Shown: positions 1 to 19,383 of the stretch, piece by piece
Layout of the letters: each line of letters opens with the position of its first letter
How positions within the stretch are numbered: the stretch's first letter is position 1
Assembly (NCBI GenBank): GCA_016930515.1
Contig: JAFGGO010000130.1
Span: 1-19,383 of the forward strand
Source: Promethearchaeota archaeon
GTDB lineage: Archaea > Asgardarchaeota > Lokiarchaeia > Sigyniarchaeales > SOKP01
DNA length: 19,383 nucleotides
Direction: 5' to 3'
Program-made: the position numbers and the translations under genes
The notes under the pieces: generated by a model
Told to the model about the DNA's origin: nothing
The model's input: only the letters and a program-made list of their open reading frames with translations
Database searches by the model: none

Positions 1-105
1 ATATAGGTCACAATAAATTCATAAATTATTCGAAATTAGTTTAAACAGTTAGAAAAAGAAGAGTAACTGTATATAAATAGAGAATATTTGTATGATTTTT
101 CTCTT

Positions 106-129
106 AATATTCAAAAATATTTGAATATT
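106..129. repeat. Perfect 10-bp inverted repeat (AATATTCAAA-aata-TTTGAATATT)
   Basis: Read directly; lies 16 nt past the UPF0147 stop. Possible hairpin or protein-binding site, but very AT-rich, so it may be chance. Confidence 0.35.
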
Positions 130-145
130 TTTATTTGAAGGAAAA

Positions 146-424
146 TTAATCCTTTATATTTTCAAGGAGGGAAAGTATTCTGTAGAGCATGGTTCGAGAA
201 TGAAACGGACAATTGGGATCTTGAGATAGATCGTCAATATTATACATCACATTACTCGCTATAACACCAGGAGTTTCTCCCGTGTTTCCTTGTAATTCGT
301 TTATTGCTCTTTGAGCCACTCGCTTGATATTTCTTGGAACGGAGCGATCCATTATCATGGTATCGAGCAAATCAATGACATTTTGAAAAGTAGTTTTAAC
401 TTCTTCGTCGCTAACTTTTGGCAT
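146..424 (-). CDS. UPF0147 family archaeal small helical protein
   Basis: 92 aa with the motifs D-x-SVPRNIKR and DPN-x-P-x-HSRT-x-LY-x-ILS-x-LE that I recognise as UPF0147; SD-like GAGGTGA upstream on the minus strand. Confidence 0.85.
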   Translation of the reverse strand: MPKVSDEEVKTTFQNVIDLLDTMIMDRSVPRNIKRVAQRAINELQGNTGETPGVIASNVMYNIDDLSQDPNCPFHSRTMLYRILSLLENIKD

Positions 425-432
425 CTACAAGT

Positions 433-439
433 TCACCTC
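433..439 (-). promoter_or_regulatory. Shine-Dalgarno-like site of the UPF0147 gene
   Basis: Minus strand reads GAGGTGA, 8 nt upstream of the ATG at 424; matches the archaeal SD consensus GGAGGTGA. Confidence 0.6.
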
Positions 440-703
440 GAGTAAAGTTTAGACAATATTAAAATTAAGTATCTAATTTGAATGAGAAAATATTACTTAA
501 AATTTATTTTTTTTCTTTTTAATTCTAACAGAAATGTTAAAAAATAACCATGAATTTTCAAAAAATCAGCACGAACTTATTCAAAAAGAACTCATCTCGA
601 AAATTGTATTTCGAAATTTTTATTTTAAATTTTGAATTTACAAAAATAAACCTAAAAACGAACCTAAACGAATTATAAGAAAAAAATGATAAGGTAAGAA
701 AAA

Positions 704-3370
704 ATGACATCAACAGATAAGAAATATATCTATACGTTCAAAGAAGGAAATAAAGACATGAAACAGATCTTGGGAGGAAAAGGCGCCAATCTAGCAGAAA
801 TGACCTCTTTTGGATTGAATATTCCACAAGGTTTTACCATTTCTTGTCAAGCTTGTTTAGATTATTTCAACGATCCAGAAGGATTCATGGCGATGATCCG
901 CCCTGGTGTAATGGAACATTTAAAGGGATTGGAACAAGAAACAGGGAAAAAATTCGGAGCCGATAAAAATGCTTTACTAGTTAGCGTTCGAAGTGGCGCG
1001 CCCATGTCAATGCCAGGGATGATGGACACGGTGTTAAATTTAGGATTAAACGACATCGCCGTTGCAGGATTGGCAGAGGAAACTGGAAATCCCCGATTTG
1101 CATATGACGCTTATCGAAGATTTATTCAAATGTTCGGAGACGTTGTAATGGGAATCGAACTAGATCACTTTGAGGAGATACTTAACGCGCATAAAAAAGC
1201 CAAAGGACCAAACGCTCAAGACACAGATTTAGACCTTGAAGACTTGAAAAAGATCATAGAAGACTATAAAGCTTTATACAAGAAACACATTGGTAAAGAT
1301 TTCCCTCAAAATCCTATTGAGCAATTGTTTTTAGCGATAAAAGCAGTATTTAAATCATGGAACAATAAGCGGGCAATCGCTTATAGAAAGATAAATAAAA
1401 TTCCAAATTTTGGAACCGCTGTTAATGTACAGGCCATGGTTTTTGGTAATAAAGGATGGGATTCGGGAACAGGCGTAGCTTTTACGAGAGATCCATCAAC
1501 TGGAGAAAAAATCAAATTTGGAGAATATCTTCCTAACGCCCAAGGGGAAGACGTGGTAGCAGGAATTCGTACTCCAAAAAAACTGGAAGAAATGAAAGAT
1601 GAATTTCCCGGAATTTACGAAGAGCTCTTAGAAACCATGGATAGATTAGAGAATCACTATAAAGACATGCAAGACATCGAATTTACCATCGAAAACGGCA
1701 AATTATTCCTATTACAAACTCGAAACGGAAAGAGAACGCCACAAGCAGCTATTAAAATCGCTGTTGATAAAGTTAAGGAAGGTCTTGTTACGAAAGAACA
1801 AGCCCTAATGGAAATTGATCCTAATATCGTGTCTAATTTGTTATTCAAGCACATCGATGAAAAGAAAGCAGACATGTCCAAAATGTTAGCTCAAGGAATA
1901 AATGCATCCCCTGGCGCGGTTACTGGGAAAGTAGTATTCGAGGCTGATGATGCCGTTGAATTAACAGAAAAGGAAAGGATGGACGTGATATTAGTGCGCC
2001 CACAGACAAAGCCAGACGATGTTCACGGATTATTTGCCGCAAAGGGCGTTCTAACACAGTTCGGTGGAAAGACATCCCACGCTGCTGTCGTTGCGAGAGG
2101 GATGGGCAAACCTGCCGTAGTAGGTGCTCAAATGGTGAACATCAATCTCGAGAAAAAGCAAATGGAAGTAGACGGGACTGTCATTAACGAGGGAGACATT
2201 ATCACCATCGACGGTGCTACGGGGAAGGTATTTAACGGTCAAATGCCATTAGTGGATCCCGAATTAAAAGGGGAATTCATCGAATTACTCCAGATGGCTG
2301 ATGAAATCAGGGCAATTGGTGTAAGAGCTAACGCTGACACTCCAGAAGACGCAACCAAGGCAATAGAATTTGGAGCTCAAGGCATCGGATTATGCAGGAC
2401 AGAACATATGTTTATGGCACAAGAAAGATTACCCGTAGTCCAACAAATGATCATGGCAGATTCGGACGAAGAGAGACAAAAAGCCCTAGACAAGATCTTG
2501 CCCATGCAAAAAAGTGATTTTTACGAGATTTTTAAAATAATGAAAGACAAACCCGTTACCATCCGTTTGCTCGATCCACCCTTACACGAATTTTTACCAG
2601 AACTCGAAACGGTACTGTTAGAACACCAAGAACTCAAGCTCACGGGCGGTTCATCAGAAGAAATTGCCAAGAAAGAAAGCGTCATAGCAAAGATAAGATC
2701 TTTATCCGAAGAAAATCCAATGATGGGACTTAGAGGCTGCCGATTAGGAATAACTTGGCCACAAATTAATGTGATGCAGGTTAAGGCTATCTTTCAAGCA
2801 GCTTGCGAGTTGAAAAAGGAAGGCATTAATGCAATCGTAGAAGTCATGATTCCACTGATCGGAAGCATTAATGAATTAACCCATGTCAAGAAAGATTTAG
2901 TCAAGGTTGCGGCAGAAACGATCAAAAGTTACGGAGTGGACTTGGATTACAAATTTGGTACAATGATCGAGATTCCCAGAGCAGCTTTAACTGCGGGATT
3001 GATTGCAAGCGAAGCCGAGTTCTTTTCTTTTGGCACCAACGACTTAACTCAGATGACATTCGGATTCTCGCGGGACGATGCTGAAGGCAAATTTATTCCG
3101 ATCTATCTCGAGCAGGGCATTATGAAAGATAATCCCTTCGAAGTTTTAGATCAAGAGGGTGTTGGTAAGCTCATGAAGATGGCAATAAACGATGGACGCC
3201 AAACTCGCCCAGATCTGAAGTGCGGAATATGCGGCGAACACGGAGGAGAACCTAGCTCGGTCATCTTCGGGCACGATATTGGCCTAAATTATGTTTCTTG
3301 TTCTCCTTTTAGAATTCCCATAGCAAGAATTGCGGCAGCTCAAGCAAATATTTTAAATAAGAAGAATTAA
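704..3370 (+). CDS. ppdK: Pyruvate, phosphate dikinase
   Basis: 888 aa; LGGKGANLAEM, LLVSVRSGA..SMPGMMDTVLNLGLN, phospho-His motif GGKTSHAAVVARGMG, GIGLCRTEHMF, FFSFGTNDLTQ, CGEHGG, YVSCSPFRIP. Confidence 0.98.
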   Translation: MTSTDKKYIYTFKEGNKDMKQILGGKGANLAEMTSFGLNIPQGFTISCQACLDYFNDPEGFMAMIRPGVMEHLKGLEQETGKKFGADKNALLVSVRSGAPMSMPGMMDTVLNLGLNDIAVAGLAEETGNPRFAYDAYRRFIQMFGDVVMGIELDHFEEILNAHKKAKGPNAQDTDLDLEDLKKIIEDYKALYKKHIGKDFPQNPIEQLFLAIKAVFKSWNNKRAIAYRKINKIPNFGTAVNVQAMVFGNKGWDSGTGVAFTRDPSTGEKIKFGEYLPNAQGEDVVAGIRTPKKLEEMKDEFPGIYEELLETMDRLENHYKDMQDIEFTIENGKLFLLQTRNGKRTPQAAIKIAVDKVKEGLVTKEQALMEIDPNIVSNLLFKHIDEKKADMSKMLAQGINASPGAVTGKVVFEADDAVELTEKERMDVILVRPQTKPDDVHGLFAAKGVLTQFGGKTSHAAVVARGMGKPAVVGAQMVNINLEKKQMEVDGTVINEGDIITIDGATGKVFNGQMPLVDPELKGEFIELLQMADEIRAIGVRANADTPEDATKAIEFGAQGIGLCRTEHMFMAQERLPVVQQMIMADSDEERQKALDKILPMQKSDFYEIFKIMKDKPVTIRLLDPPLHEFLPELETVLLEHQELKLTGGSSEEIAKKESVIAKIRSLSEENPMMGLRGCRLGITWPQINVMQVKAIFQAACELKKEGINAIVEVMIPLIGSINELTHVKKDLVKVAAETIKSYGVDLDYKFGTMIEIPRAALTAGLIASEAEFFSFGTNDLTQMTFGFSRDDAEGKFIPIYLEQGIMKDNPFEVLDQEGVGKLMKMAINDGRQTRPDLKCGICGEHGGEPSSVIFGHDIGLNYVSCSPFRIPIARIAAAQANILNKKN

Positions 3371-3374
3371 TCTT

Positions 3375-3400
3375 CACTCTTTTTTTCTTTTAAATTTTTA
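3375..3400 (+). terminator. Oligo-T terminator-like tract after ppdK
   Basis: ctctttttttctttaaattttt-like T tract immediately after the stop, in the gap between convergent genes; archaeal intrinsic terminators are T tracts. Confidence 0.45.
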
Positions 3401-3410
3401 AATCGGACTT

Positions 3411-4205
3411 TTATGGTTTTTTAGCTTGAATATACAAACGAGTATGTTTCATAGTTAGATTATTCTCGCCATTTGATTCAAGAAAAAAAACAATAGAATC
3501 GTTGATAAATTCATCGTGAAGATTTTGAGGAAGAACATTTAAATAAGGGACTAGGGCTGCAGCTCTAATATAATTACATAGATCCTCTTTATTGTCGAAT
3601 TCTATTATCATTTGTATTGGTTCGATTTGAATGGCGCAAAATCCACATTTCTCTAATATCTCTTCTGTTTCAAAAGACGTAAGAAATCTCCAGGGAAAAT
3701 CCATTGATTGAAAATAAGTATGATATTTTTTATCGTTTTCTAAAGTTTGTATCGTTTTGAATAAGGCATTGATCTCTTTTAAACCAGTTTGGACCATTAA
3801 TCGCCCTCCAGTTTTCAGAGCGTTGTAGAGTAAAGTGTACATTCTTTCTAAATTAATTATCCAATGTAAGGCAGAGTTTGAGAATACAGCATGAAATTGA
3901 TTTCTAAAATTGATGTCTAGAGCGTTATCGTGTATTATATTAACATTCAGGATATTATTCTTTTGAAGATTTTTTTTTGCTTGTTCAATCATGTGCTCCG
4001 ATAGTTCAATCCCCGTTATATTTCCGTGAGGAATTAATTTAGCAATTTCGATTGTCGTCATTGCGTTTCCACATCCTATATCTAGAATCTTTTCTCCGTC
4101 CTTGGGTTTGAGCATTTCTATTGCTTTCAAGCCTAAATTAAATTGAAATTGAGAACTTTTATCGTATAATTTAGCGTCCCATTTATGAGAGTTTTTGTAT
4201 TTCAT
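3411..4205 (-). CDS. Class I SAM-dependent methyltransferase (trans-aconitate methyltransferase-like)
   Basis: W-D-A-x-x-Y N-terminus, motif I ILDIGCGNA, GIELSEHMIEQA, FHAVFSNSALHWI, LKTGG. Confidence 0.88.
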   Translation of the reverse strand: MKYKNSHKWDAKLYDKSSQFQFNLGLKAIEMLKPKDGEKILDIGCGNAMTTIEIAKLIPHGNITGIELSEHMIEQAKKNLQKNNILNVNIIHDNALDINFRNQFHAVFSNSALHWIINLERMYTLLYNALKTGGRLMVQTGLKEINALFKTIQTLENDKKYHTYFQSMDFPWRFLTSFETEEILEKCGFCAIQIEPIQMIIEFDNKEDLCNYIRAAALVPYLNVLPQNLHDEFINDSIVFFLESNGENNLTMKHTRLYIQAKKP

Positions 4206-4210
4206 TTAAT

Positions 4211-4738
4211 CTACCCTTCTTGCTCTAGCACATCGTAAAATATCTTATAATCTTCATCAGAAAACAAACAAAAAACAACAATTTCAATTCCCGTGTTTTC
4301 TTTCAAGTAATTTATCACGGTATTAATCATTATTTGAGCACATCTATTGATTGGATATCCAAAAATACCAGTTGATATAGCTGGAAAAGCAATTGATTTT
4401 AAAGAATGTTGATCGGCTATAATGAGACTATTTTTCGTTGCCATTTTAAGCTTATAGTCTTCGTTTCCTTCGCCCATTCGAGGCCCTACAGCGTGAATAA
4501 CATGTCTTGTTTTTAATTTTCCTGCTGAAGTAATGGCCGCTTCGCCAACCTTTATTGGTGAAACATTATTGCATTGTTCTTGTATTGAGGGGCCTCCTTT
4601 CGTTCTAATCGCACCTGCGACACCCCCTCCTAATATAAGATTTGAATTAGCAGCGTTAACAATTGCGTCAGTGTTTTGATTCGTGATATCGTCCTTTACG
4701 ATTCTTATCGTGGAATTATTAATCCTATATTCTTTCAT
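4211..4738 (-). CDS. Macrodomain protein (MacroD/YmdB type; O-acetyl-ADP-ribose deacetylase / mono-ADP-ribosylhydrolase)
   Basis: DDIT..DAIVNAAN..L.GGGVAGAI, VIHAVGP, SIAFPAISTGIFGYP. Start placed at ATG 4738 (MKEYRINN, 175 aa), not 4834, because the domain begins there. A 5-nt gap to the methyltransferase suggests an operon. Confidence 0.92.
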   Translation of the reverse strand: MKEYRINNSTIRIVKDDITNQNTDAIVNAANSNLILGGGVAGAIRTKGGPSIQEQCNNVSPIKVGEAAITSAGKLKTRHVIHAVGPRMGEGNEDYKLKMATKNSLIIADQHSLKSIAFPAISTGIFGYPINRCAQIMINTVINYLKENTGIEIVVFCLFSDEDYKIFYDVLEQEG

Positions 4739-4992
4739 AACAAGATCTATTTGTTTAACTTGCTTTAAGTTTATTGCGTTATTATGAAATTTGAAATGGA
4801 TCATGTAAAACGATGAAAAATTCAAAATAACCAAATTTTTAAATTTTAGAAGTTATATTGAATCAATTAAGTTTGAAAAATGTTTTTCTAAAAATAATTG
4901 TAAAATCGAGTTTATTTACAATAGATTAAATTATTTCATAAATTACCTTAACATATAGTGCACCCACTAAAAGACCAAAGAACTGAAGAAAA

Positions 4993-5919
4993 TTGATTTC
5001 GAGAGTATTAGTTATAGCGCAAGGTGGTTTATTGGCATATTCCAAGAATTTTATCAACATAGCGGAAAGTCGGGATAGTGGTGCTACAGAAGGAGATTTA
5101 ATTAGCGGTTTTATCTCCGCCATAAGTACATTTGCCAAGGAAATAAAAGGTGGAAACATCCATTCACTTAATTTTAAAAACTTTAATATTGTCATGGAAT
5201 ACGACACGGAAACTGATACTATATTCTTTATAATTTGCGATATAAACGATATTGAGGAGGAAGTACGAGAACGCTCGATACTGTTGAAGGAGGAATTCAT
5301 AAAAAGACATAAAGAAAGACTCATGAATTGGACAGGGGAGCTTGTTCTTTTTCAAGACATGGAAGCGTTCGTGGAAGAAAATATCTTTATTCCTCCAAAA
5401 ATACTTATTGTTGGAGAAGTAGGTGTTGGAAAAACTACTATAATGGATTTATTCCCCGGAGAAACTATTATAGAGATTGACGAGGATTTAAACGAAATTA
5501 TTCAAAAGACAATTTATGTACAAGGTCTTAACCTCAGGCAATTCATTATTAGGGAGATGAACATTGAAGAGTTAGTTGACAATTCCAAGCTTTACAAGCC
5601 TCTTTTAAACAACGCCGATATTATTATCATCGTTACTAATTCTGGAGCAAGTAATTTAGCAAGAACTGCAAAATTATATCCTATCTTGAAAAAACTAGTT
5701 AAAAAAGCGGATTTTTATGTGATTGCCAATTTTCAAGACAATAAGGAACTGGCGTTTGAGCCAATCAAGATTGAAGAATTATTCGATGGGCTCAAGACAT
5801 ATGGATTTGCTGGAACGGAAAAAAAAGCTCAAGAAAAGATGTTCAATATAATGGTTGATGTGTTAAATAAATCCATTGTTGAAAAAATACAACACGATAA
5901 TCAAGAGATAACATCGTGA
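4993..5919 (+). CDS. Longin-like domain fused to a degenerate small GTPase (Ras-superfamily fold)
   Basis: TTG start. N-terminal ~125 aa fits a longin pattern (RVLVIAQGGLLAYSKNF...DLISGFISAISTFAKEI.GGNIHSL...IFFIICD). C-terminal half has the P-loop ILIVGEVGVGKTT, ADIIIIV strand and a G4-like ANFQD, but no DxxG G3 motif. Confidence 0.75.
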   Translation: MISRVLVIAQGGLLAYSKNFINIAESRDSGATEGDLISGFISAISTFAKEIKGGNIHSLNFKNFNIVMEYDTETDTIFFIICDINDIEEEVRERSILLKEEFIKRHKERLMNWTGELVLFQDMEAFVEENIFIPPKILIVGEVGVGKTTIMDLFPGETIIEIDEDLNEIIQKTIYVQGLNLRQFIIREMNIEELVDNSKLYKPLLNNADIIIIVTNSGASNLARTAKLYPILKKLVKKADFYVIANFQDNKELAFEPIKIEELFDGLKTYGFAGTEKKAQEKMFNIMVDVLNKSIVEKIQHDNQEITS

Positions 5920-5958
5920 GAAAAATAAAGCTAAACGAATCATTAAAAATGAAAAAAA

Positions 5959-6447
5959 ATGAAAATTGAAGAAGATTTTGTATTTCCCGTATATATATCA
6001 GATAAAATATTACAAGAGATAAAAAAAATATGTTCGAGCTACAAGGTCGAAGTATTTGGATATCTAATTGGAGAGATTTTTTCTTGGAAGAATAAAAAAT
6101 ATTTGCTTATTGAGCACCAATTTTATTCAAAAAAAACCTTCAAAAGCAATGCTTCTTTAGTAGCTCAAATTGAAGGAGCCTCAGGCGAGTTTAATCAGGC
6201 ATTAGAAAAATTAAAAAAAAAATCAAATAAAGACTCCTTAAGAAAGGTAGGGTGGTGGCACAGCCATCCAAACTTTGGCGTGTTTTTAAGCCCAACGGAT
6301 GTAAAAACTCATCGATATTTCTTTCCAGAACCTATTTTCGTGGCTTTAGTTGTAGATCCTATTCGAGACGAACACGAGTTTTTTAGCATTGACGACAAAT
6401 CAAAGAAAGGATATAAAGTCATAAGCAGCGCAATTTTAAATGAATAA
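5959..6447 (+). CDS. JAMM/MPN+ (JAB1/Mov34, Rpn11-like) zinc metallo-isopeptidase
   Basis: E31 in EVFGYLIG and an intact H101-S-H103-x7-S111-x2-D114 motif (GWWHSHPNFGVFLSPTD), followed by ALVVDP. Confidence 0.93.
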   Translation: MKIEEDFVFPVYISDKILQEIKKICSSYKVEVFGYLIGEIFSWKNKKYLLIEHQFYSKKTFKSNASLVAQIEGASGEFNQALEKLKKKSNKDSLRKVGWWHSHPNFGVFLSPTDVKTHRYFFPEPIFVALVVDPIRDEHEFFSIDDKSKKGYKVISSAILNE

Positions 6448-6475
6448 TTTCTCCTAAAAATTCTTTTTAATAAAC

Positions 6476-7345
6476 ATGACAGCTAATAACGATTATAAAA
6501 TCATAGGTCAAGAATCCATCGACGACGATATTTACGATCGACAAAAACGAATTAAAGGATGGGATCAAAAAAGGATTTCTAACGCTACAATCATGGTAAT
6601 TGGCGCAGGAGCGACAGGAAATGAAGTTGTAAAAAATTTAGTGTTATTTGGTATAGGAAAAATAATTCTTGTAGATTACGATACAATTAATGTATCGAAC
6701 TTGAATCGATGCGTTTTATTTAACATTAAGAGCGCTCAAAAAAACGAGTACAAGGCCGATGTAGTTAAAGAAGCTTGCAAAGACTTGAATCCTGATGTTG
6801 AGATTGCATCCTTAAAAGAAAATCTAAGCGATATAGACAAAAATCTCTATAAATGTGATGTTGTATGTTCCTGCGTTGATAACGTGGAAGCCCGGATTGA
6901 AGCCAATAATTACGCTTATTATTACGGAACACCATTTGTTGATAGTGGAATCGATGAATTTTTTGGGAGTGTTCAAGCAGTATATTCAAGAGTTCCAGAC
7001 GCAGCATGCTTGCAATGTGGAATCTCGGGAAAGGATTTGGATATAATGTGGAAAAGATTTTCCTGTACTGGTCAAGAAATTGAATCGGAAAACGGAGAAA
7101 CTGTGGGAAAAATAGCTACAATTATCACCACTACCTCAATAATTGGTGGAATACAAGCTCAACAAGTCCTCCAATTCGTTTTAGGTGTCGATTACTATAA
7201 AAAGCATGGACACTGGAATCTTGATATCGGTGAACCGCTCGTCGGAAAGCAACTTAACTATAACGGTCATACGAACAAGTTTGACATTATAGAAAAGGTG
7301 AAAAATCCCAGTTGTTGGACATGTTCTTATGAAAAAAAAGATTAA
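6476..7345 (+). CDS. Ubiquitin-activating enzyme E1-like (ThiF/MoeB/UBA family)
   Basis: YDRQ, GAGATGNEVVKNL, VDYDTINVSNLNR, YKAD, CVDNVEAR; Zn pairs C178-L-Q-C181 and CWTC; candidate catalytic C197 (RFSCTG) between them. Confidence 0.93.
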   Translation: MTANNDYKIIGQESIDDDIYDRQKRIKGWDQKRISNATIMVIGAGATGNEVVKNLVLFGIGKIILVDYDTINVSNLNRCVLFNIKSAQKNEYKADVVKEACKDLNPDVEIASLKENLSDIDKNLYKCDVVCSCVDNVEARIEANNYAYYYGTPFVDSGIDEFFGSVQAVYSRVPDAACLQCGISGKDLDIMWKRFSCTGQEIESENGETVGKIATIITTTSIIGGIQAQQVLQFVLGVDYYKKHGHWNLDIGEPLVGKQLNYNGHTNKFDIIEKVKNPSCWTCSYEKKD

Positions 7346-7421
7346 ATTACGAATCACAAAAAAATAAAACACATAAAAATCATAATAAATAATAAAAACA
7401 ATAATTGTAGAGGCTAATGTA

Positions 7422-7967
7422 ATGCCAGAACTACCGCACGAAATATGGAAAGAACGAATTGAAAACGAAATAAAGGGATTGAATCGCCTCGAGGTGCTCG
7501 AACCAGGTTCCATCCTCAAAAACGAAGACACGGTCGAAATGGTTCTTAACATTCACGCGTTTGGATTTATCAAAAAGAAGAAAAAATTAGTCCCCCAAAC
7601 TAATCATCGTATATTCATCAAAATAAATCGGGCTTTCCCATATCCAGGAGGTATTGATTTTGCATGGTATTCTAACATCTACCATCCAAACATTCATCCT
7701 GTGGATTTGAGCAATAAACAGCAGGGAACGGGATATATTTGCTTGAATGTGCTAAAAAAATGGTCAAGACTCTCGGATTTAGAAACGACTGTAAAAGCTT
7801 TGAAAATGCTTGTTGAAAACCCAAACCCAGATGATCCCTTAAATTACGACATTTGCTTGGATGCTACTGAATTTTTCAAAAACAATTCAATGGAAGATTT
7901 GATAAAGCAATATAGTTTACCAGAAGAGGACGAAGACGAAGACGAAATTAAAATAATAGATGATTAA
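7422..7967 (+). CDS. Ubiquitin-conjugating enzyme E2 (UBC fold) with an acidic tail
   Basis: ERIENEI first helix, FPYP, IYHPNI (H88-P-N90), GYIC107LNVLKKWS, L..L..NPNPDDPLN; C-terminal EEDEDEDE. Confidence 0.93.
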   Translation: MPELPHEIWKERIENEIKGLNRLEVLEPGSILKNEDTVEMVLNIHAFGFIKKKKKLVPQTNHRIFIKINRAFPYPGGIDFAWYSNIYHPNIHPVDLSNKQQGTGYICLNVLKKWSRLSDLETTVKALKMLVENPNPDDPLNYDICLDATEFFKNNSMEDLIKQYSLPEEDEDEDEIKIIDD

Positions 7968-7982
7968 AAGAGTAGAATAACC

Positions 7983-8156
7983 TTGAAAGATAAGAACAAG
8001 ATAGAACAAGAGGAAGTCCCAAATTCATCAGAAGATTCAGACCAAAATGACGATAGACCAAGGATTATTGGAAGTATTGACCCTATCATTCCAGAAAAAA
8101 GACCCCCTAACGATAAGATCAAGGATCATTTTATTACCGAAGAAGATAAAGCTTAA
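7983..8156 (+). CDS. Small acidic, probably disordered protein (57 aa), not in the ORF track
   Basis: Hand translation from TTG 7983: MKDKNKIEQEEVPNSSEDSDQNDDRPRIIGSIDPIIPEKRPPNDKIKDHFITEEDKA*. Coding-like purine-rich composition; sits between the E2 stop and the T tracts, in the same frame as E2. Confidence 0.55.
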   Translation: MKDKNKIEQEEVPNSSEDSDQNDDRPRIIGSIDPIIPEKRPPNDKIKDHFITEEDKA

Positions 8157-8162
8157 TCTGGA

Positions 8163-8250
8163 TTATTTTTTTAATTCTTCGTTTTTTTATGCATTTCGAT
8201 TTTCTTATTATGTTTTTTTTAATTAATTAATGAAAAATAGAAAAAAGAAA
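8163..8250. terminator. Bidirectional T-tract terminator region between convergent units
   Basis: Several T6-T8 runs on + after 8156, then A-rich runs (T on minus) at 8233-8250 downstream of the Ubl gene. Confidence 0.5.
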
Positions 8251-8260
8251 TTTAAGGCCA

Positions 8261-8518
8261 CTAATATCCTCCCACGACTCGAGCCCATAACGCTAATTTA
8301 TCGTTTTCTTTCAAACCAAACTTATGTATTGCATCTTGAATGGTGGAATCTGGAGGGAGTTCCTTGTTGTTCAAAACTAAAGTAAAGCTACGCTGTTCAG
8401 CACTAATTATTCCCATGTGCTTGATAATGATGTCAACTATTCGTTCGATTTTGTGGTGTTCTTTTACATCGAGCTTGATTAATTTTCCAGTCCGGGAATC
8501 TTCTACTTGTATGCGCAT
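8261..8518 (-). CDS. Ubiquitin-like protein precursor (beta-grasp; ends ...RVVGG-Y)
   Basis: 85 aa; aligns by eye with ubiquitin (MRIQV..TGKLIKLDV ~ MQIFV..TGKTITLEV; LVLNNKEL ~ LIFAGKQL; TIQD ~ TLSD; LWARVVGG ~ LVLRLRGG). Minus strand reads gga gga tat tag. Confidence 0.88.
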   Translation of the reverse strand: MRIQVEDSRTGKLIKLDVKEHHKIERIVDIIIKHMGIISAEQRSFTLVLNNKELPPDSTIQDAIHKFGLKENDKLALWARVVGGY

Positions 8519-8640
8519 TGTGTTTTACTGTTTTTTTTAATTTTGGTTATACTTTATTAAAAATACTCAAAAATTGCTTAAGAACTTTTTGATGGGATCG
8601 AAACTTCATTTAGATGAATAAAAACAAATCATGGTGAATA

Positions 8641-9354
8641 TTAATGCTCGTGTTCATGCTCATTATCTTGGTTTTTTTTCATTATTTCGTCCAGTTTAGC
8701 TCGATCTTCCTCCGACATGTTGCTCATTACTTCCATTTGTTGTTTCATTAAATCCATCATAAATGTTTTGGAAAGTACTTGATATAAAACTGGTAAAGAA
8801 ATTCTCATACGTGCTAATTCAAGAAACATTGTTTTGGCAATATCTCTCATCTCCTTGAGGTCCTCTTTCGTCATCCCTTCTTCACCAATTCCCGGACATT
8901 CTTCATCGACAATAGTGAAAGAATTTCCATCAAATTCAAGGGGATAAGTCCGACAGCTTAAGGGACGATTTTCGTATATTAAACATTTTTTTTGTTCCTC
9001 GTTATACATAGAACACTTTGCACCAAGTAAGTCCTCAATTGGAACCTGTCTAAAAGGACTAGGTGTATTCGAAGCTTCATCATCATTTCCAGACTTAGGT
9101 GGGACTATAGGTTTCAGTATTAGATCGATACCTCCACTTGGTATTTCCTGAATGTCCAAATATGGGAGAAAGTTTGCAACCACTTTATTATGTGCCCATA
9201 ATTGCAAATCCCATGCTGTTATTGGGATTGGTCCACGAGAAAGGCAACATTTATCACATCTGGTACATTTAAAGGTGAATTTGGTTTTTGAAGATTCAGA
9301 TTCCTTTTTTTTCTCGTTATTTTCGATTTGTTCATCCTTCTTGGTTTCAGACAT
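8641..9354 (-). CDS. YkgJ-family CxxCxxCC cysteine-cluster (Fe-S/Zn) protein
   Basis: FKCTRCDKCC, C-x-x-Y...CLIYENRPLSCRTYP, ECPGIG; Met-rich helical tail ending HEHEH. Confidence 0.85.
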   Translation of the reverse strand: MSETKKDEQIENNEKKKESESSKTKFTFKCTRCDKCCLSRGPIPITAWDLQLWAHNKVVANFLPYLDIQEIPSGGIDLILKPIVPPKSGNDDEASNTPSPFRQVPIEDLLGAKCSMYNEEQKKCLIYENRPLSCRTYPLEFDGNSFTIVDEECPGIGEEGMTKEDLKEMRDIAKTMFLELARMRISLPVLYQVLSKTFMMDLMKQQMEVMSNMSEEDRAKLDEIMKKNQDNEHEHEH

Positions 9355-9488
9355 TAAAAATCACTTGAATGATATTTATAATTAATATTGAAATAGGAAT
9401 CATTGAAAAAAAGATTTACTTTATAACTCGAACCTTTAAAGGTAATTAAAAATTAGTAATAAAATAATTAGCTATTTCAAGAATTAAC

Positions 9489-10568
9489 ATGATGTTTGAA
9501 GAAAATATTGAAATCATAAAGAACCTCACTGAAATTCAGAGTTGTAGCGGAAACGAATCAAAAATCAGAGATTATATTAAAAACCTCGTAAAACCCTATT
9601 GTACGAAAATAGAAACGGATGTCTTAGGAAATTTGTTTTGTATAATCGAGGGAACTGCCAAGCCTCCAGATCAGAAAATGAAGGTACTTTTAGACGCCCA
9701 CATGGACGAAATAGGATTTATGGTAAGGTTCATTGACAAAAACGGATTCATTCGCTTTTCGCAAGTTGGAGGTCAAAATCCCAGAATATTGCCTGGAGCC
9801 AAGGTAACGGTTCATTCCAGCTCGGGAGAAGATATTTTAGGCGTGATCGGCGAAACTCCCATCCATCTATTAAAAACCGAAGAGCGTAAGAAAGCAGCTA
9901 ACCTAGAAGACTTGTTTATTGACATTGGACTCGAAAACGATAAACAAGTAAAGGAGATTATTTCCATTGGAGATTACGTGACTTTAAAAGAAGAATGTTC
10001 CGTGTTGAAAGGAAACAAGAGAATTTGTTCCAAGGCTTTTGACGATAGAGCGGGATGTTTCGTGCTCATAAAATTAATCATGGAATTATCATCCATCAAA
10101 GACAAGTTAGATAAAAACATCGTTTTTCAATTTGCATCACAGGAGGAAATTGGCGTGAGAGGGGCAACTGTTGGTGCTTTTAGAAATTTTCCCGATCTTG
10201 CCATAGCAGTCGAAGTTACTCACGCAATAGATTTCCCTGGCATTAGCAAGGACAAATTCAATGAATGCAATTTGGGATCGGGCGTGTCTATAAGTATTGG
10301 TCCGAATTTACACCCCAAGTTATCAAAAAGTCTAGTTGAAACGGCAAAAAGAGAAAACATACCCTTCGTTTTGGAACCAGAACCTCGTCCCACTCCAACT
10401 GACGCACGAGCGATTCAAATGACCAAGACTGGCGTCCCTTGCGCCTTAGTTTCAACCCCCCTACGATACATGCACACGAATATAGAAGTCATTGAATATC
10501 AAGATTTACTTTACACCATCCAACTTCTGAGATCGTTCTTGTCGGAACCTAAAAATCCCCTTGAATAA
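9489..10568 (+). CDS. M42 family metallo-aminopeptidase (TET/FrvX-like)
   Basis: SGNE, DAHMDEIGF, KAFDDRAG, QEEIGVRGA, AVEVTHA, TDA, PLRYMHT. Confidence 0.93.
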   Translation: MMFEENIEIIKNLTEIQSCSGNESKIRDYIKNLVKPYCTKIETDVLGNLFCIIEGTAKPPDQKMKVLLDAHMDEIGFMVRFIDKNGFIRFSQVGGQNPRILPGAKVTVHSSSGEDILGVIGETPIHLLKTEERKKAANLEDLFIDIGLENDKQVKEIISIGDYVTLKEECSVLKGNKRICSKAFDDRAGCFVLIKLIMELSSIKDKLDKNIVFQFASQEEIGVRGATVGAFRNFPDLAIAVEVTHAIDFPGISKDKFNECNLGSGVSISIGPNLHPKLSKSLVETAKRENIPFVLEPEPRPTPTDARAIQMTKTGVPCALVSTPLRYMHTNIEVIEYQDLLYTIQLLRSFLSEPKNPLE

Positions 10569-10705
10569 TAGGTACAGCATCTTTTTTTTCTCTTATTCTT
10601 ATCGATAGTCAATAATATAGTAGACATTATTGTATAATTCATTTGTGTTTACGAGCAATTAACAATCTAATAAGACTTTTTAGAGATCCCGAATTTCATT
10701 TAATC

Positions 10706-12022
10706 ATGAGAGACATGATGAAATCACCGTTCTTACAAGGTTTTGCGTTCTGGTTAGTTGTTACAGTTAATTTAGTATTGACTTTTTTTATGGGGTACAT
10801 GCTAACTGCCCTTCCACTCATAGGATTTACCATCTCCGGCTTATTAATAATCATATTGTCATTCCTTGTCAACTTTACCATCGTATTCTATTTCAAGAGA
10901 TCAATAGAAATACCTAAGGATAGAAGATTATTTGTAGTAGTTCTAATTTATTTAAATGCTCTTTTTGCGTTAGCAATGGGCTTATCAATACCCTTAATGG
11001 AAGACCCCAGTAAGGACAATCTTGGGTTCGTAATGATTCCGCTTTTAATCATCTTGAACATCATAATTGTTGATAGATTTTTCTTTTATCTAAAGATTGG
11101 TAAATCCATTGAAGAAACGACTGATTTAAATATTACATCCTTAAAATCACAAAAAAGAAAATGGCCAATCATCGAATTTGAAGGAAAAAAATACCAATTT
11201 TCAATTCGTTCTCTTCTAATGTTGGCAATTGGTGCTCCGTTATTGGCGTGGCTTGTATATCTATTTTTCGACAACCAGGCGAACTTTTGGTTACACGAAA
11301 TCGTCGTCAAACAGACGGAGCTTTTTCTCAACCTCTTTTTTAACATGGGAGCGAGCGTTCAATATTATCCTTCGGGCATTTATCATTGGAGGTTTATCAT
11401 CCCTGGAACACCAACCCCTATATACTTCGAAACTTTTTGCACGGGGGTTCAGGCCATCTGCGTCTTCGTGGGTATCATAATATTCACACCACACAGCAAG
11501 GATCCCAAAACTAAAAAAGACATTGTATGGAGAAAAACGAAATCGTTAATCGTTTCTTCCATCTTGTTTTATGCTGTTAATATCATCCGGATGCTCATTC
11601 AATTAGATTTATATTACAACGGGTATAAGTGGGAGGACATCCATTATTCGATTAGCGCCGCAAGCTCTTTTATCGCAGCAATCATTGTTCTTTTGCTTCA
11701 CAAGTGGATTCCCGAATTCATCATATCGTTTATCTATGTTGGTACTTTAGTGAGCGAGCCAATAAAGGCAAAACGAATCAAGACTATCAAGGAACAGGTT
11801 CGACAATCTAATAGAGTTAGTCTTAAACTACTATCAAAAGTAATGAGTATGAAACGACAGACTTTTATTGTTAAATTCCCCGCTTTAATGAAAGATTTAG
11901 GATTTAAAATTGAGAATGGTCATATAATCGTGCCACCCGATAAAACAACGGAGTTTTTAGAAGGTTTGGACAAGAAATTTAAGTCAGATGACGAGACAAA
12001 AACAAACCTAAAAGAGGAATGA
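10706..12022 (+). CDS. Archaeosortase/exosortase-family membrane transpeptidase with extra N-terminal TM region and soluble C-terminal domain
   Basis: Multi-TM protein with the Cys-Arg-His triad in exosortase contexts: FETFCTG (Cys codon 11438), VNIIRM (Arg 11588), WEDIHY (His 11642). Start placed at ATG 10706 rather than TTG 10643, but this is uncertain. Confidence 0.78.
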   Translation: MRDMMKSPFLQGFAFWLVVTVNLVLTFFMGYMLTALPLIGFTISGLLIIILSFLVNFTIVFYFKRSIEIPKDRRLFVVVLIYLNALFALAMGLSIPLMEDPSKDNLGFVMIPLLIILNIIIVDRFFFYLKIGKSIEETTDLNITSLKSQKRKWPIIEFEGKKYQFSIRSLLMLAIGAPLLAWLVYLFFDNQANFWLHEIVVKQTELFLNLFFNMGASVQYYPSGIYHWRFIIPGTPTPIYFETFCTGVQAICVFVGIIIFTPHSKDPKTKKDIVWRKTKSLIVSSILFYAVNIIRMLIQLDLYYNGYKWEDIHYSISAASSFIAAIIVLLLHKWIPEFIISFIYVGTLVSEPIKAKRIKTIKEQVRQSNRVSLKLLSKVMSMKRQTFIVKFPALMKDLGFKIENGHIIVPPDKTTEFLEGLDKKFKSDDETKTNLKEE

Positions 12023-12921
12023 TAATGTTCGAGTACAATATTGAACAAAAAGTCGCTTCAGTGGGAAATGTAAAAATTGGAGGACAACCAGGAGAGAATC
12101 CCATTGTCATGGTGGGAACCATTTTTTATACAAAACATGCCGCTTTACTCGACGAAAAAAAAGGAGAGTTCGATAAAAAAATGCTTGAAAGTGAACTTAA
12201 CGAATTCGTATCGATAGTTGAAGACACTGGCATGCAAGCAATCGTTGATGTGGTGGGTTCGTATCCAGACACGCTCCTCAAGGAATGCCTTTACATCGCA
12301 GATTTGGTGGATTGCCCTTTCTTGGTTGATGGTTTAAACGATTCAAGCAGGATCCCTACCATGGAGGGCCTTCAGGAAGTAGGATTACTCGATCGAGCCA
12401 TCCTCAATAGTATTGACGAGAATACAGGAGATGAAAGTTTAAAACGATTGAAACGAGCGGGCGTGAAGAACGCAGTATTATTGACATTTTCGAACAGGGC
12501 GTATAATCCAATAAACAAGATCAAATTGTTAAAAGAAGTCCTCTTAGTAAAAGCAGAAAAAGCCGGCATTATAAATGTAATTGTAGATACAGCGGTCTTG
12601 GATCTCGTATCCATTGGTGTGAATCTAGAATCAACGCGATTAATAAAAAAAGAATTAGGGTTGCCAACTGGTTTTGCACCTGCGAACGCTATATATGGAT
12701 GGGATTATGTGAAAAAATATGGCGAAAGTGCAAGATGTGGTGCAATTGCTTCTGTAATGGCTTACTCTTCTGCAAGCGATTATATTCTATTTGGACCTGT
12801 TAAATTTGCAAAATGTGTCGTTCCTTCTATGGCTTTAATAAGCGGTATAAATTCGTATTATAGGAAGAGAATCTTGAGAAAAACCATATCAGAACAAGGC
12901 CCGTTGAAAAAAATATTTTAA
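12019..12921 (+). CDS. mtrH: MtrH-family pterin-binding methyltransferase (tetrahydromethanopterin S-methyltransferase subunit H-like)
   Basis: EQKV..VGNVKIGGQPGENP.VMVGTIFY, PFLVD, RAILNSI, IVDTAVLD, IKKELGLPTG..P.N, DYILFGP. ATGA overlap with the upstream gene. Confidence 0.88.
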   Translation: MIMFEYNIEQKVASVGNVKIGGQPGENPIVMVGTIFYTKHAALLDEKKGEFDKKMLESELNEFVSIVEDTGMQAIVDVVGSYPDTLLKECLYIADLVDCPFLVDGLNDSSRIPTMEGLQEVGLLDRAILNSIDENTGDESLKRLKRAGVKNAVLLTFSNRAYNPINKIKLLKEVLLVKAEKAGIINVIVDTAVLDLVSIGVNLESTRLIKKELGLPTGFAPANAIYGWDYVKKYGESARCGAIASVMAYSSASDYILFGPVKFAKCVVPSMALISGINSYYRKRILRKTISEQGPLKKIF

Positions 12922-14414
12922 GCCATATATCTTGAGATTAGTCCACTGTTCCTGCTCAAGAATTCCGGTAGATTCTGGTTAATGTGATTTTTTTTTTGTT
13001 CTTCGTCAATTAAGAATAGAAGAAATATATCTTGACCATCTAATTTGGCTCGTTTAAACAAGATGACAGAGTCTGCAATTTTAAAAATCGTTTCTTTTTC
13101 TCTTAATGCTTTAAATTTCTCGAAAATCTTGAATAAGGTGGTAAATTGAGGGGCAGTAATTTCGAAAATTTCCTTCATATTAGTTCCTATTGTTCCAGAA
13201 TTAGAAAGATGCTTAGAAGAAGATAAAGTTTTGGAAGCGTGATCTGCTAATAATAAACCATCTTGACTTAATAATAATATTAAAGAGATTCCATTTTCTT
13301 TTGAAAAAGTTTGGAGGTTAAATTGAATGAGATCTCTGTTAGGACTTAACTGTGCAATTCCTGATGAAAACGCCCTTAAAACGCTGAAAAGAGAAAATAT
13401 ACTCGTAGTATGTATTTCTGGAGGAGTTCCTTGATTGAGATTTGTTAGTTGATTTGTGATGTTTTTAATGTTTTGTTGTATTTTAGAAGTTTCAATGATA
13501 TCAGGGTCTGCTTTGGTAAGAATGTGAATGATGGGAGTGTTCTGTTCTAATCGCTTTAAATCCTCTTTAACTCTCGTGAGATATTGAATGCTTTCCTTAA
13601 ACCGATCAGCTCTTTGTAGGTCAATAAAAAAAAATATGAGATCGGCTTCATAAAGATAAATTTCGGATCTCGAAAGATACTTCTCTCGAAATTGGAGCTG
13701 TCCCCCTAAATCCCATAATGAAATAGTAGCACCGGCAGCTCTAATCGTGGAAATACTTTCTCCTCTCGTAGGTTTCACTCCTAAAAGTTTTGAAAACCTA
13801 CGATCAATAGTAAAAAAGAAACTGGTTTTACCGGCAGAATCCAATCCGAAAAAAATTATTTTAAGTTTTCGATCAGCAGTAATCGGATTGGATGGCTTAT
13901 TTTCTACTTCTATGAGTTGAATGACTAGGTTTTCAAACACATGATGAACTGAATCATAAGGAACGAATCCTTCTGAAAATTCTTTATCCAAGTGTTTAAA
14001 GGATTCTAAAATGAGCTTTCTTATTTGATCGTTGTTATTGTACAAAAAACTCCGTTTTTTCTCGTCAACGAGTATGGAAAACGCAGTGGGTATCGGTTTA
14101 TCCGTGTTTTTTAACCAAATAAAGTGAAAATAAGTAAGAGCAGTAATTTTATAATCGGGGTAGGGTAGAATTGCAAAATAATTGGCATTCTTGAGGTTTT
14201 CGTCGTCTAAATTCATCTTATCGCTTATTAATAAGCTTAAGTTTTTAATGGAAATTTGCGTGTAATCCCTAAGCGTCAAGCTAAACTCGTTTGAATTCTC
14301 CTTTTCTGTTTCTGAAACGGGATCGGGATACGAATATTTTGGCATTGGACCAAATTTATCGAGAGCTGAAAATAAAAAACCCATGATCACTGAAGATTTC
14401 GGAATTCTACGCAT
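12918..14414 (-). CDS. Tri-domain protein: putative longin/uDENN domain + Rag/Arf-like small GTPase + roadblock-like domain
   Basis: G1 GLDSAGKTS, G2 PTRG, G3 WDLGGQ, G4 TKAD, G5 TSIF. The following segment resembles the Rag C-terminal roadblock (AFS.GIAQLSP..DLIQ..L..FSKENGI.LILLLSQDGLLLAD). N-terminus FSALDKFGPMPKYSYP resembles uDENN/longin starts. Confidence 0.8.
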   Translation of the reverse strand: MRRIPKSSVIMGFLFSALDKFGPMPKYSYPDPVSETEKENSNEFSLTLRDYTQISIKNLSLLISDKMNLDDENLKNANYFAILPYPDYKITALTYFHFIWLKNTDKPIPTAFSILVDEKKRSFLYNNNDQIRKLILESFKHLDKEFSEGFVPYDSVHHVFENLVIQLIEVENKPSNPITADRKLKIIFFGLDSAGKTSFFFTIDRRFSKLLGVKPTRGESISTIRAAGATISLWDLGGQLQFREKYLSRSEIYLYEADLIFFFIDLQRADRFKESIQYLTRVKEDLKRLEQNTPIIHILTKADPDIIETSKIQQNIKNITNQLTNLNQGTPPEIHTTSIFSLFSVLRAFSSGIAQLSPNRDLIQFNLQTFSKENGISLILLLSQDGLLLADHASKTLSSSKHLSNSGTIGTNMKEIFEITAPQFTTLFKIFEKFKALREKETIFKIADSVILFKRAKLDGQDIFLLFLIDEEQKKNHINQNLPEFLSRNSGLISRYMA

Positions 14415-14513
14415 TTAGATCAGTGGCAGTCTTATCAAGTAAAAATACATTTTAAGTTATATTATACTAAATAAGAAAATAAGATTATTAATAGCTTTAC
14501 ATTAGATAAAATA

Positions 14514-15470
14514 ATGCTGGACAAAATTAAGAATGCCATCTTGGAATCCGAACATATTTTGGAAAAAAGCAAAATCAAACCCATAGTTCAATTTATTAAC
14601 GAAAATTGTCATAAAAGCTCAAGAATTTATTCCGCTTTTGGTGAAGACTCCGCAGCAGTATACGAAAACGAGAAATATCTCCTGTTAACAACCGATCGAA
14701 TTAAGACAAGTTTTATTGAAAAAAGTCCATTTGGTGCAGGATTCAGTTCTATTCTAGTAAGTGTTGACGACATTTATTGTTGTGGTGGCGTCCCAATAGC
14801 GGGAAGCGTGATAATAGCGTATCCCGACGAAGAGAAAGGAAAAAGAATTGTTGAGGGTATTTGCGAAGGCTCAAAGAAATTCCAAGTCCCAATTATTCGA
14901 GGTCATACGGACTCTAGGAGTAATTGTTATGAGTTAAGCTCAACGATGATTGGTGAGATAGAAAAAGATCATTACATATCTGCACGGAACGCAAAAATAG
15001 GGGATTCGATTATTCTCGCTTCGGATTTTAATGGAAAAGTTGGAAAAGCTAGTGATCTCTATTGGGATACCGTGACTTTTAAATCAACGGAAGATTTATT
15101 AAATAAAAGAGGTGCAATGAATGAAATTGCAGAGAAACGCTTGGCAAACGCTTCTAAGGATGTTTCAAACGGGGGATTATTTGGAACGATCATGCAGCTT
15201 CTCTTTTATTCGAGACTAGGGGCAAATATCTGTGTATCTGATATCGTGCTCCCTAAAGCTTTATTAGATCTTGGATATACGCTCGAAAAGTATATAAAAA
15301 TGTACTTAACGACCTCTTTCATATTAACTGTGCCATCAACAAATTGCGGCGCGATTATTGAAATTTTTAAAAAACACGGGATGCACGCGAGCAATCTTGG
15401 AATAATTACAAAAGATCCTGTTTTAGAGATTAACGATAAGAAGAAATCCATAAAAGTAATCAAATTTTAA
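14514..15470 (+). CDS. AIR synthase-related (PurM-like fold) protein, 'methanogenesis marker 2'/selenophosphate-synthetase-related type
   Basis: FGEDSAA, LLTTD, PFGAGFSSILVSVDDIYCCGGVP, IIRGHT, A..GD.I, ASKDVSNGGLFGT. Confidence 0.8.
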   Translation: MLDKIKNAILESEHILEKSKIKPIVQFINENCHKSSRIYSAFGEDSAAVYENEKYLLLTTDRIKTSFIEKSPFGAGFSSILVSVDDIYCCGGVPIAGSVIIAYPDEEKGKRIVEGICEGSKKFQVPIIRGHTDSRSNCYELSSTMIGEIEKDHYISARNAKIGDSIILASDFNGKVGKASDLYWDTVTFKSTEDLLNKRGAMNEIAEKRLANASKDVSNGGLFGTIMQLLFYSRLGANICVSDIVLPKALLDLGYTLEKYIKMYLTTSFILTVPSTNCGAIIEIFKKHGMHASNLGIITKDPVLEINDKKKSIKVIKF

Positions 15471-15496
15471 TACCATTATTGATTCTTGTAATTATA

Positions 15497-15988
15497 ATGA
15501 TAAAGTTGGAAGTAAAACTGCCCGATACTCCAGGGAGTCTCATAGAACTGATAAGACCCATTTCTGAAAATGGTGGTAATGTGTTTGGTATCCTTCACCA
15601 TCATGATAAGATCGTCAATAACTTGATTCCTGTCGACATCAGTTTCGAACTCAGCGAGGATCTTTTCGAAGTCTCCATGAAAAATATAAAAAAAGAACTG
15701 AGTGAGAAAAAGATCCAAATAGAAAGCATTACTTTGGGACATGAACAAAACACAATTGTTGTAATTTTAAACGGGCATGTTTTTGAAAGCGATATAGCAG
15801 ATACCATCAAGCGACTAGCCAGTAAAAATATTAGAGTCTCTGAAATACAAGCAAAGATAACCGAAGTTTCTGCCGTGAGCAATGTGAAATTTAAATTAGA
15901 ATTTCCCGAATCCGTAACTAAAGACGATCTCATCAGTGAACTTGAAACGATTTGTCAGGAAAAAAACCTTTTTTTGCTAAGATCGTGA
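15497..15988 (+). CDS. Tandem ACT-domain (amino-acid-binding) protein
   Basis: LPDTPGSL.ELIRPISENGGNV..ILH and a second repeat VILNGHVFESDIADTIKRL; ATG 15497 preferred over TTG 15479. Confidence 0.82.
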   Translation: MIKLEVKLPDTPGSLIELIRPISENGGNVFGILHHHDKIVNNLIPVDISFELSEDLFEVSMKNIKKELSEKKIQIESITLGHEQNTIVVILNGHVFESDIADTIKRLASKNIRVSEIQAKITEVSAVSNVKFKLEFPESVTKDDLISELETICQEKNLFLLRS

Positions 15989-15995
15989 TAATCAG

Positions 15996-16142
15996 ATGAC
16001 AAGAAAGAAAATCGATCCTGGAAAGATAAAGTGTCACCAATGTGGGGAAATTATTGACGAAGGGCTCACATTTTGCCCTGAATGTGGCGAACGAATTCCC
16101 GAATACTTGAGATTTAATCCCGATTCGTCGATAAACTTATAA
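15996..16142 (+). CDS. Small zinc-ribbon protein (48 aa), not in the ORF track
   Basis: Hand translation: MTRKKIDPGKIKCHQCGEIIDEGLTFCPECGERIPEYLRFNPDSSINL*. CxxCG-x9-CPxCG pattern; 7 nt after the ACT gene stop. Confidence 0.8.
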   Translation: MTRKKIDPGKIKCHQCGEIIDEGLTFCPECGERIPEYLRFNPDSSINL

Positions 16143-16280
16143 TTTTTATGAATTTACTGATAGTAAGGAATGAACTTGATTAAAAACAAAAATAATCAAG
16201 TGTAGTAAATTAATTTCAAATCGAGTATTTTTCACTTAAAGTAATTATATTTATAAATAATAAAATGCTTGTGAACATTC

Positions 16281-18035
16281 ATGAAGAGATTAAGGAGAAG
16301 CTTGCTTATCTCCTTCGTAGTTGGAATTATCTCTGGATTAGGTGCGATTATTTTCTTTTTCGTAATGGAATTCTTAACTGCTCTTTTGTTGGGATCTTTA
16401 GGAGGATATCACACCCCATCGTCTATTGGTGAACCCCATTTATTTAATTTCAGTTCGATTAACAGTATCTCTTGGCAGATCCCTGTACTTTTAACATGTG
16501 CAGGATTAGTAACGGGCATTATAGTGTATAAATTTGCTCCAGAAGCTGAGGGTCACGGTACGGACGCGTATATATCTGCCTTCCATTACAAACAAGGTAA
16601 GATTCGGGGAAGAGTACCTCTTGTCAAGGCAGTTGCATCAGCAATTGTTATCGGTGCAGGAGGGAGCGCTGGCAGGGAAGGCCCAATTGCGCAGATAGGA
16701 TCTGGATTTGGAAGCGTTTTAGCTACACGATTACACCTCAATGACAAGGATAGACGTATTGCGGTCATTTGCGGAGCTGCTGGAGGGATTGGTGCCATTT
16801 TTAAATCCCCCTTTGGAGGTGCATTGTTCGCGATTGAGGTCCTTTATAAAAGGGATATCGAGTCAGACGCCATCATTCCTGCTTTTTTATCGTCAACAAT
16901 AGCTTACTCGCTTTTTGGATTAGTGTACGGGTTCAATCCCATCTTTTTTGCTCCAGAATTCACTTTAGATATTGCGATATTATTGTTATACGGATTATTA
17001 GGAATAATCTGTGCTATAGTGGCAAAATTATTTATTGTAGTATTCAATTATATAAGAAAAGTCTTTAAAAAATTAAAACTCCCAAATATTTACAAACCTG
17101 CCATTGGAATGGGTCTTTCGGGACTATTAGCGCTATATTTTCCCTACATATTAGGTCCAGGGTATGGGTGGATTCAAGACGCCATTTTTGGAAATATTGG
17201 TCTCATAATTCTCTTAATTTTCGTTTTCGCAAAAATTATTGCCACTTCATTGGTAATAGGATCAGGAGGGAGTGGAGGAGTGTTCGCCCCTTCCCTTGTC
17301 ATTGGTGGGATGATTGGAGCGTCTTTTATAGGTATTATTCACCTGATTTTCCCAAACGCTCAAATTGAAGTAGGAGCTTTCGTGATTGTTGGAATGGCGG
17401 CATTTATTACGGGGATTGCAAACATCCTCATATGCCCAATCATAATGGTATCGGAAATGACGGGAACATATACCCTTTTAGTTCCAGCAATGCTTGCGTG
17501 TGTATTCAGCTACATATTTAGCTTGAACTGGTCGATTTACGAGAGTCAAGTTCCAACGAAAGCCGATTCTCCCGTCCATCGAGGAGACTTTGCAAGCGAT
17601 ATTCTTGATAATATTTTAGTTGAAGAAGTAATGACAACAAGCTTTTTAACATTAAATCCACAAGATAATTTAAAGAAATATTCGGATTTACTCCTTCAAA
17701 CCGATTACTTAAGATTTTTTGTTGTTGAAGACGACCAACTAATTGGAATAATTTCGTATAAAGATATTTTAAAAGTGCCCATAGAAGCTTTAGAAAGCAC
17801 CACGGTAAGTGACATAATGACGAAAGAATTTGAAACCATTTATCCAAACGCAAATCTCTCACAAGCACTGACTAAAATCAAGCAACATGGTATTCTAGCA
17901 GTGCTCGATCTCAAAACAGAAACCAAACTTATAGGTATTCTCAGTAAGCAAGACATCGTTAGAGGACACAACATTGCTAGAAATAAGATTTTACAAAGAG
18001 ATGGAAAAAAAAAATCTAAAAATTTTATTGCTTAA
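16281..18035 (+). CDS. CLC-family chloride channel/transporter with a C-terminal CBS pair
   Basis: APEAEGHGTD, GGSAGREGP, FKSPFGGALFAIEV, GGVFAP, EMTG, SIYESQ; two CBS repeats (VEEVMT..., VSDIMT...). Confidence 0.93.
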   Translation: MKRLRRSLLISFVVGIISGLGAIIFFFVMEFLTALLLGSLGGYHTPSSIGEPHLFNFSSINSISWQIPVLLTCAGLVTGIIVYKFAPEAEGHGTDAYISAFHYKQGKIRGRVPLVKAVASAIVIGAGGSAGREGPIAQIGSGFGSVLATRLHLNDKDRRIAVICGAAGGIGAIFKSPFGGALFAIEVLYKRDIESDAIIPAFLSSTIAYSLFGLVYGFNPIFFAPEFTLDIAILLLYGLLGIICAIVAKLFIVVFNYIRKVFKKLKLPNIYKPAIGMGLSGLLALYFPYILGPGYGWIQDAIFGNIGLIILLIFVFAKIIATSLVIGSGGSGGVFAPSLVIGGMIGASFIGIIHLIFPNAQIEVGAFVIVGMAAFITGIANILICPIIMVSEMTGTYTLLVPAMLACVFSYIFSLNWSIYESQVPTKADSPVHRGDFASDILDNILVEEVMTTSFLTLNPQDNLKKYSDLLLQTDYLRFFVVEDDQLIGIISYKDILKVPIEALESTTVSDIMTKEFETIYPNANLSQALTKIKQHGILAVLDLKTETKLIGILSKQDIVRGHNIARNKILQRDGKKKSKNFIA

Positions 18036-18102
18036 TTATTTAAATTGAATAGGATTGTTGATATAAAAAAGGGAGAAATTAATTTGTAATTCCTTAGCTC
18101 GT

Positions 18103-19254
18103 TTATTTGACTAAATTGTCTGGAAATATGTTTACTAACCTTTTTATATTTTTAAGAGAAATGGCTTTTTCAGGACAATTATAAGCACACACACCGCATC
18201 CAATACAGTCATCTTCAAGAATAACAGCCTTATTTTCTTCGCTCAATTCAATTGCGTAATTGTGGCATTTATCAACGCATATGCCACATCCGACGCATAA
18301 TTCTTGGTGTACACTTGCCATCCAATAAGACGCGTTCTTGATTGGTATGAAAAGGTGTTTCTTGTTGTTAGCACAACAACACAAACAACAATTACACACT
18401 GCAACCTCCTCGCGATCGGGATCGGAATACAGGTGATAAGCCTTGTGAACCAAACCAGCCGCTTTAATTTTTTTAAGCAAATCAAGTGCTTCTCGTTGCG
18501 ATATCATGCGAGAAAAGCCGTGTTTCGAAGTGTGTCTGGCCGATTTTCCTAATGTAAAGCAGCTTTCCACGCTCAAATCAATTTGCTTGCACGGTTTGCC
18601 CAACATCTCCTGTTGTTGCCTACAATAACAGCGACCCACTGCTATTTCGTCGTATTTCTTGAATAATTCGACGATGTCTTGGGTTGGCAACTGTTTTTCT
18701 TCCGGAACATTTATTTTCTCGTTTATAACGAGCTCGATTTGCTCTCCGTCTTGATCTTGTAGGAATGGTACCGTACGATCGATGGGAGGCGAATTTGCAA
18801 TTATTACTCTCGTTTTATTCTCGTCTTGCTTGTAAATTTCTATTAAATCCTGATGAAGCTGCTGAAACAAGGATGCTAACCATTTTATTTCTTCTGTAGG
18901 TTCAAGTTCTTGCATAAATATATACTCAGATTGGCGCATGATGGGTAATAGACGGTAGATCATGAGTCCTGTCCGGTTTGGTTGGTCAAATATGACGCCC
19001 GTCTTTGCAAGCGTGTTAACTTTCTTGAGAATTTCATCTTCTGAGAGCCCGCTACTCGATTTCAATTGTTCCATTGTTTGGGAGATATTGTTTTCAAACG
19101 CATTTAAAAAATCAAGATTTTCGTCTCCTATTGTATATCTTAAGATCTCGAGGAGTGTATCCGAAAAGGGTAAAGAAAATTCTCCTGCCTTGTTTAATAT
19201 ACTTGCTACTTTTTCGTATTTTTTGACCAAACCTTCATTTTTTCTATTTATCAT
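18103..19254 (-). CDS. 4Fe-4S dicluster ferredoxin-domain protein with N-terminal winged-helix-like region
   Basis: CYCR, C...C, CNCCLCCC cluster and two ferredoxin motifs CVGCGICVDKC and CIGCGVCAYNCP. Confidence 0.87.
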   Translation of the reverse strand: MINRKNEGLVKKYEKVASILNKAGEFSLPFSDTLLEILRYTIGDENLDFLNAFENNISQTMEQLKSSSGLSEDEILKKVNTLAKTGVIFDQPNRTGLMIYRLLPIMRQSEYIFMQELEPTEEIKWLASLFQQLHQDLIEIYKQDENKTRVIIANSPPIDRTVPFLQDQDGEQIELVINEKINVPEEKQLPTQDIVELFKKYDEIAVGRCYCRQQQEMLGKPCKQIDLSVESCFTLGKSARHTSKHGFSRMISQREALDLLKKIKAAGLVHKAYHLYSDPDREEVAVCNCCLCCCANNKKHLFIPIKNASYWMASVHQELCVGCGICVDKCHNYAIELSEENKAVILEDDCIGCGVCAYNCPEKAISLKNIKRLVNIFPDNLVK

Positions 19255-19383
19255 TTTATAAATCGGGATTCCTTTTCTGAGTTTGAGAATATAATATGCT
19301 AAATTTTTTTTAAGTATTTAAGATTTATTTAAAATTCTTTCAAACTATATTTAGAATCGTGTATAAGAATTTGTTTTAACTAC

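Follow-up and report, generated by a model that had tools for sequence, protein, structure and literature searches.

A Probable Second Ubiquitin-like Conjugation System Associated with a Longin-GTPase in One Order of Lokiarchaeia

Introduction

Asgard archaea possess two features that are hallmarks of the eukaryotic cell: ubiquitin signalling, and trafficking modules based on small GTPases and longin domains. The ubiquitin operon of Caldiarchaeum subterraneum comprises genes for ubiquitin, an E1-like protein, an E2-like protein, a small RING finger protein and an Rpn11-like JAMM protease (Hennell James et al. 2017, PMC5654768). The E1-like protein of this operon has a C-terminal ubiquitin-like domain (Fig. 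1, PMC5654768). Asgard ubiquitin-type E1, E2 and ubiquitin genes are arranged in ubiquitin-ESCRT clusters, for which no GTPase partner is mentioned (Hatano et al. 2022, PMC9192718). Fusions of longin or roadblock domains with GTPases (Rag- and Arf-like) are reported to be common in Asgard archaea (Liu et al. 2020, 10.1101/2020.10.19.343400; Tran et al. 2024, PMC10933270), and the GTPase genes of MK-D1 generally do not share an operon with those of their regulators (Tran et al. 2024, PMC10933270).

The stretch of DNA analysed here (the window) covers positions 1 to 19,383 of contig JAFGGO010000130.1, forward strand, from a Promethearchaeota archaeon (GCA_016930515.1). It carries an operon for a longin-GTPase, a JAMM protease, an E1 and an E2, which converges with a gene for a ubiquitin-like protein (Ubl). 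No published description of a JAMM-E1-E2/Ubl operon with a longin-GTPase was found in the literature.

The locus shares with the Caldiarchaeum and Asgard operons the four enzyme and modifier families, a Ubl precursor with a tail after Gly-Gly and a JAMM gene beside the enzymes, and its E1 and E2 are likewise closest to eukaryotic UBA1 and UBE2N-type proteins. It differs from them in a minimal E1 devoid of the C-terminal ubiquitin-like domain, in an insertion before the catalytic Cys of E2, in the lack of a small soluble RING protein (srfp) and in the longin-GTPase gene at the head; in its relatives, polytopic membrane proteins bearing a C4C4 finger are the candidate ligases. Unlike the ubiquitin-ESCRT clusters, the 19-kb window contains no ESCRT gene, and the Snf7 and EAP30 homologues of this genome are found on contigs C85 and C76. 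The absence of RING and ESCRT genes, noted at first reading, thus holds for the whole window.

Organization of the Locus

The four plus-strand genes are separated by gaps of 39, 28 and 76 nt, and the Ubl gene faces them on the minus strand, as read in the earlier note. An AT-rich intergenic region (4835..4992, +), common to the operon and a divergent macro-domain gene, is the presumed promoter region, judging by its sequence. The convergent E2 and Ubl genes are separated by a spacer rich in oligo-T (8157..8260), and the T tracts read there suggest that it is probably a bidirectional archaeal terminator. The flanking genes are of the housekeeping type (PPDK, M42 peptidase, MtrH).

Co-conservation, which the earlier note had named as a check, was found in related genomes. 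All of the family f1 loci ascertained through E2 (20/20) have JAMM-E1-E2 with a convergent Ubl, and a GTPase-family gene lies directly upstream and heads the operon in 24 of the 26 assessable E2-ascertained loci, the window counted. Related genomes show this gene order and orientation at >50 loci, which puts the arrangement far beyond chance.

Longin-GTPase

The first gene (4993..5919, +) encodes a fusion of a longin domain (approximately residues 1-130) with an Arf-like small-GTPase domain (approximately residues 133-300). The TTG start at 4993 agrees with the conserved N-terminus of the orthologues. In the AF2 model (54-sequence alignment, pLDDT 80.8), residues 1-132 match longin folds with Z 13.8-14.2, including CPLANE (7q3d_C, Z 14.2), VAMP7 (2vx8_A, Z 13.9, rmsd 2.0 over 110 residues) and TRAPP (3cue_C, Z 13.9), and residues 130-302 match Arf1 (Z 18.1). 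These matches confirm the assignment of the gene made at first reading. Foldseek retrieves Arf, Arl, Rab and MglA; Pfam Arf is detected in 27/54 family members and Fuz_longin_1, weakly, in 7/54.

The protein keeps the P-loop (G1), a G4-like NFQD motif and G5, with G141, G146, K147, N246, Q248 and D249 invariant in the orthologues. The G3 DxxG motif and the catalytic Gln are absent from the alignment, R187/E188 standing at the position expected for DxxG, and for this reason the GTPase may be no switch at all. Like other Asgard longin-GTPase fusions, it combines an N-terminal longin with a small-GTPase domain; unlike them, it belongs to a subfamily with a degenerate G3/switch II, an orthologous group tied to the Ubl operon.

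JAMM Protease, E1 and E2

The second gene (5959..6447, +) encodes an Rpn11-like JAMM/MPN+ metalloprotease (Pfam JAB, 1.5e-10). At least 95% of the 37-42 orthologues share its motif residues E31, H101-x-H103, S111 and D114. Among PDB entries matched by sequence, the Caldiarchaeum Rpn11-like protein 6fjv ranks first (1e-9), ahead of Rpn11 and CSN5. The predicted roles of the enzyme are trimming of the Ubl tail and deconjugation.

The E1 (6476..7345, +) is a minimal enzyme of 289 aa. The ThiF profile (5.9e-50) covers residues 26-281, which leaves no room for an extra domain; the protein consists of the adenylation domain only, and a C-terminal ubiquitin-fold domain is absent. The other E1s of this genome, encoded on contigs C26 and C71, have 415 and 530 aa. 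C197 of the crossover loop, the candidate catalytic residue, is retained in at least 95% of the 38 orthologues, and the 4-Cys zinc site (C178/C181/C280/C283) in at least 95% of 37-42. The best PDB match by sequence is the active adenylation domain of UBA1 (4.5e-27), with UBA5 weaker (7e-16). The 50% cluster of this E1 is isolated, its next relatives being 43% and 40% identical.

The E2 gene (7422..7967, +) encodes a UBC-fold protein (UQ_con, 9.5e-11). HPN (H88-P-N90) and the catalytic C107 are conserved in at least 95% of 41 orthologues. Alignment to UBE2N and other E2s reveals an insertion of 8-9 residues between HPN and Cys107; the tail of the protein is acidic. Thus, the motifs that the earlier note had read in JAMM and E2, together with its candidate E1 Cys, are present and conserved, and the profile searches it had suggested place all three enzymes in the expected families. 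At the level of components, the gene set for maturation, activation, conjugation and deconjugation is full.

Ubl and Its GTPase Partners

The Ubl gene (8261..8518, -) encodes a precursor of 85 aa ending in VVGG-Y. Its best profile match, Pfam Rad60-SLD (1.6e-4), lies below the cut-off, and matches to ubiquitin and NEDD8 are weak, so that a β-grasp fold is weakly indicated by sequence. No other gene of the set is as well conserved as that of Ubl, whose type-A orthologues are 73-100% identical. Gly-Gly is invariant in 42 orthologues, 14 of which end at this motif and 28 of which have tails of 1-14 residues; the tails fit maturation by JAMM as shown for Caldiarchaeum (PMC5654768).

Genomes with two or three Ubl paralogues possess one E2, and every Ubl adjoins its own GTPase-family gene, even where no enzyme genes are nearby. 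The partners differ in architecture (longin-GTPase, GTPase-TPR, longin-GTPase-CN_hydrolase). In relatives, GTPase genes also occur in tandem duplicates, 1-3 times.

Two kinds of known systems do not fit the locus. The UFM1 system (UBA5-UFC1-UFM1) has an E2 of the UFC1 type without HPN, unlike the E2 of the window, in which this motif is conserved; moreover, the Ubl gives no Pfam match to Ufm1 at E up to 0.1, and the E1 matches UBA1 better than UBA5. Sulfur-carrier E1 systems (SAMP/UbaA or MoaD/ThiS) are contradicted by the co-conserved E2 and by the scores of the E1, which reaches 85.7 bits with the NCBIfam UbaA equivalog model (cut-off 450) and remains far below the cut-offs of the ThiF and MoeB models.

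Relation to the Canonical Ubiquitin Set

Two further sets are found in the genome: contig C26 carries a canonical JAB-E2-E1-Ub cluster, and C71 another E1/E2 pair, the third. The window proteins are 24-34% identical to the C26 and C71 sets (24-32% to the canonical C26 set), and the window Ubl has no detectable similarity to canonical ubiquitin. The canonical E2 type is found in 209/400 genomes of the phylum and is near-universal in family f1 (128/134). The window E2 type is found in 73/400 genomes, all of one order, and is restricted to families f1 (69/134) and f4 (3/4); the system is dispensable, being missing from about half of family f1. The identity of E2 drops with taxonomic distance from 74-86% within the genus to 53-72% within the family, as expected for vertical descent.

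By sequence comparison, the window set is a paralogue of the canonical Asgard ubiquitin set and not its orthologue, since this genome carries both. The proposal of a separate Ubl pathway, made in the earlier note, is therefore borne out by two other E1/E2 sets of low identity and by the co-conserved genes; comparison of sequences supports this pathway as distinct from the described Asgard system. It may have a dedicated target, by analogy with NEDD8, SUMO or UFM1, as that note also suggested.

RING-like Finger Proteins

The earlier note had found no recognisable E3. This stands for the 19-kb window, which has neither a RING nor a finger gene; as a description of the architecture it is not supported. 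Relatives usually have, beside the operon, genes for polytopic membrane proteins that carry a RING-like finger of eight ligands (C4C4); these are present at 34/59 GTPase-ascertained and 14/20 E2-ascertained loci, and small transmembrane proteins also occur in its surroundings. Strong finger matches were obtained in 68/70 E2-positive vs 13/65 E2-negative family genomes, which are related, so that the counts are not independent. The window genome encodes 24 scattered proteins with a variant of the finger, and its matches to PF13639 (RING family) lie on other contigs. Beside the operon, a finger gene is missing in both the window and its genus, where the homologue of the membrane protein has no finger. 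The window copy is a stripped-down version of the system, with one GTPase and no adjoining finger gene.

All 25 aligned fingers share the same 8-Cys pattern. The best PDB match of the finger profile is the RNF4 RING (1e-5 overall, weak at 0.04 per domain). Against Pfam RING models the finger is below every threshold, with weak C1_2 and B-box matches only; ESM Atlas gives zf-RING_2 as a lead (0.86).

Proposed Cycle and Alternative Explanations

The operon and its Ubl probably form a functional, lineage-specific second Ubl conjugation system of one Lokiarchaeial order, paralogous to the canonical system of the same genome, with a JAMM/E1/E2 cycle and a longin-GTPase as adaptor or regulator. Gene content, motifs, folds, co-conservation and phyletic co-occurrence are observed; we infer the biochemical steps from knowledge of the families, and likewise the role of the GTPase. 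The JAMM protease would take off the C-terminal Tyr and expose Gly-Gly. The minimal E1 would adenylate Ubl and load it on Cys197, from which it could move to Cys107 of E2 and further to target lysines, and the same JAMM protease could reverse the mark. The most likely role of the longin-GTPase would be that of an adaptor or regulator specific to Ubl: a scaffold that would bind nucleotide and whose switch II is degenerate. It could bind Ubl or charged E2 and link tagging to partners associated with the membrane. In relatives, such partners could be the polytopic RING-like-finger membrane proteins encoded next to the operon; in the window genome, the 24 scattered finger proteins could serve in trans.

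A more specific version of this scheme is tentative. The longin-GTPase could be a specificity factor, a GTPase-fold 'E3-like' adaptor for its own Ubl, so that each Ubl would have a private GTPase partner while E1, E2 and JAMM were common, and charged E2 would be delivered to membrane RING-like receptors. If true, an archaeon would possess the 'one E1, one E2, many ligases' layout, and small-GTPase/longin trafficking modules would have been hard-wired to Ubl tagging before eukaryotes.

In the locus, the genes of a complete Ubl cascade are linked to that of a longin-Arf-like GTPase and, in relatives, also to those of RING-like-finger membrane proteins. It thereby becomes testable whether protein tagging and the switches of membrane traffic were connected early on, and whether GTPase-fold adaptors and membrane ligases direct Ubl tagging in archaea. 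With five proteins, all small and soluble, the compact set could be expressed and assayed. Asgard genomes, like those of eukaryotes, can hold several non-redundant Ubl pathways. Because the system looks lineage-specific, parallel elaboration is more likely than an ancestor of the eukaryotic machinery.

Some bacterial E1/E2/JAB systems tag a target encoded in their operon. The longin-GTPase could similarly be the dedicated substrate of Ubl, in which case an E3 would be needless and the scattered finger proteins unrelated. The GTPase-Ubl linkage, the tightest of all and kept by paralogues far from the enzymes, speaks for this, as do the tandem duplications of GTPase genes and the window operon without an adjoining finger gene. 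We nevertheless regard this explanation as unlikely: finger proteins track the E2, and the varied architectures of the partners suit adaptors or effectors better than a single conserved acceptor.

Attachment of Ubl to a membrane lipid or other non-protein acceptor in the manner of ATG8, with the longin-GTPase and membrane proteins marking the site, would accord with the consistently membrane-associated context in relatives (polytopic finger and small transmembrane proteins), with the small E1 lacking a ubiquitin-fold domain and with the unusual active-site insertion of E2. The E2 keeps HPN, however, a motif typical of lysine-directed E2s, and similarity to ATG7, ATG3 and ATG8 is no closer than the superfamily level, which makes this attachment improbable.

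An antiviral system like bacterial Bil or CBASS-Cap2/Cap3, which the earlier note had also considered, is very improbable. Such systems likewise combine Ubl (or a conjugatable C-terminus), E1, E2 and JAB without a classical E3, and the patchy distribution and generic PADLOC matches to JAB and the E1 domain are compatible with defence. PADLOC gives no match for E2, Ubl or GTPase, however, the NCBIfam cap2_3 model reaches 25-33 bits against a cut-off of 320, the neighbours are archaeal housekeeping instead of defence genes, E2 identity declines as in vertical descent, and the best relatives by sequence are the eukaryote-type UBA1, UBE2N and Rpn11; a defence function thus found no support.

The least credible explanation is that the operon represents the Asgard ubiquitin system known from earlier work, its RING E3 being encoded elsewhere: the component families are identical and RING-family genes do lie elsewhere in the genome, but it is contradicted by the separate C26 cluster, widespread in the phylum, by the low identity to that set, with Ubls that share no detectable similarity, and by the differing phyletic ranges.

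Operon genes and their products

The window corresponds to contig C187 of a Promethearchaeota (Lokiarchaeia-type) genome bin of 4.0 Mb, 94% complete. Four co-oriented genes for a longin-GTPase (4993-5919, +), a JAMM protein (5959-6447, +), E1 (6476-7345, +) and E2 (7422-7967, +) are separated by gaps of 39, 28 and 76 nt and are met by a convergent fifth gene for a Ubl (8261-8518, -), exactly as described in the earlier note. The enzyme assignments made there agree with the Pfam matches to JAB (1.5e-10), ThiF (5.9e-50) and UQ_con (9.5e-11). The convergent gene encodes an 85-aa product ending in VVGG-Y, which matches Rad60-SLD at 1.6e-4 (below the Pfam cut-off) and, weakly, ubiquitin and NEDD8.

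By sequence, the E1 is nearest to the active adenylation domain of eukaryotic UBA1 (4.5e-27), and the JAMM protein to the Caldiarchaeum Rpn11-like protein and also to Rpn11/CSN5. The E2 is nearest to UBE2N-type enzymes and carries an insertion of 8-9 residues between HPN and the catalytic Cys. The catalytic residues named from the sequence are each kept in at least 95% of 37-42 orthologues. These are E31, H101, H103, S111 and D114 in JAMM, C197 together with a four-Cys zinc site in E1, and HPN and C107 in E2. Tails of 1-14 residues follow the GG of the Ubl in 28 of 42 orthologues.

Beyond the E2 stop an open frame continues for 62 codons (7968-8156, +), which could be either coding or drifting spacer. 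Its translation has no Pfam match and shows 57% identity over 56 aa to L031 and 55% over 20 aa to L032, two loci of the same genus, far below the identity of E2 itself (86% and 74%, respectively). A bacterial promoter/terminator scan of the window was uninformative, the models being bacterial and the host archaeal.

Co-conservation of the five genes

Ascertaining loci by their E2 introduces no bias towards the GTPase. In the second sample obtained in this way, all 20 loci have JAMM-E1-E2 and the convergent Ubl; of the 19 in which the upstream position can be assessed, 17 have a GTPase-family gene immediately before these genes and on the same strand (24/26 when the first sample and the window are added). 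About 30 GTPase-ascertained loci carry one to three tandem longin-GTPase genes before the same four genes. The co-conservation on which the earlier note had made its proposal depend is thus found with both ways of ascertainment. The window flanks (PPDK, methyltransferase, macro domain, CxxCxxCC protein and M42 peptidase) are not shared beyond the genus, so the five genes are regarded as a unit. The Ubl is its most conserved member (73-100% identity in loci with the window's form of GTPase), followed by E1 (67-83%) and E2 (56-86%); the GTPase and JAMM are 42-62% identical among orthologues.

Two neighbours were rejected. The macro-domain gene (4211-4834, -; ADP-ribose-binding/hydrolase, Pfam Macro 1.2e-38), divergent from the operon, adjoins it in this genus alone, which speaks against a functional partner. 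The CxxCxxCC (YkgJ-like) gene at 8641-9354, considered as an E3 substitute, is not conserved next to the Ubl outside the genus. Further downstream, a gene at 12918-14414 (-), in a position unrelated to the Ubl operon, encodes a 498-aa protein with a Gtr1/RagA-type GTPase region at residues 185-399 (7.7e-21), preceded by about 180 N-terminal residues without assignment.

The longin-GTPase and its pairing with the Ubl

Pfam detects a P-loop and nothing further in the first-gene product alone; across the family, Arf is matched in 27/54 members and Fuz_longin_1 in 7/54. The AlphaFold2 model built with a 54-sequence alignment reached pLDDT 80.8 (a single-sequence model, at 43.8, was discarded). In the model, the C-terminal part (residues 130-302) fits Arf1 with Z 18.1 and rmsd 2.2 over 152 residues, and matches many Rab, Arl and MglA structures as well. 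Residues 1-132 match longin domains of CPLANE Fuzzy/Inturned (Z 14.2), TRAPP (Z 13.9) and VAMP7 (Z 13.9, rmsd 2.0 over 110 residues). The label of longin-GTPase, given before any search, is therefore correct, with longin and Arf-like folds both present in the model. The 54-sequence alignment keeps the P-loop, the G4 motif (as NFQD) and a G5-like SA, and lacks both G3 DxxG and the catalytic Gln; a conserved Arg-Glu stands where these would be expected. The protein probably binds guanine nucleotide, without a normal switch II. One orthologue (G018:C66:2802-3695, locus L035) is interrupted by two in-frame TAA stops with the other operon genes intact; this could reflect either loss of the gene's function or faulty sequencing.

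The linkage of Ubl and GTPase is the tightest in the system and occurs in three architectures. In type A, the window's form, the partner is a longin-GTPase. In type B, a GTPase is followed by a TPR/MIT-like helical domain (L117:7986-9212, +, with Ubl 9232-9486, -; L122:7992-9008, +). In type C, a longin-GTPase is fused to a C-terminal carbon-nitrogen hydrolase domain of the nitrilase superfamily (PF00795, 5.3e-10), as in L086:8001-10643 (+) and in L037, L084, L085, L097, L100 and L113. This domain has a Cys-dependent amidase/acyltransferase fold, and its catalysis could be relevant to Ubl chemistry.

Ubl paralogues paired with type B end exactly at GG, and JAMM-E1-E2 lies alongside some of them and is absent from others. 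In several genomes, a type-B gene and its convergent Ubl paralogue (55-61% identical) stand without enzymes nearby. In four of five such genomes the single E2 sits elsewhere, beside its own type-A Ubl, so one enzyme set seems to be shared by two or three Ubl paralogues, every one of them next to a GTPase-family gene of its own. This pairing is the best evidence that the protein with the GTPase fold recognises its Ubl or is matched to it, and is compatible with either an adaptor or a substrate. A role as adaptor or regulator is put forward tentatively; that the longin-GTPase is the dedicated substrate of the Ubl system is considered unlikely.

RING-like finger proteins as candidate ligases

According to the earlier note, the locus had no recognisable E3. 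This holds within the window, where nothing RING-like was found, but not for the loci of relatives or for the rest of the same genome, which carry candidate finger ligases. Clustering of all ORFs of 64 related loci revealed as recurrent neighbour a polytopic membrane protein of 300-400 aa with an invariant C-terminal finger (CxxC-x9-11-CxxC-x4-CxxC-x10-CWxC). It is encoded by one to three tandem copies, just past the Ubl or before the GTPase, in 34/59 GTPase-ascertained and 14/20 E2-ascertained loci.

Pfam gives weak C1_2 and B-box matches to the finger. The best PDB match of the finger profile is the RNF4 RING (1e-5 with the tandem construct, 0.04 per domain), followed by TFIIH p44, RBBP6, TRIM37 and Mdm2; a language-model result, taken as a lead only, points to archaeal zf-RING_2 clusters (0.86). 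When 135 genomes of the family, related and thus not independent, were cross-tabulated, 68/70 E2-positive genomes had a strong match to the finger (E at most 1e-12), against 13/65 E2-negative ones.

The window's genome has the highest finger count. The HMM search of its ORFs gave 24 matches, proteins of 69-1360 aa with a mostly C-terminal finger and CxxH as the first ligand pair. An 86-aa finger protein of this genome is encoded on contig C111 (28820-29080). It was used instead of a strict 8-Cys regular expression, which found only 3 ORFs because the fingers of this genome start with CxxH. In the window's genus, the homologue of the membrane protein is fingerless (L032, L116), and not even such a homologue is present in the window. 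The system is seen here in reduced form: there is one GTPase, the precursor ends in GG-Y, and no finger gene adjoins the operon. Since finger proteins are scattered in the genome, these putative RING ligases would act on the window system in trans.

Proposed conjugation cycle

All functional statements are drawn from sequence, fold and gene neighbourhood. The module is likely to be a working Ubl conjugation system, and the characterised Caldiarchaeum cascade serves as the model for its cycle (PMC5654768). The Ubl precursor would be matured by JAMM and adenylated by E1 with formation of a thioester at C197. After transfer to C107 of E2, the Ubl could be conjugated to lysines, and the mark would be reversed by JAMM. 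E1 has no ubiquitin-fold domain, so recruitment of E2 must differ from that in canonical E1s; the insertion and acidic tail of E2 may, speculatively, take part in it.

A defence-type system, raised in the earlier note, is of minor weight, PADLOC being negative for E2, Ubl and GTPase. Conjugation of the Ubl to lipid instead of protein is likewise a minor alternative. UFM1, SAMP and MoeB readings were rejected, as their defining features are absent.

Relation to canonical ubiquitin sets

Two further E1/E2 sets exist in the same genome. Contig C26 carries JAB-E2-E1-Ub consecutively, with two further Ub-domain genes. On contig C71 (L015), a 530-aa E1 (7522-9114, +) lies directly 3' of a 1655-aa MIT/TPR protein (2406-7373, +), with an E2 2.4 kb beyond; the MIT domain suggests that the C71 system may be connected with ESCRT-III. 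The window's cluster was said to be without ESCRT, and the ESCRT genes do sit on other contigs. Compared with the C26 and C71 sets, identity is 27-34% for E1, 24-29% for E2 and 32% for JAMM; the window Ubl has no detectable similarity to those of the other sets in the genome. In a phylum-wide sample of 400 genomes, the C26-type E2 occurs in 209, among them 128/134 of family f1, to which the window belongs, and members of many other families. The window-type E2 occurs in 73/400, all of one order (69/134 in f1, 3/4 in the sister family f4), and in none of about 260 phylum genomes outside f1 and f4. Low identity and differing phyletic ranges uphold the separate pathway proposed earlier, and identity with the canonical Asgard ubiquitin system becomes a minor possibility.

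Archaeal ubiquitin operons (PMC5654768) and Ub-ESCRT clusters (PMC9192718) are already known, and longin-GTPase fusions are abundant in Asgard genomes (10.1101/2020.10.19.343400; PMC10933270). The literature searched has no account of a Ubl operon with a longin-GTPase gene at its head or with membrane finger proteins at its flanks.

Within a set of 1.84 billion representatives the E1 stands in an isolated cluster, the next relatives beyond its own family being 43% and 40% identical. The nearest (43-44% identity; L134:6929-11154) comes from a metagenomic organism with GC 50%. Beside it are a divergent Ubl, an E2 and a JAMM-zinc-ribbon fusion of its own, and no GTPase gene turned up in the vicinity. 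For the second-nearest, P0243, the metagenome scan returned no matches.

E2 homologues of f4 (L040:8119-8619, +, and neighbours; 48-58% identity) are without E1, JAMM or Ubl nearby and adjoin gelsolin-like genes (Pfam Gelsolin 0.0017). A further small Ubl of 83 aa ending in AGG (Pfam ubiquitin, 30 bits) is encoded on contig C57 of the window's genome (L019:194-445, +). It converges on a 406-aa membrane protein (L019:706-1926, -) that has no finger; its transmembrane part resembles that of the finger proteins of the system, and its C-terminus is a weak longin match (Intu_longin_1, 0.0087).

Follow-up and report, generated by a model that had tools for sequence, protein, structure and literature searches.

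Ubiquitin systems of Asgard archaea are known mainly in a RING-dependent, ubiquitin–ESCRT form, and we know of no natural targets for them. The operon described from Caldiarchaeum and Asgard archaea encodes ubiquitin, an E1, an E2, a small RING protein, and an Rpn11-like JAMM protease (PMC5654768, PMC9192718). Fusions of longin domains with Arf-like GTPases are likewise on record, with five in Lokiarchaeum (PMC4917890), longin- and roadblock-GTPase architectures across Asgard archaea (PMC10933270), and ArfR (10.1101/2024.02.28.582541). Each of these parent systems has thus been described, but the literature searched contained no case of the two combined, and neither the G-domain family nor the cassette reported here was described in that literature, of which subscription journals made up a small part. 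Here, in a 19,383-nt window (the whole stretch of DNA that was analysed), we identify from sequence and gene order a 308-aa longin-fused putative pseudo-GTPase (4993..5919, plus strand) that descends from the Asgard longin-Arf-like GTPases, has lost their switch and catalytic residues, and belongs as a dedicated component to a second ubiquitin-like (Ubl) system of Lokiarchaeia. The names of homologues assign the window to Lokiarchaeia/Promethearchaeota.

The cassette (4993-8518) resembles the Caldiarchaeum-type operon in that a pro-Ubl with a di-glycine, an E1, an E2 with a catalytic Cys, and a JAMM protease are clustered. It differs in having no small RING, a short E1, and a Ubl on the opposite strand, and in carrying the putative pseudo-GTPase and a micro-protein as extra components. 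The JAMM/MPN+ protease (5959..6447, plus strand; Pfam JAB, 1.5e-10) begins 39 bp downstream of the G-domain gene and has an intact metal motif, which is found in 63 of 67 homologues. It is followed by a ThiF-type E1 of only 289 aa (6476..7345, plus strand; Pfam ThiF, 6e-50), whose best PDB sequence matches are to UBA1, and by an E2 with an HPN motif and catalytic Cys (7422..7967, plus strand; Pfam UQ_con); the catalytic motifs of all three enzymes are intact in nearly all homologues. The C-terminus of the E2 (7935-7964, plus strand) consists of an acidic run, four aliphatic residues, and terminal acids, a SIM-like tail that recurs in 66/70 homologues, including those of family f4, and is a candidate non-covalent Ubl-binding motif. 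Convergent with the E2, the 85-aa pro-Ubl (8261..8518, minus strand) ends in Gly-Gly-Tyr, with a di-glycine that is invariant among homologues; its predicted beta-grasp fold (Z 11-12) is no nearer SUMO than ubiquitin, and its sequence is nearer ubiquitin. The Ubl gene is opposite in strand to the E2 in 60/60 loci. The initial annotation had set the 4993-5919 gene at the head of the Ubl operon; because the Ubl gene itself lies on the opposite strand, the two are not on the same transcript.

The same genome carries another cluster (G000:C26:1475-6972), recognized by sequence and BLAST only, with an E1 (415 aa), an E2 (175 aa), a JAMM protease (268 aa), and two similar 120-aa small ubiquitin-like candidates. 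This cluster is probably the standard Lokiarchaeal ubiquitin system, and because its E1, E2, and JAMM genes are separate, the 4993-8518 cassette counts as a second system in the genome. No small RING E3 gene lies in the 4993-8518 cassette or elsewhere within the 19,383-nt window. TATA counts gave no pattern. Other genes of the window include a macro-domain gene (4211-4834, minus strand) and a methyltransferase gene (3411-4205, minus strand), divergent from the G-domain gene and found beside it in the same genus only. A 459-aa multi-membrane protein without a Pfam match (10643-12022, plus strand) has motifs that may resemble those of an exosortase or archaeosortase. Elsewhere, a Ubl homologue forms the N-terminal domain of a 431-aa ORF (L110:2-1297, G106:C248) with no di-glycine and no Pfam match.

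Distribution and gene order tie the G-domain to this system. In a set of 161 genomes from the class, 73 carry the G-domain and 73 the E2, with 69 carrying both, four the E2 only, four the G-domain only, and 84 neither; these related genomes are not independent, though presence is patchy inside genera, with both genes in 13/42 genomes of genus g2. The eight mismatched genomes are mostly incomplete assemblies. The G-domain gene lies directly upstream of the JAMM gene in 60 of 66 JAMM loci (57 by script and three, L053, L073, and L091, by inspection), the others being at contig edges (two) or rearranged (four). The spacer between the two genes is at most 63 bp in 54/57 loci, and they overlap in six; co-transcription of the G-domain gene with JAMM-E1-E2 is therefore likely. 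The synteny survey proposed in the initial annotation thus shows tight linkage between this gene and the Ubl genes of related genomes, not the absence of linkage that would have refuted the proposal. Among 301 genomes across the phylum, the cassette was found in family f1 only; a separate test of four f4 genomes also detected the system, there with the G-domain gene clustered with JAMM and E1 and with the E2 and Ubl elsewhere in the genome. The system is lineage-restricted, confined to two Lokiarchaeia families among the genomes searched. Several genes flank the G-domain gene in relatives: a 630-aa wHTH-TPR gene, possibly a dedicated regulator, precedes many of its copies, and at L034, L040, L044, and L051-L058 a canonical Rab-like GTPase gene precedes an 870-aa longin-G-TPR-nitrilase form, with the micro-protein on the other strand between them.

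The ORF at 4993-5919 opens with TTG where homologues have ATG. Pfam by itself names neither of its domains (best E 0.012), and because of this failure we relied on fold searches with an AlphaFold2 model built on 30 homologues (pLDDT 82, pTM 0.79). Residues 1-135 (4993..5397, plus strand) match longin domains of CPLANE (7q3d_C; Z 14.3, rmsd 2.6, 124 aligned residues), Vamp7 (4afi_B and 2vx8_A; Z 13.8 and 13.6), and TRAPP (3cue_A; Z 13.6), and the model has the elements of the longin fold, a five-stranded sheet between one and two helices. The longin-like N-terminus noted initially is thereby borne out as a predicted domain. Residues 132-299 match Arf structures, mainly GDP forms, at Z 17-18 and rmsd 2.2-2.6. 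In the model, switch I forms an additional strand pairing with beta2, which is a prediction rather than proof of the real state; the same pairing is the arrangement in GDP-bound Arf (10.1101/2024.02.28.582541).

To place the G motifs, we set 121 G-domains of the clade against 33 canonical sister domains from Asgard archaea that a profile search had recovered. The motifs named in the initial annotation are all where it put them (G1 at 141-148, its G3 stretch at 185-193, NFQD at 246-249, and FAG at 272-274), and so is the intact P-loop (5413..5436, plus strand), with K147 and S/T148 each present in 120/120 close homologues. The loss of the G2 Thr had been missed and is visible at position 171, which is Gln in the 308-aa protein, Gln, Lys, or Glu in 108/121 clade members, and Thr in 32/33 sisters; T158 was rejected as a replacement, being out of register and present in just 71/121. 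The register of G3 was fixed by gap-free alignment of the protein to the sisters from residue 190 to 217, together with HMM alignment to GerdArfR1 and Arl1. The earlier statement that no canonical DxxG is present stands, but its register was wrong, the true G3 being residues 190-194 (5560..5574, plus strand), and a reading of R187-E188 as the 'WD' of G3 was dropped, since the ungapped sister alignment places the Asp at 190. In the 308-aa protein the G3 Asp, Gly, and Gln have become Asn, Glu, and Leu. Across the clade, position 190 is Asp in 81/121 and Asn in 36/121, position 193 is acidic in 101/121 (60 Glu and 41 Asp) and Gly in 33/33 sisters, and position 194, the catalytic Gln of 31/33 sisters, is Leu in 113/121. 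A DxxG pattern is present in one of the 121 G-domains, and a search of the clade for an alternative DxxG or G2 Thr, the route by which normal turnover might have persisted, found neither.

At G4 (5728..5739, plus strand), 111/121 family members retain Asn and Asp and have Phe in place of Lys; counted by itself, the Phe is present in 114/121 (Lys in 32/33 sisters; Met or Lys in place of Phe in family f4). NFQD without its Lys was thus correctly read, but its loss does not show that nucleotide binding is gone, since G1, the G4 Asn and Asp, and the family G5 are conserved. Nor is the G5 sequence FAG diagnostic: SA occupies the position in 94/121 family members, and AG occurs once, in the 308-aa protein only. 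In canonical GTPases, the gamma-phosphate is sensed through the G2 Thr and the G3 Gly, and the water that attacks it is held in place by the Gln. Because all three are gone, GTP switching and hydrolysis have probably been lost in the clade; guanine nucleotide binding may be retained, as G1, the G4 Asn and Asp, and the family G5 are kept. The degenerate group is split from the canonical group with a support of 0.988 in a tree without ArfR references; since a mislabelled f4 sequence served as its root, we use the unrooted split and do not rank the motif losses in time. Comparison with an orthologue of 83% identity gives a pN of 0.08-0.11 and a pS of 0.81-0.85, the latter saturated. Fixed across the clade in a gene under strong purifying selection, the motif changes are neither chance nor decay, and the original description of a catalytically atypical, longin-fused G-domain holds, with the addition that it is a dedicated part of the Ubl system. 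A frameshift splits the G-domain gene at two loci (L015, G002:C379, and L053), by assembly error or decay. A weak match in family f24 (G195), considered as a clade member, proved to be a canonical GTPase. The window also holds a canonical contrast, a 498-aa Gtr1/RagA-type GTPase (12918-14414, minus strand) with an intact DxxGQ and a weak C-terminal roadblock match.

Switch I (5464..5508, plus strand) is remodelled in the clade by an insertion of about five residues and has a mean charge of -5, against -1 in the sisters. An hhXh-acidic, SIM-like pattern, lying on the modelled strand at residues 158-162, is present in 114/121 clade members versus 3/33 canonical sisters; the pattern is degenerate, with a background of 2.3% per 11-aa window. 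It arose a single time in the clade, and the hydrophobic positions could simply be packing the hairpin. Adjoining the strand is K172, present in 119/121 clade members and absent from the canonical sisters. In SUMO-SIM recognition, K39 and K46 of SUMO1 bind the acidic flanks of the consensus SIM (PMC8616421), and the cassette is similar in its predicted hhXh-plus-acidic strands, one in switch I of the G-domain and one in the tail of the E2. The strongest opposite-charge covariation among 1491 residue pairs joins G-domain position 164 to Ubl K19 (r -0.83), and positions 164 and 188 also covary with Ubl R26. In the Ubl model, K19 ends beta2 and R26 begins alpha1; these residues probably correspond to SUMO1 K39 and K46. 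One or two evolutionary events account for the covariation, which was seen by eye before it was computed and is no more than suggestive of a G-domain/Ubl contact. Complex prediction with the G-domain (129-300) and the Ubl (1-84) supplied as alignments scored 0.37 against 0.01 for the best control, a value in the weak band that gives no interface, with contact agreement between runs of at least 96% and partner pLDDT of at least 81. In calibration, 58/80 solved pairs and 2/110 mismatched pairs passed, and the passes with scores of 0.60 or below comprised only seven of the 80 solved pairs and both mismatches; the G-domain/Ubl score could also stem from the predictor's memory of complexes of the Ras-RBD or SUMO-SIM kind.

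Throughout the family the G-domain stays the same and its partners vary. Most members are longin-G proteins, with up to three in tandem, and others are longin-G-TPR-nitrilase (~870 aa), G-TPR, G-nitrilase, or G-TIR. Because the G-domain is constant, the longin domain does not provide the connection to the Ubl system. The longin is dispensable, with TPR, TIR, or nitrilase modules in its place in many members, so the membrane link proposed initially, or one to trafficking, is not the conserved core. PADLOC matched none of the G-domain, E2, or Ubl; it gave generic matches for the JAB and E1 proteins and assigned the nitrilase tail to the DRT nitrilase model. Giant TPR-TIR and TPR-nitrilase genes adjoin the cassette at several loci (L043:4440-11777, L080:1188-5021, and L149); their C-terminal modules are common to the G-domain fusions, and the Glu-Lys-Cys motifs of the nitrilase look intact.

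Sixteen satellite loci pair a G-domain gene tail-to-tail with a Ubl paralogue and have no JAMM, E1, or E2 gene between them. Since the satellite Ubl paralogues sit in three places on the Ubl tree, the pairing arose at least three times, and since the two genes stand at opposite ends of the main cassette, the pattern is one in which the enzymes were lost or bypassed and the pair retained. In G127, a long form has moved off from the enzymes along with a Ubl copy (L124, L080), leaving a JAMM-E1-E2 block without its G-domain neighbour, and in G124 (99% complete, 200 contigs) two G-domains and one Ubl were found and a cognate E1/E2 was not. Solitary G-domain copies also occur (L042, L107, L118, and L125-L129), and no Ubl gene adjoins either of the two deepest degenerate relatives. 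Directly upstream of many satellite Ubl genes (L111-L122, L049, L085) lies a 420-450-aa winged-helix-repeat gene, a possible dedicated regulator.

A 57-aa micro-protein (7983..8156, plus strand), in which two hydrophobic strands enclose a PP core, is a real conserved gene and a further component of the cassette. It is present at 60/66 JAMM loci and in 72/161 genomes, 67 of which also have the E2, and is absent from satellite loci. The gene is usually divergent from, and just upstream of, the G-domain gene, and has moved to a place behind the E2 in the source genus. Its start codon alternates among ATG, TTG, and GTG, and all four Pro codons are in use. An antisense or non-coding micro-ORF is disfavoured, since the remaining frames are for the most part closed and variation is greatest at third positions, though in a set that was selected in that frame. 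The 180 database homologues are unnamed among the matches listed, and no relatives were found in the PDB or Atlas. In the tandem-SIM E3 module of ZNF451, two SIMs are separated by PLRP (PMC12630355); the micro-protein loosely recalls this arrangement in its two hydrophobic strands around a proline core, but it has no PLRP and no detectable homology to ZNF451. An orphan copy (L150:6519-6662) lies by dnaJ/dnaK-like genes in G029, a 100% complete genome in which the cassette E2 and G-domain were not found.

We propose that the protein probably recognizes or receives the Ubl tag rather than switching by GTP hydrolysis, and our leading reading, held tentatively at somewhat under an even chance, is that of a pseudo-GTPase serving as a dedicated reader of the cassette Ubl. 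Guanine nucleotide would still be bound without cycling, in an Arf-GDP-like rest state that leaves switch I as an exposed beta-strand. This hydrophobic, acid-flanked strand would pair with the Ubl along its beta2/alpha1 groove, in the way that SIMs bind SUMO, so that occupancy by free tag, tagged proteins, or a self-attached tag replaces GTP as the input. The tag would be written by the E1 and E2 with RING-like ligases and erased by the JAMM protease, and the output would run through the attached domain, a longin here and TPR, nitrilase, or TIR in relatives. We arrive at this model because the motif losses are fixed, the G-domain and E2 are co-inherited, and the satellites keep the G-domain and Ubl alone. 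Against it stand the f4 cluster of G-domain, JAMM, and E1 only, the solitary copies, and the deepest relatives without an adjoining Ubl. Those same solitary paralogues are what a passenger gene unrelated to the Ubl system would predict, a reading that synteny largely refutes, since the gene co-occurs with the Ubl, lies near it, and is lost and duplicated together with it, and that we regard as hardly credible. The JAMM protease or the E1, rather than the Ubl, would be the true partner if the protein were a regulator or scaffold of these enzymes, as the immediate neighbourhood of the JAMM gene with its short or overlapping spacers and the f4 arrangement might suggest; all 16 satellites retain the Ubl and drop JAMM and E1, however, and the G127 G-domain left its enzyme block in company with a Ubl, which makes this partnership improbable. 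It is harder still to credit an active NTPase acting by a non-canonical mechanism as a normal switch over the cassette, whether hydrophobic-substituted or cation- or dimer-activated, with acidic residues at 163, 165, 188, and 190 holding Mg. The conserved P-loop Lys and Ser/Thr, the G3 Asp of two thirds of the clade, and the G4 Asn and Asp would suit such an enzyme, and GTPases of the Era, EngA, and FeoB type do hydrolyse GTP without the Gln, FeoB also without the G4 Lys. These enzymes keep the G2 Thr and G3 Gly, however, both of which are gone in the clade; the G3 Asp is Asn in the 308-aa protein, and some satellite members have altered even the residue that follows the P-loop Lys.

Two further readings keep the Ubl at the centre. 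In one, unlikely but not far-fetched, the protein is a dedicated covalent substrate, with the E1 and E2 attaching the Ubl to a conserved Lys, K172 being the candidate acceptor, the JAMM protease removing the tag, and modification replacing GTP switching. The near-invariance of this clade-specific Lys beside the SIM-like strand, and the GG-ending Ubl paralogue that accompanies each satellite G-domain speak for it, and it is compatible with SIM-guided docking. K172 may instead be structural, apparently facing a conserved acidic residue at 157 across the hairpin; it lacks a SUMO-type acceptor consensus, and G124 retains the pair without a detectable cognate E1/E2. The other reading, which we consider rather improbable, makes the protein an E3 substitute or adaptor whose G-domain closes the E2~Ubl in the manner of ZNF451 or RanBP2 and whose longin or TPR recruits substrates. 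SIM-only E3s exist (PMC12630355), the cassette in the window has no RING gene, and a constant G-domain with variable interaction domains would fit. This role, also put forward in the initial annotation, is weakened by RING-like genes, which adjoin the Ubl in 26/60 main loci (as 7TM genes directly upstream, with Pfam RING/PHD-like matches below cut-off) and lie within the fetched region in 39/60; the source genome has about 24 matches, a few of them doubtful, to a C4C4 RING-like zinc-finger profile. Moreover, TIR and nitrilase fusions resemble outputs rather than substrate receptors, the E2 is dropped from satellites, and the micro-protein, placed after the E2 and absent from satellites, better suits a small cofactor role. 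RING-like finger proteins on C157, C45, C145, C32, C175, and other contigs, many with one to three membrane segments, form an expanded family of candidate ligases that is far more widespread than the cassette, so they are candidate rather than proven ligases for it, but the premise that no E3 is available is weak.

If the reader model is correct, small GTPases would be directly linked through this cassette to Ubl conjugation, both of them 'eukaryotic signature' systems, and if recognition is indeed of the SIM type, archaea too read a modifier in the manner of SUMO. The cassette names one defined candidate, a soluble protein of 308 aa that may be reader or substrate, and all the enzymes are encoded alongside, which makes the target question accessible in vitro with six small proteins. 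A fuller picture, speculative and unlikely, is that Lokiarchaeia evolved a second, SUMO-like system whose cascade is run by short beta-strand motifs and in which a former Arf-like GTPase is Ubl-gated, the tag binding or being attached at switch I in place of GTP, and controls attached TIR, nitrilase, TPR, or longin modules; the micro-protein would serve as E2 cofactor or as an E3 that lacks a RING. This analysis adds the correction of the G3 register, the pairs found at satellite loci, the SIM-like strand with its weak support from modelling, and the testing of the micro-protein across the family. Because the system is restricted to two Lokiarchaeia families, it bears on parallel innovation more than on eukaryotic ancestry.

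The 308-aa protein shares its architecture and ancestry with the Asgard longin-Arf-like fusions; the best PDB match of its profile is an Asgard Arf-like entry (8OUM, E 1e-6), and 12 matches occur in its own genome. Where the Asgard ArfR clade is marked by an N-terminal amphipathic helix, this protein has a longin domain at its N-terminus. These sisters keep the G2 Thr, a WDxxGQ-type G3, and NKQD, whereas the clade has lost all three, gained an acidic switch I strand, and become tied to a Ubl cassette. The animal RGK proteins (Rem, Rad, Gem), with a poorly conserved G2, Glu for the G3 Gly, and G4 and G5 kept, are thought to depart from the GDP/GTP switch (PMC4081519). The clade is similar in its lost G2, its G3 Gly-to-Glu change, and its retained G4 Asn and Asp and family G5; RGK proteins, however, are Ras-derived and carry DXWE, whereas the clade is Arf-derived, lacks the Trp (position 192), and has Leu for the Gln and Phe for the Lys. 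To judge from these motifs, the resemblance is one of convergence and not of membership and, if the proposed role is borne out, a prokaryotic pseudo-GTPase would have converged on the RGK pattern.

Follow-up and report, generated by a model that had tools for sequence, protein, structure and literature searches.

Among the genes of a Lokiarchaeial contig is a short reading frame for a ubiquitin-like protein (Ubl) in which the C-terminal Gly-Gly is followed by a single tyrosine. This arrangement raises the question of whether the gene encodes a modifier that is made as a blocked precursor and, if so, which enzyme would take the last residue off. Among prokaryotes, the ubiquitin systems of Asgard archaea offer the closest models for the origin of eukaryotic ubiquitin signalling, and to our knowledge none from Lokiarchaeia has been reconstituted so far. 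The window considered here is the whole stretch of DNA that was analysed, 19,383 nucleotides forming contig C187 of a 4.0-Mb Loki-type Asgard metagenome-assembled genome (MAG; 94% complete, 5% contamination; G000). The reading favored throughout, and judged to be likely, is that the gene encodes a eukaryote-type Ubl precursor belonging to a Lokiarchaeial JAMM-E1-E2 module, which is capped, matured by the JAMM protease of the operon and then conjugated. The features of the locus are collected in Table 1.

Table 1. Features of the Ubl locus and its surroundings (positions within the window).
Feature	Positions	Strand	Basis or remark
Macro-domain protein gene	4211-4834	-	PF01661 1.2e-38; divergent from the longin-GTPase gene
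Longin-GTPase gene	4993..5919	+	heads the enzyme row; synteny in G005, G010, G015, G018, G024
Rpn11-like JAMM/MPN+ metalloprotease, 162 aa	5959..6447	+	PF01398 1.5e-10
E1-like adenylating enzyme, 289 aa, ThiF fold, CxxC...CxxC	6476..7345	+	PF00899 5.9e-50
E2-like UBC enzyme, 181 aa, convergent with Ubl	7422..7967	+	PF00179 9.5e-11
T-rich run	8231-8260	-	TTTCTTTTTTCTATTTTTC, directly past the Ubl stop
Ubl precursor reading frame	8261..8518	-	85 codons + TAG stop; translation begins MRIQVEDSRTGK, ends LWARVVGGY
Ubl stop codon TAG	8261-8263	-	codon reading
Tyr85 codon TAT, one-residue cap after Gly-Gly	8264..8266	-	translated reading frame
Gly83-Gly84 codons GGA GGA	8267..8272 (Gly83 8270-8272, Gly84 8267-8269)	-	Gly83 in 120 of 121, Gly84 in 121 of 121 members listed
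CxxCxxCC (PF03692) zinc-/iron-chelating protein gene, 237 aa	8641-9354	-	His-rich C-terminus; directly upstream of Ubl

The first-pass annotation of this DNA had described the gene as a precursor ending RVVGG-Y-stop, and the reading is correct to the base: the final codons on the minus strand are GTC GTG GGA GGA TAT TAG. The mature modifier is predicted to consist of residues 1-84, ending RVVGG, and Gly83-Gly84 is where adenylation, thioester formation and conjugation are predicted to take place after removal of the cap. The gene is convergent with a row of longin-GTPase, JAMM, E1 and E2 genes on the plus strand. The T-rich run that follows its stop codon resembles an archaeal oligo-T terminator, and the gap between the E2 and Ubl genes holds T runs for the plus strand too. 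The pairing of the Ubl gene with an upstream PF03692 gene on the same strand is found within the same genus only (G003 and G005), none having been seen in the other genera. At the far end of the row, the macro-domain neighbor is also present in G005 (68% identical), and its match to DarG in PADLOC is weak (0.0037).

The family to which the protein belongs can be approached through its predicted fold and through sequence profiles. The AF2 model, built on the family alignment, has a pLDDT of 78.7 and shows strands at residues 2-7, 13-17, 43-49, 52-54 and 74-81 and helices at 24-35 and 60-67, the beta-beta-alpha-beta-beta-helix-beta order of a ubiquitin-like beta-grasp. Residues 83-85 are disordered (pLDDT <50), and the Gly-Gly, conserved among the listed family members, sits in the model on a flexible C-terminal tail. 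The model matches ubiquitin (2zcb) with a Z score of 12.2 and an rmsd of 1.4 Å over 73 residues, and Caldiarchaeum CsUb (6fnn_C) with a Z score of 11.8. All of the best 50 Foldseek rows are ubiquitin-type (ubiquitin, NEDD8, SUMO), and the best matches from Foldseek and VIA are ubiquitin, NEDD8, SUMO, ISG15 and CsUb, with Z scores of 11.8-12.4. A scan of 48,161 representative chains that did not rely on Foldseek placed ubiquitin-type chains in 49 of the best 50 positions (Z 11.9-10.0), the remaining one being the beta-grasp subunit of toluene monooxygenase; ThiS, MoaD, Urm1 and SAMP chains, whose own Z values were not returned, do not occur among these best 50 (Z>=10.0). With the sequence as query, phmmer against the PDB retrieved polyubiquitin (0.0099) and NEDD8 (0.09), and a profile of 57 family members retrieved ubiquitin chains only. 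The ESM Atlas labels the protein "putative ubiquitin-like domain-containing protein". In Pfam, no PF00240 match was obtained at E<=0.1 and the ubiquitin gathering score is not reached, the PF00240 profile picking up other Ubls of the source genome and not this one. The sole Pfam match is Rad60-SLD at 21.9 bits, below the cut-off of 23.8, and neither ThiS (PF02597) nor MoaD or their relatives match at E<=0.1. The fold searches and the PDB profile search point to ubiquitin, as the first-pass annotation had proposed; among the best 50 chains there is no sign of a fold closer to ThiS/MoaD, and an identity of the protein as ThiS/MoaD was rejected on Pfam, the PDB profile search and the fold searches.

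A related proposal is that the Ubl serves as a sulphur carrier or is a non-conjugated beta-grasp protein, whether ThiS/MoaD/Urm1-like or a Ubl-domain adaptor, in which case GG-Y would be incidental. The E1 of the row is indeed small and MoeB/ThiF-like, with CxxC pairs and with NCBIfam ThiF/MoeB domain-level matches below cut-off, and some distant relatives of the Ubl (P0140, P0141) are N-terminal Ubl domains without GG. This proposal is nevertheless very improbable, since the Ubl is inherited together with a UBC E2 and an Rpn11-like JAMM, the E1 scores best against eukaryotic Uba1 and the C-terminal GG is invariant apart from Gly83 in one listed member, in addition to the Pfam and fold results given above.

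For a comparison of individual residues, equivalences were taken from HMMER alignments of the Ubl to ubiquitin and NEDD8. K12 corresponds to ubiquitin K11 (TGK on TGK) and is lysine in 116 of the 121 listed members, whereas K52, which corresponds to K48 (NKEL versus GKQL), is lysine in 26, glutamine in 76 and arginine in 14 of them. R80 corresponds to ubiquitin R72, with arginine in 87 and lysine in 34 listed members. In the profile alignment, ubiquitin K63 falls on Glu71, near which lie K66 (invariant), K70 (93/121) and K74 (114/121). The positions of ubiquitin K6, K27 and K29 are occupied by other residues, and K33 of the Ubl lies one position before ubiquitin K33. An initial by-eye alignment is therefore borne out for K12, K52 and R80, and its lysine near K63 is loosely true in view of the three neighbors of Glu71. 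The accompanying idea that ubiquitin-like chain lysines are a feature of the family is not supported, because the K11 equivalent is the one conserved lysine that matches directly: a conserved K48-type lysine is ruled out by the predominance of glutamine at K52 among the listed members, and a K63 equivalent by the glutamate at that position. Moreover, most columns of the Ubl are invariant, so conserved lysines alone are no pointer to chains.

The genes of the enzyme row resemble those of eukaryotic and Caldiarchaeal ubiquitin systems. The JAMM protein has a complete catalytic set (E31, H101-x-H103-x7-S111-x2-D114), and its best PDB match is CsRpn11 (6fjv, 1e-9), with Rpn11 of yeast and human and CSN5 coming next; in the comparison with CsRpn11, its block VGWWHSHPNFGVFLSPTD is aligned to VGWYHSHPGLDVFLSPTD. 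By analogy, it is the candidate maturase and deconjugase of the Ubl. The E1 finds its best PDB match in the active adenylation domain of eukaryotic Uba1 (4.5e-27), and the PDB matches of the E2 are UBC enzymes of eukaryotes, UBE2N among them (~1e-6). No RING E3 is found among the reading frames of the window. In a tblastn search with RING-type proteins of G015, more than 20 loci were detected elsewhere in the source genome (e.g. on C157, C45, C32 and C145) and none on the contig of the window. These loci carry genes with a C-terminal C4C4 RING-like zinc finger that resemble the membrane RING proteins flanking the Ubl in G015 (L022:8491-10842), and their sequences make them candidate E3s encoded away from the Ubl locus. 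Membership of a known defence system was also considered and gained no specific support, as PADLOC and NCBIfam returned generic domain matches only: PADLOC v2.0.0 (2023), which may be without Bil models, gave generic Cap2/Cap3 domain-level matches, to JAB (36.8 bits) and E1-E2 (63.2 bits), with no match for the Ubl or the E2. The source genome contains additional ubiquitin-type genes. A second cluster (C26:1475-6972) comprises a 268-aa JAMM, a 175-aa E2-sized reading frame, a 415-aa E1 and two Ubls of 120 aa with acidic N-terminal extensions, which end AG-KV and AG-YF. Two further Ubls of 83-84 aa end AGG-S (C1:3746-4000) and AGG (C57:194-445). All four match PF00240.

If the tyrosine is a cap, homologues would be expected to keep an extension after the Gly-Gly. 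A word-indexed search returned 167 homologues, for which 120 listed clusters (74-100% identical, 81-103 aa) come from Loki-type Asgard MAGs, with source labels that include Promethearchaeota and Lokiarchaeia. The tail counts, which are descriptive and not probabilities because the sequences are related, show an extension in 107 of the 120 listed clusters (about 89%): the tail is one residue long in 48 (the mode), two in 20, three in 21 and four to ten in 18, and it is missing in 13. The mean length of 2.2 among the listed clusters compares with ~13 expected for random sequence of the same genome composition, for which P(0) is ~0.07. The first tail residue in the listed clusters is F in 36, S in 21, Y in 15, L in 9, I in 7, N in 6, C in 5 and K and E in 2 each, and never D, Q, G, V, P, M or W. 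Thus, F, Y or S comes first in 67% of the tails, whereas composition predicts ~17 for F, Y and S together and ~26 charged residues, a bias that could partly reflect codon bias.

The tails change much faster than the protein in front of them. Among the listed homologues, 75% of the pairs with >=97% identical cores have unlike tails, and identical 79-aa cores are followed by Y or N in one case and by F, A, S, C or FLIIDYEY in another. At the position of Tyr85, relatives with identical or near-identical cores have Y, N, K, I or no residue. On a rough tree of the cores, the first tail residue has changed at least 52 times and switches between tail and no tail number 9, with tail-less forms scattered singly (9 changes for ~13 rows). 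The orthologue of the same genus in G003 differs from the window at 36 nucleotides over 84 codons and at 0 amino acids (dN/dS ~0.007), and its codon 85 is AAG (Lys) where the window has Tyr; in other relatives, the tails SAF (G027) and YYKQ (G015) were read directly. Turnover of the tail beside a near-frozen core is the pattern left by a segment that does not remain in the mature protein, and the very strong purifying selection together with the frequency of tails in the listed clusters argues that GG-Y is not a chance feature. It could be objected that the tyrosine codon stands in place of a stop through an error of assembly or sequencing (TAT for TAA or TAG), as a single base suffices and the sequence stems from one MAG with 5% contamination. 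Such an error is extremely improbable given the share of tailed clusters and the Y, N, K or I that other samples give on identical or near-identical cores; moreover, the tails are family-wide, so it would leave the conclusion for the family unchanged. When 1.84 billion representatives were searched exhaustively with a profile, no more than 30 matches reached E<=0.001 and a single one reached E<=1e-30, and these small numbers indicate that the Ubl family is tight and restricted. No description of the Lokiarchaeial Ubl family or of its tails was found in literature searches.

How a capped Ubl may be matured is known from two systems. In C. subterraneum, the precursor CsUb-pre carries nine residues after GG and is refractory to the E1 until an Rpn11 homologue makes its cut exactly behind GG; besides, CsRpn11 cuts linear fusions and isopeptide-like conjugates, and its rate is modulated by the post-scissile residues, with C79E and G80W blocking and C79G speeding the reaction (PMC5654768; PMC6043591). 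In Ensifer aridi, the JAMM protease BilC cuts the Ubl BilA between Gly97 and Ala98, i.e. it removes a one-residue cap (10.1101/2023.09.26.559546). For the Lokiarchaeial protein, Tyr85 would block the carboxylate that the E1 must adenylate, and the operon JAMM would hydrolyse the Gly84-Tyr85 bond, as CsRpn11 does on CsUb-pre and BilC on BilA. The 84-residue Ubl could then be activated by the E1, handed to the E2 and attached to lysines, and the same JAMM may also strip it from conjugates. By this analogy, the precursor is probably matured by the JAMM of its own operon. A third precedent shows that the contrast drawn in the first-pass annotation, according to which ThiS, MoaD and SAMP usually end at GG, was too sharp: C. 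subterraneum SAMPs are made as precursors with post-GG tails that are cut by CsJAMM (PMC6043591). As these SAMPs and the C1 paralogue of the source genome (AGG-S) are also tailed, post-GG tails are not specific to ubiquitin.

The distribution of the genes among related genomes bears on the choice of the maturing enzyme. The convergent row is kept in the five genomes named in Table 1, and in G003 the contig stops within JAMM, short of any longin-GTPase gene. Among 41 related genomes, the Ubl is present in 12, a JAMM orthologue in 13 and an E2 orthologue in 11. JAMM occurs in all 12 Ubl-bearing genomes and in G002 (68% complete), and all 11 genomes with the E2 orthologue carry the Ubl. In family f4, no enzymes adjoin the Ubl, and E2 and JAMM orthologues are encoded elsewhere in those genomes; G033, assembled as one contig, retains Ubl, JAMM and E2 at 0.04, 1.44 and 2.50 Mb. 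The presence and absence of the Ubl module split within four genera of the 41 relatives. Across the same genomes, identity to the proteins of the window is 77-94% for the Ubl, 44-52% for JAMM, 60-74% for E2 and 70-82% for E1. Tail-less Ubl orthologues, which end exactly at GG, stand in the JAMM-E1-E2 row of G005 and G018. A Ubl paralogue of 37% identity in G009 (L030; C18, ~118819-119031) has no GG end and runs into a longer protein (>=133 aa); this genome is without JAMM and E2 orthologues.

The cap might instead be removed by another enzyme, either a JAMM paralogue or a carboxypeptidase, leaving the operon JAMM to act as a deconjugase only. Such a division of labor would fit the retention of JAMM by tail-less orthologues and the presence of at least four further JAMM loci in the source genome (on C26, C32 and two on C68), and a single C-terminal residue may be a possible substrate for a carboxypeptidase. 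It is rather unlikely, as JAMM accompanies the Ubl in all 12 related genomes that have it, tails of up to 10 aa and linear fusions need an endopeptidase that cuts after GG, and CsRpn11 and BilC do both jobs, CsRpn11 and CsJAMM being partner-specific (PMC6043591). With the operon JAMM as the maturase, its persistence where the Ubl is uncapped could be due to the same enzyme also acting in deconjugation.

Whether the cap regulates the pathway is a separate matter. The first-pass annotation had JAMM gate the pathway by removing the tyrosine, and this part is not supported: 13 of the 120 listed clusters are uncapped, and the orthologues of G005 and G018 are tail-less yet keep the row. The retention of JAMM by tail-less orthologues implies that tail removal is neither the sole nor an essential role of JAMM and that the cap can be dispensed with. 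The strong form of this idea, in which the cap is a regulated safety catch and selection maintains the block to make activation dependent on JAMM, would account for the modal tail length of 1 rather than 0 in the listed clusters, for the single scattering of tail-less forms on the tree and for the preference for F, Y and S directly after GG. The tail-less state nonetheless arises repeatedly with the operon unchanged, the tail changes in sequence almost as a neutral segment would, no sign of JAMM regulation was seen and the same pattern is expected if efficient removal makes caps harmless, which renders a safety catch improbable. Rather than as a regulated gate, the cap is most readily understood as a pro-residue that is tolerated and cheap to remove, F, Y or S being mildly preferred and charged residues rare after the scissile bond.

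In comparison with known systems, the closest likeness is to C. subterraneum (PDB 6fnn, 6fjv). Both have an archaeal ubiquitin-fold modifier with a post-GG propeptide, encoded alongside an Rpn11-like JAMM, a Uba1-like E1 and a UBC E2. The tail is nine residues in C. subterraneum and one in the Ubl of the window (0-10 among listed family members). The C. subterraneum operon includes a small RING E3, whereas the Lokiarchaeial locus is without one, is headed by a longin-GTPase, has its Ubl gene convergent with the enzyme genes and encodes a JAMM that is a minimal MPN domain. Moreover, the Ubl family described here occurs only in some lineages of Loki-type Asgard archaea, and its sequences are far better conserved than those of its enzymes. 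The bacterial Bil system (BilABCD) likewise consists of four genes, for Ubl, E2, JAMM and E1, with no E3, and is patchy in the manner of an accessory module; its one-residue cap after the reactive glycine is cut by the operon JAMM, as would be the case here. In contrast, Bil is antiviral, and the Lokiarchaeial E1, E2 and JAMM find their best-scoring matches in proteins of eukaryotes and Caldiarchaeum.

Eukaryotic ubiquitin, NEDD8 and SUMO share with the Ubl the fold (Z ~12) and precursors with a variable short C-terminal extension to be removed before E1 activation. Ubiquitin itself is 25-32% identical and shares the TGK (K11), R42 and R72 equivalents as well as extreme conservation. The Ubl differs from ubiquitin in two insertions (SxT after R43 and AIHK after D62), in Arg9 at the position of ubiquitin L8, in having a conserved direct equivalent for one of the seven lysines and in ending RVVGG instead of LRLRGG. 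The processing enzyme also differs, being presumably JAMM for the Lokiarchaeial Ubl and a cysteine DUB for the eukaryotic precursors. SAMP, ThiS, MoaD and Urm1 have in common with the Ubl a beta-grasp, a C-terminal GG and a ThiF-family E1, and some are JAMM-cut precursors (CsSAMP, CsJAMM, PMC6043591); they give no sequence match to it, and their systems are without an E2.

Since Caldiarchaeum and bacterial Bil have already provided proof of the mechanism, the gain is one of breadth and not of principle: by analogy with CsUb and Bil, the capped Lokiarchaeial Ubl would be a further example of it. The set is compact, with four proteins, no E3 and a one-residue pro-form, and the natural tail variants (0-10 residues) could serve directly as a set of substrates for an Rpn11-like enzyme. 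In addition, the contrast between the conservation of the Ubl (77-94%) and that of JAMM (44-52%) indicates that precursor synthesis and ubiquitin-grade conservation already co-exist in archaea.

A more speculative reading holds that the short cap itself is selected, within an accessory and possibly conflict-related tagging module (Bil/ISG15-like) that uses eukaryotic-type precursor logic. This is doubtful and is put forward only tentatively. It rests on a hyper-conserved, patchy and E3-less second Ubl module that travels with a longin-GTPase, and it draws on the modal one-residue cap, with an aromatic residue or Ser after the scissile bond in the listed clusters, as well as on TIR/LRR fusions and linear Ubl-GG-Ubl-GG-protein polyproteins in distant relatives. 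One such relative, P0132 (TXT64257.1) from the BAJALOKI1 Lokiarchaeote MAG, contains a copy of the Ubl (46% identical) ending VVGG, followed by a second Ubl unit that is 37-42% identical to the C1 and C57 proteins and ends QKGG, and then by ~340 residues. In P0124 and P0133, a Ubl-GG unit stands before or inside proteins of 590-660 aa without a Pfam domain. These three look like polyprotein precursors that would need a GG-specific endopeptidase. In two further distant relatives, the Ubl lies at the N-terminus of a larger protein: in P0141, the order is Ubl, LRR and TIR (TIR_2 4.2e-9), and in P0127 two Ubl units are followed by a weak TIR or nucleoside deoxyribosyltransferase-like region and then by a zinc ribbon, architectures that hint at conflict or immunity-type contexts.
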